DNA from: a virus
Virus record (IMG/VR): IMGVR_UViG_3300002056_000074
DNA: 64,000 bases
Direction: 5' to 3' (one strand)
Position 1 is the stretch's first letter, and each line of letters begins with the position of its first letter. Both the position numbers and the translations under genes were made by a program. Positions 1-64,000 of the stretch are shown here, piece by piece. The notes beneath the pieces were generated by a model, which was not told the DNA's origin, made no database searches, and was given only the letters and a program-made list of their open reading frames with translations.

Positions 1-1345
1 ATCCACCCAAATCACCCGCTGGGGCAACTTCAATTTCTCTACTCGTATACGAACCGTCTGCAAGTCTTACTGGAAATCCTTCCCCAGTAATGCCATTTAC
101 GACACCCAGATCAGTTAAAACATCTCCGAACGTGGTTTTTGCAGTATTGGTAGAGTCGGATACATCACCAATAATAATCTCGTCGGTAAGTTCAACTGAA
201 TCTGGTGCCACTGATACATTTGTCGTAATAACTGAAAATTCAGTGCCATTCAGTGCCAGTCCTTCCCCTGCACCATAAGTTCCCTGACCACTATTTTGTG
301 TCCAATTAACATCATCTGTGTTTAGACTAAGTTCTCCATCACCAGTAACTACCCATCCAGTTGATCCATTAACCGTTCCACCTTCAACGAACGTAGTATT
401 ACCGGCAGATACTTCATTTGAAGAGCTACCATCTTGATCCTCTGCTCTAGTAAATACCGTTTCAGAAGCTGCATCAGCACCAGAAACCACGTAGATACCA
501 TTCTGTGTTGGATCAATTTGATCTTTTATTAATATTCTGTCACCATCTTCCAATGTCACGCCATCAACTACGGTTGCACCTACGGCTGGGGCAGTTAATG
601 TATCACCCACACCATTTGCTCCGGCATCAACATAAGTAAATCCAGTATCAACTACTGAAGCGGCCTGAACTGATTCTTTGTGATCCATGCCATTTGCTAA
701 GGCATCTACGTATTCTTTATTTGTAACATCCTTTGGATTAACAGGAGCATCTTGTACTGTTAGTTCACCACCAGAAGCAACATTGATTGTTGCACTTGGT
801 GCTACTTCTAATGTTCCACTACTAAGGGTGTCACCCGTGTTGCGTAAAAAGTTATCTTCTAAATCAAGTTTCCCCGTATCCGAATCGTAAGAAACAGCAT
901 CTTCCGCAGAGAACATATCTCCAACAATATCTTGTATAGCAGAAGAATTATCTGTACTTGCTAATACGTCTGTTAGTGGTTTGGCAGTTGCCGTGGTTCC
1001 GTTTGGACCAATAGTAACAACGTGATCCTCAGTCAAGGCTATGTTGGGATCATCTAGTGCAGCAAATCGACCACCCAGAACTCCCCAATGAATTTGGTTA
1101 TGATTTCTAAGCACTTGTGCGGATTCAGTTTCAGATAACTCAATTAATTCATTTGGATCACGTGGATCAAGAACCGTAATTGCACCTGCAGTTACTGCTG
1201 CTTGTAAATCTGCTGAATTTGAAACATCTTCTGCTCGCTCATCCACTAAATCATATATATCACCCACATCACCCGAAATTGTCAATCCTAAATCATTTAC
1301 AATAAGTGGACCTTGAAGTTTGATAACCAGTTTAATTGCTGCCAT
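1..1345 (-). CDS. Virion fibre/decoration protein (runs off window start; not in ORF track)
   Basis: Manual translation from ATG at 1345: MAAIKLVIKLQGPLIVNDLG... Includes DVTNKEYVDALANGMDHKESVQAAS and VVDGVTLEDGDRILIKDQIDPTQNGIYVV, a motif typical of phage fibre/decoration proteins. TAAATA upstream at 1393-1398. Confidence 0.7.
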   Translation of the reverse strand, partial: MAAIKLVIKLQGPLIVNDLGLTISGDVGDIYDLVDERAEDVSNSADLQAAVTAGAITVLDPRDPNELIELSETESAQVLRNHNQIHWGVLGGRFAALDDPNIALTEDHVVTIGPNGTTATAKPLTDVLASTDNSSAIQDIVGDMFSAEDAVSYDSDTGKLDLEDNFLRNTGDTLSSGTLEVAPSATINVASGGELTVQDAPVNPKDVTNKEYVDALANGMDHKESVQAASVVDTGFTYVDAGANGVGDTLTAPAVGATVVDGVTLEDGDRILIKDQIDPTQNGIYVVSGADAASETVFTRAEDQDGSSSNEVSAGNTTFVEGGTVNGSTGWVVTGDGELSLNTDDVNWTQNSGQGTYGAGEGLALNGTEFSVITTNVSVAPDSVELTDEIIIGDVSDSTNTAKTTFGDVLTDLGVVNGITGEGFPVRLADGSYTSREIEVAPAGDLGG

Positions 1346-1403
1346 AATATTTTATTCCGATGATATATGTAAATGCACAAGCACTATCACATTATTTATT
1401 AAA

Positions 1404-2412
1404 TTATGATAAAATTATATGATTATATATATTTGGTTGTGATCTAATATTATCAGTTATCAAACAAAGCAACTTTTCTAACAATCTAATTTTTTCAACT
1501 TTTGATGTTTTATAATTGAATACATTATAATTAACATATATAAGTGTTATTTTATTATCTTTGGATATCTGGCGCTTTCGTTTATCCCGCCATTGAGTTA
1601 ATTTAAATTTTTCAACTCCTCCAAAGTGTGTTACAGGGTAAAAATGCTGTTCGCCGTTAATTTCTATAGCTATATTATATTTTGGTAAAAAAATATCATA
1701 ATGTTGAGGAGCTGATGATCTCTGTGGATCATCCATCATAAACTTTGGGGTGTATGAATTTTCAACGATAATGTCATCATCGAGATTATTTTTAATATAT
1801 TCAAATACTTCAAATTCTGTTTTATTGATTGGATTGCAGTGTGTACAACCCATATATTCATCTTTGAATATATTGGATGGTAGACTATTCCATTCGTTAT
1901 TACATGAATTACATTTACATCTGATATATTCATTGGTTTTTGTAAACGGAGTTAGAAACGTAATATTTAAATGTTTAGTACGATTTTCAAATTCTTGGGG
2001 TGATAATCTACCGCTTAATCCCTTTTTAATATTTCCACACTTCGGACAACCTCTAGGATTGCGCTTTTTCAATAAATTGTTTGGTCGTGCATTCCATTCA
2101 TGTGAACAAATATTACACTTACATTTAACCAGAGATGAATAATTTTTGTATTTTCCTAACACAGTAATTGGATATGAACTTAACTCACGAATAAATTGTT
2201 CGTGAGTTTTTTTTGGTTGATTTTACCCAACAACTTTTACAATTTTTTATATTCTTTCTTTTTAAGTTACTAAAATTCGCTCGATGTACATCACCACAAT
2301 TTAAACACTTATATTCTATTGGAATCGAATCCTTAATATAAGGACTAAGTAGTTCTAAATTTAAATTCAGTAGTGTTTTCTTTACTATATCGACAGATAA
2401 TATTCTACCCAT
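1404..2412 (-). pseudogene. Zn-ribbon repeat + PD-(D/E)XK (Vsr/DUF559-like) homing-type endonuclease, split by a frameshift in an A8 run
   Basis: ORFs 2185..2412 and 1404..2162 join into ...KSTKKTHEQFIRELSSYPITVLGKY... if one A is removed from the A8 tract (T8 at 2207-2214 on +). CxxC repeats; YDIFLPKYNIAIEINGEQHF nuclease motif. Confidence 0.7.
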
Positions 2413-2433
2413 AATATTCTACCCATAATACCT

Positions 2434-2943
2434 TTAAGGGACTAATCGATGCTTTATTGTTAAATTAACTACAACGTCTTGAATATTTCCGGGAGTTGAT
2501 CCAGATACATCCTGTGCTTGTAGGCGGATTTTTTGACCTCTGGTATAATCTATATCTAATGTAGTATTAACAAATGTTGAATTTTCGCCACCTGATAATG
2601 TTCCAATATTACCCTGATCTACATCATCTACAAATAAATGTACATCCTTCTCGCTAGTATCTGTATTTTCACAATGTGCTGAGACATAACATACACATCC
2701 ATCGAATTCAGCAATAAATCCAGATTCAGCATGAGCGACATTTCCTAAACGGAGCCAATCTAAATCATCAACCCTACCTCTAGTAAAAATATGATTTTGT
2801 TCAGAAATACTCAAAATCTTATTCCCCCGCACAGAATCCGGGAATGTAAGCATGGGTTGTCCATTAATAGTAGATTCAACAAATGCGCTAGTAGCGGGGG
2901 GTGATGACGATAATGGTCTTGTAAGTACTATACTGGTAGTCAT
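2434..2943 (-). CDS. Hypothetical beta-rich virion-associated protein
   Basis: 169-aa ORF, stop/start overlap with upstream ORF, downstream of a late promoter core. Confidence 0.55.
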   Translation of the reverse strand: MTTSIVLTRPLSSSPPATSAFVESTINGQPMLTFPDSVRGNKILSISEQNHIFTRGRVDDLDWLRLGNVAHAESGFIAEFDGCVCYVSAHCENTDTSEKDVHLFVDDVDQGNIGTLSGGENSTFVNTTLDIDYTRGQKIRLQAQDVSGSTPGNIQDVVVNLTIKHRLVP

Positions 2944-3185
2944 TACTTTTCCAGAATACCGTTAAACTTCCTTGCTAACGTTTTAAGTGATCCTTCTGTA
3001 ATTAATACCATATCAATTAACTCAGATTCAAATTCTTCCACCTCTCTAATTGGGATATGTATAATTTTTGATTTCTTATTGTGTAGGGTCACTGAATACT
3101 CACTATAATCAATAGATTTGTCCAGTGATGGTTTTTCAGTCGTGTTGGTATTTTGCAATCCTGATAAAAATGAAAATTTTTGCAT
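2943..3185 (-). CDS. Hypothetical protein
   Basis: 80-aa ORF; TAAATA at 3212-3217 on -. Confidence 0.55.
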   Translation of the reverse strand: MQKFSFLSGLQNTNTTEKPSLDKSIDYSEYSVTLHNKKSKIIHIPIREVEEFESELIDMVLITEGSLKTLARKFNGILEK

Positions 3186-3284
3186 CTACTTAATATCCAA
3201 TGGTATAAATGTATTTAGTGTGTTGTTTAGGAACATTGCATAAATATTTATATTATAAGTATATACTGTAACATGGAAATATAA

Positions 3285-3977
3285 ATGTCTGAAATCATCA
3301 TAACATCTTATTTTGCGTCTAACGGTGTTCCATCAATTGGATTGACGCCATCATTAAGAATTTGGGAGATTACCAATAATGGACAAGATTTGATTATTGG
3401 CGACTCAGAAGGAACGGGAAATGCTGGGCCTGCTGGTGGTGGTAATGGTGCTGGAAGTACTGGTGTTGATGGTGTCATGGTTGAAGTAGTTGATAATTCT
3501 GCAAGTGATGGTTTCTATCGTTATACTTTCGATGAATTTAATGGATACGATCCTTTAAAATGTTACGTATTTAGAGTCGATGGTGGTGACACACTCAATC
3601 CATCCGAACGGTATCAGGCAGGAGAACTTTCAATTGAACAAAACGCGGAAGCATTGGTTGACTTAATTTATAATGAGCCTGCCAATGAACATATCGTGAC
3701 AGGTAGTTTTGGTGAGGTTATAAACCAAATCAATGCTACAACCGCACAAACATTTATGGATTTGGGTGATGTTATGGAATTGGTAGAACTTGTAAGAAAG
3801 TACAATACAAATAGAACGCGAGTCGATATGGCTACCAACCAATTAACAGTATATGATGATGACTGCGTGACGCCGCTGAGGGTGTTTAACATGTTGAATG
3901 GTAACGGAGAACCAAGCCTATCTGAAATGTGTGAGCGTGTTCCAACGGCTGCCTCTGACGGCCAGCCTGTGTGTTAA
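3285..3977 (+). CDS. Hypothetical late (virion) protein
   Basis: 230-aa acidic ORF; TAAATA at 3241-3246. Confidence 0.6.
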   Translation: MSEIIITSYFASNGVPSIGLTPSLRIWEITNNGQDLIIGDSEGTGNAGPAGGGNGAGSTGVDGVMVEVVDNSASDGFYRYTFDEFNGYDPLKCYVFRVDGGDTLNPSERYQAGELSIEQNAEALVDLIYNEPANEHIVTGSFGEVINQINATTAQTFMDLGDVMELVELVRKYNTNRTRVDMATNQLTVYDDDCVTPLRVFNMLNGNGEPSLSEMCERVPTAASDGQPVC

Positions 3978-3978
3978 G

Positions 3979-4482
3979 ATGACGCCTGCTGTTGTATCAG
4001 TATTAACCAACGGACTTACCTGTGGTCAAACTACTGCATGTCAGGGTGGAACCCTTATAACTGCTGGACCATTTTATATATGGTGTCAAATGGTCCCACC
4101 ACCAGTTCCAGATCCGGGTGGTGGGGGAGCAACGATATCGAATGGTTGGGCTGCACCTATCCACGCACAACCAACTGGCCCAACACCCATTAGAAATAAT
4201 AGTATTCATAACCCAAATAACCAAACACTAGTTGGTAATCCATATCAACATTTAGGTAATAAATCGCCCGTCGTAATAACCTTCAAATTGGGAAATATTG
4301 AGCGTGAAAAAATTTACATGGTTGATAATAATAAACGAGAAGTAATTATTAAAGTGGGTAACATTATCCATAAAATAGAGGCCAAAGTTTCGGTAACAAT
4401 TTCATCACTAAGAAGAACAACCGGCAATATAAAAATAAAAATATTAAACTCTCGCATGTTTAGAAGTAAAAATAGTGATTGA
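3979..4482 (+). CDS. Hypothetical protein (Pro/Gly-rich N-half, basic C-half)
   Basis: In-frame ATG at 3979 directly follows the upstream stop, so it is preferred over the 3898 start. Confidence 0.55.
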   Translation: MTPAVVSVLTNGLTCGQTTACQGGTLITAGPFYIWCQMVPPPVPDPGGGGATISNGWAAPIHAQPTGPTPIRNNSIHNPNNQTLVGNPYQHLGNKSPVVITFKLGNIEREKIYMVDNNKREVIIKVGNIIHKIEAKVSVTISSLRRTTGNIKIKILNSRMFRSKNSD

Positions 4483-4517
4483 GCACCTAAATACATATTC
4501 AAAGAACGAGAAAATCA

Positions 4518-5111
4518 ATGAGCGAAATTCTACAACTTAACCATCAAAGTGAAAATACCTACGAATTTACTTTAGACGTTGATGGAATTACTTCATCCGA
4601 AATTCGAGCTTGGTTTATTATCAAGACTGCATCACTGGAATTATCATTTCCATGTACTCAAGATAATAAAGAATTTAAATGTATCATTCCCGCAATACCC
4701 TATATCGAAAGAAGTACATATACTGCATGTATTCGAATAACTGCGAATGGATTCTTTTTTGAACCAGTGACTGACTTACTTGTTAATGTAGTCGGGAATC
4801 TAAATCTAGAAACAGGTAGTGTCAAAGAAGTAAAATTAACTCCGAAAGTAAAACCTAAATTTGACAATATGAAAGAGTTTTCAAAAAAGAAGGAAGTCAA
4901 AACTAAGAGTAAGGAGAAAAAGAAGGTTAGTGAATCAATCGCAAATAACATTTTAAATGAATTTGATAATGGATTAATGATTGAAGAGATAGATAATGAT
5001 ACTTCAACAATTGACTTGAATAAGGATGCAAAAGTTAAGTCTATATTGGAAGGATACACATCACGAAAAACTTCTGTTAAAAATACACAAAAGTTTATTA
5101 GGAAATCCTAA
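4518..5111 (+). CDS. Hypothetical late protein
   Basis: 197-aa ORF; TAAATA at 4488-4493. Confidence 0.6.
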   Translation: MSEILQLNHQSENTYEFTLDVDGITSSEIRAWFIIKTASLELSFPCTQDNKEFKCIIPAIPYIERSTYTACIRITANGFFFEPVTDLLVNVVGNLNLETGSVKEVKLTPKVKPKFDNMKEFSKKKEVKTKSKEKKKVSESIANNILNEFDNGLMIEEIDNDTSTIDLNKDAKVKSILEGYTSRKTSVKNTQKFIRKS

Positions 5112-5680
5112 GATACCATACCAGCCCTTTTTAGGGATTCTAACGTTTTAATAATATGTTTACATACACCCGGAAGCTTCTTAGGGTTATCGGAGGCTCT
5201 ATCTGTGATTGGAGTATATGGCATAGGCTTCTTACCCGATAAACTCCCGTCAGTGGCGTTGTATGGAGCAAAGCGATGATAAAAATCTAAACATGAGCAC
5301 CTCACTTTCACATTAATATTTGATAATTTTATTTTTTCAACGTGGTACGTTTCACTATCAGCACCCGTGAATGTTACATTACCAAAAGTCTCTATATCTT
5401 CAAAATTGACATCTAGAAATTGAATTGAGACATCATACTTATTACCATCACTTACGACTGGTGCCTTTATTTCCAATATATTAGATGGTATTGCTGGAAT
5501 CATACTAATCTGTCTAACCTGAACAGCATCGGTCGAAAATTGGCGACGTTTGGTATTTAATTGCTTTATATTATTCTGTAATTGTATAGCAGTAGTTTCG
5601 TCAAGAACGACGGATTGTTGATCTTCATTTTCAATCTGATCAACAATCCGTTTTCCGCGAATAAAATGAAATTCTGACAT
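5108..5680 (-). CDS. SWIM-type zinc-finger protein
   Basis: CSCLDF...VCKH (CxC...CxH) motif; TAAATA at 5703-5708. Confidence 0.7.
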   Translation of the reverse strand: MSEFHFIRGKRIVDQIENEDQQSVVLDETTAIQLQNNIKQLNTKRRQFSTDAVQVRQISMIPAIPSNILEIKAPVVSDGNKYDVSIQFLDVNFEDIETFGNVTFTGADSETYHVEKIKLSNINVKVRCSCLDFYHRFAPYNATDGSLSGKKPMPYTPITDRASDNPKKLPGVCKHIIKTLESLKRAGMVS

Positions 5681-5708
5681 AATTTAAATACCTCATCAGG
5701 GGTATTTA

Positions 5709-6860
5709 TTATTTCAATACAATTGTAGAAAATTCACCGATTAGAGGATATGACAAACCGTAATACTGATTGACTACTGATGATTCTGGTAGTTGCTTAT
5801 CGTCTCGTGTAATCCTTCGTGATTTTAGAGTATCCAAAGGAACTCGAAAAAGTTGAGCACATGTATGATATCCGCGCCGATCTGCTTCTGTCAAATACAC
5901 CCTACGGCGCTTAGCACTTAAGTTAGTATTATCAATATACATTGACCCACCATCTTTAATTTTAGATACAAAATCACGCATTACCTTAGAAGAAAATTCT
6001 GGATCATCACATGATTCCTTAAATGCAATCGCCGGATCATTTGAATATAACTCCAATCGCAGCTGATCCATAGAATGAACCACTACATCTAATGTGGTTA
6101 ATTCTTTATCAAAAAATGTAGATTTTCCTGATCCAGATGTGCCAACCGGAACATAAAGAGTTGGTGCGTCTGTTGTTGGTGCTGATGATAGTGTAATTGT
6201 ATTGTCAGATCTCACAATTGGAAAATCCATATCATTTGATAACAATATATAATGTTGAATTTTTTCTTCAACATTCTTCATATTATTCTTGTCATCAGTA
6301 ATTCTACCCATATTATCCGCCCACAACAAATCAAGATATGACAGAAAATTTTTATTGTTTAACATACTTCTAAAAATATTAAGAAGCTTTTTTGGATTTT
6401 TTGTACCCCAAGGACGATGATGTTCAATCATCACCGAAATAACATATGCATCTACACCAGAAATATTAAACGCGGATTTTAGGTAATCTTTGTGATTGGC
6501 ATAGAAATCCTCCCACATTCTAGCTGATCGCAATTCATGGCCTGCAAATGATTTGTAATTGCCACGTTCCTCAGTGAATTTATCCTCTTTTACATGAGGC
6601 TTCCCAACATCGTGAAATGCTGCTGCCATTAATGCCAAAGTAGGAGAATGGGATGTTTTTACATCTACAGAATTACTACTCAGGCGCTGAATGAGATTCA
6701 TTACTACCATATCGGTATGGCGAGCAACATTATTTTCTCTGTGGTATGGAGAGTCTTCCTGCATCCTCTCCATTTGTCCATATATACCCAGACTCTTGAA
6801 AACGTTATTATAAAATTCAATAAAGTTAGGTAGTTGATTTGCTAGATTGTTTTTTCTCAC
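5709..6860 (-). CDS. HD phosphohydrolase + P-loop polynucleotide kinase fusion (HD-Pnk-like)
   Basis: YHRE..V..HT, HDVGK and GHE in the N-domain; GTSGSGKST Walker A and IDNTNL..RR in an AAA_33/Pnk-type C-domain. Confidence 0.8.
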   Translation of the reverse strand: MRKNNLANQLPNFIEFYNNVFKSLGIYGQMERMQEDSPYHRENNVARHTDMVVMNLIQRLSSNSVDVKTSHSPTLALMAAAFHDVGKPHVKEDKFTEERGNYKSFAGHELRSARMWEDFYANHKDYLKSAFNISGVDAYVISVMIEHHRPWGTKNPKKLLNIFRSMLNNKNFLSYLDLLWADNMGRITDDKNNMKNVEEKIQHYILLSNDMDFPIVRSDNTITLSSAPTTDAPTLYVPVGTSGSGKSTFFDKELTTLDVVVHSMDQLRLELYSNDPAIAFKESCDDPEFSSKVMRDFVSKIKDGGSMYIDNTNLSAKRRRVYLTEADRRGYHTCAQLFRVPLDTLKSRRITRDDKQLPESSVVNQYYGLSYPLIGEFSTIVLK

Positions 6861-7560
6861 GGGCTTTTTTACTCAGTTTCTTGTTTATATTAACCCGAGT
6901 CAAAATTGTTTGTCTCAAGCCATTAAATTTTTCATGTTTTTTTACAGTAGCGCGTATATCATACACCCTTCCTGCTACGAATGCGTTAATTTGATCAATA
7001 TTTGAGGGGAACCACACAAACAAATTTCGTTCAGAATCTAAAAATTTTATTATTACACTTTCACAATCAACTCTTGAGATAATCTTTGATTCGAGAACTG
7101 TCACTCCCAGTTCATATCGATTTTTGATGTCTCCGAAAAAATTATTAGAATATAATTTTTCATTCTCTATTCTATTTTTATGGCTCATCTTAAAAGAATT
7201 AATTGCTGATACCAACATGGGAAATTCATATGTTGGTATCTCTTCCTTATGAACAAGTTGTCGCAATTTCCGCATATAATCACTGCCACCATCCTGTGAT
7301 AAAATCCATTCAATTACCGCAGATGCAACAAATTTATCAGTTGATTCCTTACCCTTACGAGCTGTTGCTACAGTCTCTTTTTTTGTCAGTGCTGCGCCAA
7401 TCGCAATCTCATTTACAGTAAGAATGGTTGTTACAATATCTGCAGTTGACTCAGCACCTGTTGTAAACGCATCCTTCTTTGATTTCCATCCATAGGTACA
7501 TATCACAGCATTTGCACAAGTGAGAACATCCAAACAACTATAAAGTTTCCGTCTTGACAT
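6826..7560 (-). CDS. Hypothetical protein with C-terminal OB-fold-like domain
   Basis: C-terminal KFLD..RNLFVWF...IRATVKKHEKFNG.RQTILTRV resembles phage OB-fold proteins; extended -10 (TGTTAGAAT) upstream. Confidence 0.55.
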   Translation of the reverse strand: MSRRKLYSCLDVLTCANAVICTYGWKSKKDAFTTGAESTADIVTTILTVNEIAIGAALTKKETVATARKGKESTDKFVASAVIEWILSQDGGSDYMRKLRQLVHKEEIPTYEFPMLVSAINSFKMSHKNRIENEKLYSNNFFGDIKNRYELGVTVLESKIISRVDCESVIIKFLDSERNLFVWFPSNIDQINAFVAGRVYDIRATVKKHEKFNGLRQTILTRVNINKKLSKKAREKKQSSKSTT

Positions 7561-7632
7561 TTTTATATTATTTGATGGTTGTTAATTTAATAGAGCATTC
7601 TAACACAAAAAATAAAATATGTGTGAATTGGA

Positions 7633-9183
7633 TTAAATAACGATTACTCCAACGTCACTATCATCATCGCCCCAATCTGAACTCCATTCGTCATGTGACT
7701 CTTCATCTTGATGGTTTCCGTATAAGGTATCAAATGCAGCATCTTCGTGGTATGCGATATCCTGCAAAATTCTAACTATTATCAAGACGGCTGCCACACA
7801 ATCATCTGTTGCACCATCCTGTGCTGCATAAGCGGATTTGCTCCGAACAAAGGATTTCAATTCCTTTAATAGAATAGATGATTTAATTTTTAATGTTCCA
7901 GATTCAAACATTTGCTTAAAGGTAACACATGCCGCCATTTTATTTCGTGTTGTAGTTGTCATTCCACGTCTTTTGGAATTTGTTGTGTTTGCATCTGTTA
8001 TGAACTCAACTTCAGGCTGGGTTTCATCATTTTCGAATAATGAAATAATTCCCTCACCGACGCCATTATTTTCAACAGAAAAATAAACTAAACAATTTTT
8101 TGATACTAGATATTGTAGTAGATTTTTTAATACGTCATATAAATCATTAGTATTCATTGTATTGTTTCTATACTCTGCAACCTGCTCCATTGTAGGGAAA
8201 CTGAATACTTGAATTACCGAATAATCCTTTCCACTACCCGTTGCCGGATCAACTCCCAATAAATATGTCTTATCCGATTTTATATTTTCCCAGAATTTAA
8301 CACCCTGAACCTCTCTTATTATTTCATGTTTTTTAATTTCAGATGAAACCACACCCATAAACATACTACTAATAAGTAAGGCATCAGAAGATATAAACTC
8401 ACACTCAAATTCTTGTTTCCATTTTCTTTCTCCTACATCACTAATCATTTTTCGCTTAAAATCATCATCCCTACCGGGTGGTGCATCCCAAGGAACATAG
8501 AGTGATTTGTATTCGTTTGTGCCCATCTCTGCACCGCGCCATAAATCAGCAAATAATCCCTGATCTCCATTTGGGGTGCTTGTGATAATAGCAGAACCAC
8601 CAGTCGATAGCGTGGGTGTAATCGACGCCCAAAATTCCTGCTGTATACGGGGTTCTATAAACGCAAGCTCATCAGAATATAACAATGATACGTCCAATCC
8701 TCGACCAGAATCTTTAGTAGTAGCCTTTGATACTATTCGACATCCATTATCAAATTCCAATTCATGCTTATTGAAGTTTTCGGTATTCGCTCCGGGCTTT
8801 AGCCACATTGGGAGATTTTCATATATATCTCTAATACGAGATACCATTTCCATACTATTAGCATTGTGATTAGACACTATCAGTGTCGTCTTCTTGAAGT
8901 TAAACATGTTAAACCATGCTATATAAGCTCCCGCAACAACACTCTTTCCAGTTTGTCTTGCGCTCATAACAACAACACGATCATTTCCTTTATATAAATT
9001 GATCATATCCTCTTGATAGTCATATAAATCAAGAGGAACTACGCCGAGCTTAGGGTGAACAATCTTTACATAATTCCTACAGAAGTAGATTGGGTCAGCC
9101 ATACAACGCTTAACTTCTAAGACTTGCTCCGGAGTTATTTCAAGTTCTGAATTTGATTTTCGTATATATTGGTTAGCTGCCAT
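7633..9183 (-). CDS. terL: Terminase large subunit (T4 gp17-like)
   Basis: LYDYQ, SARQTGKS Walker A, LYSDE Walker B, STPNG, GVDPATG.G.DYS and DDCV nuclease motifs. Confidence 0.96.
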   Translation of the reverse strand: MAANQYIRKSNSELEITPEQVLEVKRCMADPIYFCRNYVKIVHPKLGVVPLDLYDYQEDMINLYKGNDRVVVMSARQTGKSVVAGAYIAWFNMFNFKKTTLIVSNHNANSMEMVSRIRDIYENLPMWLKPGANTENFNKHELEFDNGCRIVSKATTKDSGRGLDVSLLYSDELAFIEPRIQQEFWASITPTLSTGGSAIITSTPNGDQGLFADLWRGAEMGTNEYKSLYVPWDAPPGRDDDFKRKMISDVGERKWKQEFECEFISSDALLISSMFMGVVSSEIKKHEIIREVQGVKFWENIKSDKTYLLGVDPATGSGKDYSVIQVFSFPTMEQVAEYRNNTMNTNDLYDVLKNLLQYLVSKNCLVYFSVENNGVGEGIISLFENDETQPEVEFITDANTTNSKRRGMTTTTRNKMAACVTFKQMFESGTLKIKSSILLKELKSFVRSKSAYAAQDGATDDCVAAVLIIVRILQDIAYHEDAAFDTLYGNHQDEESHDEWSSDWGDDDSDVGVIVI

Positions 9184-9234
9184 TTAATATTACGCTTAAG
9201 GTGTAATATTATTTATTAGATATTTTTGGGGGGA

Positions 9235-9432
9235 TTATTCTCCACCACCTCCACTATCACCACCACCCCCAACACCACCAAATGAAGTAGAGTCCCCATA
9301 ATTGTTCCAACCACCCCATCCACCATACCAACCACCAACACCGCGTGTATAATTATTGGAGGATGTCTTTTTAGACTTTTTCTTTTTCTTTTTTTTCTTC
9401 TTCTTACCTTCGTAAAGATCTTCTAGATTCAT
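9235..9432 (-). CDS. Small Lys/Gly-rich protein, possible internal head protein
   Basis: MNLEDLYE N-terminus, poly-Lys tract, Gly-rich tail; 1 nt from the upstream ORF. Confidence 0.5.
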   Translation of the reverse strand: MNLEDLYEGKKKKKKKKKKSKKTSSNNYTRGVGGWYGGWGGWNNYGDSTSFGGVGGGGDSGGGGE

Positions 9433-9433
9433 G

Positions 9434-9925
9434 TTAGTTGCCCCGTTTCATATAAACTACAACTTGATTAGTTCCTGCAACTGGGCTTAGGCCATTTTTC
9501 ACTGGATATTCACCACCCTCATTATGAGCGGTATTTACCTTAAAGCCATGTCTTGAATATAAATCATAAAGATGACCAGATAATTTACCATTTTTATCTT
9601 GAGTTGCAAAAAAATCAAGTTTTTTAGCTCCGTTCGCAATAGCACTCTGCATAATACTATTACCTCTCCCACTGACTAATGAAAATACAGATACTAAATC
9701 ACCATCTGACTTCACCATATAACCACTTTTCCCGTCATTACTAAGATATGTTTTATATTTTTTATAATCACTTAATGAATAGTCAGTTAGCACATCCATC
9801 CCCTTGGATTTATTACTAGATTTCATATTTTTCTTAGCCTCATTTATGGCTTTATTGAAATCTTCTGCAGATGCTTCAGTAAATTTTAAGGGAGTATCGG
9901 ATTCAAATAGGTGTTGTAATTTCAT
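9434..9925 (-). CDS. GNAT-like acetyltransferase-fold protein with capsid-targeting-like N-terminus
   Basis: GDLVSVFS..SGRG..IM..A...GAKKLD.F....L..LYSRHGFK matches GNAT motifs A and B; starts MKLQHLFE. Confidence 0.6.
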   Translation of the reverse strand: MKLQHLFESDTPLKFTEASAEDFNKAINEAKKNMKSSNKSKGMDVLTDYSLSDYKKYKTYLSNDGKSGYMVKSDGDLVSVFSLVSGRGNSIMQSAIANGAKKLDFFATQDKNGKLSGHLYDLYSRHGFKVNTAHNEGGEYPVKNGLSPVAGTNQVVVYMKRGN

Positions 9926-9957
9926 AAGTATTTTAATTAATCTATTGGTGTATTCTT

Positions 9958-11619
9958 TTATTTATTATTTTCCATAATAAATCGTTGTTTACCACAGTCC
10001 CATATTCTATAAATTTCATTCCGGAGACAATTTTCATATTCCGTCTCTGTTGGATCAAACTCTTCACCCAATAATATTTCTAATTTCTTTCTACGAAAAT
10101 TGAATTTGTGCATTCGAGTTCGATCATAATAATAAAAGTAATCAGGAGCTAATGTATTATCTAGTATCCAACCAGTTTGTTCATATAAATTACCATCACT
10201 CCATCGATTATCTGCAAAAGATGTGAGTTTATTCCAAAGATTATTATTCTTAAAATACTTCAACAATTTAGAAAATCCCCCGACTACTCTATGAGATGTT
10301 GCATATCTATTCAATACAAAATTACCATTTTTATTATTCGTGAAAATCATACAAGCTACTAAATCACCATCATAATAAAGCCCATAATTGATAGAACTAG
10401 ATCCATCACCTTGAATATGATTATCATCTAAGAAAATTGTTTTATCCTTCTTAGGTACTTCCATAATTTCACATTTTCGAGCATATATTACTGGGCGATC
10501 ATCTTTATTGAGAAGTGATTTTAATTTGTTTTTAACCTGCTCATTTCTTTCCTTCCATTCATCTTCAAATATAGTTATTAATTGAATTCCTTTCTTTTTA
10601 CATTCTTCGTATTTACTATGATGATAATGCCTATATTTTCCAAACTTTTCACTGTGCCAGTAATTTCCACAATATTCAATTGCTAAATTATGAGATGGTA
10701 TGTAAATATCTAATTCTTTTGGTGGGATTATTTTCTTGGAATTTTGAATTGTTTCAATTCCTAATGATGTAATGAAATTATTAAGTATCTCCTCTTCTTT
10801 ATTATTGATAAAACATTTATTACACCCGACTCGCCCAGACAAATGACAATCTGGTGTTTGTTTAAAACTAATATTATGTTCAATACAAAAAATATCAACT
10901 TTTGTTTTCGAATTCTTATATGATTCAGGAGTATATATAAATCTAGTTGAACCATATAATGCATATGAATCACTAACAAATTTATCAAATGATTTAGTCA
11001 AATTTGCTATACTAGATAATCTGGAACATTTTGGACAACCATTACCCCTCATATGATTATTCGGTGTTTGTGAAAATTTTCCATGTATAGGACAAATAAT
11101 ATCTAATTTAATTTTCGCATCAACATATATCGAATCCTCATAACTATAAAAATTATTATGCTCATCATTTGAGCGGACAATAAATCGATTGAGTTTTTGC
11201 TCATTTGTTATTTTATTATATTTTTTCTTACGTCGAATATTACTTGAACATTTACTACAACCATAACCAGCCATATGTGATGATATTCTTTGCTTAAAAC
11301 TCCCATGCTTCGGACATTTAATATTTACATATGATTTGTTCGTTAGTACATCGGATTCACTTATTAAACTATAATCGTATATATTGTTATGAATTTTGTT
11401 AGATGTTTCTATAAACATTGATAGAGTAATAGACTTTCTATTTGTGCATTGTGGGCAATTTTGGCCCGCTAAATGAGCTGATGCACGTTGTTCAAAATCT
11501 CCATGTTTTCTACAGGTGATTATTAATTTTTTTCTACTTGTAGTGTATTCACAATTATCATACAAATATCGATTATTATGAACTTCATTTGCCCGTGTTA
11601 TAAACTCTTGAGTGTTCAT
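9958..11619 (-). CDS. Zn-finger repeat + PD-(D/E)XK nuclease + Mom-like GNAT fusion (Hef-like endonuclease family), copy 1
   Basis: CxxHG...H..G.GCxxC repeats; ELDIYIPSHNLAIEYCGNYWH; SFADNRWSDGNLYEQTGW; YRIWDCGK. Confidence 0.8.
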   Translation of the reverse strand: MNTQEFITRANEVHNNRYLYDNCEYTTSRKKLIITCRKHGDFEQRASAHLAGQNCPQCTNRKSITLSMFIETSNKIHNNIYDYSLISESDVLTNKSYVNIKCPKHGSFKQRISSHMAGYGCSKCSSNIRRKKKYNKITNEQKLNRFIVRSNDEHNNFYSYEDSIYVDAKIKLDIICPIHGKFSQTPNNHMRGNGCPKCSRLSSIANLTKSFDKFVSDSYALYGSTRFIYTPESYKNSKTKVDIFCIEHNISFKQTPDCHLSGRVGCNKCFINNKEEEILNNFITSLGIETIQNSKKIIPPKELDIYIPSHNLAIEYCGNYWHSEKFGKYRHYHHSKYEECKKKGIQLITIFEDEWKERNEQVKNKLKSLLNKDDRPVIYARKCEIMEVPKKDKTIFLDDNHIQGDGSSSINYGLYYDGDLVACMIFTNNKNGNFVLNRYATSHRVVGGFSKLLKYFKNNNLWNKLTSFADNRWSDGNLYEQTGWILDNTLAPDYFYYYDRTRMHKFNFRRKKLEILLGEEFDPTETEYENCLRNEIYRIWDCGKQRFIMENNK

Positions 11620-11652
11620 TATGATCCATTTTCAAATTCAACATACAGAAAA

Positions 11653-11668
11653 GGGTCCAAATGGACCC
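11653..11668 (-). terminator. Stem-loop downstream of tail tube gene
   Basis: gggtcca-aa-tggaccc followed by TTTTCT on -. Confidence 0.6.
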
Positions 11669-11716
11669 CTCTCTTTATATATTAAATCTATTATAACATA
11701 GATTTTATGGTTAATG

Positions 11717-12340
11717 TTAACTATATCCACCCAAGGCAGAACCAGCACCAGAATACCCGCCTAAGTCTTGACGCCAGTGATCAATACTCAAAGTCACCGT
11801 AATTTGAACTGCTTCAGAACTAGAATAATCCATATCACCATATTGAACATTCTCAAGGAAGCAACCTTCTAGTGTCATACGCTCAACAACCTCTGGCTCA
11901 TTACCAGTACTTGTTTGATCAGTTGCTGGACCAAGACCGCGACCACCATCTAGAAGTTCTAAGCGACATGCAAACTTGTAATGACTACCCTCGGCAGCGG
12001 CCCCTAGAAATGGACCGGCTGAACCAGTAAGCCACTGTTGATACTGGAGCTGCTGCTGAAGAACACGAGATGCTGTACTATTAATATCATCTTCCAATGT
12101 AAAATCAACTGGCTCAATCATATGTTTACCAGCAACAAAAGAACGCGAATTAAATCGATGCAATTCAATTTTATCGAAATTCAATGATGGGCGAGTGAAC
12201 GTCACAAGCTGATGACTCAATGGTAGGGAGTTTACACCACCTGCCATACCAACAAAAAATACGCGCCAGCGGTGCTGATGCTTCGGATGGAGAATTCCGT
12301 CTCCTACGCCGGGAATACCAAAATCATTCAATGTAGACAA
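11717..12340 (-). CDS. gp19: Tail tube protein (gp19-like)
   Basis: PKHQHRWRV.F, RPSLNF...E.H, LEGCFL.NVQYGDMDYSSSE.VQI.VTL motifs; TTG start with GAGGA RBS; TAAATA at 12384-12389. Confidence 0.88.
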   Translation of the reverse strand: MSTLNDFGIPGVGDGILHPKHQHRWRVFFVGMAGGVNSLPLSHQLVTFTRPSLNFDKIELHRFNSRSFVAGKHMIEPVDFTLEDDINSTASRVLQQQLQYQQWLTGSAGPFLGAAAEGSHYKFACRLELLDGGRGLGPATDQTSTGNEPEVVERMTLEGCFLENVQYGDMDYSSSEAVQITVTLSIDHWRQDLGGYSGAGSALGGYS

Positions 12341-12417
12341 AATTCTATCCTCTTAAACTAGACTGCTTAAATGCTTATAAAGATATTTATTAAATTGGTC
12401 TATTCTTGAAAGGTTTT

Positions 12418-13881
12418 TTACACTTTATCTCCGTAAATATATCTATTTTTCCCACAATCCCATAACCTATAAATCCCAAAATCTAAACAATTTTGGTATT
12501 CAGTCTTATCACTATCAAATGATTCCTGCATTATATTTTGTAACTGGCGTCTTCTAAAATTGAATTTATGATGCACTTTTCCCTTATAAAAATAACTATA
12601 ATCTTCAGGCAATACGCGATCTAATTTCCAACCAGTTTGTTCATATAAATTACCATCACTCCATCGCAAATCAGCAAATGAAATCAACCGATCATACGTA
12701 TAATTATGCTGTACATATTTTAACAATTTACTCAAACCACCAACTACCCGATGGCTCGTCGCATATCGATTAACAATAAAATCATTATCCTTTTTCTTTA
12801 ATCCGACACATGCAACTAACTCATTGTCGTATTGTAGTCCAATATTGATTGATGAATGTCCATCACCTTGAATATGATTATTATTGAAAAATATAGATTT
12901 TTCACCCCTATCAACTATAGTAATAGTTGTTTTGCGAGCAAATACAGTATGTCGATTATCTACACCCACAACTGATCGCAATTTATTTTTAACCAACTCT
13001 TTAGAATCAACCCATTCATTAGAAAATATAGTAATTAGTCTAATTCCCCTATTATTACAATCTTCTAATTTATTTTTGTGATATTTCCGATCTCTTAAAA
13101 ATTTTTCAGTATGCCAATACACTCCACAATACTCTATTGCCAGATTTAATTTAGGTAAATAAATATCAATTTGTTTTGGGGATATTATATCAAAACTCTG
13201 AGAAATGACTTTACCATCATATATACTTTTTATAAATTCCAAAACTTCATTCTCTTCATTAGAAAATGATTTTGAACATTTTGGGCAATTATGCTTATTT
13301 CTCAATAAATCATTAACTGCTGGATTAAAATACTCCCCACATTTTTTACATCCAGTAGATGGCTTATCGAATGATCCTATAAACTCACTAGTCCATTTAT
13401 CAAACATGAAAGTATTGGGTCTGTTCGTCTCAATATTTCTTATAGTATCAATAGTAGATCTTCTAGACTTTGATACCACATTTTTTCTATTACAACTACA
13501 ACCATGTCCCTTTTTATGATTTGATAGTAATTGAGTAAACCATGTATTGCAGGCGTTGCATTTTATATCTACTTTACTGCCATCAGACACATCGTTGGAT
13601 ATCCTAGAATAATCATATCGAAATTTTCCATGTTTTTTAACCGCAATATCGATGTGTTGTTTTCGCGTCTTCTTCTTTTTTTGAGTTCGATTATTTTCGG
13701 CGCAAGTAGGACAACCTCTACCTGATTTATGTGAATTTAATTGTTGAGTAAAATTTCCATGTTCAGGACAAATATTTTTAACAAGATCTTTAGTTGTTAA
13801 TTCCCTTGGCCATAAAGAATAATCATAAAAATTATTATGTTTTTTATGACAGTCTATCTTATGTTGTTCTGGAGTTTTCAT
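12418..13881 (-). CDS. Zn-finger repeat + nuclease + Mom-like GNAT fusion, copy 2
   Basis: Same three-part architecture and motifs as 9958..11619. Confidence 0.8.
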   Translation of the reverse strand: MKTPEQHKIDCHKKHNNFYDYSLWPRELTTKDLVKNICPEHGNFTQQLNSHKSGRGCPTCAENNRTQKKKKTRKQHIDIAVKKHGKFRYDYSRISNDVSDGSKVDIKCNACNTWFTQLLSNHKKGHGCSCNRKNVVSKSRRSTIDTIRNIETNRPNTFMFDKWTSEFIGSFDKPSTGCKKCGEYFNPAVNDLLRNKHNCPKCSKSFSNEENEVLEFIKSIYDGKVISQSFDIISPKQIDIYLPKLNLAIEYCGVYWHTEKFLRDRKYHKNKLEDCNNRGIRLITIFSNEWVDSKELVKNKLRSVVGVDNRHTVFARKTTITIVDRGEKSIFFNNNHIQGDGHSSINIGLQYDNELVACVGLKKKDNDFIVNRYATSHRVVGGLSKLLKYVQHNYTYDRLISFADLRWSDGNLYEQTGWKLDRVLPEDYSYFYKGKVHHKFNFRRRQLQNIMQESFDSDKTEYQNCLDFGIYRLWDCGKNRYIYGDKV

Positions 13882-13902
13882 GCCCCTCGATTATAACACA
13901 AA

Positions 13903-14496
13903 TCAATCAGATTCTGGATTAACAACCTTTGGATCTTTTCCCTCAGCTGCAGTAGCCTCAGCCAATGCCTTTAATAAACTACTATGATTTACGATAATGT
14001 TGTTATTAGTAGTATTGTTATTTTTTTCCCGTGAAGCCTTTTTATCAGCCATCACAATTTTGTCCTTATTTGCTTTTTGATTACTACTATCCTTGGCACT
14101 ATCCAATGCAATTCGTAAATATTGTGCAGCAACTTCTAAATTTCTCGCCCTAAACCGACCCTCTACTAAGGCTGCCTCCTGCATTTGTGTTGAAAATGCC
14201 TGTAATCCCATATTGTAGATTTCTTGGAATTTTTCAGCATTTTTAGAGTCAATACTATCGTATATGGATTCGATATTAGGGGCGCGTTCCAAAACTCCAG
14301 ACATAGTTTTCTCATTGATATATTCTTCATCACTCTCTTCCAAAACTTCAATTTCTTCATCTCGTATCAATACTCTACTATCACTATCATTATGTTGATC
14401 ACCTTCCGCCACGATAAATGGATTGGCGGAAGGTGTAGATCCACGTTCAATATCTAACATATCTTCTAGTGGATGATTTTTAATTTGTTTTGTCAT
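13903..14496 (-). CDS. Probable terminase small subunit (gp16-like)
   Basis: Helical core RNLEVAAQYL followed by NNTTNNNIIV..SSLLKAL, similar to the gp16 C-terminus; TATAAATA at 14502-14509. Confidence 0.6.
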   Translation of the reverse strand: MTKQIKNHPLEDMLDIERGSTPSANPFIVAEGDQHNDSDSRVLIRDEEIEVLEESDEEYINEKTMSGVLERAPNIESIYDSIDSKNAEKFQEIYNMGLQAFSTQMQEAALVEGRFRARNLEVAAQYLRIALDSAKDSSNQKANKDKIVMADKKASREKNNNTTNNNIIVNHSSLLKALAEATAAEGKDPKVVNPESD

Positions 14497-14519
14497 ATAT
14501 TTATTTATAACGAAACAAA

Positions 14520-14996
14520 TTATATAAAAATATCTTTTTCTGTAAGTAACCTAAATTCGATGCCTTTCTTATTACAAAACTCTTGAGCAGCGTGCCATTT
14601 ATCCATATTTGTTTCATAAGTTGAATGCTCATAAAGAAAGGTAGATTCCTTTTTTCTCTTGGTTCTTTTAGGTTTTTTAGTTTGGTTGAAGGGTTTTACT
14701 TCCCATAACGATTCCCTAATTTTCCCTCTCACATCAACATACTTAACATAGAAGTCAATATAGTATTTGTGCATCCTTCCAGTAGCCCGCTTAAAGTAAG
14801 GTATTGCTACAATTTCTGATCCCCAACGTAAAATCTTGGGATTGGTGTCTAGAAATTTACAAACATCCAATTCCCAACTAGACATAAACCAAATTTCATT
14901 TATATTACCGATATATTTTTGAGGATTTTTTGGTTTGTATAACCCTCTTGAAAATTTGGTAGTGTTTTTACCTGTGCGAGAACTATTTAAAGTCAT
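14520..14996 (-). CDS. gp4: Head completion protein (gp4-like, TnsA-like nuclease fold)
   Basis: G.YKPKNPQKYIG, SSWE, W.SE...IPY, YY.DF, EVKP, N..KW.AA motifs. Confidence 0.9.
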   Translation of the reverse strand: MTLNSSRTGKNTTKFSRGLYKPKNPQKYIGNINEIWFMSSWELDVCKFLDTNPKILRWGSEIVAIPYFKRATGRMHKYYIDFYVKYVDVRGKIRESLWEVKPFNQTKKPKRTKRKKESTFLYEHSTYETNMDKWHAAQEFCNKKGIEFRLLTEKDIFI

Positions 14997-16438
14997 TCAG
15001 AAGATACAGGAGAAGGTTGGTTTATTCCCGGAAATGTCGTTGATGTTGTATCTCCAGCGGTCAATGCAGATTTTACTACCTCAGCTTTAGATACTGGTTT
15101 TTTACCATCAGGATCAATAAATCCAGATGATGTATATAATATTGGATATTCAGCACCAACACCCTCACCCGAAAGCTCCAATAATCTATCAACTCCAAAT
15201 TTAGCGATGGGTATCTCAGGATTAATATAAAAATAATCATACTCAAAATCAAACGAGAACTCTTGGCCTGCACCGCTCTCTTCCATCGTTGCTTCAGACA
15301 ACTCAAAATTAGTGATCTTAGGATTTATCATATTATATGCAGTAATTGTGTTTGAGTTTTTACCAAATTGGTATATGGATATCTCTCTAACAATTGTCTT
15401 CCTATTTGCCAATAGCGTTCCGATTGATGATGATCTTAATGGGAAGATATCAGTCCTACTTGCTATTAAAGCTTCTGTATCTGGACGAGGAAATTCCATT
15501 CCAAAATTTTCAAGATCATTGACCGCAGCAGCATTATCACCAGAAATATTTGTTATTGGACTCATTGCCCTGACATACATTGCATAGAATGTTGCTGCAT
15601 TATTTTGTTGATCATCTATAAATCGCATGTTAATAGGATTAAATGTTGCCATGCGAATTGCTTTGGTTCGATAATTATAATAATTGGCATCTTCATAATC
15701 ATAAGCTATTCCGGGACGATTTGTTGATTTAACCATGAACGCCAATTCTGTTGCCACATTATTTTTCAATTTTATTTCTTTTGTTGTCCCAGATACATTA
15801 CTCGCAACTTCATCTCTAGTGGCACGATCAGTTAAATTTATACCAATCGAACTTGCATATTCAGCGTGTAATTTAATATCCACAATAAATTGAAAATTTT
15901 GTTTTGGTGCACGATCAATCAAATCTACTGCATAGGGAGACGGGTTACATTGAAATTTTTCAAGTTCTCTCTCTGCAGAATTGCCTTCCACTGGATCACG
16001 AAATATTTTAGAGGCTATACTTTCTAAATTTTGAAAATCCTGTATCCTATTTGGTATATCAGCAAAAGTAAATCGGCCATTCTGTACATCACTAGCCAAT
16101 ACTTTTGCTGCGCCTACTGCACCATTAACTGCACCGGGATCAAATTGAGCAACAGAGTTTTGTACCTCTTGGTTTAATCCCATACTACTAAGTATATCAT
16201 TGGCGGTATTACCTATAACAGTACCTCCTATACCAGAACTACCGCCCGTGCGTAATGCATTAGATGAATCCGCTAGTGTTTGGAGCGTCTCTCTAATCTT
16301 TCCACCACCTCTACCGAAATCATTGAGAACTTCCAATTTTCCTACCGCACCAGCAGTGCCTAAGAGAGTACGTTTTCTGGTCTGAAGGGCGTTATTTCTT
16401 GCTGTTTCAGCGGGGCAATTGCATCTATAATCTGTCAT
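14993..16438 (-). CDS. Tail-tube-fold baseplate/tube-junction protein (gp54-like)
   Basis: MVKSTNRPGI....N.YN......FNPINMRFIDD and NPKITNF...F.F.YD tube-like motifs; position next to the sheath. Confidence 0.6.
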   Translation of the reverse strand: MTDYRCNCPAETARNNALQTRKRTLLGTAGAVGKLEVLNDFGRGGGKIRETLQTLADSSNALRTGGSSGIGGTVIGNTANDILSSMGLNQEVQNSVAQFDPGAVNGAVGAAKVLASDVQNGRFTFADIPNRIQDFQNLESIASKIFRDPVEGNSAERELEKFQCNPSPYAVDLIDRAPKQNFQFIVDIKLHAEYASSIGINLTDRATRDEVASNVSGTTKEIKLKNNVATELAFMVKSTNRPGIAYDYEDANYYNYRTKAIRMATFNPINMRFIDDQQNNAATFYAMYVRAMSPITNISGDNAAAVNDLENFGMEFPRPDTEALIASRTDIFPLRSSSIGTLLANRKTIVREISIYQFGKNSNTITAYNMINPKITNFELSEATMEESGAGQEFSFDFEYDYFYINPEIPIAKFGVDRLLELSGEGVGAEYPILYTSSGFIDPDGKKPVSKAEVVKSALTAGDTTSTTFPGINQPSPVSSE

Positions 16439-16452
16439 AGTAATTATTTATG

Positions 16453-17901
16453 TCAATTGTTATTAATTACGAAACGCAGTTTTCCACAATCCCAAATTCG
16501 ATAGATGTTATTCCGTGAACAATTTTCTTGCTCAGATTCATCTGGATTAAATGCTTCACCTAACATTACTGCAAGTGCCTTGCGCCTAAAATTAAATTTA
16601 TGTTTTCGCTCACCACCATAGAAATAAAAATAATCTGGCCTAAGTTCACTTTCCAAATCCCAACCTGTTTTTTTATATAAATTACCATCACTCCATCGCA
16701 AATCAGCAAATGAAATAATTTGGTTCCACTCATGATTTCGCTGGAAATGTTTAAGTAAGCGACTACTTCCACCGGGAATTTGCTTAGAAGTTGCATATCG
16801 ATTTAAATAATAATCATTATTCTTAATATGCTTAAATGTCATACAGGCAATCAATTCATCTTCATAATATAGCCCATAAGAAAATTTTCCCTGACCATCA
16901 CCCTGAATATGATTTTTATTTAAAAATGTCTTTCGGATTTTATTATTAATTGGCTTAATTTTACATAATCTGGCATATATTTTATCCCTATCGTCAATTT
17001 TAAGAAGTGATTTGAGTTTTGATTTAACTTGGATGTTTCTATCATCCCATTCATCTTCGAAAATAGTGATTAATTGAACACCTTGCTTCTTACACATCTC
17101 ATACTTATTTTTATGATAATGCCTGTCCTTACCATACTGTTCGGTGTGCCAGTAATTACCACAAAATTCAATTGCCAAATTATGGTCTGGAATATAAACA
17201 TCCAACTCGTATGGAGATATTAATAATCTATCAGATTCGATTATACTAACATCGAAGGATTTAATAAAATTAACTAAATCCTTCTCTTTTTTTGATTTTT
17301 TATTCATACACTTAATACACCCAACACCAGATAAATGGGAAGATGCCCGCAATTTAAATATACCGTGGTTTGGGCAGGTAACACTAACAAATTCTCTTGA
17401 ATTGATATATTCCGTTAAAGTATAATCATAAAAGTTATTATGTTTAATGTTTGATGCCTTAACGAATGCCTGTGTGTTACTTTTTGGTATTCCTCTACCC
17501 AATTTAGTTCTTGCTATAATAGAACATTTATTACAACCATGACCATCTCTGTGATCTCTGGGTATTTGTGTGAATCTCCCATGCTGTTTACATTTTATAA
17601 TAACTGGTGTAATGGCATTCTTATACACTACTTCACTATAATCATATACATCATTATGTACTTTTTTGGCCAATTCTATCCACTCTTCAGTAGTTAATTT
17701 TTTAACACCTGCACAGGCAGGACAAGTGGCTGTTAAATTTATATGATTTTTTGCTAGTTGCCAAAAAGATCCATGTACTGGGCAAATAATCTCAATTTTT
17801 TCAGTTGATTTGGTATAAACCGATTTAGAGTAATCATAAAAGTTATTATGCCTTTTATTTGCCTTATCTATCCACTCCTCAGTAGTTAATTTCTTTGTCA
17901 T
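16453..17901 (-). CDS. Zn-finger repeat + nuclease + Mom-like GNAT fusion, copy 3
   Basis: KKLTTEEWI repeats, CPxHG, ELDVYIPDHNLAIEFCG, SFADLRWSDGNLY, YRIWDCGK. Confidence 0.8.
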   Translation of the reverse strand: MTKKLTTEEWIDKANKRHNNFYDYSKSVYTKSTEKIEIICPVHGSFWQLAKNHINLTATCPACAGVKKLTTEEWIELAKKVHNDVYDYSEVVYKNAITPVIIKCKQHGRFTQIPRDHRDGHGCNKCSIIARTKLGRGIPKSNTQAFVKASNIKHNNFYDYTLTEYINSREFVSVTCPNHGIFKLRASSHLSGVGCIKCMNKKSKKEKDLVNFIKSFDVSIIESDRLLISPYELDVYIPDHNLAIEFCGNYWHTEQYGKDRHYHKNKYEMCKKQGVQLITIFEDEWDDRNIQVKSKLKSLLKIDDRDKIYARLCKIKPINNKIRKTFLNKNHIQGDGQGKFSYGLYYEDELIACMTFKHIKNNDYYLNRYATSKQIPGGSSRLLKHFQRNHEWNQIISFADLRWSDGNLYKKTGWDLESELRPDYFYFYGGERKHKFNFRRKALAVMLGEAFNPDESEQENCSRNNIYRIWDCGKLRFVINNN

Positions 17902-17981
17902 TTAATGAACTTCTCTTTTGAATATACCTATTCTAGCACCTATTTAGACTATCTTCAAAAGAAAAGTTCATAGAAATTAAA

Positions 17982-18013
17982 AAGTCCCCTATTATAAAAA
18001 TAATAGGGGACTT
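17982..18013 (-). terminator. Rho-independent terminator after tail sheath
   Basis: 13-bp perfect inverted repeat aagtcccctatta/taataggggactt with a T-run on -. Confidence 0.8.
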
Positions 18014-18046
18014 CTCTCAAATACTACTTACGGCAATGACTTATAC

Positions 18047-20398
18047 TTAGAATGAAGCGTCTTGAGTCGTGATTCTGATTGGAATTGTGATAAATTCAAC
18101 AGCCTTAGTAGGCTTAACCATAATATCAATAATTAATTCAGAACGCTCCACTACAATCGCTGGATTGTTGGAAGAATCACACACGGTTAAGAAGTCAGTA
18201 ATGCCACGATTAGTCATAATATTAGATAAGAAATTATCAGCTAATGATTTAACATTATCACGGGTTCTCTGATCATTAGGCTCGAACAAGAATCCAACCA
18301 TAGTTAATCGCAATTGACGCCTAATATGCATTACCAATCGAACAACATTGATACGATTTAATGCAGTTGCCTCTGGTGATGAAGTCTTCTGACCCATAAG
18401 AGTAATTCCTCTACCGGGAGCAAATACGATTGGATTAATTCGTCCACTTGCATTGTCTTGATATAGCGCATCACGCTGTCCCTGATTTAGTGCAACTGGT
18501 GTGAATGAAGTCGCACCACCCAAAACTCCAGTTGCATAGCCAACATCAGTTACTCCAGTAACGAGACCACGAGTAGTTCCTGCTGGGGCAATCCAAAGAA
18601 AAGAGATGTCATCACTGAATGCAAATTGGCGAATGGCAACACCTGAAGGAGCTGCTAACACATTAACACCATCCAAATTACTTGTTAGACACCAAGGGTA
18701 GTAATAGGCAACATTTTGATTGTTTTGTCGCTCAGAAGAAATTGCCCAACCATTAGTTGGATTAGTGATTCCAGCAGGAGGTAGATTGGGCGGTGTATCA
18801 CCAATTACAAATACCTCATTCTCCTGAGCATCTGATAATGCGAGTAGTTCATCAACAATTTCGGGATAACCGGGTGCTGCTACAACATTAAATTGAAAAT
18901 TTTCAGCACGAACTCCCTCATTACTAACAATCTGTTCCTGTAATGCAGAAACAATACTTACTCGGCGGGCTGCATCATTTGCACCCAAAGATGTACGGAT
19001 TAGGAAGATTTGGGTAAATTTAAACGTAGACGCAGTATCTACAAATAATGCACCAGCATCTTCTGGGGTCCATGCAAAATCATCAATGATAGTTCCACTT
19101 GTAGCTGATGTTCCCAAATCAACATTTCCATCGAATCCCAAAAATTCCTCAGTTGATGCGGGCTGATCAAAACCATCAGGAAATACCGGAAGACCTTCAC
19201 CTACGGGGCGGGCAGTGAAGAAGTCATCACCCGAATTTCTAAAAGAGTACGTTCCTAGTTCATCATCAAAAATAAATTGGGTTGCATCACGCATCAAATC
19301 TTTAAGTTCTTGTGCGTTGACAGTCTCTTTAAGCTCCTGAAGATTAGTAGTAGCTACTGTGACATCAAATGCTGTGCCAACGCCTGTAGATGACGCCTGA
19401 GCTACAATTTGACCATCAGAAACAAAGGTTCCAGTAGTCAATAGGACAAATTCCGTTACAGCGCCTGTGCCATCTACTGCCAATACACGAACAGTAGCAG
19501 CGTTCATTAATGTAATAACCTCACCCTCTACGTATCCGGTTCCGGGAGTAAACGTGAAATCGCTAGTTGATTGAAGAAATGCCGGGACAACATTAGCAAT
19601 ACCCAAAGTTACTGAAGCTCCTATCCGTGCAGAAGTTACATCATTCGATCCACTATCAACAACAGATACTTGATTTAATGTAGTTCCAATAACTGGTGCA
19701 GTTGCAGCAGTGGTAACTTCAAATTCAGTTATATCACCATCAACAACGGTATTAACAGTAATTACCATACCAGCATCTAGTGTGATCACATCTCCCACTT
19801 CATAATCACCAGTCAAGAGTGTTGCATTCCCACCAACAAATGAACCATTGGGTGCGGTTCCATCAAATGCTACCTGTGTTTGGCCTGCGCCTGCAACTAC
19901 TCCAGAAAATTTATTAGTTAGAACGGAAAATCCGGGTTGAGTGAGACCTGCAGCAGAGTTGATACCGTTTAAGTAATTTTGAACAATATTTGGTACGATA
20001 AGTGCTCCATCTTCAGTTCGTTCGTCCCACAAATTTTGAATCGCATCAACACTATCATCCAAGTTGACATTCGCACGAACGACGAATGCACTACTACCAA
20101 TTCCTAAATATTGATTGAGTGCCAATAGTCCATATTCATTTCTAGCATCACCGTGATGCTGATTGCCCAATCCATCATTTAAGAATCGTGGTTCACCATA
20201 AAAATTAATAGAATCTCGCAATGATGTTATGTTGCGAATAACTGAATGCTCAAATGTATAATCTGCTGGTTGGCCATCATTTCTAAGTTTCTCATCTTTA
20301 GTAGCAATGAAAAAAAGTGGGACCAAAGATGCTGTACCTGCAGCAAATAATGAGTCATCAATAAGTTGTGTTTGTATTCCGGGCGATACTAAAGACAT
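18047..20398 (-). CDS. gp18: Tail sheath protein (gp18-like)
   Basis: MSLVSPGI start with GGAGA RBS; C-terminal YYPW, W.APAG..RG, INPI, GQKT, RINVVRL, FEPND, KP.KAVEFI. Confidence 0.95.
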   Translation of the reverse strand: MSLVSPGIQTQLIDDSLFAAGTASLVPLFFIATKDEKLRNDGQPADYTFEHSVIRNITSLRDSINFYGEPRFLNDGLGNQHHGDARNEYGLLALNQYLGIGSSAFVVRANVNLDDSVDAIQNLWDERTEDGALIVPNIVQNYLNGINSAAGLTQPGFSVLTNKFSGVVAGAGQTQVAFDGTAPNGSFVGGNATLLTGDYEVGDVITLDAGMVITVNTVVDGDITEFEVTTAATAPVIGTTLNQVSVVDSGSNDVTSARIGASVTLGIANVVPAFLQSTSDFTFTPGTGYVEGEVITLMNAATVRVLAVDGTGAVTEFVLLTTGTFVSDGQIVAQASSTGVGTAFDVTVATTNLQELKETVNAQELKDLMRDATQFIFDDELGTYSFRNSGDDFFTARPVGEGLPVFPDGFDQPASTEEFLGFDGNVDLGTSATSGTIIDDFAWTPEDAGALFVDTASTFKFTQIFLIRTSLGANDAARRVSIVSALQEQIVSNEGVRAENFQFNVVAAPGYPEIVDELLALSDAQENEVFVIGDTPPNLPPAGITNPTNGWAISSERQNNQNVAYYYPWCLTSNLDGVNVLAAPSGVAIRQFAFSDDISFLWIAPAGTTRGLVTGVTDVGYATGVLGGATSFTPVALNQGQRDALYQDNASGRINPIVFAPGRGITLMGQKTSSPEATALNRINVVRLVMHIRRQLRLTMVGFLFEPNDQRTRDNVKSLADNFLSNIMTNRGITDFLTVCDSSNNPAIVVERSELIIDIMVKPTKAVEFITIPIRITTQDASF

Positions 20399-20486
20399 GT
20401 TATTCTCCAAATAAATAATGTTATGAAACTATTTATCTACATGGATAAAATAAGTATCTTTTTAATAGCGGACAACCACAAAAAAG

Positions 20487-20852
20487 ATGTTAACACCAAT
20501 AACTAAGTTAAAATTAGAATTAAAATCTATAAAAGTAATTATCTCTGATGGAGCTAAAATCAATCCACGATTTAAATATATACTTTTCAAACATCCTGAA
20601 TATCTACAAAAAATAGTAGAAGCCACCTGTTTTCTGAAATATGATGCTCCAATAAAAACTCGAATACAATGTATTATTAAAAATATCGATTATCAACCAC
20701 TATGTAAATTATGTAATAGTCCATGTAAGATGATTACAAGTGGTAGCAAAAATAATAACCAATTTTCGAGTTATTGTAGTAGACGCTGTAGTGGGTTGGA
20801 TTTATTGCCTACTAATATTAAGAAATCTGTAGATCCAAATTTGACAACTTAG
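20487..20852 (+). CDS. Small Cys-motif protein (CxxC...YCSxxC)
   Basis: 121-aa ORF with CKLC...YCSRRCS. Confidence 0.55.
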   Translation: MLTPITKLKLELKSIKVIISDGAKINPRFKYILFKHPEYLQKIVEATCFLKYDAPIKTRIQCIIKNIDYQPLCKLCNSPCKMITSGSKNNNQFSSYCSRRCSGLDLLPTNIKKSVDPNLTT

Positions 20853-21579
20853 CAATAGTGTCATATTCAACACCTTGTTGATCCAATTCCGATATTCCAG
20901 CTATGGGATCTAAATTAGTGACTGCACCAACACGCAATCGGATCTCTGCGATATAATTATTTAATATTTGAGCTGGGGCTGAAATATATATTGGAGCCTT
21001 AAAATTTAAAGTGGTTTGAATGATTTTTCGATCAACGCCGGGTATATTATCATCACCAGAAATTCCAGTAAGCTCAATTTCTTTCATTCTCGTCCAATCA
21101 AATGGATCATCTGATGTTTGAATAGATAGTGTAGGATCGAATATCATTAAAATTTGTTCCATTATTTCCCAATGTTGTTCTTGACTTGAACTAAAGATGT
21201 TTAAATCAAAAAACATCCAATAGGGTACTGGCATTACCTGTTGAACGGATCTTATATCATCTGGGAAAGTACCTCCTGATGGCATATATGATGTACTACG
21301 CTCAGTTAATGTACCCTTTCTCAAATCCGGAGCGAGTTCTATTGCTTGAACATGTCCAGCAATCATTGGAAGTCTAATGACTTTATTTTGAGTGTTGTCA
21401 GCTTTAATTGCTGCAACCACCCGGCTTGAGCTTCCCGACTTCACCATTACATCAATGAACCGATTATCTAATTCATTAGTTTTTCCTGATGTTACCTTAA
21501 TACTAGTAAATATCGCCAAGAATTGAACCAACAATCGCTTAAATTGGGCATCGTAATAATATTCTAAATCCTTTTTCAT
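20818..21579 (-). CDS. gp15: Tail sheath stabiliser/terminator (gp15-like)
   Basis: YYYD.Q.KR....F...F, MPVPY...F.L.I, EQIL..F.P motifs; synteny. Confidence 0.85.
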   Translation of the reverse strand: MKKDLEYYYDAQFKRLLVQFLAIFTSIKVTSGKTNELDNRFIDVMVKSGSSSRVVAAIKADNTQNKVIRLPMIAGHVQAIELAPDLRKGTLTERSTSYMPSGGTFPDDIRSVQQVMPVPYWMFFDLNIFSSSQEQHWEIMEQILMIFDPTLSIQTSDDPFDWTRMKEIELTGISGDDNIPGVDRKIIQTTLNFKAPIYISAPAQILNNYIAEIRLRVGAVTNLDPIAGISELDQQGVEYDTIAKLSNLDLQIS

Positions 21580-23201
21580 GATTTGGTTACTTTTCTTATG
21601 CTAGTATTAGGATTATTTAGATATTCTTGCAATACACGCTTTTTTGAATTGAAGGATGCTCTAGTGTCAGCCTCAATAAACATCCACAATTTTTTAGCAA
21701 AACTATAGCGATGTAGTCTAACAGGCAAGTCATCTGATACCGCCTCATAAGTTAATCTATGATAATCACCATCACTGGGGTTATTGGGGAATTCATCTCC
21801 CTCAGTATAAGGTTCATTGTTTGGTGGTAATCCATCAGAACGAAAATGGTTAAACGCTTCTCTACCTATTTTTTCTATATTATCAGCACCAACGTCCCTA
21901 GCTGCTGATAATTCATCATCCGTCCATTGTCTTATTCCAGATAAATCAACGCCTTTTTCGGGTACGTCAGTTTTTGCAGTCGCCTTAATTTCATCAACTA
22001 CATCACCATGATCTTGGTATACTGGATTTAAACCATCATCACCACCCAACAATCCAAGTGCATCAATTTCTCGTTCATTACTAAGATCACCAAACACATT
22101 TTGAGTCTCTCTAGACGCGAATGCTGGCTGCAATACAACTCTCTGAAGGGTTGGTTGCCATTGTGGTGTAAATCCCTCAGAAGCCCACATAGTATCAACG
22201 ACTTCCATATAACGCTCAATAGGTTCAAGTGTGGCTGAGTATTGAGTCAATGACGGGATTTGTATAATATCTCCAATAATCATTGGTCTACCAAGCGCTG
22301 CAACTACTGCTGAAAAACTGACAGCAATAAATAATGTCTCCGCCGTCATCTGCAAACCAAAACGAGTTAAATCCGTTTGTGTTTCTTGCGAATCATAATA
22401 AATCTTAATAGGTAATGTGCTACTATCATATTCACGATCCCTATTTTCAAGCAAAATCTTATCTTGAATATTTGACTCATCAGTAACTAGATAATTATCT
22501 ATTAATTGGAGTGCCTTAATTCCCCAACTATCTTTATCACCACCATTAAAATTAAGAGGCCGTAGACGCCAAAATGCAGAGGCTGCAGAATCCCTTAATG
22601 CATAGCAATGTAATTCATCATCATCTGGTAGTGTTATAATTTGAACACCCTTCCATACCTTCCCACATAAAGATCTTTCAAGTCTAGCCTTAGTTACCCG
22701 CTCATTTGAGTTTCCCGATTGCTTAACACCAATTGCCTGAATGCGTTTATAAATCCTTGCATCCTCAACTGAATATCTACGGCGTCCTCCCTCGTTTGTT
22801 TGAACGTATCCAAAATCATAACCAATATAAGCGGAGGCAAGAATTGCCTCTTCACCACGTTGGATTGATTTCCATATAGTTTCAAAAATGCTAAATGCGT
22901 TGGCAGCCGGAAAACTTCCTATATCACCATTGGAAATCGGTTTACCAAAGCCTGAAGCATCTACTAATTTCCCCTGCTCATGAACACCCAGCAATTTATA
23001 AACATTGGCATCAGCTGCTGCTATACCCAAACTTTCACTAATAAAGGAATCTATTAGATGAGCATCAGCTGTTTGTTTCGTCAACTGCCAAGGTCTACAA
23101 TTCGCACTCGAAAGTAAAGGGTTATCATTCGAATCACATCCGGGTACTAATGATCCATCATCTTCGTCTGAAAATTTAATGAATGTATCACAAGAAACCA
23201 T
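21576..23201 (-). CDS. Neck protein (gp14-like) with inserted domain
   Basis: ENRDREYD, DLTRFGL, LGRP..GD.I..P motifs; lies between gp13-like and gp15-like genes. Confidence 0.7.
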   Translation of the reverse strand: MVSCDTFIKFSDEDDGSLVPGCDSNDNPLLSSANCRPWQLTKQTADAHLIDSFISESLGIAAADANVYKLLGVHEQGKLVDASGFGKPISNGDIGSFPAANAFSIFETIWKSIQRGEEAILASAYIGYDFGYVQTNEGGRRRYSVEDARIYKRIQAIGVKQSGNSNERVTKARLERSLCGKVWKGVQIITLPDDDELHCYALRDSAASAFWRLRPLNFNGGDKDSWGIKALQLIDNYLVTDESNIQDKILLENRDREYDSSTLPIKIYYDSQETQTDLTRFGLQMTAETLFIAVSFSAVVAALGRPMIIGDIIQIPSLTQYSATLEPIERYMEVVDTMWASEGFTPQWQPTLQRVVLQPAFASRETQNVFGDLSNEREIDALGLLGGDDGLNPVYQDHGDVVDEIKATAKTDVPEKGVDLSGIRQWTDDELSAARDVGADNIEKIGREAFNHFRSDGLPPNNEPYTEGDEFPNNPSDGDYHRLTYEAVSDDLPVRLHRYSFAKKLWMFIEADTRASFNSKKRVLQEYLNNPNTSIRKVTKS

Positions 23202-23431
23202 TATTTTCGTACCTTCTTTAGTTTTCGTTGTGCTATTGCTCTTCGACCATAAATGTTTCCAGTATCAGAGGCTTTCATTAATGCATCACTAATTTCTACC
23301 TTATTGGACACACTACCATAGTCAAACTTTTCTCTGGTGTATATGGGCAGGATCAATTCTTTATGCTTCTTACCGAAGTTTTTTGTAAAATCAATTGCTC
23401 TTTTTTCAGTAATTATTTCATTGAGAGTCAT
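23201..23431 (-). CDS. Small protein with MTLNEIITE N-terminus
   Basis: 76-aa ORF whose stop overlaps the neck gene start. Confidence 0.5.
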   Translation of the reverse strand: MTLNEIITEKRAIDFTKNFGKKHKELILPIYTREKFDYGSVSNKVEISDALMKASDTGNIYGRRAIAQRKLKKVRK

Positions 23432-23456
23432 TAATAATCAACATAATATAAGTATA

Positions 23457-25097
23457 TTATGTATTTATAATCACATACCGCTTTTTTCCACAATCCCATA
23501 TTCTATAAATTTTATTTCGAAAACAATTTTCATATTCACTTTCTTCGGGATTAAAATCATCACTTAATAATTTTTCTAATTGCTTTCTCCTGAAGTTAAA
23601 TTTATGCACTCTTCGCTTTCCTTGGATATATGAATAATCAGGATTGGAAGTATTATCCAGAGTCCATCCAGTTTTTTCATACAAATTACCATTGCTCCAT
23701 CTAAGATCAGCAAAAGAAATAATTTTTTCCCATTTATTATGTTTCCTGAAATAACTGAGTAATTTGGAAAATCCACCAACAACTCTAGCAGATGATGCAT
23801 ACCTACTAAGTGTATATTCAAATTCAGAATTTTTAACAAAAGTCATTACGGCAATCATATTACCTTGTGTGTCGCTAAGTGCATATTCAATCGAGGTTTT
23901 ACTATCGCCCTGTATATGATTGTTATCCAAAAACAATCTCTTACTTTTCTTATTAGGAATATATACTGTGGTGTTTCTGGCAAATATTGTATTTCGATTA
24001 TCACAACCAAGAAGTGATTTTAATTTATTCTTAACTTGATTTGTCTTAAATTCCCACTCATCTTCAAAAATAGTGATCAATTGGATACCTTGCTCCATAC
24101 AAGCATCATATTTTTCACGATGTTTATTTTTATTCATATCAAATTCTTCTGAGTGCCATTTCAATCCACAAAATTCAATCGCAATATTTTTGCTAGGAAT
24201 TAGTATATCCAATTCTTTTCCATTTAAAACAACTCTATTTGATTGCTCTGCATCATCAACAAATTTAGATACGAATTCAAATACTTCAATTTCAGGCTTG
24301 GATGGTCCTACACCGGCACATTTTTTACAGCCATTATGTTTACCAACGATTGCCCACTCTGCCTTTTGTGTAAATCTTCCATGAATAGAACACTCGATTT
24401 CTATAAATTCATCCATATTGACATATTCAGTAGAAATTAGAGTATTGTTTTGTGAAATATCTTTAATAGCCTTTTCAATCACATCTAAATCTAGTTTCCC
24501 AGTAGGTGAACATTTGGGGCATGATCCGCAATCACTATTCAAATGATTTACCATATTAGTTTCAAATTCACCATGTCCATCTTTTTTGCAAATCAATTTG
24601 ACTCTTTGGGACTTATTTTTATAGTCTTTTATCAGTGAATAATCAAATTGATCACCATGTCTTTTCTTTGACTCTAAAATAACATCATCCATTGTATAAT
24701 TATATTTTCCCGAACATTTAGAACATCCAGAGTTCATAAAAATGTGGCTTTTTGCTAGAACTTTATGTTCTCCATGAACTGGGCACAAAATAGTAATCAT
24801 TGATTTAGTAGATTTATATTCTGCGTGAATATACGGATATTCATATTGTCCATGAACAACGTTTGCCTTGGATAGAAAATCATCCACGGACATTTTCTTA
24901 GCGCCATTGCCATTGCATTTTGGGCACCCTTGGCCACACTTATGTGCATTTGGTGTTTGGAAGAATTCGCCATGAATGCTACATATTATTTTTCCAAGCA
25001 CTTTACTATTAACATATTTAAATTCTGATAGATCATATCGCCCATTATGGGCCTCTACCATTTCTTTGATATGTTCTTCTTTAGTCTTTCTAGCCAT
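23457..25097 (-). CDS. Zn-finger repeat + nuclease + Mom-like GNAT fusion, copy 4
   Basis: Same architecture; ELDILIPSKNIAIEFCG, SFADLRWSNGNLY, YRIWDCGK. Confidence 0.8.
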   Translation of the reverse strand: MARKTKEEHIKEMVEAHNGRYDLSEFKYVNSKVLGKIICSIHGEFFQTPNAHKCGQGCPKCNGNGAKKMSVDDFLSKANVVHGQYEYPYIHAEYKSTKSMITILCPVHGEHKVLAKSHIFMNSGCSKCSGKYNYTMDDVILESKKRHGDQFDYSLIKDYKNKSQRVKLICKKDGHGEFETNMVNHLNSDCGSCPKCSPTGKLDLDVIEKAIKDISQNNTLISTEYVNMDEFIEIECSIHGRFTQKAEWAIVGKHNGCKKCAGVGPSKPEIEVFEFVSKFVDDAEQSNRVVLNGKELDILIPSKNIAIEFCGLKWHSEEFDMNKNKHREKYDACMEQGIQLITIFEDEWEFKTNQVKNKLKSLLGCDNRNTIFARNTTVYIPNKKSKRLFLDNNHIQGDSKTSIEYALSDTQGNMIAVMTFVKNSEFEYTLSRYASSARVVGGFSKLLSYFRKHNKWEKIISFADLRWSNGNLYEKTGWTLDNTSNPDYSYIQGKRRVHKFNFRRKQLEKLLSDDFNPEESEYENCFRNKIYRIWDCGKKRYVIINT

Positions 25098-25171
25098 TTT
25101 AGTATTAATTTTTTAATATAATAAAAATATTATATACTATATAAATTACTAAAACCGTGAAGTGGTTAAAA

Positions 25172-28100
25172 TTACCCAATCACAAAATCATGAGCACCAT
25201 ACATTTCTGGTCTAGATGCAGTGAAGTTATCTAATTGAGAATAACACTCAGCGAAGTCAGTAGCAGCCTGAGATGCCAATTCTGCAGCATTGAGTGAAAC
25301 TCCTCCCCCACTTCCCGGAAGACTTGCGAATTTTCCTCTAATTTCTGATAATGTCATTCTAGCGCCACCCAATGCAAATCGCTCAATCCATGATTTAACT
25401 AATCGATCCTTTAACAAATCTTGTTCAGTTCGTTCGCAATATGCGTCCAACAAAATTCTTTCATGACGATGGAAATTCTGATGGAAATATATAGTTCGAT
25501 CATTTTCAATAAAATGATAATTGATACGTGTTGCAAACATCAATTCCAATTGCTCAATATATTGTTGTGATAGATGCAATGTAGTCATATCAAATCCACC
25601 AGCAGTAGATGTTCCATATAATTGCTGTGCAAATAATTGATCAAATATTGAGTTGCTACTAAAGCCACCCGAGAATGCTCCTGAGCGGCGGTGTGCACCC
25701 ATAATTCCAACTATTGTATTGAATCCTGCCTTCTTATTAGTCAATTGATATTGTTGAACGCCTGCCCTCACATCCATAGTAAAAAAGCGGCGATCATAGG
25801 CAATATCACTTCTTTTCCGCAATGATTCAAAGGCACCTTGAATAGCAGTATCAAGTTGCTCATCAGTAAGCTCAACCTCTACAACTGGCCAACCTAATTG
25901 AACTCGTATAGAGTGTGCTAATTCTCGGCGCTCATCTGGTGTTCCATCAGTTCCAACACCCAATTGATCATATGATGGTACTGATTCAAGACCATCAGTT
26001 CCTGCAATAGTTGCTTGAACTTGGGCACCTTCCAAGGCATTGAATAGAAAATTTTCTTCAGTTACATTAGAATTTATATATCGTGGCACCCGAAACGGAT
26101 TATCTGTATAAACCTGCTTAAATCCTGCAACGTGGGCATGTAATGGGGAGCCAACTCTAGTTACTGCAGTGCCGTCATATACAGATGGATTATAATCTTG
26201 ACCGGGTACAAGCATTAATAAACTGATGCATGTTCCAGTTTCTCTTGTTTGGAATAGTAAATTGCCACGTTCATCCATATTTGCTTGAACTTTCGGTGTA
26301 GCAGGTACATATTTCTTACCGTCCCACTCATTCAATTGATCATTAACTAAGTCAAACCATAGTGTTCCAACATTATTAACAATAGGTGCAGTGGTATATG
26401 GCTGACTCAACCAGTTAATTCCACTACGCACCATCAATTCATTGGTTGATTCATTGAACCATAATTTTCCAGTAGGCGGTTGACTTGGATCATCTACACT
26501 AAATGTAGGTTCAGACGGTAAATCATTCCATTTTGGTAATTGAATCAATCCAGATTCTGGATTATACCATGCAGGGGCAGCATCTCCATCCGCTATGATG
26601 GTAGGATCACTTGGAAAATCAATATAGTTTTCCGCCTCTTCATAAAAACTTCCATTCCATGTTTTATAAACACTAGGTGTTGTTGAGGTATCCAACCATG
26701 TAGAAACGTTATCAATATCAGAGGCTCTTAATGGATCTTGTGAATCCTGTGTTAACTTAACGACCTCTACCCAACTATTGCGTATAGAACTTCTTTCAAA
26801 TAATCTATCTGATACATCATCCCACCATAACTCACATGAAGTAACTAGAGTAGGATCTTCATTCCATTCAATAACATCGATTTCAATAAATTCATCACCG
26901 TTATATTTGTAAAAAGTATCTTCGGATTCTTTATACCATATTAAATTTGGATAAATGATGGGAGTAACTTCGCCTATGACAAATCCAGTGATTGGTGGTA
27001 AGAGATTCCAATTACCAATAGTTGTGTTTGCGTTTTCATAAACTACTCGCTCACGCATCATCCTATCATCTGGATTAAACCAATAAGTATCAGTGCCTAG
27101 TGCATCTGGCGCAACCTTCCATGTTAATGCTGATGTAGGCTCCCATACAGAATCACTGACGTTATATTTGAATAATTCAGATGTGTCCTCTTTGAACCAA
27201 TATTCACCACAAATTCCCTGTGTAGGTAATGATGGATCATTATCCTGAATAAATGATTGCACATCACACCATGCATTCCCACTCCAACTATAACTTTTTA
27301 ATCCATCAAACCATAGCTCATCACAAGATGGATTAGATGGGTCAGATGTATGAATAATAGTATTAATCTCATCAAAATTTGTTCCATTCCAAATTTTTAA
27401 AATGGGAACACCACCTGATAGATCAACCCAATAAGGTTTGTTTGTTACATCAGTTGGGTCTGTATCTGAAAGGATGACATCATCAACACCCGAATAATTA
27501 GTACCATCATAAACTTGCAGAACCTTATTATTTGGATTCCAATAATATGATCCACTATTGGGTGGTTCACTACTACGTGGTGGATTATCTACTAATGCCA
27601 ACTGTTCATTGATAGCACCAATCATATCTTCATAGGTTTGGCCATCCTCACCATCAATTGAGACTGATACTCTATTACCTTCAAATGAATCATTTGGAAA
27701 ATTTGTATTGAGATCAAAATCAAAAGAATATTCTTTTCCGATTTCAAGGCCAGTTCCATCAGTTGGGGCTGCACCATCACCATCATTTAATACCACTGCA
27801 GCAATACTGGGGGTGTTTGGTTGAGCATCATCTCCGTAGGAATCGGAGTATGTCCTAACGCCATCAGAATGATATTGTAATGAACAATCTACTGCATATA
27901 CTGCTAGGTAATGTGGTCCTTCCCCAATATCATTGATGATGACTGATGTGGTTAATTCCTCGCCTCTAGCTTTTTCATTGGGTTCATAAAAAGCACCAAC
28001 TACTAATGCACCACCAATGCGATCACCGACATGCAAACTTGGATTGGCCGTGGGGTCTGCTTCATATTGAACACCATCTTCTGGTATATTATCTGGTCCC

Positions 28101-28303
28101 ACAGGACTAGTGTGTAGTAATACAACCACACCACAATATGCACTATTGATCGAAGATGCATTGTTGCAACCTGCCAATGGTGTTGGGATGTTCCACTCTA
28201 TGGTTCCTTGGTTTTGTGTGGGTACTGTTGGCATCCAAACTGGAGAGATTTTTTGTCCCTCTATTTTAATTGCACCAGAAACATCAGCGATTCCATCAAA
28301 CAT
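25172..28303 (-). CDS. Neck protein (gp13-like C-terminal domain) with long Trp-repeat N-terminal region
   Basis: C-terminal LG.PVVEVEL...Q, L.E.RGKF.SLPG.GGGVSLN, F.IG terminus typical of gp13; P..G.LW(F/Y)...L..W.G..W repeats upstream. Confidence 0.8.
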   Translation of the reverse strand: MFDGIADVSGAIKIEGQKISPVWMPTVPTQNQGTIEWNIPTPLAGCNNASSINSAYCGVVVLLHTSPVGPDNIPEDGVQYEADPTANPSLHVGDRIGGALVVGAFYEPNEKARGEELTTSVIINDIGEGPHYLAVYAVDCSLQYHSDGVRTYSDSYGDDAQPNTPSIAAVVLNDGDGAAPTDGTGLEIGKEYSFDFDLNTNFPNDSFEGNRVSVSIDGEDGQTYEDMIGAINEQLALVDNPPRSSEPPNSGSYYWNPNNKVLQVYDGTNYSGVDDVILSDTDPTDVTNKPYWVDLSGGVPILKIWNGTNFDEINTIIHTSDPSNPSCDELWFDGLKSYSWSGNAWCDVQSFIQDNDPSLPTQGICGEYWFKEDTSELFKYNVSDSVWEPTSALTWKVAPDALGTDTYWFNPDDRMMRERVVYENANTTIGNWNLLPPITGFVIGEVTPIIYPNLIWYKESEDTFYKYNGDEFIEIDVIEWNEDPTLVTSCELWWDDVSDRLFERSSIRNSWVEVVKLTQDSQDPLRASDIDNVSTWLDTSTTPSVYKTWNGSFYEEAENYIDFPSDPTIIADGDAAPAWYNPESGLIQLPKWNDLPSEPTFSVDDPSQPPTGKLWFNESTNELMVRSGINWLSQPYTTAPIVNNVGTLWFDLVNDQLNEWDGKKYVPATPKVQANMDERGNLLFQTRETGTCISLLMLVPGQDYNPSVYDGTAVTRVGSPLHAHVAGFKQVYTDNPFRVPRYINSNVTEENFLFNALEGAQVQATIAGTDGLESVPSYDQLGVGTDGTPDERRELAHSIRVQLGWPVVEVELTDEQLDTAIQGAFESLRKRSDIAYDRRFFTMDVRAGVQQYQLTNKKAGFNTIVGIMGAHRRSGAFSGGFSSNSIFDQLFAQQLYGTSTAGGFDMTTLHLSQQYIEQLELMFATRINYHFIENDRTIYFHQNFHRHERILLDAYCERTEQDLLKDRLVKSWIERFALGGARMTLSEIRGKFASLPGSGGGVSLNAAELASQAATDFAECYSQLDNFTASRPEMYGAHDFVIG

Positions 28304-28341
28304 GAAAATTACCTTTTAATCATTATTAATGGTATTTAGGT

Positions 28342-28674
28342 TTAATTACTTGATTTATTATCAGTATTGTTGACCAACCATTTTAATAATTTTTTATTAT
28401 TCCACGAAGGAACTTCATTGATATCATCACCATCAATATCCTCAAATGTTATTTCAATGGCTCTTGGCTCACGATGTTCTTCACATAACCACTTAATAAA
28501 TAATTTATTTCTCGGTTTCAGATTTATTTGATGTTTAGAATCATCATATCCAACTGGGATCTTGCAATATTTTTTAACTTCATATTCCAATACAGTCTTT
28601 GGGATATCTTGTGCAGCGGCGCGCAAACAATCCTTAGATGTTAAATATTCTTTCAATGATAATTTTTTGGACAT
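28342..28674 (-). CDS. Hypothetical late protein
   Basis: 110-aa ORF; TAAATA at 28706-28711; LSLKEYL N-terminus. Confidence 0.6.
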   Translation of the reverse strand: MSKKLSLKEYLTSKDCLRAAAQDIPKTVLEYEVKKYCKIPVGYDDSKHQINLKPRNKLFIKWLCEEHREPRAIEITFEDIDGDDINEVPSWNNKKLLKWLVNNTDNKSSN

Positions 28675-28808
28675 TCACACTAACTCAGAAATTGGTTGTG
28701 ATATATATTTATTGATCAGCTGTGGATTAGTTCACATAAAATTAATTCACTAAATGTTAATTATAATGTATAATACTGTTACTAAAACAATAAAACAGAT
28801 TGATCCCA

Positions 28809-30551
28809 ATGCCTAAGAAATTAACACAAGAAGAATATATTCAGCGATGTGAAGAACTTTATGATAATGGAGAGTTTGATCATTCGTCAGTGGTTTATAC
28901 AAAAGCTCAGGAATTTATATATCCTGTCTGCACTTCCTGTGGTAATAAACAAAAAAGAAAAGCATATAGTCACATTCAGAAAAAATTGAAATGTGGGGAT
29001 TGTGCTGGTAATAAAAAATTAACAGTTGAAGACATAAAAAAGTCTGTCTTTGATATATATGACTCAAATATCACACTTAAATCCTTCACGTCTCATGGCA
29101 ATAAAAGTAAATTTGTAGCAACGTGCAAAAAACATGGAGATTTTAATACCCAATATGTTTTGCTTGTGGGTAGAGAGTCTGGCTGTCCGAAATGTCGTAA
29201 GGAAATTAAACATTCTATCAATGATGAAATTAAATTTCAAAATGAATTAGAATTAGAAAAAATGAAAGAACAAGAGAGGAGTACTCAAAGAGTAGTCACT
29301 CAACGTAAAAACTTAGAAAAGTTTCTAATTAAAGCAAGGGCTACATATCCTGATCGTGATGATATTGAAGTATTGAATTATGTTAATATGAAAACAACCG
29401 CCACATTTGTTTGCCCCAATCACGGTGAATATCAACAAAAACCTAACAATTATCTAAAACATCAAGGCTGTGCTAAATGCAGACCATTAACTAAGTCGCA
29501 AGTTCCGATGACTCTTAATGAATTTATCAGTCGATCTAAAAAAATGCACGGTGATCTATATGAATATGATAAAGCTGTTTATAAAGGATCAACAGAAGCA
29601 ATAACATTATTTTGCAAAAAACATAAAGAATATTTTGATGTTAATGCGGGCAAACATATCGGAAATGGTACTAGAGCTGGGTGCCAAAAGTGTTCAAACA
29701 TATCTCAGACATCAAATGGTGAACTTTCACTAGTCAAATGGTTAAAATCATTAGATATTAAGGTGATTACAAGTAACTATAATATTGTACCACCTAAAGA
29801 AATTGATATATTCCTACCTGATTATAATATAGCCATTGAATTCAATGGGTTATATTGGCACAGTGAAATTAAAGGGAAGTATAGGTACTATCATAAGGAG
29901 AAATATGATGGTTGTAAGGCCCAAGATATACAATTGCTGACTATATTTGAAGATGAATGGGAGACTAGACAAACTCAAGTTAAAAATAAGATTAGACATC
30001 TATTAAATAAATCAAAAAATGATAGCGTATATGGAAGAAAATGTATTATTGATATAGTTGATAGTACATCTAAGAAATCATTTTTCGATGAACATCATAT
30101 TCAGGGCGATGGTCCATCATCGATTAATATTGGTTTATATTTTGATGATAAGTTGGTGGCCTGCATGGGCTTTGTTGCCAATCCTAATAATTCATTTACA
30201 TTAAATCGCTATGCTACATCAACATCAGTTGTTGGTGGGTTTAGTAAACTACTCAAGTATTTCAAACAAAATTATAATTGGACTGAAATAGTATCATTTG
30301 CTGATTGTAGATGGAGTGATGGTGGTTTATATGAGAATAATGGATGGAAGCTAGATAAAATATTAGAGCCAGATTATTCATACCTCTATAGAAATAAAAG
30401 AATGCATAAATTTAATTTCAGAAGAAAGCAACTTGAAAATATGTTGGGTGACGACTTCAATATAGAAGAAAGTGAATATGAAAATTGTACCAGAAATAAA
30501 ATTTATCGTATTTGGGATTGTGGTAAACAACGATATATCATTAACAAATAA
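28809..30551 (+). CDS. Zn-finger repeat + nuclease + Mom-like GNAT fusion, copy 5
   Basis: ATG at 28809 (MPKKLTQEEYI); EIDIFLPDYNIAIEFNGLYWH; SFADCRWSDGGLY; YRIWDCGK. Confidence 0.8.
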   Translation: MPKKLTQEEYIQRCEELYDNGEFDHSSVVYTKAQEFIYPVCTSCGNKQKRKAYSHIQKKLKCGDCAGNKKLTVEDIKKSVFDIYDSNITLKSFTSHGNKSKFVATCKKHGDFNTQYVLLVGRESGCPKCRKEIKHSINDEIKFQNELELEKMKEQERSTQRVVTQRKNLEKFLIKARATYPDRDDIEVLNYVNMKTTATFVCPNHGEYQQKPNNYLKHQGCAKCRPLTKSQVPMTLNEFISRSKKMHGDLYEYDKAVYKGSTEAITLFCKKHKEYFDVNAGKHIGNGTRAGCQKCSNISQTSNGELSLVKWLKSLDIKVITSNYNIVPPKEIDIFLPDYNIAIEFNGLYWHSEIKGKYRYYHKEKYDGCKAQDIQLLTIFEDEWETRQTQVKNKIRHLLNKSKNDSVYGRKCIIDIVDSTSKKSFFDEHHIQGDGPSSINIGLYFDDKLVACMGFVANPNNSFTLNRYATSTSVVGGFSKLLKYFKQNYNWTEIVSFADCRWSDGGLYENNGWKLDKILEPDYSYLYRNKRMHKFNFRRKQLENMLGDDFNIEESEYENCTRNKIYRIWDCGKQRYIINK

Positions 30552-30553
30552 AG

Positions 30554-30581
30554 AAGTGTAAATAAAAAAGTGTAAATAAAA
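30554..30581 (+). repeat. Tandem 14-bp direct repeat, each copy with TAAATA
   Basis: aagtgtaaataaaa x2 directly upstream of the HNH gene. Confidence 0.7.
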
Positions 30582-31297
30582 TGTGTAATATTAAAAATCT
30601 TCTTGAAATAGAAAATAAAATTAAGATAGTGAGTGATTATACGTCATCTAATAATCATCATGATATGTGCTGCATGATTTGTGCACATGAATGGCGGGCC
30701 ACTCCAAAATCAAAACGCCAGACATACAAAAAATGGGGGGTTGGTGGGTGCCCTGAATGTAATAAAAATTCAAAAGAACTTAAAATTGTCAATAAGTTAA
30801 TTAAACGGTTGAAACAAAGGAATATGGAATATATAGGAACTGTTAATTTTATAAAATCTGGAAATGAAAAAAAGCGATTGGTAAAAGTTAAAAATTTGTC
30901 ATGTGGACATATTTTTGATACGAGATCAGATAATTTACTTAAACATAATATCAATTGTCCAATTTGTAACACTAAAAATAAGCGTAATAATTTTATTACG
31001 TGGCAGGAAGAACGAAGTGAGGAATATAAGAAAACAGCCAATGAATGGGATTTATATAGGCATGAGGTCTATGCCAAAACTCGGCAAACATATAACCAAT
31101 TTAAACATATAATAAATCCAGATAATCTTCCTAGAGGTTTGGCAGGAACAGAGGGAGCATATCAACTAGATCATATAAAATCTATTCGATTCTGTTTTGA
31201 TAATAATATTTCAATTTCAGAATGTTCTTCATTGGATAATCTGCAAATGCTAACATGGGAAGAAAATCTATCTAACGGTAAAAAAGTTAAGAAATAA
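30581..31297 (+). CDS. Zn-ribbon + HNH-type endonuclease
   Basis: CxxC pairs; YQLDHIKS...NLQMLTWEEN C-terminal HNH-like motif. Confidence 0.75.
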   Translation: MCNIKNLLEIENKIKIVSDYTSSNNHHDMCCMICAHEWRATPKSKRQTYKKWGVGGCPECNKNSKELKIVNKLIKRLKQRNMEYIGTVNFIKSGNEKKRLVKVKNLSCGHIFDTRSDNLLKHNINCPICNTKNKRNNFITWQEERSEEYKKTANEWDLYRHEVYAKTRQTYNQFKHIINPDNLPRGLAGTEGAYQLDHIKSIRFCFDNNISISECSSLDNLQMLTWEENLSNGKKVKK

Positions 31298-31326
31298 AAA
31301 AAGCCACCCCGAAGGATGGCTTTTTT
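31296..31326. terminator. Bidirectional terminator between HNH and major capsid genes
   Basis: A7-gccacccc-gaag-gatggc-T6; cUUCGg tetraloop on -. Confidence 0.85.
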
Positions 31327-31350
31327 CTTACCATTACTTATATAATACTA

Positions 31351-32805
31351 TTACGCAAAATCAAGTGCAGTTACATTCACCTTACCATAATAATCGGCAG
31401 AGTTACCTAGTGAGGTTGCAGTACTAGTAAACACAGCCTTCGCATATCGTGTCATTACACTCATTACAGGCTGATGAGTCACAGAGTTGTAGACAGTACC
31501 ACTTGACATCAATGGGATGTATGGGCAGTAGAAGTATCCAGCATCAGTCTCATTGTTTCCACCCTTATAACCGACAAGGATAGAATCGTTACCAGTTCCA
31601 TCAACACCGTTATTTTGGATACCAGTTGCAGAAACTTGATTCCAAAGATAGCTGTAGACTTTAATCGTACCGTTAAGTGTACCAACTAACTGAGTATTGT
31701 TTGGTCCTTTAAAAGCACCAGCAACAGCAGGAGCAAATACTGACTTAGCAGCAGATTGTAATACAGATACAATCATTGGTGAGACAACGATAAAGTTAGC
31801 AGCACCACGTCGAGTCTTACGAGCGATTTCATTAGCAACGAAGTTGATGATAACACCAAGGTTAGCATAACGATCACCAACAAAGGCTGGGCGATAGTTA
31901 CCAGTACCTGCTGAACCACCATAAGTACTAGTTCCTGCACCATCATAAGTAGCAACAGTTCCAGCAAGACTTAGAAGATCACTGATGATCTCTTGGTCAA
32001 TTTCCTGAACGATATCAGCAGATAGAGCCTTAGTCATTTCATCTTCGATGTCAAGACCGTGCTGAGAGTTAGCATCCTGCATAGCCTCTAATGTCCAACC
32101 AGCCTGTAGCTTACGGGTCTGAGCTTCTACAACCTGTGATAGAACACGAAGACTTGCTTTACGACCACCAGTTCCCTCTAGAAAAGAACCAGAACCACCG
32201 CGCATGTTACCGAAGTGACCTGCGTGACCGGGGATTAGGGTTTCTGGGGTGTAATCATATCCAAAAGCATTTGGTGTAGTACCAGCATTAAATTCAGAGC
32301 CAGCAGCAGCAGCATCAGTTGGTTGAATTGCAGATCCATCCGTGCCAGCCTGACCTTCAGATCCCAGACCAAATGAACCAGCGGGAGCATCAACACGACC
32401 ACCAGCATTAGAATAAAATGCACGTACTGGTGAGATGTTACCAAACATTTCATCACCAGCAGCAATATCATCATCTAGACCGAATGCATTACCACCGGGA
32501 TTAGTTACAGCTTCTTCGTATTGGTGACGAAGAGTAAAAACCTGTGCGGCTGGACCAGACATAGCCTGAACACCAACAAGCTCAGTAGCAATGGTTCCGG
32601 GAATAACACGACGGATCATTGGGATTAGAGTTTTGCGTAGGTTTGCGATATTGTGTGCTTCAGTAGAACCGTCAGAAGCACTCTCTCCGATGAGATATTG
32701 CTTTTGGTTTTCCATTAGCGTGTTTACAATCTTAGTATTTGATTGTGATAGACCGTCCAAAAGCGCACCTTTGGCTTGGTCCCAATTTTCAAGTAGTTCT
32801 TTCAT
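31351..32805 (-). CDS. gp23: Major capsid protein (gp23-like)
   Basis: IRRV.P..IA.ELVGVQ.M.GP, A.TRKL.A.WTLE..QD, EIDQEII, GYKG..E.DAG.FYCPYIPL, MTRY. Confidence 0.97.
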   Translation of the reverse strand: MKELLENWDQAKGALLDGLSQSNTKIVNTLMENQKQYLIGESASDGSTEAHNIANLRKTLIPMIRRVIPGTIATELVGVQAMSGPAAQVFTLRHQYEEAVTNPGGNAFGLDDDIAAGDEMFGNISPVRAFYSNAGGRVDAPAGSFGLGSEGQAGTDGSAIQPTDAAAAGSEFNAGTTPNAFGYDYTPETLIPGHAGHFGNMRGGSGSFLEGTGGRKASLRVLSQVVEAQTRKLQAGWTLEAMQDANSQHGLDIEDEMTKALSADIVQEIDQEIISDLLSLAGTVATYDGAGTSTYGGSAGTGNYRPAFVGDRYANLGVIINFVANEIARKTRRGAANFIVVSPMIVSVLQSAAKSVFAPAVAGAFKGPNNTQLVGTLNGTIKVYSYLWNQVSATGIQNNGVDGTGNDSILVGYKGGNNETDAGYFYCPYIPLMSSGTVYNSVTHQPVMSVMTRYAKAVFTSTATSLGNSADYYGKVNVTALDFA

Positions 32806-32853
32806 TAGAATTTCTCCAAGTTAAGTTAAGTTTAAAAAGTTAAAGTAGATCGC

Positions 32854-33819
32854 TTACTGCATTCCAGCTTGACGTAGCATCTTCTGTAGCTCTGCGTCAA
32901 ACGCTTCAGTTAGTTCACCATCTGTTTGATCATCAATAACATCCGATGGACGGTCGCCATTGATAAGATTCACACTTTCCAGTGTGATAGTTTCGTTAAC
33001 TTCTTCAGCGCCTTCGGAAAGTACCGTGTCATCTTCCTTCTCCGATGTGTCGTCATTAGCATCACGAATTACTCTTGGTAGGAACTTTTTATAGCCCTCA
33101 ACCAATCGTCCTGTTGGTACATTTTCTAGTACCGCTTCCATTACTTCTCGCTGTTGACCCTCTAGTGGTGCGAGAACTTCATCAAGTTTTAGAATTCGCT
33201 CTAGTTCTGCATATCGAGTCTCAGCATCTTCAAGTGCTTCCTGACCTTCAGCAAGACGAGTTTCTAATTCAGCATAAGAAGCTTTGGCTTCGTCGCTATC
33301 ATGATATTCATTTTGATATTCATCTTTAACTGCTTCGAAAATCCTACGCCCAAGATCATTTTCACGAGCCTGTTTGATGTCTTCGCGTAGTTCATCCATC
33401 TCTTCAGTTAATTTAATTTCGAAAAACTTGTCCATCTTGTCAACAAGTACATTCATATCTTCTTGAAGTTCAACAGCCATTGCTGCTTTCGCTTCTACGA
33501 GTTTCTGTGCATAGGCTGCTTCTTGATCTTCATATGCTTCAATACTTTCGCGAAGCTCAGAAAATTCCTCAGAAGCCATATCATTGATTTTTGCATCTAG
33601 TGCTTCGACCAAACGCTCTTTATCTTTAATGAAGGATTCTGTTAGTTCTGCTCGAACATCAGCTTCAGCAGCCTCACGAGCTTCTTCAGCTGCAGATGCT
33701 AATTCGCTGTTGAATGTTTCTGCAAGCGTATCACGAGTTTCTTGGGTTAATACTTCTGCTTCAAAAAGGCTTTGAAGCAACTCATTCATTGCTTCATTCA
33801 TTGTGTTATTGACTTCCAT
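32854..33819 (-). CDS. gp22: Prohead scaffolding protein (gp22-like)
   Basis: Acidic coiled-coil protein directly upstream of the capsid gene. Start probably 33819 or 33801, because TAAATA lies at 33861-33866. Confidence 0.85.
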   Translation of the reverse strand: MEVNNTMNEAMNELLQSLFEAEVLTQETRDTLAETFNSELASAAEEAREAAEADVRAELTESFIKDKERLVEALDAKINDMASEEFSELRESIEAYEDQEAAYAQKLVEAKAAMAVELQEDMNVLVDKMDKFFEIKLTEEMDELREDIKQARENDLGRRIFEAVKDEYQNEYHDSDEAKASYAELETRLAEGQEALEDAETRYAELERILKLDEVLAPLEGQQREVMEAVLENVPTGRLVEGYKKFLPRVIRDANDDTSEKEDDTVLSEGAEEVNETITLESVNLINGDRPSDVIDDQTDGELTEAFDAELQKMLRQAGMQ

Positions 33820-33958
33820 TATAGTAGGCTCCGGAAAATAATGTGTTTTTTGGTTATAATTATTTAACACTTTTTAATTTTTTTATTAAAAAAATTATTT
33901 TTTATAACGGAAACCTTTATAAATCAACAACTTACAAAAATAAAAAATTTGACTTTTT

Positions 33959-34294
33959 TTATATTTTTTCTTTTTTTCTTAACCAATACAAGGTGTTAGA
34001 GCATTTTTTTGAACAACATTCGTTATGTTTGTTCTTAATTCGATGCCAATTAACACGTTCGTTACATTCAGGCATTGCACATTCAGGAGACAGGTGTGTT
34101 TTATGATATAGATGCCAAAAACGTTGCTTAACAAATGCACCCGGAGATAAAAAATCAGTTCTTACAAGCAATTCTAAGTAATATTGGTAATGTGCATTAT
34201 TGAATCCATTGATGCTAAAATTATTTTCAATAACATCAATGGCTAGCGTATCTAAAACAGTTTCTGGGTGTGAATGATCATATTCACCTTCCAT
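33959..34294 (-). CDS. Small Cys-motif protein (CxxxxC...CCSxxC)
   Basis: 111-aa ORF starting 5 nt after the protease stop. Confidence 0.5.
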   Translation of the reverse strand: MEGEYDHSHPETVLDTLAIDVIENNFSINGFNNAHYQYYLELLVRTDFLSPGAFVKQRFWHLYHKTHLSPECAMPECNERVNWHRIKNKHNECCSKKCSNTLYWLRKKEKI

Positions 34295-34299
34295 AAAAG

Positions 34300-34923
34300 T
34301 TACCGATTAAAGGATTGTTTAATCCATCGCTCAAATTCTTTAGCAAAATATTTCTGAGCATTTGGATCTTTTTGCATAGCCTCAGATAATGTCTCAACTT
34401 TGCGACCAAGGTTATTATCAAGAGATTCGTAAATCGAGTGTGGTGTTGCTCCCTGAGCTGATGGTTGTGCCACGATATCGATAGTAACAACATTAAATGA
34501 TGCAACCACACCTTCATTGACACTACCTGTTCCACGACTGGATACACCAAGTTGTACACCTGACTTAATGAGTGATCGGGCAATGTTTCCCATTGGAGTG
34601 TCTAAGATAATTGCTCTACCAATTGCATTATTCCCTTCCATTCGCATTTCCTTAATGACATGTGAAACACGATCTAAATTAAGAGAAATTGTAGATGGAT
34701 GATCTAACTCACCCATGACACCATTAGTTTCAGAAATTTGTTTGTTTAAAGAATCAACAGCGGCTGATACTTCATGAATAGGATATACTCGCTTATTCCT
34801 ATTTTGAACTTCAGCTTGCATAAACACACCATTTAACCACAACTCTTTACCATCACTGGATGATTCAGTAATGATATTGGCTACGGATGGTTGTAATTCT
34901 TCAAAAAGTATTTCTTTTGACAT
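34300..34923 (-). CDS. gp21: Prohead protease (gp21-like)
   Basis: G.FMQAE..NRN.RVYP, GELDHP, RVSH, LDTPMG, GVSSRG.GS, DIV..PSA. Confidence 0.96.
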   Translation of the reverse strand: MSKEILFEELQPSVANIITESSSDGKELWLNGVFMQAEVQNRNKRVYPIHEVSAAVDSLNKQISETNGVMGELDHPSTISLNLDRVSHVIKEMRMEGNNAIGRAIILDTPMGNIARSLIKSGVQLGVSSRGTGSVNEGVVASFNVVTIDIVAQPSAQGATPHSIYESLDNNLGRKVETLSEAMQKDPNAQKYFAKEFERWIKQSFNR

Positions 34924-35002
34924 GATGATTTACCTATTGTAATAGGTTTTATTTATCACAATTAGGAATATTCAATAAGATTATTTGTTTCCAAAATAAG
35001 AA

Positions 35003-35020
35003 GGGAGCAAAAATGCTCCC
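35003..35020 (-). terminator. Stem-loop after the gp67-like gene
   Basis: gggagca-aaaa-tgctccc. Confidence 0.5.
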
Positions 35021-35070
35021 CACTTTCACCACAACCAATGGTGCAAACTCATATTTAAGTGTTATATAAC

Positions 35071-35319
35071 TTATGAATTATCAGTGTCTAAATCTGGATC
35101 ATCTAAATCCGAATCTGGATCTAAATCTGGATCTGAATCTGAATCTAAATCATCTACATCAAGATCATCAGTATTAGTCTCAATACCCATCATATCCCTA
35201 ACCCTAGAGGTTAAGACTTTATGAAAATCCATCTCAATTTGCTCTTCATTTCCATCTACAAAAGAATCAATCATAGATCGAATATTTTCCTTACGTTCAG
35301 TTTCCGTATCATTTGGCAT
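35071..35319 (-). CDS. Small acidic prohead core protein (gp67-like)
   Basis: 82 aa, Asp-rich DPDL repeats, located between portal and protease; TATAAATA at 35360-35367. Confidence 0.6.
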   Translation of the reverse strand: MPNDTETERKENIRSMIDSFVDGNEEQIEMDFHKVLTSRVRDMMGIETNTDDLDVDDLDSDSDPDLDPDSDLDDPDLDTDNS

Positions 35320-35389
35320 ATTATTGGCTCTCCAATCATTTTATACAATAAGTTATTACTATTTATAGTAAAAATAATAGAGCGAATGT

Positions 35390-37036
35390 TTAAGTGGTGT
35401 CACCCTCAGCAGCATCAGCCGTAGTATCTGTATCGGTATCAGCATCTGCAGTAGTATCATCGGTAGCTGCTAAATCTGGGGTATCACTAGTTGTATCAAA
35501 TGATGATCCTCCCATTCCCCCATCTAAACCATCCATACTTTCCTCATCACCATAAATTTTAGCTAGGATAGCTGGAGAATTGTCATCCATTGGAAGTCCC
35601 CTTTCCTCTCTGAGCATTCGCTCATTCATAACAATGTCCTCATCACTCAACTGTAGATAGCGAGATAATGAAAACCGTTTTGACAAATATCCAATACTAT
35701 CTGCTGTTCCATATGTACCCAGTAACTGACCATCCATTTCTTGCTGTCTATACATACCAAAATTTGAAGGTGCAGGAAGTCGCAATCGATATAACATAGG
35801 ATCAATATTAATTTTGGCCATGCGTAAGAATTTTTTAAACTCTTGATCTAAGACGTTTTCAATATTTTTCTGAAGTCTTCCGATAAATTGAGCAAAACGA
35901 AGTTCTTCTATGTAAGCAACACCGATCTTTCCATCCGAAAATGATGTCCCACCACTTTCCTGTCCCATCATATAAGAGCGTGGGATATTTAATCCTTCCC
36001 ATACCTTATCTCTAAAATATTCCAAATCATTAGTTTCACCAGTGGCAGCGCCACCGGGCAATGTTTCTATCCTAGAGCCCCTTCCATCTGGTTTGATTGC
36101 TAAGAAGAAATCTTCATTCATACTCTGTGGGTTATAAACACTATCTACTTTCTGTTGACCACCACCAAACGAAGGAATTTTTTTCTGTTTAATTTCATTC
36201 TTGTATTGTTCCAAATGAGCCTTTGCTCGCATTGGTGGTAATTTTCCAGTATCAATATAGAATACGCGGCGTTCTGGTGCCCTTTGTACTCGATAAATGA
36301 TAATGGCATCTTCTAATAACTCTTTTTGTTTGTGTGCTTTATAAACGGACTGAAGGACAGATTCCCCAAATGGAGCCGCATCAGACATTTCATCATTTAA
36401 TGTAAATTGCACAATTTCACTAGCTGGAACCAACTCTGTTGTAAATTCTGTACCACCAACAGGTTTTAGAAGGGAGCTAGATGCACCCACCTTTTTGATA
36501 TTAGTTCTAACCTGCCAAAATAAAATTCTAGTTGCATCAGTCTGATCAACTACAGCACTAACCACATTTTTGGGGTTAAGGTATTCCATCTTTCGATCAA
36601 ATTTCTTTGGATCTTTGCGAAAGAATACATCACCATATTTGATAGTATTACGACATACGGCAAACAACTTTGATTCCCAATCATGGATCATATTCCATCG
36701 TGATAATGCAGCCTTTAATGTAATAACTTCTGTACTATCATATTTTGTTTTATCGGTTGTCAATAACTCAATATTAATAGGCTCATGGTTCTTTGGATCG
36801 TTTCCGGTCATTTCTTCCGCAATAGTATTTAATGCTCTAGAAACTTCAACATCCTGATCCATTGAAGTAAATTGTAAATATTGTTGTTGTCTTGCGGGAG
36901 CACCCTTGACAATGTTTTGATACCAAGAACTATTCGAATACAAGGCGGATGACGTAAATTCCTGATTAGAATCTACTTCAGCTGCAGCTGGTTGTGGTTG
37001 AATGATTTTATAATAAGTCTTGAAACCTGCCATCAT
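35390..37036 (-). CDS. gp20: Portal protein (gp20-like)
   Basis: LLEDAIIIYRVQRAPERRVFYID.G.LP, SMNEDFF, GS.IETLPGG, IEELRF. Confidence 0.96.
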   Translation of the reverse strand: MMAGFKTYYKIIQPQPAAAEVDSNQEFTSSALYSNSSWYQNIVKGAPARQQQYLQFTSMDQDVEVSRALNTIAEEMTGNDPKNHEPINIELLTTDKTKYDSTEVITLKAALSRWNMIHDWESKLFAVCRNTIKYGDVFFRKDPKKFDRKMEYLNPKNVVSAVVDQTDATRILFWQVRTNIKKVGASSSLLKPVGGTEFTTELVPASEIVQFTLNDEMSDAAPFGESVLQSVYKAHKQKELLEDAIIIYRVQRAPERRVFYIDTGKLPPMRAKAHLEQYKNEIKQKKIPSFGGGQQKVDSVYNPQSMNEDFFLAIKPDGRGSRIETLPGGAATGETNDLEYFRDKVWEGLNIPRSYMMGQESGGTSFSDGKIGVAYIEELRFAQFIGRLQKNIENVLDQEFKKFLRMAKINIDPMLYRLRLPAPSNFGMYRQQEMDGQLLGTYGTADSIGYLSKRFSLSRYLQLSDEDIVMNERMLREERGLPMDDNSPAILAKIYGDEESMDGLDGGMGGSSFDTTSDTPDLAATDDTTADADTDTDTTADAAEGDTT

Positions 37037-37103
37037 GCCTTCTCGATTGATGCTATTATGCTAAGACTATTTATCATGATTCCCGCGTTTAGTTTTGATA
37101 ACA

Positions 37104-39653
37104 TTAAAATCTATTGATTACACCACTGGAACTAACAGCACTCACAACATCCTCTTGTTTCTCAATTTGTAACTCATTTTGCTCAACAATTAATTCATTG
37201 TGATTTATAGCGGCCTGATTTCCTGTCACGATTGCTTGTTTTAAACTTTCAAGAACAGCTATTTGATCTTTAGATGCTTGTAACTGAGCCTGCAATGTTT
37301 TAATTTCAGTATTTCGTATTTTAACATCACCTCTACCCATTGGACCCCTACTCATTCGTTCATCCAGTGCCTTGGTTATTTGTGCAGTTTTTGCAGTGGC
37401 AGTATCAAGTGATGCTACAATAGTACTGAGATCTCTTTCTGGTAGTGCAGATATTATATTTTCTCTAATTTCGGTTCCATTGCGAACCGGCCCGGTTGTA
37501 TCCCCTCCAAAAACTCCACTAGCTGAATACTTAAGTGCATCTATACCTTGACTAATTCCACTAGTAAAATTACCGACTACTTCAGCAGCTTTTGGGAATT
37601 TTTCTGAAAATTTGTCTTTAATCGATTTCCCCCAATCACCAATCATTCCAACAAACGATGGGCCAATTTTACCAAATTCCTGTGTTACATCATGAAATCC
37701 TGTTGCAGCATTATTCATAGCAGTATGCATTTTTTCGGTATCACCCGTTAATGCGAAAAATCCAGCCTTTGCCGTTTCAATAGTGCCAGATATCGTACCT
37801 CCGATTACATTGGATACATTTTTCTTCCATTGATCTGGTGCAAGATGGTCAAATGCCTTATTTGCCAAAGTTCCTAACCCATAACTAATAGCACCTACAG
37901 TAGCTGCCATACCTAATGTAGTGGCACCTCCTAGCGCTGCTGCTGATTTCCCCGCTACTGCTGCCTTCCCACCTAATGCAACTATTCCACCAGTAGCCGA
38001 TTTAAGTACTGGACCTAATTTACTTAATGCATTTTTCAATTTACCAAATATTCCACCCTTCCTTGATTTGGAATTATCTTGATTGGAACCATTAATGTCT
38101 ACACCACCACCTATATTATTAATAGCTTTTAAGAACTTTCCTGCTAAGAAGAATGTGGCCATTGCTTTTAAGGGTTCATATAATTTACCCAAAACATCAG
38201 TAAGGCTCCCAAGTGCACCTAATATATGATCTATAATTCCGCCCGGAGGTGGTGCCTCTCCTTCGTTGCCAGATGCTAATTCTTGTTGACCGCCGACAGA
38301 TTGTGCTCCCAATACTTTGGTATATTCATTTAAGTGATCTTGAACCATTTCAAGGCCAATACTTCCTTGTCCATTTGCAGCAGCAGCAGCATTTAACTCT
38401 TCTGCTAAAGCGGCAAATCTAGTGTTATCTTCAGCAGTAGCACGACTTCCCAATCGCATAATATCTGCCATCTCTTTAGCTTGTGCACTCATTCCCATAG
38501 CACCACCCACTGCTTCTAGTTTGGCGGCTTCCGTCAATCGATTTTTAGCAGTATCACCTTGCATAGATGCCATAGCTTCTATAGCATTTTGTGCAGCTTC
38601 ATATGTCATACCTTGTTGAATCAACTCCTGTCTACGATTTGCAGCATCTAATACATAACCAGCTCGCTTAGATTTATCCATCTTGAATAATGTATTCTGA
38701 ATACCTTCATTGGATAACATTTGTTTATTGAGTGCCATAAATTGCTCAGCTGATGCGCCTGTAGATCTAGTAAATCTTTCAGACGCCTTCGCCATTTCAT
38801 TAGAATATGTTTTGATACCACCAACATAATCACCACCAGATCTTCTAAGAAGAACGAGTGAATCGGCATACAACTTGGAACCATCCGCAAGACTACCAGT
38901 GAAGTGGCGTGTTGCCCATGCACTTTTTATCATGGACAGTGAAAAATCAGTACTGCTCATGCCTGCTGCTCGCATTGATTGTCGTGCTTCCGCTTGTGTT
39001 TCAATCAATTCTGCTGTTGACATACCCAATGCTTTTGAAAATGCCATCTGCAATAAGTTTGCATCTGCACCCGTTTTAGTTGTTGCATTAATAGTTGAAA
39101 TTAGATCTTTCCCAACAATAGCCAACGCAGAATATATTTTTATATGTCGTTCATAATGTTCAGAGGTACGCTCTACAATATCATTATATTCAAAAAGAGA
39201 TCCAACCGCTTCATCAACGGCAGAGCGCAATTCTTTAAAATTAGTACTCAAAGTGACCGATTCAAATCCTAGTTGCTTGACTTGAGCATTTAAATCTATC
39301 AATTCTTGGCGATGTGCAATTGTTCGTTTAGACGTATCCTTTTGTAATTCATCACGTATTTTAAAATATCTATTTTGCAATTCTTGGAATTTTTTCAAAT
39401 TTTTCCTTGATGCTTTAGCTGCAAATTCTTCTGCATCACTGGCGGTTTTTACATTTTTGATCAATTCATTTACAAGATCACCAGATTTGCCAATAGATTT
39501 TTTCGTTTTTTCTACATCAGGATCATTTTTAGAGGATTTCGCACCACTCCCGCGTGCAGTATTATTATCATCACCCCTAAATGTTGATGATAATTTATCT
39601 ACTGCGCGTGACAATTTTCGCAATTCTGTTAATAATTCAGCACTATTATCCAT
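37104..39653 (-). CDS. Tape-measure-like protein
   Basis: 849-aa Ala/Gly-rich helical protein with hydrophobic segments, divergent from the gp26/gp51-like pair; late promoter core. Confidence 0.6.
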   Translation of the reverse strand: MDNSAELLTELRKLSRAVDKLSSTFRGDDNNTARGSGAKSSKNDPDVEKTKKSIGKSGDLVNELIKNVKTASDAEEFAAKASRKNLKKFQELQNRYFKIRDELQKDTSKRTIAHRQELIDLNAQVKQLGFESVTLSTNFKELRSAVDEAVGSLFEYNDIVERTSEHYERHIKIYSALAIVGKDLISTINATTKTGADANLLQMAFSKALGMSTAELIETQAEARQSMRAAGMSSTDFSLSMIKSAWATRHFTGSLADGSKLYADSLVLLRRSGGDYVGGIKTYSNEMAKASERFTRSTGASAEQFMALNKQMLSNEGIQNTLFKMDKSKRAGYVLDAANRRQELIQQGMTYEAAQNAIEAMASMQGDTAKNRLTEAAKLEAVGGAMGMSAQAKEMADIMRLGSRATAEDNTRFAALAEELNAAAAANGQGSIGLEMVQDHLNEYTKVLGAQSVGGQQELASGNEGEAPPPGGIIDHILGALGSLTDVLGKLYEPLKAMATFFLAGKFLKAINNIGGGVDINGSNQDNSKSRKGGIFGKLKNALSKLGPVLKSATGGIVALGGKAAVAGKSAAALGGATTLGMAATVGAISYGLGTLANKAFDHLAPDQWKKNVSNVIGGTISGTIETAKAGFFALTGDTEKMHTAMNNAATGFHDVTQEFGKIGPSFVGMIGDWGKSIKDKFSEKFPKAAEVVGNFTSGISQGIDALKYSASGVFGGDTTGPVRNGTEIRENIISALPERDLSTIVASLDTATAKTAQITKALDERMSRGPMGRGDVKIRNTEIKTLQAQLQASKDQIAVLESLKQAIVTGNQAAINHNELIVEQNELQIEKQEDVVSAVSSSGVINRF

Positions 39654-39713
39654 TAAAACTCACTTTTTTATTAATACTAAATAAATTTCATAACTATTTA
39701 GGATTTTTACAAA

Positions 39714-40685
39714 ATGACAGAATCTACTACTGAAGATAAGATGGATCAAAATCAACCACCAACACAAAATAATCAAAATTCAATCGAGAATTTAGCTGAA
39801 TTAAATTCAGAGATTAAAACTCCTATGGCACCAGAAAATGCTGTTACCATAAATCCACTATTGGAGCGAGTTAAAATGCCGGGAGAGACTCATCGGCTAC
39901 CATCAAGAGGATTATTTTATACTAATGGTGAATTAAGTAGTGATGTAATTGATGGAGAAATTCATATCCATCCTATGGTTGCACAAGATGAAATTACATT
40001 ATCATCTGCAGATAAACTATATTCTGGTGTTGCGATAGTAAATGTAATTTCTAGGTGCATACCTCAAATACTAAAACCCGAATTATTACTATCCCAAGAT
40101 GTAGATTTTATTCTTTTATGTCTAAGAAAGATATCTTATGGGGCTATTTTAAGCTTTACCAAACAACATATTGGTTGTCCTACCATTAAAAAGATAAATG
40201 ATGAACGTGAAGAGGATATGGATGAAGTTCTAACTCCGACACATACATATGATGTTAATGTTTCTAATCTCATTGCAGCGACTAAGGAGATTGATCCTAC
40301 GACATTAAATGTAAAATTTCGCTACGAATTGGATAACGGGCAGATTGTTAAAATGAATCCATTAGTATTTCGGGATCAAGTTAAAATGATGCAATATACA
40401 ACGACGGATGAAGAAAATTTTTCCGATATGACAGATGAAGAAAAGGCTAATAGTTTAATGCAACAATTAGTATTCTTAATTGCATCCGTGGATGGTATCA
40501 CTGACAAAGATATGATCAAGGAGTGGTTAATCAATATTACACCTAAGATGGTGAGAGATTTAACTAATGTAATTACCGATTTATCAGAATGGGGAACAAA
40601 TACTCAAACTACTATTAAGTGTACGGATTGTGGAGGTGTTATGGAGGTGGAAATTCCCACCAACCCTTTAGTACTTTTTTCATGA
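39714..40685 (+). CDS. Baseplate hub assembly protein (gp26-like)
   Basis: LPS.G.FY, I.PM...DEI, D..F.L..LR..SYG, C-terminal CxxC. Confidence 0.8.
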   Translation: MTESTTEDKMDQNQPPTQNNQNSIENLAELNSEIKTPMAPENAVTINPLLERVKMPGETHRLPSRGLFYTNGELSSDVIDGEIHIHPMVAQDEITLSSADKLYSGVAIVNVISRCIPQILKPELLLSQDVDFILLCLRKISYGAILSFTKQHIGCPTIKKINDEREEDMDEVLTPTHTYDVNVSNLIAATKEIDPTTLNVKFRYELDNGQIVKMNPLVFRDQVKMMQYTTTDEENFSDMTDEEKANSLMQQLVFLIASVDGITDKDMIKEWLINITPKMVRDLTNVITDLSEWGTNTQTTIKCTDCGGVMEVEIPTNPLVLFS

Positions 40686-40909
40686 TCTTAAGATCCAAGG
40701 ATCATGATGCAATAAGAAAACATATAACAACATTGGGTGCAGAAGCTAGAAAAATTGTATACAACAATACCACCATCGCATATTATATGCGAGGTGGCAT
40801 TTCTTATAATTCTTGTTTCGATTTAACTCCGGGTGAAAGGGATGTAATTTTAGATTTCATAAAAAGGAGGTTAGATTCTCAGAAAGATTCAGCTTTCCCA
40901 GTATATTAA
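40682..40909 (+). CDS. Baseplate hub assembly/tail chaperone (gp51-like)
   Basis: ATGA overlap with gp26-like stop; YMRGGISY....LTP.ER..I. Confidence 0.65.
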   Translation: MILRSKDHDAIRKHITTLGAEARKIVYNNTTIAYYMRGGISYNSCFDLTPGERDVILDFIKRRLDSQKDSAFPVY

Positions 40910-41289
40910 TTCCAAACAATATCATATCTATCTAGCATATATTCGGTAAAAGACTTATTTTCACCGACCGTACATCCATACCAACCTTCCTGTTCACCAC
41001 CATGATTTCTACAATTAAACCTATAGTAAGTTTTTTTATCAGCTTCATATTCAGAACTACCAATAAATTCAGTCGTAAAATGTGACTCTAGTGAATTTCT
41101 AAGCTCTATATTACTTCGTCCAGTATGTTCGTATAATTTATATCCAACTATAATTGCACCAATTATTATGAATATAATGTACCATTTGAACATACTAAGC
41201 GCAGTAGCTATTAATAAATCTCCAGCACGATTAGCAGATAACATAATTTTATATATTAATATCTCGAAAGAAGAATCTATTATACCCAC
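40906..41289 (-). CDS. Hypothetical membrane-anchored protein
   Basis: Hydrophobic segment WYIIFIIIGAIIVG; start uncertain. Confidence 0.5.
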   Translation of the reverse strand: MGIIDSSFEILIYKIMLSANRAGDLLIATALSMFKWYIIFIIIGAIIVGYKLYEHTGRSNIELRNSLESHFTTEFIGSSEYEADKKTYYRFNCRNHGGEQEGWYGCTVGENKSFTEYMLDRYDIVWN

Positions 41290-41316
41290 CGAAATTAAAA
41301 TTAACCGTTAACTACT

Positions 41317-42930
41317 TCACAATGTTTGATATCCATCCTTCCACCACTGAGGCATGATATCTTTATTTTGTGAATATAGGTATCCAAAAGATTCATCAAG
41401 TATATAGACTCTACCTTCATCATCATCAGCCCTGACAACTCGACCACCGCCCTGAATGATCTCAATGAGAGCTTGACGTTGATACCACTCAGGAGATAGT
41501 TCCATGCGCTTCTTGATCCATGCATCACCCATGTTTCCAAAAGGAACTTTACAGAAGATAGCAAATCGGCCAAGATCATACTTCAAATCAAGACCTTCTG
41601 TGCTTGATGGAGATATCAAAATAGCAGGTGTTGTTGATTCATCCATAAATTCAGCGATTGCTTGATTTCGTGATACGCCTGATTCTGGGCCATGCTCAAT
41701 AATTCTGTGACCTTTGCAGCTCAAATTGTCAACCAACCAATCAGCGATTGCAAAATTTCCGGTATGAATAATACCATTTTCACCTTCATGCATTTCTGCC
41801 AAGGTCTCAATAGTTTTTAACATTTGAGTTTTTTGATTGTTATCTCGCCACTTATAATTCATTTTCATTTGTGGCATATAAACTACCGGTCGATTATCAG
41901 GATCAAATTCAGATTCAATTGAGATATAAGCAGCCTCATTTGGATCAATACCTAAATCTGCGCACGTTGCTTCCTTGCCCAAAAACGTGGAAGACATAAA
42001 AAGAAATTGATCAGCCATTGGTTCAATAAGTCGCTTGAATGATCTATGGGCACTGATTCGTTTGATTTGAATACCAAAATCGGAATCGATTAATACATAA
42101 TCATCTATGACATCAGATATATCAATACGCAAAAATTCCTCACAGATATTCAATTGACTTTCAACATGTTGAAGTTCACGCACCTTCTTTATTTCTTGGG
42201 CATTGTCAGATGGATTATGTTCTCTAGTTGATTCGATTTCGGTTAACAGAATATCATAGGCTTCTATTAGTGCTGGATTGTATACATCACGAATGAAATT
42301 AACAACAATTTCTAAATCACGTTGTTTAGGAAGTTCAATGTAATGATCAGAGCACCATTTCTTAGTAATATGAATCGAATCAAATCCACATAAAATAGAA
42401 TCAAGTGAATGTGCCTCATCACAAGTCATTAAATTTCTTTTCAAGATGCGATCATCTTTTTTGAACATTGATGTATATGACCAAACAGATAATCCCAATG
42501 CATAGTTCATTACTGTGTTATTGGATTTCTTGGCTGTCTCTCTAGCATCTGCATAGGGGCATGATATACATCTTGGCTTTATGATAGAACCTGTTGCACA
42601 ACTAACACCACCCTTGGATTGACATTTATAATGCGACTTACCATAAAGTGATGATAGATTTATCTTCTTGTCTGATAAAAAATCATTTTCGTATTGTTTT
42701 TGGAGAATAGTCTGAGGTGTTAATATAAACGAGTTATTTCCCATATAACGAGAGAATGTCATAGACACAGCAGATTTTCCGCACCCAACGGGAGCTTCAA
42801 CAAATAAGTATTTTTTGCGCTTATTCTTCTTCAAAAAATTCAACGCAATACATTGATTGATTCTGGGTTCATGTTGTCCTTCAAATGCCCAAAATTTTCT
42901 CATTTCTTTATCTAATTCAATATCAGACAT
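41317..42930 (-). CDS. DinG/Rad3-family DEAH helicase
   Basis: EAPVGCGKS, DEAH, Cys cluster, SST, EGLD, KVPF, QGGGRVVR..DD.G...ILD. Confidence 0.9.
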   Translation of the reverse strand: MSDIELDKEMRKFWAFEGQHEPRINQCIALNFLKKNKRKKYLFVEAPVGCGKSAVSMTFSRYMGNNSFILTPQTILQKQYENDFLSDKKINLSSLYGKSHYKCQSKGGVSCATGSIIKPRCISCPYADARETAKKSNNTVMNYALGLSVWSYTSMFKKDDRILKRNLMTCDEAHSLDSILCGFDSIHITKKWCSDHYIELPKQRDLEIVVNFIRDVYNPALIEAYDILLTEIESTREHNPSDNAQEIKKVRELQHVESQLNICEEFLRIDISDVIDDYVLIDSDFGIQIKRISAHRSFKRLIEPMADQFLFMSSTFLGKEATCADLGIDPNEAAYISIESEFDPDNRPVVYMPQMKMNYKWRDNNQKTQMLKTIETLAEMHEGENGIIHTGNFAIADWLVDNLSCKGHRIIEHGPESGVSRNQAIAEFMDESTTPAILISPSSTEGLDLKYDLGRFAIFCKVPFGNMGDAWIKKRMELSPEWYQRQALIEIIQGGGRVVRADDDEGRVYILDESFGYLYSQNKDIMPQWWKDGYQTL

Positions 42931-42958
42931 CTAAAAACTCCAACTAATTTGATATGTA

Positions 42959-42987
42959 ATTATACATGAAATAGAAAGATTGATCAA
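42959..42987 (-). promoter_or_regulatory. sigma70-type promoter of the helicase gene
   Basis: TTGATC-17 bp-TATAAT on -. Confidence 0.65.
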
Positions 42988-42988
42988 T

Positions 42989-43037
42989 ACGGAACATGAT
43001 ATTAAAAACGGAACATGATATTAAAAACGGAACATGA
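42989..43037. repeat. 19-bp tandem repeat (about 2.6 copies)
   Basis: acggaacatgatattaaaa at 42989 and 43008, partial third copy at 43027. Confidence 0.9.
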
Positions 43038-43089
43038 CTTGCACCTGAAATTGTGATGTTGATGTTTCTTGTGAGTTTCACGAACAAGT

Positions 43090-43138
43090 ACATTGCTTTT
43101 ATGAGTTGGACATATCAAACATTGCTTTTATGAGTTGG
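43090..43138. repeat. 20-bp direct repeat x2
   Basis: acattgcttttatgagttgg at 43090 and 43119. Confidence 0.9.
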
Positions 43139-43204
43139 GCTGCGCTTGCAAATCTTTCAAAACGTCTAAAAATTGTATTTTTATAGTTTCTTTTGTAGTT
43201 TTAA

Positions 43205-43564
43205 TAGTTTTGTCGCTACCTCCACCTCCGCGAAAATTTTTTATACACGCTACGCCGATCTGCATACCCGTCTTACGTGTTTTCATACCAACCTGAGTCT
43301 CCCGGTCTATACCCCACTTCGTAGCCACTTCGTGTCTCGGTATCAATGCTTAGGTGTATCAATGTGTATAATTCTCTTCTATACTCAAGAACAACACGGA
43401 AACCTGCCAACAACTAGCCACGTATTGCTCAAAGCCCTCTGCCAGCTTTCGTGGGTGGGTTTCACTGCCTATTATCAGCCTCCGCAGCGGAGTTCAATTT
43501 TATGTCTGTTGGCTGAGGTATAATCGAACGTGACTTGATATGGCATCACGCCTAACCCCAATTG
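43205..43564 (-). ncRNA. Candidate structured non-coding RNA (about 350 nt)
   Basis: GC-rich island with no credible ORF, directly after a near-consensus promoter; several helices and GNRA-type loops on -. Confidence 0.5.
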
Positions 43565-43570
43565 ATGTCG

Positions 43571-43599
43571 ATTAAATCACATAAAAATAATCATGTCAA
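43571..43599 (-). promoter_or_regulatory. Near-consensus sigma70 promoter pointing into the non-coding region
   Basis: TTGACA (43599-43594), 17 bp, TGn extension + TTTAAT (43576-43571). Confidence 0.75.
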
Positions 43600-44165
43600 C
43601 ACTTTTTTTCTATAATTTTCATATTTTCTACAAAATCGTTAATGTCATGATCTTCACGACATACACAATCCTTGAGTTGTTCTATCCTCCACATAGCAAT
43701 ATGATAACTATCACAGAGGTCATATAAGCCCTTAGACTTGAGGTAGCCAGCAGCTAGGAACTGTTCGGCTATATCGTCTGGCACAGCCGCTAACATATCT
43801 TGTTTCTTTGCCTTGCCACTACCTGTAGCAAATTTTTTGAGTTGTGTGGGTGCAACTTTAACAATCCCATCAATACCATGTTTTTCTAATAGTTTGACTT
43901 CTAATGTGTATAAAAGACCACCCAGTAATCGTGTAGCATTTCCTATACTTCCAAAACTTAATGCCTCGCATACAATTTCATCACAACCATGTTGTTCAAA
44001 TAACTCAATGATGCGGGTAGTCAATATAGACATTCTAACAACTTCACTACCATCATGTTTTGATGTTTTAATACATTCAAAATGAATCATGGATGTATTT
44101 TCGACAATGACGATACCGGAACAAGTCATACTTTGGTCTAAACATAATATTTTTTTTCTTCTCAT
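43596..44165 (-). CDS. ruvC: RuvC-like Holliday junction resolvase
   Basis: ILCLDQSMTCSG, EAL, PTQLKKFATGSG.A.K..M, DL.DS motifs; ATG at 44165. Confidence 0.85.
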   Translation of the reverse strand: MRRKKILCLDQSMTCSGIVIVENTSMIHFECIKTSKHDGSEVVRMSILTTRIIELFEQHGCDEIVCEALSFGSIGNATRLLGGLLYTLEVKLLEKHGIDGIVKVAPTQLKKFATGSGKAKKQDMLAAVPDDIAEQFLAAGYLKSKGLYDLCDSYHIAMWRIEQLKDCVCREDHDINDFVENMKIIEKKC

Positions 44166-44196
44166 GTCTGTACTTATATGAGAAAAAAACAAGCAC

Positions 44197-44240
44197 GTTA
44201 CACTAAGTAACACTAGTTTTTTAGTGTAACACTAGTGTTA
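44197..44240. repeat. Nested inverted repeats and palindrome
   Basis: gttacactaa (44197-44206) / ttagtgtaac (44221-44230), plus palindrome taacactagtgtta (44227-44240). Confidence 0.75.
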
Positions 44241-45992
44241 AATTTCTTCCAAGTCTTCAACCTCACCCACTATAGTAAAATCATCCACCATAGTAACGGT
44301 GATTGATCGAGTGAATTGACTTTTAATCTCAGCTTTATGTGAGATAACATAAAGACATATACCTTCTGCCATTCCTTTCTTTCTTACCATCTCGGTGGCT
44401 AGTAATGCACCTTCCTCATCCAATCCAGTATCTAATATCTCATCGAGTAGACATATATTAATTTGTCCATACAAGTTCTGTAATAAATCTCTAAATGCAA
44501 ATGACATAGCTAAATTGACTCGACTACGTTGCCCCGCTGATAGATTACCAAAATCTAATGCCCTACCAAATTTACTAATGGTTGCTGTCATATCATGCTT
44601 AAATTCTATAATTTGTGTCAGACCGAGTTCATCTAGATAATGATTTAATCTACCGTTTAAGAAAGGTATATTATTATTGATTAGACTTTTTCGCACAAAA
44701 CTATCTTTTTTGGTCAACAACTTTAGAACCATGTCCTGATGTTTTAATAATGTATCAAGTTCATTTATTGATTCCATGTCAAAATCGGATATATCAACGG
44801 ATAGGAGTTCATCCAATGTCTCACTATGTGGATTTTTACTTTGCATTAACGAATTTAGCTTGTCCTGATATCGTTCAATCCTAGAACTAATTTTGTATAG
44901 CGCCTCTACATTATTAACGGTGACTTCAGATTCCAATGTTGATATTTTTTCATCAATGGTATTGATGAAAGACTCTAACTCATTAATTTGTCTATCTGCC
45001 TCTTGAATTGCTGTATTAGCAAGCTTTATAATTTTTTTTGTTGACGCAATACTTTTCTTAGCATCTGACATTGCTTGTTTGCAATAAGGACAGTTTCCAT
45101 CTGACAAATGAACTAATTGATTTTCAGCCTCAGACTTTTTAGTGTTATTCTCTCGTAGAATAATTTTAAAATCTTTATATTGTGGTCTGAGTTCACGTAG
45201 CTCTTCTTTAAAGTTTTCTATCTCATCAAATATAGCAGCCTCGGCCTCAATATCTATTTCCGATAGAGTTTTTAGTTCATCTTGCAACTCAGAAATTGCT
45301 TCATCAGTATCAAGTTCCCATTGCTTTTTTCGTTTCTTAGTTGACTCCAATTGACTTTGATAACGCTCACGCTCATCTTCTAATGTAGTCAATTTTGTAG
45401 TTTGAAGTTCTTTGTTATGTTTAGTCTCTTTAATTTTTTCCTTTAATATATCTGCCTTTGTTGAAAGGGTTGTTAAGTCAAAAAGTTCTTCAATTATTGC
45501 TGTTTGACTAGCACCACTCTGCGCCTTAACCGGAAGATCCAAAAATGGTACACATGAAGCTGAAATAGCAGCAATTCGAATAAACAACTCATAGGGTATA
45601 TTAATAATACTTTCAATCAACCTATTTCCATTGGCAATACTATCCGGCGTAATATCCTTTCCATCTTTGGTGATGGTTACGTAATTATTGCCTTGGCCAG
45701 TTTTCATTTTTCTAGCCCGAAGAATTTCATATTCAATACCACCACGTTCAAATGATAATGTAGTTACCATTTCCTTATTGTTGATATTATTAATTAAGTC
45801 ATCCTTCCTTCCAATTCCATTCGATAATGGCTTATCATACAATGTATATACCAATGCATTTATAATAGAAGTTTTTCCAACTCCATTATACCCATTAATT
45901 AATGTAGTTCCGGGTTGATCGAAATTAATGACAGTTGGAATCGCACCAAAACCTAGAAAATTCTGTATTGTAAGCGTTTTAAACGTTATCAT
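44238..45992 (-). CDS. gp46: Recombination endonuclease ATPase subunit (gp46/Rad50/SbcC)
   Basis: G.NGVGKTS, CPYC zinc hook, LSAGQ signature, LDE.LD, VISH. Confidence 0.95.
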   Translation of the reverse strand: MITFKTLTIQNFLGFGAIPTVINFDQPGTTLINGYNGVGKTSIINALVYTLYDKPLSNGIGRKDDLINNINNKEMVTTLSFERGGIEYEILRARKMKTGQGNNYVTITKDGKDITPDSIANGNRLIESIINIPYELFIRIAAISASCVPFLDLPVKAQSGASQTAIIEELFDLTTLSTKADILKEKIKETKHNKELQTTKLTTLEDERERYQSQLESTKKRKKQWELDTDEAISELQDELKTLSEIDIEAEAAIFDEIENFKEELRELRPQYKDFKIILRENNTKKSEAENQLVHLSDGNCPYCKQAMSDAKKSIASTKKIIKLANTAIQEADRQINELESFINTIDEKISTLESEVTVNNVEALYKISSRIERYQDKLNSLMQSKNPHSETLDELLSVDISDFDMESINELDTLLKHQDMVLKLLTKKDSFVRKSLINNNIPFLNGRLNHYLDELGLTQIIEFKHDMTATISKFGRALDFGNLSAGQRSRVNLAMSFAFRDLLQNLYGQINICLLDEILDTGLDEEGALLATEMVRKKGMAEGICLYVISHKAEIKSQFTRSITVTMVDDFTIVGEVEDLEEI

Positions 45993-47069
45993 TTAAGATA
46001 CCAAATCATTGTATATGGAAACCAACATATCATTGTTAATATGTTCACTATCAATTTTTTTGAACATATCAACTACTAAATTATCAACTGTATCAATATC
46101 TTCCGTTGATTTTTGTAATGGCGCTGTGGTAATTATTTCATTTACTTCTGCTGATTCTCGTAGTTCAAATCTTCGTGGATTGTAAGTCGTCATTACATGG
46201 CGCTGCATATCAGCACTATCTTCATAATTCAACGGGATGTCAGCTACACATTTAACGTATGTCCTATCATCAATTTCAACTTCACCGTCAATAATGTCTG
46301 ATATTGTGGTGTATATATACTTCGGCCCATCTTCCCAGTTAAAGAAGAAGAGTTCTTTTGTTGTAAAATCATAAGTAGCGTAACCACGATCAACATCCCC
46401 TTCATCTCCAAAACTGGTGGGAAATGGGTTTCCCATGTAGACAATATTTTTATTCTTTCTTGTTTGGCGCTTATGAAAATGACCAGATACAATCAATTCT
46501 GGCTGTTGAAATAAATCGGGATCAGCACCACCAATCATTTCGGTGCCATGACCAGTGACAATATATCCATTGAATTCGAAATGACCAAACCAGACGGGCA
46601 CTGAATTATATTGCACTAAATCGGCATATTCGTGATGCATAAGAAATGGACAGAATAGAACATTCTGTCCCCCTTTATATGAATTTTTCAACACTTCAGG
46701 ATTTTCAATCAAGTGAACATTTTCAAATTGTTCAACCCAATGAAGTGAGTGAATTTCCCTAGAGTTTCTTTTATATAAATCATGGTTGCCTAATATGACA
46801 TATATGGGGAGTCCCAAATCGTTTAATTTTTTGAAGCCAATATATGCGTATCGCAATGTCTCTAAATTAATAGATGTTCTATTTTGGTTCCAATCACCCA
46901 AGAATCCAATTGAATCAATTTCGGGATCAGCCTTGACTTCCTTGATAAAAAAATCTATAAAATTATCACAGAAAGTATTGTGTATAATACTCTCTTCTTT
47001 TTTTGCATCCGCACAACCATAATGTATGTCTGTGAAGAATGCCATTTTTTTAGATTTGAATTTGGTCAT
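45993..47069 (-). CDS. gp47: Recombination endonuclease nuclease subunit (gp47/Mre11/SbcD)
   Basis: DIH, GD, GNHD, GHFE, SGHFH metallophosphoesterase motifs. Confidence 0.95.
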   Translation of the reverse strand: MTKFKSKKMAFFTDIHYGCADAKKEESIIHNTFCDNFIDFFIKEVKADPEIDSIGFLGDWNQNRTSINLETLRYAYIGFKKLNDLGLPIYVILGNHDLYKRNSREIHSLHWVEQFENVHLIENPEVLKNSYKGGQNVLFCPFLMHHEYADLVQYNSVPVWFGHFEFNGYIVTGHGTEMIGGADPDLFQQPELIVSGHFHKRQTRKNKNIVYMGNPFPTSFGDEGDVDRGYATYDFTTKELFFFNWEDGPKYIYTTISDIIDGEVEIDDRTYVKCVADIPLNYEDSADMQRHVMTTYNPRRFELRESAEVNEIITTAPLQKSTEDIDTVDNLVVDMFKKIDSEHINNDMLVSIYNDLVS

Positions 47070-47076
47070 AGTGACA

Positions 47077-47106
47077 ATTATATCACAAATTATTAAACCA
47101 TATCAA
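47077..47106 (-). promoter_or_regulatory. sigma70-type promoter of gp47
   Basis: TTGATA-18 bp-TATAAT with TGn extension, 7 nt before the ATG. Confidence 0.6.
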
Positions 47107-47726
47107 TCAACTTCATTTTCGTTTATATGAACAACATCATCAGAATTTTTTTCTTTAATTTCTTCTGCTAAATTTGCTGCATATTCTTCCTGATACGCAT
47201 AAGACGGTAATCTACCATTTTTAATGGTTATCTCATCTTTAATATTTCTTTGACGCTTTTCCTGTTTAATAAATTGCACCATACTCCGAGAGATGCAAGT
47301 TGTGTAATAACTGAAGGGATTATCACTTTTTTCTGGATCAAAACGAATCCACGTACTCATTAAAGTGGTTAATGCATAACTTCGCATATCATCAATGTAA
47401 GTATAGCCACTAAAATTACTCTTTTGGCTAATGCGTTGTGTTAATAATAATAACATGTGTGCCAATTTATCTGACATTTTTCCCTGTTCTTTACTAAGCC
47501 TAAATTCCTTAAGCAACTCCTTATTCGACAGGTAATTAACACGTTTTCTACGTTTCCCCTCCATCTCAGCCTCTTTTTCAGCAGTCAGTGGTTGCTGTTT
47601 AACAATTTCAATATCACTATATGGTCCCTCAGTCATCTTGGTGCTCAACAATTCTTTAGTCTCTGCATCATATTTGTGATATCTTGATAATGGTTTATCT
47701 AACCATTGAATTCGATTCTTCGCCAT
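47103..47726 (-). CDS. gp55: Late transcription sigma factor (gp55-like)
   Basis: YLSNKELL, SNFSGYTY.DDM, FDPEKS.NPFSY.T, IKQEKRQ..IK. Confidence 0.92.
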   Translation of the reverse strand: MAKNRIQWLDKPLSRYHKYDAETKELLSTKMTEGPYSDIEIVKQQPLTAEKEAEMEGKRRKRVNYLSNKELLKEFRLSKEQGKMSDKLAHMLLLLTQRISQKSNFSGYTYIDDMRSYALTTLMSTWIRFDPEKSDNPFSYYTTCISRSMVQFIKQEKRQRNIKDEITIKNGRLPSYAYQEEYAANLAEEIKEKNSDDVVHINENEVD

Positions 47727-47747
47727 ATTAATATCCTCCGTTAATTA

Positions 47748-47776
47748 ATTATATATTAATTATTAAAAAGTTGCAA
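47748..47776 (-). promoter_or_regulatory. sigma70-type promoter of gp55
   Basis: TTGCAA-17 bp-TATAAT; GGAGG RBS downstream. Confidence 0.65.
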
Positions 47777-47799
47777 TTTTTTTTTAATTACAAAGAAAA

Positions 47800-47805
47800 T
47801 AAATA
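47800..47805 (+). promoter_or_regulatory. gp55-type late promoter core TAAATA for the baseplate operon (representative of about 20 sites)
   Basis: TAAATA upstream of 47836; the same core, in the coding orientation, precedes most structural genes. Confidence 0.65.
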
Positions 47806-47835
47806 GAATGAAGTCTCTGATTCTTTTAGGTAAAC

Positions 47836-48534
47836 ATGTCAACCAATTTCAAGGTACGCTTAAATGCTGCCAATATCACAAACGTACAAGAACGTCGATT
47901 TCAAACAGTTTCGTTTGATGTATCACCTGATCTCAATGAACAGAGAACCGTTACCTACGATTCTGTAGATCCTACTCACGCACCCGGACAGTTTATGATT
48001 TATAAAAAAACTGCTGCCCGTCGATTTCAATTAACTCAAGTACGATTAATATCTAGAACTCGAAGAGAGGCATCTTTAAATCTTGCTATTCTATGGATAT
48101 TAAGAGGTTGGACTATGCCAAATTTTGGCACTGAGACAGGAGGGGCACGAAATAATCCAGATATTAAAAAAGATAACTCTCCCTATAATAGTGATAAATT
48201 ACGACAAATAATTGATTCGGTAAATGGTCGAAATAGAGCGAAGAGTTTTTTGGGTGCTCCACCAGCCGTATTAGAGCTTTCGGCATATTCAAGATTTGGT
48301 GCAAATGACGGTATTCATAGCTTAGGTCATATCAGAAGGGTTCCGGTTGTTATTGAATCATTGGGAATATTCTACCCATCAGATGTTGATTACGTACCAA
48401 CAGAGGATGAATTTCCTACTCCAATGCCAACAGTAATGAATATTGATATTTCATTAACAGAGGCCCAATCACCATTAGATATGGCTAGATTTAGTTTGGA
48501 CCAATATAGACGTGGTGAATTAACAGGATATTAA
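47836..48534 (+). CDS. Baseplate/tube initiator protein (gp48-like)
   Basis: GAPP.VL.LS.Y, VPVVI.SL...YP.DVDY, P..M.I.ISL.E motifs; first gene of the baseplate operon. Confidence 0.65.
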   Translation: MSTNFKVRLNAANITNVQERRFQTVSFDVSPDLNEQRTVTYDSVDPTHAPGQFMIYKKTAARRFQLTQVRLISRTRREASLNLAILWILRGWTMPNFGTETGGARNNPDIKKDNSPYNSDKLRQIIDSVNGRNRAKSFLGAPPAVLELSAYSRFGANDGIHSLGHIRRVPVVIESLGIFYPSDVDYVPTEDEFPTPMPTVMNIDISLTEAQSPLDMARFSLDQYRRGELTGY

Positions 48535-48536
48535 TT

Positions 48537-48902
48537 ATGCAATTATCAGAATCCACATCACTCAATAATGTTATTAAGGGGACCAATAGATACACCCAAG
48601 GCGGCTTATCTGACTATTATGATGTTCGTGTGGGTTGGTGGGAACGTAATGTATTTGAGAGAGATGCTACCGATATTATTTTTTATGTTGATAACAATAA
48701 CGAATTTCGTCCTGACCTTATTTCTTATGCTGTCTATAATTCACCAAGATATACTTGGCTTGTCTTACAGTACAATAATATCGTAGATATTAATGAGGAA
48801 TTAGTTAATGGTACTCGTCTTTTACTACCTTCTACTGGAAGACTAACTAATAGTATATTAACAAATCCAATCATTGGCAAAAAAATAGAAAGTAATGTCT
48901 AA
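48537..48902 (+). CDS. gp53: Baseplate wedge protein (gp53/LysM-like)
   Basis: RPDLISY.VY....W.VL.YN.I.D.....G..L.LP. Confidence 0.8.
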   Translation: MQLSESTSLNNVIKGTNRYTQGGLSDYYDVRVGWWERNVFERDATDIIFYVDNNNEFRPDLISYAVYNSPRYTWLVLQYNNIVDINEELVNGTRLLLPSTGRLTNSILTNPIIGKKIESNV

Positions 48903-51210
48903 CCCACAAAATCCACTCTCACAATTTAGATCGTATTCCGCCATTCAAGTTCTTATTATGGCTGATACACCAGAAACAGCTAATATTTTAGCTGAATCTA
49001 ATTTCTCGTTTCAACGAGATACTACCGATCCTAGTCAAATTTATAATGTTAGGAATATTTTAGGTAGACCTAATAATAGATTTGTTTTTTTATATGATGG
49101 TAGATCAGATACCAATTTTTATATTGAGGATGTTGAATGGGAAACTATTTTAGCACCAAAATATGGAAAGCCGGGAGAACAGACTAGAACACAGACTATT
49201 GAAACTGAAGGTAATATGAAAATTATAGAACCTTTGGGAGTAAGTTTTCTTGAGACTATGGTGACATCAACTTCTAATTTAGGTGTTGATCCAAACAGTA
49301 TAGTTTTTGTTTTAAAAACTATATTTGTTGGACATACATTGACGGGTGAACAGACGGTTATCTCATATGTAAAACCATTTATTTTTAAACTCATTGATTT
49401 AAAAGCGGATATTAAATCATCACAATCAGAATATTCGATAACCTTTTTTGGTCTTGCCAATGGGGTCACTTCATTACCACAAATTTCAAATATTTCGAAT
49501 GGAATGTCTCTTCATTTGCAACGTGGTATGACGTTATCACAAGCACTTCAAGTTTTATTTGATCGGATTAATGACCGATATGAAGAAAATTTTGAAAAAT
49601 TGAAAACTGAATCTGATTATGAAGGGTTTGAAGAAAAGTTTTCACGAGTTAAATATACTGTACAAACAGATCCAGAATATTCATCATCTGTATTTGAAGT
49701 TGGTAAGGATGTGCCACATGATCAATCAATTACATTAGAGGATGGCTCAAAGGCCATACAAATTAAGATACGTGATCAGGCAAGTATTGAAACTGCGATG
49801 AAAACTATATTTAATTTGTGTCCCTATTTGTCAACTGATGCTACTCGCCCTTTAGATTTAGATAATGATAGGAGATATACTCCAAAAATAACATCGACTG
49901 TTAGACCATCAAATGATGGAACTTATAACGTTGAATTTTCTGTCCAGCGATTTGAAACGTTATTTCAACGACCCGGTGAACGATTTGAACCTCAACCGGG
50001 CGAATACATCGAATTTGATTATATGTTTACAGGAAAAAATATTGATATTATTGATCTCGATATAAAAATGGATATGGGACTATCATTCTTTTATACTGGA
50101 TTAGTAGCTTCTAATGAACCAAAATCACAAGGTGCAATGGAGGCTAAGTTAATTAATGAGCCAGCAGTTGTTTCGGTTAAAAGTTCAATTGAAGGTTCTG
50201 CTAATAGTGCAGCAGGGACTGATCGAATTCTTCCGGGGAGAAAGGCACCATTATTCTTGGGTTTGGATGTTAAAAATCGAGATGTGCAAAATACACTCAA
50301 TCCAGTATCTGCAGCATCATTTGATCAGATGCTAGAACGTCAGGCAAGATTGGAGAGTGTACAGACAAATTTAACAATACACGGGAATCCAACAATTCTT
50401 AATGATCTTAATGTGACATATAATGAATTAATACCGGGAAATAATACTCCAATTGATTCCGTTTCGGGTACGGGAACTCAAAACTTTTATAAAACACCAT
50501 CAGTAGCAAAAGTGAATATAAAATATCCAACCAATAAAGAATTAGATGCAGTTGAAGATTTTTGGTATAGAGGATTTTACACTATCTTATCTATAAAGAA
50601 TGTATTTAAGGGTGGAAAGTTTACACAAGATTTGACGATGTTTAGTATCCCGCAGTCCGATGACACCGATTTATCATCTACTACAACATCTACACGTTCC
50701 ACAACAACATCAAGATCAAATGTTGCATTTACTAAAACACCAGAATCGGTTGTCATTCCAAATTCAATCCCTGAAGATTTGGTATTGGATGTAGATTATG
50801 CGGTTAAAAAAGGTGTTAATATTGAAAACTTATCACCCAAAATTGCTGCAGCAATTCCAGTAGTAGCCGCAGTGTGGCGAGAAGTAACTGATCCAGAGAA
50901 TGGACCATCACCCACAGGGGGGAGGATTATTCCAGTAATAACATCGGGTAATGATGGGGTACGTAATGAAAACTCCCTACATAATGATGATCTCGCTATT
51001 GACGTTCGGGGTAATAATGTTGACTTTGATGTTATTAATCATCCAAATGGTTGGCGTATGGAAGGCATGTTAAAAAGTCGATTGGGATCAGATTTTGATG
51101 TTTTATTTGAAGTATTCAAAGATAATAGACCCAATACACACTTCCATATAGAGTATGATCCTGATCCTACGACTCAGGGCATAGTAGAAGTAGAGGAGGA
51201 TTCTGCATAA
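48895..51210 (+). CDS. Baseplate hub protein (gp27-like) with C-terminal M15-family Zn peptidase
   Basis: L.IHGNP and GFY.IL.IKN.F.GGKFTQ.L hub motifs; Ser/Thr linker; ITSGND...SLH...LAIDVR...HFHIE. Confidence 0.7.
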   Translation: MSNPQNPLSQFRSYSAIQVLIMADTPETANILAESNFSFQRDTTDPSQIYNVRNILGRPNNRFVFLYDGRSDTNFYIEDVEWETILAPKYGKPGEQTRTQTIETEGNMKIIEPLGVSFLETMVTSTSNLGVDPNSIVFVLKTIFVGHTLTGEQTVISYVKPFIFKLIDLKADIKSSQSEYSITFFGLANGVTSLPQISNISNGMSLHLQRGMTLSQALQVLFDRINDRYEENFEKLKTESDYEGFEEKFSRVKYTVQTDPEYSSSVFEVGKDVPHDQSITLEDGSKAIQIKIRDQASIETAMKTIFNLCPYLSTDATRPLDLDNDRRYTPKITSTVRPSNDGTYNVEFSVQRFETLFQRPGERFEPQPGEYIEFDYMFTGKNIDIIDLDIKMDMGLSFFYTGLVASNEPKSQGAMEAKLINEPAVVSVKSSIEGSANSAAGTDRILPGRKAPLFLGLDVKNRDVQNTLNPVSAASFDQMLERQARLESVQTNLTIHGNPTILNDLNVTYNELIPGNNTPIDSVSGTGTQNFYKTPSVAKVNIKYPTNKELDAVEDFWYRGFYTILSIKNVFKGGKFTQDLTMFSIPQSDDTDLSSTTTSTRSTTTSRSNVAFTKTPESVVIPNSIPEDLVLDVDYAVKKGVNIENLSPKIAAAIPVVAAVWREVTDPENGPSPTGGRIIPVITSGNDGVRNENSLHNDDLAIDVRGNNVDFDVINHPNGWRMEGMLKSRLGSDFDVLFEVFKDNRPNTHFHIEYDPDPTTQGIVEVEEDSA

Positions 51211-51211
51211 T

Positions 51212-53050
51212 ATGGGAAACTTGATACGAGGGTTCATAGAAGATGCAGATCCACCACCACCATCATCTATAACGATTGGTGTTGTAGTTGGTATAGGAGA
51301 TGGAAATCAACTGGGTAGGATTCAAGTAAGATGTGCATCATGGGGTGATGCTAAATTACCAGATCACTTGGTGCCTTGGGCTAGATATTGCTCCTCATTT
51401 GCAGGTACTACAAATGATATTCCACGAGGTAGAGATGCTGACAAATCGGTGGGAACTATAGCTTACGGTCAATGGATGATTCCCGAGGTTGGAAGTCGAG
51501 TAATTACCATCATATTAGATAATGATCCCAATCAACGATATTGGATTGGCGCTGCCCATGACATTTATTATTCACATACCATGCCTCATGGTCGTTTTTT
51601 AGAAGATAAACTACCAAGAACTTCATCCGAGGAACTCATTCAACCACTCGCAAGGAACTTGGCCACCGCATTCAATTCTAAATTTGATAGTCCTGAATAC
51701 GCAACCCGTGGAATGGATAGACAAGTTTCTGGAATTAAACAACAAGATATTGGTGACGAAGCTACAGTCAGTAAACAATCCGATGAATTAGATCAAGTGA
51801 TCGAAAGTTATGATGGGAGTACCATAAAACGTTCTCAGGGTTATTCTTCTGGAATTGTGTCTGCATTATATTCTCAAACAACTCCGGGATTCCATTCATT
51901 TTCAATGGATGATGACTTGGACCACTGTAGAATTAAATTACGAACTACATCTGGTCATCAAATTATCATGGATGATACTAATGAGAGAATTTATATTAGT
52001 ACTGCACAGGGAAAAACATGGATCGAGATTGATGAAAAGGGGACCATTGATATTTACGGATCTCAGGATATTTCATTAAAGGCAGATGGCGACTTAAACT
52101 TAAGTGCAAAGAAAACTATTAGAATGTCGGGTGGAGAAGGTGTACATATTGCATCTGCAACTGAATTGCGAATGCATTCGGGGACCGATACTCATATTCG
52201 AGCAGATGGTGATATAAAATCACATACAACAAATCTTAAACTTTCTACTGATGAAAATATGGAATTTAAAGTTGGTCAGGAGTTTCAACATCTTGCCAAT
52301 AGTATGATTATCAACTCAGAATCTTCATATGATTTGGATGTAGTTGATATTTATACAATGAAAAGCTCTGATTATGAATTTGATGGAACCAATGTAAATG
52401 TAAATTCAGGAAATGTTGTTATCGAGTCTGGAAACTTATCGGTAGGGTCAAATGCTAATATAAGTGGAGTTGCACGGGCATCAACCTTAGTGTCATCTGG
52501 AGTTGTTCAAGCCGCTTCTGCAGCTATAGCTGGTGGCGTATCTGCTAGCGGTATATCTGCTAGTGGATCAATATCTTCATCAGGATCAATCGCTACAGCC
52601 GGAGATGTTATTGCTGGTGGTGTCTCACTGGGTTCACATACTCATGTCTACATCGCTTCACAACAACCTATCGGTCCCGCAAATACAGCATCTGCCATTC
52701 CAACATCAGGGATTCCATCCCCTACACCATCCCCCGAAACTCCACTTTCACCCGAAACTCCAATACGAGCACCAGCCAATCCTGCAATATCAACAGCAGC
52801 TGCAGCTGCAGAGTTGCCTGCATATGCAGTATCTCGCGCACCAACCAGAGAACCTTACACTAGAAGTTATCTTGATCGGGATAGAACTGATAAGGATGTG
52901 ACTGGGGAATCTGCACTAGATGTCATTGAAGTATTAAAAACTGATGATGTTGATTCTATTCTAGAATATGAATCTACTAACAAATTAGCGGGAACAGGTA
53001 GTAGTAAACGGGGTATTAGATTTAATAGAAACGCAAGATGGCGACGTTAA
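51212..53050 (+). CDS. gp5: Baseplate central spike (gp5/VgrG-like OB-fold + beta-helix)
   Basis: GRIQVR, PWA, W.IPEVGS.V, GHQI.MDD..ERIYI....G..WIE.D..G.IDIY, GVSLGSHTH. Confidence 0.85.
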   Translation: MGNLIRGFIEDADPPPPSSITIGVVVGIGDGNQLGRIQVRCASWGDAKLPDHLVPWARYCSSFAGTTNDIPRGRDADKSVGTIAYGQWMIPEVGSRVITIILDNDPNQRYWIGAAHDIYYSHTMPHGRFLEDKLPRTSSEELIQPLARNLATAFNSKFDSPEYATRGMDRQVSGIKQQDIGDEATVSKQSDELDQVIESYDGSTIKRSQGYSSGIVSALYSQTTPGFHSFSMDDDLDHCRIKLRTTSGHQIIMDDTNERIYISTAQGKTWIEIDEKGTIDIYGSQDISLKADGDLNLSAKKTIRMSGGEGVHIASATELRMHSGTDTHIRADGDIKSHTTNLKLSTDENMEFKVGQEFQHLANSMIINSESSYDLDVVDIYTMKSSDYEFDGTNVNVNSGNVVIESGNLSVGSNANISGVARASTLVSSGVVQAASAAIAGGVSASGISASGSISSSGSIATAGDVIAGGVSLGSHTHVYIASQQPIGPANTASAIPTSGIPSPTPSPETPLSPETPIRAPANPAISTAAAAAELPAYAVSRAPTREPYTRSYLDRDRTDKDVTGESALDVIEVLKTDDVDSILEYESTNKLAGTGSSKRGIRFNRNARWRR

Positions 53051-53084
53051 TAGTAAATACATATTCAACTATTGAGTTTTTAAG

Positions 53085-53453
53085 ATGACGATATACAAGG
53101 GTTTTAGTAGTCACCAATTCAAACAGAATAAACAATTCGGTCAGCGCGACTTGGAATTGGTTAAAACTGATTTAATCGCACACATTTTTACTCGCCGTGG
53201 CTCTCGGGTTATGCAACCAACATTTGGCACAGGTATTCCTGATATTTTATTTGAGCCATTGGATGAAATTACTACCGAAATTATAGAGGATGATTTGCGA
53301 ACGGTATTTAATTATGATCCAAGAGTTGAGTTGATCGATTTTGATTTGCAAGTTGATGCGGAAAATAGTTCTGTCAATGCAGCTGCTCAATTATTTTATG
53401 TAGAATTAAATTTAACAGATAGTCTTGAATTGAATATTCAATTTGAGCAATAA
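53085..53453 (+). CDS. gp25: Baseplate wedge subunit (gp25-like)
   Basis: TR.G.RVM.P.FG..I...LFEP, YDPRV. Confidence 0.92.
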   Translation: MTIYKGFSSHQFKQNKQFGQRDLELVKTDLIAHIFTRRGSRVMQPTFGTGIPDILFEPLDEITTEIIEDDLRTVFNYDPRVELIDFDLQVDAENSSVNAAAQLFYVELNLTDSLELNIQFEQ

Positions 53454-53503
53454 TTAATGTTTACATCGGCAATAAATAATATGAATAAACTAGAGAGAAT
53501 TGT

Positions 53504-56500
53504 ATGAGCCGCCAACTATCAACAGCCGAAACATTTGAAACGGTGCACGCTGTATTCTCACAGATAAATTTCAATGCGTATGATTACACAACAGTAAAAA
53601 AATCTCTCCTAGATTATCTAAAAATATACTATGCAGAGGATTTTAATGATTTTATTGAATCATCTGAATTAATTGCGATCATTGAATCATTTGCTTATAT
53701 AGCAGAATTATTGTCATATCGATTAGACATGAATGCCCAAGAAAATTTTATGTCAACTGCCCAACGACGCGAATCTATTCTGCGCTTGGCAAAATTAATC
53801 TCATACAGACCTTTTAGAAACATTCCTCACCGTGGCTTGGTAAAGATTACATCAGTGACCACCACTGAACCTGTTATTGATATCGACGGTGTTAGTTTAT
53901 CAAACACTAAAATTAACTGGAATGATAGTAATAATGTTAGATGGAAAGATCAATTTCTACTTGTTATGAATCGAATATTGGAGCAGAATTTCGGAACCGT
54001 ATCCGTAGATGGTAGGACTCAAGTTGATAATGTGTTATTTGAATTATATACATTAAACAACTCAAATCGTCAAAATTCTAGAGTATTGTCATACACCACA
54101 GCAGTTTCTGATACAACATTTAATATGGAATTGGTTCCAGTTGAATTAACTGAAGATGGTCCTCGCGAACGCCGCCCAGAAGATGTATCACCCTTTAGTA
54201 TGCTTTATGCTTCAGACGGTCTAGGTGATGGTTCAGATACTACTGGATTTTTAATGTTTACTAAACAGGGTGTTTTGCAAAAGAGAGAAGCATTTTTTGA
54301 TGGGATAACACCAAACCTTTCACTTGATATACCTGTTAATAACATTAACCACACTGATGTTTTTGTCAATAATGTTAATTCTGATACAAGGAAAATTTTT
54401 ATAAATGACCCAACATCAACCGATTTTACAAATAATGATGTTAGGTTTGGTGAATGGACCGAAGTTGGTGATGAAAATTTTGAAAATGTTATCTTTAACA
54501 CCAAGTCAAGTCGTAGAAAATATCAAGTCGAAACGCTGAATAATGATCAAATTCGATTAATTTTTGGTGATGGTGAATTTTCAGATATACCTAATGGTTC
54601 GTTTGATGTATGGTTTAGAACTTCTGCCAATGACAGTCTACCAATACCAAAATCGGCAATCAGTAATGAAACTGCGTCATTTGTGTACCTTGATCCTTTA
54701 GGTAGAACACAAACATTTACATTTACGTTTTCCTTAACAGCTGCACTTCAAAATGCAAGCGAGACTGAAAGTAATGAACATATTCGACGGGTAGCTCCTA
54801 ATGTGTACTATACACAAGATAGAATGGTGAATGCGAGAGACTATAATACCTATATGCTACAAGATCCGAGAATCCTCAGATTACAAGCAGTAAACCGGAC
54901 ATTCGCAGGTGATTCAAAATACATTGCATGGCATGATCCAAGTGATAGTTATGAAGATACTAAAGTATTCGGGAACGATTTGGCGATTTTTCGTAAACGA
55001 GAAGAACCCGTAAATGGACTTACCACATTAATTAATAATGCAGTATCTCCAACTGAAGTTTTAGACAATACACTTGAGCCATTACTGTCATCGGTAGATT
55101 ATTTCCTGATTATCGTTTCGAGATTAGAAGCTGTTAGGTCAAATAATTTATCATATAGACAAACTTTTTCTGGTGATGCACTTAATGATGAACGAACATT
55201 AATCGAAACTGAGTTACAAAATTCGATTGATCAAACTAACCCCAATGGAACGATTGGAAATATTGTTAGTCTATATTTCTCTGTAGAAAATGACCAATGG
55301 ACGGTTAATAATTCTACCCAAGAGAATATTTTAATTTTTCAAATTACTCCTATTTTTGAATCTGGTAATGTACATGTGGGTTGGAAAATAGATCAGGCAA
55401 CCGATTCATTTGTAGCATATAGTGATACAACTCGTTTCTGGAATGACAACGCTTCTGACACACAACTTAATCTAAATTCACTGTTAGTAGAAAGAGATAC
55501 CCTAACCGTTCTCGCCGCAAACACAACTGCAAATAATAAATCTATCATTGGATCAGATGTTAAATTTAATGTATTGAAACGAGAATCACTCAGTGGCTCA
55601 GACCTTGATGTAATTCAGAGCTTAAATATTATACCTACTGATATCAACAATGATGAAATCCCTGATAATCTACTTCAAACTAATATTTTTGGTGATTTTA
55701 TTTTGTATTCAAAGGATGAAATTACGGATACTAATGATGTTAATTATGGAATTGATGTATTGCCATCAACAGGTGGATTCGCTAACACATTTGAATTGCC
55801 CAACAGTTATTTGCAATCATTTGAAGACGAGGATGTTGAATTATATGTTACTCGTGCAACTGGAATAACAGAGAGATTATTTTTTGGTCAAGACTGGTCA
55901 ACTCCACCACTAGGAAACCCCTCTAATTCAGACGCATCCACTGTTATCAGAACATGGGTGCAAATACGAAATACATCAACACGTACAGGAGATATCTATA
56001 AAATTAGGGCTAAGCGTTATGTATATTTCGCCCGAACTTCAACAAATGATACCTTTTCCGTGGTTGAAGATACTGAGAATGTAATATTAACTTTTTTCCA
56101 AGAAGAGACATCAGCAAATAATCAAAGACTTTATATTCGATATGAAGGTAGATATCCATTAAATTTCTCTTGGTTTCACTCAACACCTGACTTACATTTA
56201 ATTGATCCCTCTCCTAGTAATATTATAGATATGTTTGTTATTACAGAGGGATACTTCAGGAATTATAATTCATATATAAATGGTGATATTAGTTATTTGC
56301 CAAGCCAACCCTCTAGCTATGAATTATCTCAAACATTTTCTAACTTACTAACCAGTAAAATGATATCAGATACTGTCATAATGCACTCAGGCAATCTACG
56401 ACCACTATTTGGAAAAAGGGCGAAAAATTCTGATCAAGCTATAATTAAGTTAGTATTAACTCCACAGAATACGGCATCTCAGAATGATATCAAAAATAAA

Positions 56501-56764
56501 GTTATCGGCGTGGTTAGAGACTTCTTTGATATTAGTAATTGGAATTTTGGTGAAACTTTTTATTTTAGTGAACTGTCTGCTGCAATTCACTCACAACTAA
56601 GCTCAAGTGTTAGTTCGGTAGTGTTAGTACCCAATGCATCAAAATTTCAATTTGGTGATTTGTATCAAATAGAATCTTGTCAGAATGAAATTTTTGTTCC
56701 TGATATTTCAGTATCAGAAATTGACATAATCGATAATTTAACCTCATTAAACTTGAATCAATAA
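53504..56764 (+). CDS. gp6: Baseplate wedge subunit (gp6-like)
   Basis: EDFND.IESSE, A.ENF..TA.RR.S, FGDG.F..IP, AP..YYTQ.RMV...DY, W.FGE.FY.SEL. Confidence 0.9.
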   Translation: MSRQLSTAETFETVHAVFSQINFNAYDYTTVKKSLLDYLKIYYAEDFNDFIESSELIAIIESFAYIAELLSYRLDMNAQENFMSTAQRRESILRLAKLISYRPFRNIPHRGLVKITSVTTTEPVIDIDGVSLSNTKINWNDSNNVRWKDQFLLVMNRILEQNFGTVSVDGRTQVDNVLFELYTLNNSNRQNSRVLSYTTAVSDTTFNMELVPVELTEDGPRERRPEDVSPFSMLYASDGLGDGSDTTGFLMFTKQGVLQKREAFFDGITPNLSLDIPVNNINHTDVFVNNVNSDTRKIFINDPTSTDFTNNDVRFGEWTEVGDENFENVIFNTKSSRRKYQVETLNNDQIRLIFGDGEFSDIPNGSFDVWFRTSANDSLPIPKSAISNETASFVYLDPLGRTQTFTFTFSLTAALQNASETESNEHIRRVAPNVYYTQDRMVNARDYNTYMLQDPRILRLQAVNRTFAGDSKYIAWHDPSDSYEDTKVFGNDLAIFRKREEPVNGLTTLINNAVSPTEVLDNTLEPLLSSVDYFLIIVSRLEAVRSNNLSYRQTFSGDALNDERTLIETELQNSIDQTNPNGTIGNIVSLYFSVENDQWTVNNSTQENILIFQITPIFESGNVHVGWKIDQATDSFVAYSDTTRFWNDNASDTQLNLNSLLVERDTLTVLAANTTANNKSIIGSDVKFNVLKRESLSGSDLDVIQSLNIIPTDINNDEIPDNLLQTNIFGDFILYSKDEITDTNDVNYGIDVLPSTGGFANTFELPNSYLQSFEDEDVELYVTRATGITERLFFGQDWSTPPLGNPSNSDASTVIRTWVQIRNTSTRTGDIYKIRAKRYVYFARTSTNDTFSVVEDTENVILTFFQEETSANNQRLYIRYEGRYPLNFSWFHSTPDLHLIDPSPSNIIDMFVITEGYFRNYNSYINGDISYLPSQPSSYELSQTFSNLLTSKMISDTVIMHSGNLRPLFGKRAKNSDQAIIKLVLTPQNTASQNDIKNKVIGVVRDFFDISNWNFGETFYFSELSAAIHSQLSSSVSSVVLVPNASKFQFGDLYQIESCQNEIFVPDISVSEIDIIDNLTSLNLNQ

Positions 56765-56765
56765 T

Positions 56766-57110
56766 ATGAAACTTCTAAAAGAATTAAGTGAATTACAGTT
56801 CGAAGAAACGCTATTGGATGAAATGCCTGATATTTTAGAGGAGGCAGAATATCAAGGTAGGCAAGTTGAATTGAATAAGCCTATGCGAGATAGTGGGGGA
56901 AATAAAAAATTTAAAGTATATGTTAAAAATGATAAGGGGAATGTAGTAATTGTTCGATTTGGCGACCCGGATTTATCGATAAAGCGAGATGACCCTAAAA
57001 GAAGAAAATCTTTTAGGGCTAGACATAACTGTGATAATCCCGGTCCAAAATGGAAAGCTAGATATTGGAGCTGCTATCAATGGAGAGCCAATTCTAAGGT
57101 TGAGGGTTGA
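56766..57110 (+). CDS. Conserved phage hypothetical protein, possible internal head protein
   Basis: KKFKVYVKN.KGNV..V.FGDP....KRRKSFRARH.C.......ARYWSC motif seen in T4-like phages; MKLLKELSE N-terminus. Confidence 0.7.
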   Translation: MKLLKELSELQFEETLLDEMPDILEEAEYQGRQVELNKPMRDSGGNKKFKVYVKNDKGNVVIVRFGDPDLSIKRDDPKRRKSFRARHNCDNPGPKWKARYWSCYQWRANSKVEG

Positions 57111-57591
57111 CGACCGTCAACCAATTAGGAATTTGCCTATTTTTATAAGCCATTAGGGGCAACTTTTCGGTCATATACAACTTTCGATACGCATCCAAAG
57201 ATTTGTTAGACTTGCAATAATCTGGCATACATTGAGGTGGTTCGAAAAATTCACCAGCCTCTAATGTGGGTGGTGGGGTTTGTAATAAATCTATAATGCC
57301 TTTACGTTCTGTTAAATGTATTTTTTCATATCTATGTGTATACTCCAGCGCAGTTTCTTTTAGTAAATTAGCCAACCATAGATAATTATCACAATTCGCC
57401 CTCGCCCATATTGTACTTGGGTGATTTTTGTGTGTCATTTTATACAATCGATCATCAGCACTTTCACCCAATATCACTCGATGAGCAGTGCTTAAAATTT
57501 GACTATATTCTAGAATCATTTTGACCACGTGCGTGTTATACATAGATTTCGCACAGTCAGAGGGATCAGTTTCTATATAAAAAATATTCAT
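57094..57591 (-). CDS. Pyrimidine-dimer DNA glycosylase-like protein (DenV-related family)
   Basis: MNIFY...DP..CA.....HVVKMILE..Q.LSTAHR, YK.TH.NHPS..W, EYT.RY.K.H, PQCMP; extended -10 TGGTATAAT upstream. Confidence 0.75.
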   Translation of the reverse strand: MNIFYIETDPSDCAKSMYNTHVVKMILEYSQILSTAHRVILGESADDRLYKMTHKNHPSTIWARANCDNYLWLANLLKETALEYTHRYEKIHLTERKGIIDLLQTPPPTLEAGEFFEPPQCMPDYCKSNKSLDAYRKLYMTEKLPLMAYKNRQIPNWLTVVNPQP

Positions 57592-57689
57592 AAAATAATT
57601 TAATTAATTTGACTTTGATGTTATTATACCATCAAATGGAGATTGTAACACTAACCATAAATAACATCATAACAACGTAAGGTAGAACT

Positions 57690-60600
57690 GTGTCGAATAA
57701 TTCCGATTACTCAAAAATACGAAGTCGAATAGATAAAATAATTCCTGACGCCTATCAATCTGATATTGGCGAATCTTTTATGGAAAATACTATCAATCGA
57801 TTTTTAACAAAAAAAGAGACTGAATATGTTGATGGTTTTGTTGGTGCTCCTAATACACACACAACCACATCCAGACAATTAAATGAGCCAGATATTATTA
57901 GTCAGGCAAATCAACTACAGCCAATTATTACCACTATATTAGGCACAGAAAAGCGATATATGTCATGGGCGGATGTTATTAGTGAATTGCGTCTACAGGG
58001 CGTTGATATATCACAATTGCCTATTTGGGGAGCAACTGACAAATATAATTGGGTTCCCCCGATTGATATAGACAAACTTATCTATTTTAGAGATTATTTT
58101 TGGGTTAGTGATGATATCAAATCAACTCCAGAATATATAACAATCAAAAACTGTCAAACCACCGCACTATCACGAGTTAGACGAATTGAAAAAATGATTG
58201 AACGATATGGTAACAATTTTCCAATTGTTGAATTATTAGAAAAGAGTGGTAGTACATTTTCCATAGTTCGAATTGACCCTGACAATTCACTAGTTAGGGT
58301 TACTGGTAATGTATTAGATGTATTATCAATTGGTGAATGCATCTCCATTCAAAATACTGCCACTAATAATAATGAATATGAAATTGCAGCATTGACATAT
58401 AATACAGAAGATAATTGGACTATTATTGAAGTCACTGGTAATACTTTAGTATCAGAAGAATTTGTTGGTCAAGTTCGATATACAGAATATAACGGAATTG
58501 TATTGAGTGGTCTGTTGGATAATTTATTTGAAAGCAACTTTATGTTTGATGTCAACGATTCGATCAATTCAAAATTAAGTGGTGACACATTTATTACAGT
58601 TAATTCGGAATATAATAGTGAGGATAATACCACGACAATTTTTTTCGATGGTGCCATAACTTCTGGTGTGGTATCTGGCAATGTAACATTAAGCAATCAA
58701 TTAACCATTGCAGAAAATAATGCAACTGAAGATTGTTTTTTACTTACACCAGAATCTGAACATCAATGGTCAAAATCGAATAAATGGGTACATCGAAATG
58801 ATGTTAGAAATTTTGCATCAGCGAAACAAGCTAACTATCCAGTCATAGAATTTGATTCTGGAATTGAATTAAATGAATACTTAGAAACTAAACATATATG
58901 GAAATATAGAAAATTTAATGGAGATTCATTTGAAGAAATATCCACAACACCGAACTTCCTAGAGTTAAAGCCTGCAACGGTTGATTTTTTTACTGCTGGT
59001 AATACAGTTGCCGTATTGGATAAGGTGGTTGGAAATCTATCTAGTTTATTTGTTCCGGGATTCGAATTTTTAGATCAAAATAATCAACAGTATGTTGTCG
59101 CATCATCTACGTTTGAGTATGATGTAAATACACTCCAATATAATACACGCATAACAATAACGACAATTTTTGATTCTGGTACAACTTCTTTTATACCAAA
59201 AGTAACTAGCTTGGGTGATGTCTGGATTGGCTACAATCAACATTGGATATATGCTGGAGTTGAGTCCGAATTACCCACTGCATCTCCACCCATGAATCCA
59301 TTGGGAGTTATCAATGAATCAATAACATTTATCACCAATAATGCGGATTATGATTACCGCGTAGGAGATACAGTACAGGAAGTTATTGTTAAAAATATTA
59401 CTAATAAAGTTTTTGAATTTGAGTCTTCTGATTTAAAAAATCAGGTATTATTGAGTTCTGGAGATTTTAGGGTATATGTAAATAACATTAGACGCTATGG
59501 AGATTTTAATGAAATAGAAGATCCTAACACTAACCAATTTGTTGTGGGTGTTGAATTTAATGATTCGGTATCATTTTCTGTTGGTGATATTATTCGTTTT
59601 GAAGTCGGTTCTATTTTATTATCTGATCATGGATTAACTAATGTTGATGTTCGTGTAGAGCCAGATGACTTTATTTTTAATACTACACAAGTTACAGAAT
59701 TAGTTAGTATTACTAGAATTCAAAAATTGGAGCAGTTGAAGAGTTCAAAAAATCAATATCCGAATTATAATTTGTATAATATTGACGGTACGTCGGCAAA
59801 TGCCGCAGCACCATTAATGGAATATACAATCGATCAGAGTGCACCAGTAATTTCCGAACTTGCGAGGCGAATAAAAGTAGATAGATTAGAGGAAAACTAT
59901 TCGTTTACACAAAATTTAATTAATGATACTTCTTTATTGGGATATAAGGAAATGCCAACTACCACCTTCTGGATAGATGTTGGAAAGCAAACAATCTACA
60001 AAAATATAGATTGTGTGTGGAATAAAGAATTTATTCAAGGAAACGTATTCAACACTGCAAGTTTTGGTGCTGAGCCTAGTATAAAATTTGAAGGTTTGAT
60101 TTGGTTTGATTCTAGTAATGAAGTCCTTTATGTTTATGAGTCGGGTTCTTTTGTTGAATCTACCTCTTATGTAATTACTAATAATGAAAACCCTTCACTG
60201 AAATCTATTTGGCGAAAAGCCAAAGAAAAGTATGTGCCGATTATGCGCGATTGGAATGGTAGGTCAGAAAGTGAATATAATCAAGAGAAAGCTGCTTTTA
60301 TTGCTTCATTGATTGAAAATTTACAATTTTCAGATAATACATTATCTGATTCTGATGCTAATGAACAGGCAAATACGGTCTGGTTTGCACGCCAATCAAA
60401 TGAATTGTCGCCAACTGGTGAATGGGTTGGTGATTGGACATTGCCTGATTATTTTTACTATAATATAGAAAATGAGAATAGGGTGGAATTATCTTCTAAG
60501 CAGTTAATTGGTCATTTTGAAGATATTATCAATAGCCAAGACAAGGTTCCGGGATTTTTAGGAACTCGACGTGCCCAGTTTCATACATTAGAAAAACATG

Positions 60601-63600
60601 AGGTAGATTTTGGAAAGGGTGGAAATATACGCCAATATAATAACAATTTCTCAACATTCATCTCTTCTGTTTTTGTTGATAATATTATTATTCCATCACT
60701 AATAGAATTCGCCCAAAATCAATATCAAGTTACTCTTGATCGAGCTACCCGAATAGGCGAACGAAGCATTTCTGATATATTAAATGGTGATCCTATAATA
60801 TTCAGAGACTTGTATCCACAATTACTCACAAAAAATCGTAGTAACCTATCCGCTAATTCAAATAGAGAATTAGTATATGGTGATAGCACGACATTTGATG
60901 CAGAGACTAATACTGGAATTCGTAATTGGATTGCAACATTACCAAATTTAGGATTTTTATCAGCAGTAAAACCCTCAATCAATGTTGACTCTAATTTGGG
61001 TTTATATGAGTTGAGGCATCATGATGGACATCGAGCCGATTATACACTTACACCATCTAGATTTACTGCTCTATTTAATGCGATTATAGAAAATAATACA
61101 AATGTTAGTAATAGTGTAATCGTTAATGATGTTGACTTACCAGAAACATATAATGAATTGTTAGCAATCACACCATCAAAAACATTTAGTGGTGGATTTT
61201 TATGGATTGATGCTACTAAAAAACAAATTTTTAACTTAAATCTAGATTTTATACAGAATAACATTGACCCTCCAACTATTGATGGCTACTTGTGGTTAGA
61301 TGATTCAACTCCCAATGGAACACTAAAAGTTTCAGATGGTGTCTCATGGACCACAACTTCTATAGATGATGATGGCAAGTTATTTAATGGCAATACAATA
61401 GAAACTTCCAGTACGTCGGCTTGGAGGCAGTTAGATTTAAATGAAATAATTTTAGAACTTTTATTTGATATCGAAAATAGTTTATATGAAAAATCTATTG
61501 ATCCGATTTATAATTTTGATATTTCGTCAGATTTACAATCTTCCTTTTCAACCTATGTAAAAGATATTGAAGAGGATCTTCCGTTTACAAACATTGAATA
61601 TAATATAACAGACCCATTTTCATGGAATTATCGCCAATCTGCACCACTATCAAGATTTGAAATGAAAAGTATCGATTTAGCTAATAACTCTTTTATTGTT
61701 CAGCAGTTAGTTGCTTCTGCGTTACCAGATGGATCAACATTTTTTATTAAAAATTCAGGTGTTAATGATGGGACATGGACGGTAGAACATGCGGTTGAAG
61801 ACCCACAAACACAAACAACTGAAGTTTTTGTAATTGAAAAAATTAAAGAATTCTCATTGGGTCTTATGTATAAGGGGAAGTTACCAGCAACGACAAATGA
61901 CGGAAGTGAAACTGCTGCGTACTGGAAAAGTTTATATACTCAATATTATGGCACACCGTACCCTCACTTAGAACCTTGGATTTTGCAGGGATATAACAGT
62001 GAACCAGATTGGTGGAATACCCAGTATAAAAATACTGATAATTCTATAGTAGCACGAAGGTGGCTCCCTGAGATGTGGAATAATATTCGTGCAGGGTTTA
62101 TTCCTTTGGGTTATGAGTTACCTGACGGTCAATTATCAAACGGATTAAATGGTCAAGTTACTCAATACAATTATTTTAGTGTAAACATTTCATCAGATGT
62201 CATTTCATCGGACGGTGGAGTTACTAACTATCCACCTGATTCATTATTACCACCATTTTACAATCACACGATTTCACTTCCTACACAACCTGCAACGGTT
62301 AGAAGTATTTTTAGTAATTTTGTGTTGGAAATAACTAACCCTTCTGCTGATTATGAATTTGGACATAATTCAGAATTAGAATACACATGGAAAAATACAT
62401 CTCAATTTTTATATGATAGATTCTCTAGAAACTTCATAGAAGATCCTATTAATTTCATAGTTAAGACATTTGGATACAACTATAATACTATAGATGGTTT
62501 ATTGATTGACGTAGATACTCAGAATGTTCCCTCTAATAAAAATTTATTGCTGCATGGAACAATTACTAATGATAATAGTATCGTTAAGGTGAAGGGATTG
62601 AATCAGTGGTATGTCAATTATAATAGATACACCGGCTCTGATACGAATAATTCAAGTTTCCTATCTCTTTGGAAATTTTGGACTGCACCTTTAGCATATC
62701 AATTCAATTCATTTATCGATACTCGAACGTTAGACGTATCGAATAATAATGTGGATGTAGATAATAATGTAGATTATTCAGTGTTTGTAAAAAAGACTAA
62801 TGGAATAGAAGAGCATTCAATATCTGGATTAATAGCCACAATTTTAAATATTCCACCAAAAATGGTAAACTTCGACAATTCACATTTATGGAAGATTCAA
62901 GTATCTAATAATTCATCACGGGTTAATAAATTAACTGCATATGATGTGATGAATTATCCCTTTTATGCTGACGTTGATACTAATATATGTACCCTCTATA
63001 CTTATAAAATTGTTAATGTTGAGGAAGTACAACAAGTTATTGAAATTGATGGGGATATTAGTGATTTGGTTCCAGTAAATTCTGAAATAATTATTAATAA
63101 GGTTGATACCTTTACCGTATCGGGAGTTACATTTTCTGAACTTGAAAGTAAAACTAAGATTGTTTTATTAGAACCAATCTCTTCGATATCATCTAATGAT
63201 CTAATTACATTTAATACCAAAACAATTCCTTGGGAAACTGGGGACGCTATTTGGCTATCTACTGAAGCTCGTCTGCCATCACCACTTTTTGGTGATGTTC
63301 CTAATTTTGGTCCAATACAATATTTTATTATTCGACTATCAGATAGTGAATTTCAAATAGCAGAGACTGAGGCAGCAGCACTTGCACACTTGCCCATAGA
63401 ATTATTGTCGAGTGGACAATCTATTCATTATGTTGGGCAATTGGAAAATACATTTATTGCAAAAGAAGGAAAGTATACTTCTAATTTTTGGCGTCATTAT
63501 AAACTTGATGAGCGTTATACTACTACCATAACTATGCCCGGCATCATCAATGGGATGCAAAACTTCATCAATTTCGTTGATGGGTATGTTGCGGTTAAAA

Positions 63601-64000
63601 CTGGGGAGGGATTTGATTTTACGGACGAAACCCATGCGTGGCAAGATCAAATTGAATCATTCATTGATTATAGCTTCTTTGCTAGAAATAAAGTTAGAAA
63701 TAGAACTATTGGGAACAGATATTCAGTTATACCTAATCAAATTACGAATAGTTGGTCATTTGATGGTATCGCTACGACATTTGACACTGCTACAGCAGTG
63801 AATTTAGTATCTGTAACAGGGACTCTACCAACTCCACTCCTACCGAAAGTTCCTTATTATATTGTTAATAATTCAGATGGAACGTTTAGCTTGGCATCAA
63901 CACAAAATCGTGCCGCAATTGGTCAAACTATTAAATTATTAGATAACGGTTCTGTTTCAGGTATTGAAATTTATCCAGCGGTTGATAATTTAGCCAAATA
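57690..64000 (+). CDS. Giant virion/baseplate protein (>2100 aa, runs off window end; not in ORF track)
   Basis: GTG at 57690 (MSNNSDYSKIRSRIDKIIPDAYQS...). The same frame is open at the window end (GIEIYPAVDNLAK) and no terminated ORF appears in this frame in the track. TAAATA at 57658-57663; follows gp6. Confidence 0.8.
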   Translation, partial: MSNNSDYSKIRSRIDKIIPDAYQSDIGESFMENTINRFLTKKETEYVDGFVGAPNTHTTTSRQLNEPDIISQANQLQPIITTILGTEKRYMSWADVISELRLQGVDISQLPIWGATDKYNWVPPIDIDKLIYFRDYFWVSDDIKSTPEYITIKNCQTTALSRVRRIEKMIERYGNNFPIVELLEKSGSTFSIVRIDPDNSLVRVTGNVLDVLSIGECISIQNTATNNNEYEIAALTYNTEDNWTIIEVTGNTLVSEEFVGQVRYTEYNGIVLSGLLDNLFESNFMFDVNDSINSKLSGDTFITVNSEYNSEDNTTTIFFDGAITSGVVSGNVTLSNQLTIAENNATEDCFLLTPESEHQWSKSNKWVHRNDVRNFASAKQANYPVIEFDSGIELNEYLETKHIWKYRKFNGDSFEEISTTPNFLELKPATVDFFTAGNTVAVLDKVVGNLSSLFVPGFEFLDQNNQQYVVASSTFEYDVNTLQYNTRITITTIFDSGTTSFIPKVTSLGDVWIGYNQHWIYAGVESELPTASPPMNPLGVINESITFITNNADYDYRVGDTVQEVIVKNITNKVFEFESSDLKNQVLLSSGDFRVYVNNIRRYGDFNEIEDPNTNQFVVGVEFNDSVSFSVGDIIRFEVGSILLSDHGLTNVDVRVEPDDFIFNTTQVTELVSITRIQKLEQLKSSKNQYPNYNLYNIDGTSANAAAPLMEYTIDQSAPVISELARRIKVDRLEENYSFTQNLINDTSLLGYKEMPTTTFWIDVGKQTIYKNIDCVWNKEFIQGNVFNTASFGAEPSIKFEGLIWFDSSNEVLYVYESGSFVESTSYVITNNENPSLKSIWRKAKEKYVPIMRDWNGRSESEYNQEKAAFIASLIENLQFSDNTLSDSDANEQANTVWFARQSNELSPTGEWVGDWTLPDYFYYNIENENRVELSSKQLIGHFEDIINSQDKVPGFLGTRRAQFHTLEKHEVDFGKGGNIRQYNNNFSTFISSVFVDNIIIPSLIEFAQNQYQVTLDRATRIGERSISDILNGDPIIFRDLYPQLLTKNRSNLSANSNRELVYGDSTTFDAETNTGIRNWIATLPNLGFLSAVKPSINVDSNLGLYELRHHDGHRADYTLTPSRFTALFNAIIENNTNVSNSVIVNDVDLPETYNELLAITPSKTFSGGFLWIDATKKQIFNLNLDFIQNNIDPPTIDGYLWLDDSTPNGTLKVSDGVSWTTTSIDDDGKLFNGNTIETSSTSAWRQLDLNEIILELLFDIENSLYEKSIDPIYNFDISSDLQSSFSTYVKDIEEDLPFTNIEYNITDPFSWNYRQSAPLSRFEMKSIDLANNSFIVQQLVASALPDGSTFFIKNSGVNDGTWTVEHAVEDPQTQTTEVFVIEKIKEFSLGLMYKGKLPATTNDGSETAAYWKSLYTQYYGTPYPHLEPWILQGYNSEPDWWNTQYKNTDNSIVARRWLPEMWNNIRAGFIPLGYELPDGQLSNGLNGQVTQYNYFSVNISSDVISSDGGVTNYPPDSLLPPFYNHTISLPTQPATVRSIFSNFVLEITNPSADYEFGHNSELEYTWKNTSQFLYDRFSRNFIEDPINFIVKTFGYNYNTIDGLLIDVDTQNVPSNKNLLLHGTITNDNSIVKVKGLNQWYVNYNRYTGSDTNNSSFLSLWKFWTAPLAYQFNSFIDTRTLDVSNNNVDVDNNVDYSVFVKKTNGIEEHSISGLIATILNIPPKMVNFDNSHLWKIQVSNNSSRVNKLTAYDVMNYPFYADVDTNICTLYTYKIVNVEEVQQVIEIDGDISDLVPVNSEIIINKVDTFTVSGVTFSELESKTKIVLLEPISSISSNDLITFNTKTIPWETGDAIWLSTEARLPSPLFGDVPNFGPIQYFIIRLSDSEFQIAETEAAALAHLPIELLSSGQSIHYVGQLENTFIAKEGKYTSNFWRHYKLDERYTTTITMPGIINGMQNFINFVDGYVAVKTGEGFDFTDETHAWQDQIESFIDYSFFARNKVRNRTIGNRYSVIPNQITNSWSFDGIATTFDTATAVNLVSVTGTLPTPLLPKVPYYIVNNSDGTFSLASTQNRAAIGQTIKLLDNGSVSGIEIYPAVDNLAK

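Follow-up and report, generated by a model that had tools for sequence, protein, structure and literature searches.

Replication of ColE1-type plasmids starts from an origin at which RNA II serves as the primer precursor (PMC5043065, PMC3167613). Origins of phage T4 combine a promoter with an AT-rich element; UvsW closes them, and iterons are present in oriE (PMC3016281). A hybrid G-quadruplex R-loop mechanism has been described at mitochondrial CSB II (PMC3488243), and E. coli DinG unwinds R-loops (PMC10530614). As DNA, GCGNAGC and GCGNNAGC form mini-hairpins of exceptional stability, whereas the RNA counterpart that was tested is far less stable. The DNA mini-hairpins are found at the G4 origin and at RSF1010 ssiA, which are primase sites (PMC13037366).

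The literature searched gave no described origin for any XacN1-like jumbo phage. The DNA analysed here (the window, 64,000 nucleotides) is from an uncultured, T4-like jumbo phage of the XacN1-like kind, with a longest contig of 281 kb. On its minus strand the gene order is sigma-like factor, nuclease pair, RuvC, a gap of 665 nt, and DinG. The gene for the RuvC-family Holliday junction resolvase (43596-44213, PF02075) is given a later start by gene callers, which leaves 189 aa. The DinG/Rad3-family helicase (41317-42930, 537 aa) shows 44% identity to the XacN1 helicase, within a range of 42-44% for Xanthomonas phages XacN1 and Xoo-sp13 and Stenotrophomonas phages CM1 and RAS14.

We propose, with about even confidence, that the interval between the two genes is a transcription-primed (R-loop) replication origin, with the RNA as a structured primer precursor and DinG as the R-loop unwinder. 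This reading is favoured because promoter, folded RNA, G-tract and single-stranded-DNA mini-hairpin follow one another in the order seen at the ColE1 origin. RNA polymerase would start near 43564, and the first ~300 nt of the transcript would fold compactly with long-range pairs, as covariation in sister families indicates; for the window sequence the support is only suggestive. By analogy with ColE1, T4 oriF and mitochondrial CSB II, the transcript would stay hybridised to the template along the G-run and the purine-rich, A-rich tract that follows. The displaced strand could then fold GC-GNA-GC mini-hairpins marking a primase or helicase loading site. The RNA 3′ end, trimmed probably by host RNase H, would prime leading-strand synthesis, and the neighbouring DinG would remove the R-loop, as UvsW does in T4.

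The promoter-like site lies on the minus strand at 43571-43599. Its elements, a -35 TTGACA, a spacing of 17 nt, an extended TGn and a non-canonical -10 TTTAAT with a predicted +1 near 43564, are present where an earlier note on this DNA had placed them, and the -35 hexamer overlaps the RuvC stop codon. A consensus promoter scan misses the site because its -10 is without A-11. This architecture has only one instance in the 64 kb and recurs in identical form 5′ of the RNA in two relatives, L177 and L179; the site is therefore probably real. In the closest homolog of the RNA, L005, it is not present in that form. Of the proposal that host sigma70 polymerase expresses the RNA, the promoter-led unit stands, while the use of sigma70 is presumed, the -10 being non-canonical.

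Downstream of this site a structured RNA of ~300 nt is predicted at 43260-43563 on the minus strand, possibly extending to ~43210 (nhmmer E 2e-29 against L005). Among all loci fetched it is conserved only in L005/L006, which represent one close relative whose DinG is 71% identical to that of the window. The local alignment score between window and L005 is 132 in the RNA region, against a shuffle maximum of 30; the spacer behind the RNA scores 19 and is unalignable, and the four-fold sites of DinG are 38% identical. Both candidate ORFs, of 72 and 116 aa, hold stops in L005, which rules out protein coding of the interval, in agreement with the view that it has no credible ORF. Thus ~350 nt are under non-coding selection, since the RNA aligns where the spacer does not, the ORFs are broken and the silent sites of DinG are 38% identical. 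The region is also raised in GC, as had been noticed: at 47.7% it lies above the 35.2% of the whole window and ranks in the top 0.8% among 350-nt windows.

Searches of the RNA families gave no known relative. The Rfam comparison that had been suggested yielded no match for the window even at E up to 10, and Rfam and ARAGORN found none of the tRNA, tmRNA or RNase P landmarks whose lack had been remarked on; ARAGORN finds no tRNA anywhere in the window. For 20 relatives Rfam gave no match, and for 16 relatives none at E up to 1. Comparison of the window RNA with annotated phages by blastn returned nothing meaningful, pattern scans of viral and genome collections for further homologs returned chance matches only, and no further RNA was found in the shorter DinG fragments and fragment P0260. 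After all searches the family consists of two distinct sequences. The window RNA is a real element that is absent from Rfam and without description in the searched literature.

The earlier note had drawn a specific fold, and most of that structure model did not survive; a conserved, non-coding, promoter-led unit outside Rfam is supported. All of the complementary segments it named are in place in the window. In L005, the hairpin 43550-43545/43534-43529 holds with two compensatory changes and one compatible change, and the 3′ hairpin 43233-43230/43216-43213 holds as well. The helices 43516-43511/43480-43475 and 43343-43339/43313-43309 are broken there, as is the first of two tandem mini-hairpins; the helix at 43492-43484 cannot form its six pairs, which would leave a 1-nt loop, and is partly broken in L005. 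Of the two long-range pairings said to cross, 43398-43393/43281-43276 is broken in L005 but 43371-43364/43248-43241 keeps 6 of 8 pairs. All three loops read as GNRA lose that character in L005, and the region in the window yielded no GNRA hairpin closed by C-G and having at least 2 pairs. The folding energy of the window RNA is no better than that of shuffles (z = +0.60). Helices kept in both sequences number 7, against 8.1 in a column-shuffle null, with no excess, and at least one helix with two compensatory changes arises in 23% of column shuffles. Covariation, expected among ruvC-dinG intergenic relatives, is not significant in the window RNA (n = 2 sequences), but is strong in the sister families described below.

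Other partners can be proposed for the same segments. The 5′ domain (43511-43557) would consist of an outer helix, 43557-43552 with 43517-43511, enclosing the hairpin 43550-43545/43534-43529; the outer helix has a 1-nt bulge and, as judged by eye, one G-U to A-U change. A long-range loop pairing of 43542-43537 with 43289-43284 is suggested by the two sequences, U-G in the window becoming C-G in L005 (256-261/510-515). Likewise, 43399-43393, with one bulged G, may pair with the 3′ G-run at 43272-43267, two U-G pairs being C-G in L005 (408-414/526-531); this helix is proposed to replace the pseudoknot 43398-43393/43281-43276. Both sequences can also form 43527-43523/43259-43255 and 43487-43481/43234-43228. 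Several of the five alternative pairings show U-G to C-G changes between window and L005, two of the five having been judged at motif level, where the automatic alignment is shifted by one column. With two sequences, none of the alternatives reaches significance. A pseudoknotted fold, with partners differing from those first named, stays plausible because the alternative pairings cross one another.

The unit does not end at 43205, the limit first given to it: an A-rich tract, mini-hairpins and direct repeats carry it on to ~42960. On the minus strand, two DNA-type mini-hairpins with C-GAA-G triloops stand in tandem at 43314-43334; L005 keeps their loop sequences and not their stems. A GC-GTA-GC mini-hairpin at 43249-43255 (minus strand) is the only GCGNAGCG in the 64-kb window, and its L005 counterpart is GC-GAA-GC, in which the N of the loop alone differs. 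A second mini-hairpin of this kind, GC-GCA-GC, occurs at 43139-43145 on the same strand, ~125 nt past the G-run. With four mini-hairpins in 190 nt, 43331-43139 is the densest such cluster of the window. The C-GAA-G mini-hairpins and the final ~55 nt of the RNA as first proposed (43260-43205) look more like single-stranded-DNA signals. The A-rich, purine-rich tract at 43160-43240 (minus strand; A 40-47%, A+T 67%) is a candidate unwinding element, a weak one in a genome of 65% A+T. The repeat search found two identical 20-nt direct repeats with a spacing of 29 (43090-43138) and three 19-nt tandem direct repeats (42986-43042), which are iteron-like or slippage repeats. In relatives, exact tandem repeats occur at 0.33 per kb in the 300 nt before DinG against 0.03 inside it. 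Short tandem repeats flank the RNA on both sides (L179:3570-3610 compared with L180:3500-3575, L180:4370-4420, L005:198-232), and their copy number differs between near-identical strains.

Most of ~120 distinct DinG loci have a non-coding gap of 300-1200 nt 5′ of DinG. The gaps fall into the g1, g2 and g4 families, the XacN1 group, a group ending in G5-A-G3 and the window family, which are mutually unalignable except for a 3′ module common to g1 and g2. These two families cover dozens of loci without an Rfam match, their RNA lying 100-600 nt 5′ of DinG (g1 in L019, L034, L108, L122, L026, L032, L098 and L100; g2 in L024, L107, L115, L027, L091, L018 and L022). In g2, 13 of 27 pairs show a compensatory change. 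In the g1/g2 3′ module, a hairpin and a pseudoknot, 86% of cells are paired against 36-54% when the structure is slid, the former figure being inflated by related sequences and a hand-drawn structure. The sister RNAs at the DinG locus are, on these comparisons of sequence, covarying and pseudoknotted; they have GNRA loops with a variable N and frequent G-U pairs.

The g1/g2 3′ module ends in ACGGGG, and the G-run of the window at 43272-43267 may be the positional counterpart of that tract. A model of this module, R2, found held-out relatives at 21-56 bits; on the window, with filters off, its best score was 2 bits, and L005 was also not found. There was no cross-detection between R2 and R1, the model of the window RNA. 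Because the relatives' families and the window RNA do not detect each other, the window RNA can be taken as a positional counterpart of the relatives' RNAs rather than a proven homolog.

The closest RuvC relatives carry the g4 family (L011:3950-4270, L177:1470-1790, L179:3620-3950; also L093). Its RNA has a promoter of the window type in L177 and L179 and a sequence unalignable to the window RNA. PTH2 and formyltransferase genes adjoin the RNA at some g4 loci. An unannotated, conserved, structured RNA of the XacN1 group (L001:5370-5870, L002:5368-5860, L003:5313-5860; ~189.8-190.3 kb in XacN1) is present in the cultured phages XacN1, Xoo-sp13, RAS14 and CM1. Its helices show compensatory changes, and its C6 tract is the complement of a G6 tract ~370 nt downstream; ORF313 of XacN1, which overlaps its far end, is probably spurious. 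A further subfamily has an A-tract followed by G5-A-G3-A-G2 ~220-520 nt 5′ of DinG (L046, L047, L055, L058, L059, L061, L063, L065, L148, L161, L169, L171). Gaps without a recognisable long RNA were also seen in close relatives (L012:4521-5000, the same as L094, and L182:5446-6124), that of L182 with many GCGATAGCG-type repeats. A conserved block further upstream in relatives was considered as RNA and turned out to be a small FmdB-like zinc-ribbon ORF of ~65-75 aa just 5′ of the RNA (L004:4288-4509, with equivalents in L019, L024, L107 and L121), missed at a cut-off of 100 aa. The orientation of the RNA element is always the same, and it is single-copy where tested. Unalignable families kept in one orientation and single copy in the gap before DinG suit a cis-acting site.

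The part behind the RNA was compared across relatives by motif, the loci being unalignable to the window RNA and kinship being ignored in the statistics. On the RNA strand, the final 300 nt 5′ of DinG have 1.7-2.3 runs of at least 5 G per kb, compared with 0.14-0.3 for distant or coding bins. On the same strand and in the same interval GCGNAGCG reaches 0.5-0.66 per kb, compared with 0.01-0.03, and most copies lie 50-130 nt beyond the G-tract. Both enrichments are strand-biased. C-GNA-G triloops rise from 0.6 per kb, the density both of genes and of the RNA part, to 5.6 per kb downstream of the G-tract, where GC-GNA-GC mini-hairpins are 9-fold enriched on the RNA strand. The ratio of GNRA to non-GNRA loops shifts from 16:25 upstream of the G-tract to 2:91 downstream (Fisher p 5e-8, for loci that are not independent). 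The GCGNAGCG motifs cap long, nearly perfect AT-rich hairpins, and GAGCGNAGCGAG itself is found in several relatives. At other places in XacN1 and Xoo-sp13, dense clusters of mini-hairpins were examined as comparable signals and lie inside coding repeats.

The locus resembles ColE1/pMB1 in having a promoter-like site, a long, probably structured non-coding RNA, a G-tract and then, 50-150 nt downstream, GAGCGNAGCGAG-type mini-hairpins on the RNA-sense strand. In a natural ColE1-type plasmid that has the RNA I antisense, a G6 tract on the RNA II strand is followed ~155 nt later by GAGCGCAGCGAG. This downstream motif is the same as the GAGCGNAGCGAG of several relatives, and from its position we take it to be a primosome site (n'-pas/ssiA). 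A G-tract lies near the RNA 3′ end, in RNA sense, in most relatives. Mini-hairpins like primosome sites are present, by sequence and position, on the strand that an R-loop would displace. However, Rfam RNAI gave no match in window or relatives, where the control plasmid matched at 87 bits, and there is no sequence similarity; the RNA is ~300 nt against 550, no antisense control is seen, the G-run of the window is short, and the site belongs to a jumbo phage and adjoins a DinG helicase. By these membership tests the window RNA is outside ColE1 RNA II and also outside GOLLD/ROOL, and it may function like ColE1 RNA II.

The locus and T4 oriF, oriG and oriE have in common a T4-like phage, an AT-rich tract behind the promoter, direct repeats, and a helicase capable of unwinding R-loops (PMC3016281). 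The T4 origins differ in being ~100 bp, multiple and fired from MotA middle promoters, with no specific sequence or folded RNA needed; the window has one site, a long conserved structured RNA, and DinG. Its -35 hexamer is of sigma70 type, and no MotA-dependent middle promoter was seen at the site. With CSB II the locus shares a G-tract where the RNA ends, placed on the non-template strand and taking the form G5-A-Gn in one subfamily of relatives; their G-quadruplex-like G5-A-G3-A-G2 tract resembles the CSB II sequence. Polymerase and system are different, however, and the window is without a G5 tract.

Several results count against the origin reading. Near the RNA 3′ end, the G-runs of the window and of L005 do not exceed G3-G4, with no run of G5 or longer. 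XacN1, Xoo-sp13 and RAS14 have the RNA and G-tract, and the mini-hairpin motif is absent at the XacN1-group locus. Several families offer the G-tract a pairing partner within the RNA, and this fits an RNA that is complete and free. No change of GC skew of the replichore type was found at the site in XacN1 and Xoo-sp13; recombination-dependent replication would blur such a change. No PF00075 RNase H is encoded in five related genomes.

The main rival reading, a strong one though less likely than not, is that the RNA is a free-standing, trans-acting, ornate non-coding RNA, a scaffold, decoy or ribozyme in the manner of GOLLD, ROOL or OLE. The hairpins behind it would then be terminators or 3′ protectors and its place beside DinG inherited synteny. 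Phages are known to carry large ornate RNAs (PMC5737381, PMC12286853). The strong covariation and pseudoknots of the sister families (13 of 27 pairs; 86% against 36-54%), their G-U pairs and GNRA loops, the promoter of its own beside a separately promoted DinG, and the internal pairing of the G-tract all agree with it. GOLLD, ROOL and OLE have long-range pairings, pseudoknots and no known function, and GOLLD and ROOL are phage-associated (PMC5737381, PMC12286853), but the window RNA is about half as long, without adjoining tRNAs, and fixed beside DinG. Their covariance models gave no match, and against their ~580-800 nt (ROOL 581 nt) and tRNA neighbourhood stand ~300-350 nt here and a window without tRNA. 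A free RNA leaves unexplained both the several unalignable RNAs at one site and the strand-specific hairpins with DNA-type triloops, and no intrinsic terminator was found on the minus strand after the window RNA.

It is quite unlikely that the functional molecule is single-stranded DNA, either a structured single-strand origin or a recombination or packaging signal for which transcription merely opens the duplex. The only C-G-closed G..A loops of the window are DNA-type triloops, no GNRA loop is conserved there, and RuvC and DinG flank the site. Covariation does not tell single-stranded DNA from RNA, and the plasmid motifs ARRPOF and GEBRO are equally ambiguous (PMC5737381). With these and PAGEV, plasmid replication-associated motifs of 223-349 nt, the locus shares a similar size, raised GC, a link to replication and the RNA-or-ssDNA ambiguity (PMC5737381); it differs in being a phage locus without an Rfam match. 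However, the conserved helices hold many G-U/G-T pairs, the sister families use GNRA loops with a variable N, and triloop enrichment is limited to the part downstream of the G-tract.

A cis-regulatory 5′ leader, such as a riboswitch or attenuator controlling DinG expression, is highly unlikely, although the RNA is always upstream of DinG on the same strand. DinG has its own sigma70-type promoter at 42959-42987 (minus strand; 10/12 consensus matches), ~30 nt upstream of the gene, so that the RNA need not be its leader. XacN1 relatives likewise have a proximal DinG promoter, and in relatives a variable spacer of 100-700 nt or a whole PTH2 gene intervenes. A highly diverged RNase P, tmRNA, SRP, intron relic or HDV-like ribozyme is equally improbable in spite of the multi-pseudoknot topology and the translation-related PTH2 and formyltransferase genes near some relatives, since the Rfam and ARAGORN searches were negative and inspection found no RNase P CR-I/CR-V order, tmRNA ends or HDV helix order; the topologies of RNase P, tmRNA, the group I core and the HDV/theta and pistol ribozymes, compared by eye, did not fit.

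The R-loop origin reading may extend to the clade. Tentatively, and with less than even confidence, XacN1-like jumbo phages would begin replication at one origin only, with an RNA rich in elaborate pseudoknots as the primer. This RNA would have diverged or been replaced into unalignable families, with the G-tract, the single-stranded-DNA mini-hairpin loading signals and the adjacent DinG switch retained. If true, this would give a function to a large class of orphan phage RNA, and a tailed phage would be shown to have a primer system like that of ColE1 or of mitochondria. To our knowledge, most large phage RNAs are without a known job, and the locus is a testable candidate both for the XacN1-like origin and for the job of one of them. 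The cultured phages XacN1, Xoo-sp13, RAS14 and CM1 carry the counterpart at the same position. Should the origin reading fail, new families of ~300-nt pseudoknotted RNA remain for structural work and for Rfam.

In L181 (4668-5903) an IS605-type TnpB gene lies directly behind RuvC, where the window has the RNA promoter. Several phage DinG homologs with an intein/homing endonuclease insertion near the N-terminus were found (L011:5001-7649, P0007; P0017, P0042, P0102). In the window, many free-standing ORFs amid structural genes (1404-2162, 9958-11619, 12418-13881, 16453-17901, 23457-25097 and 28800-31297) look like homing endonucleases, as judged from their first residues only, which have Cys-rich or repeated N-termini.
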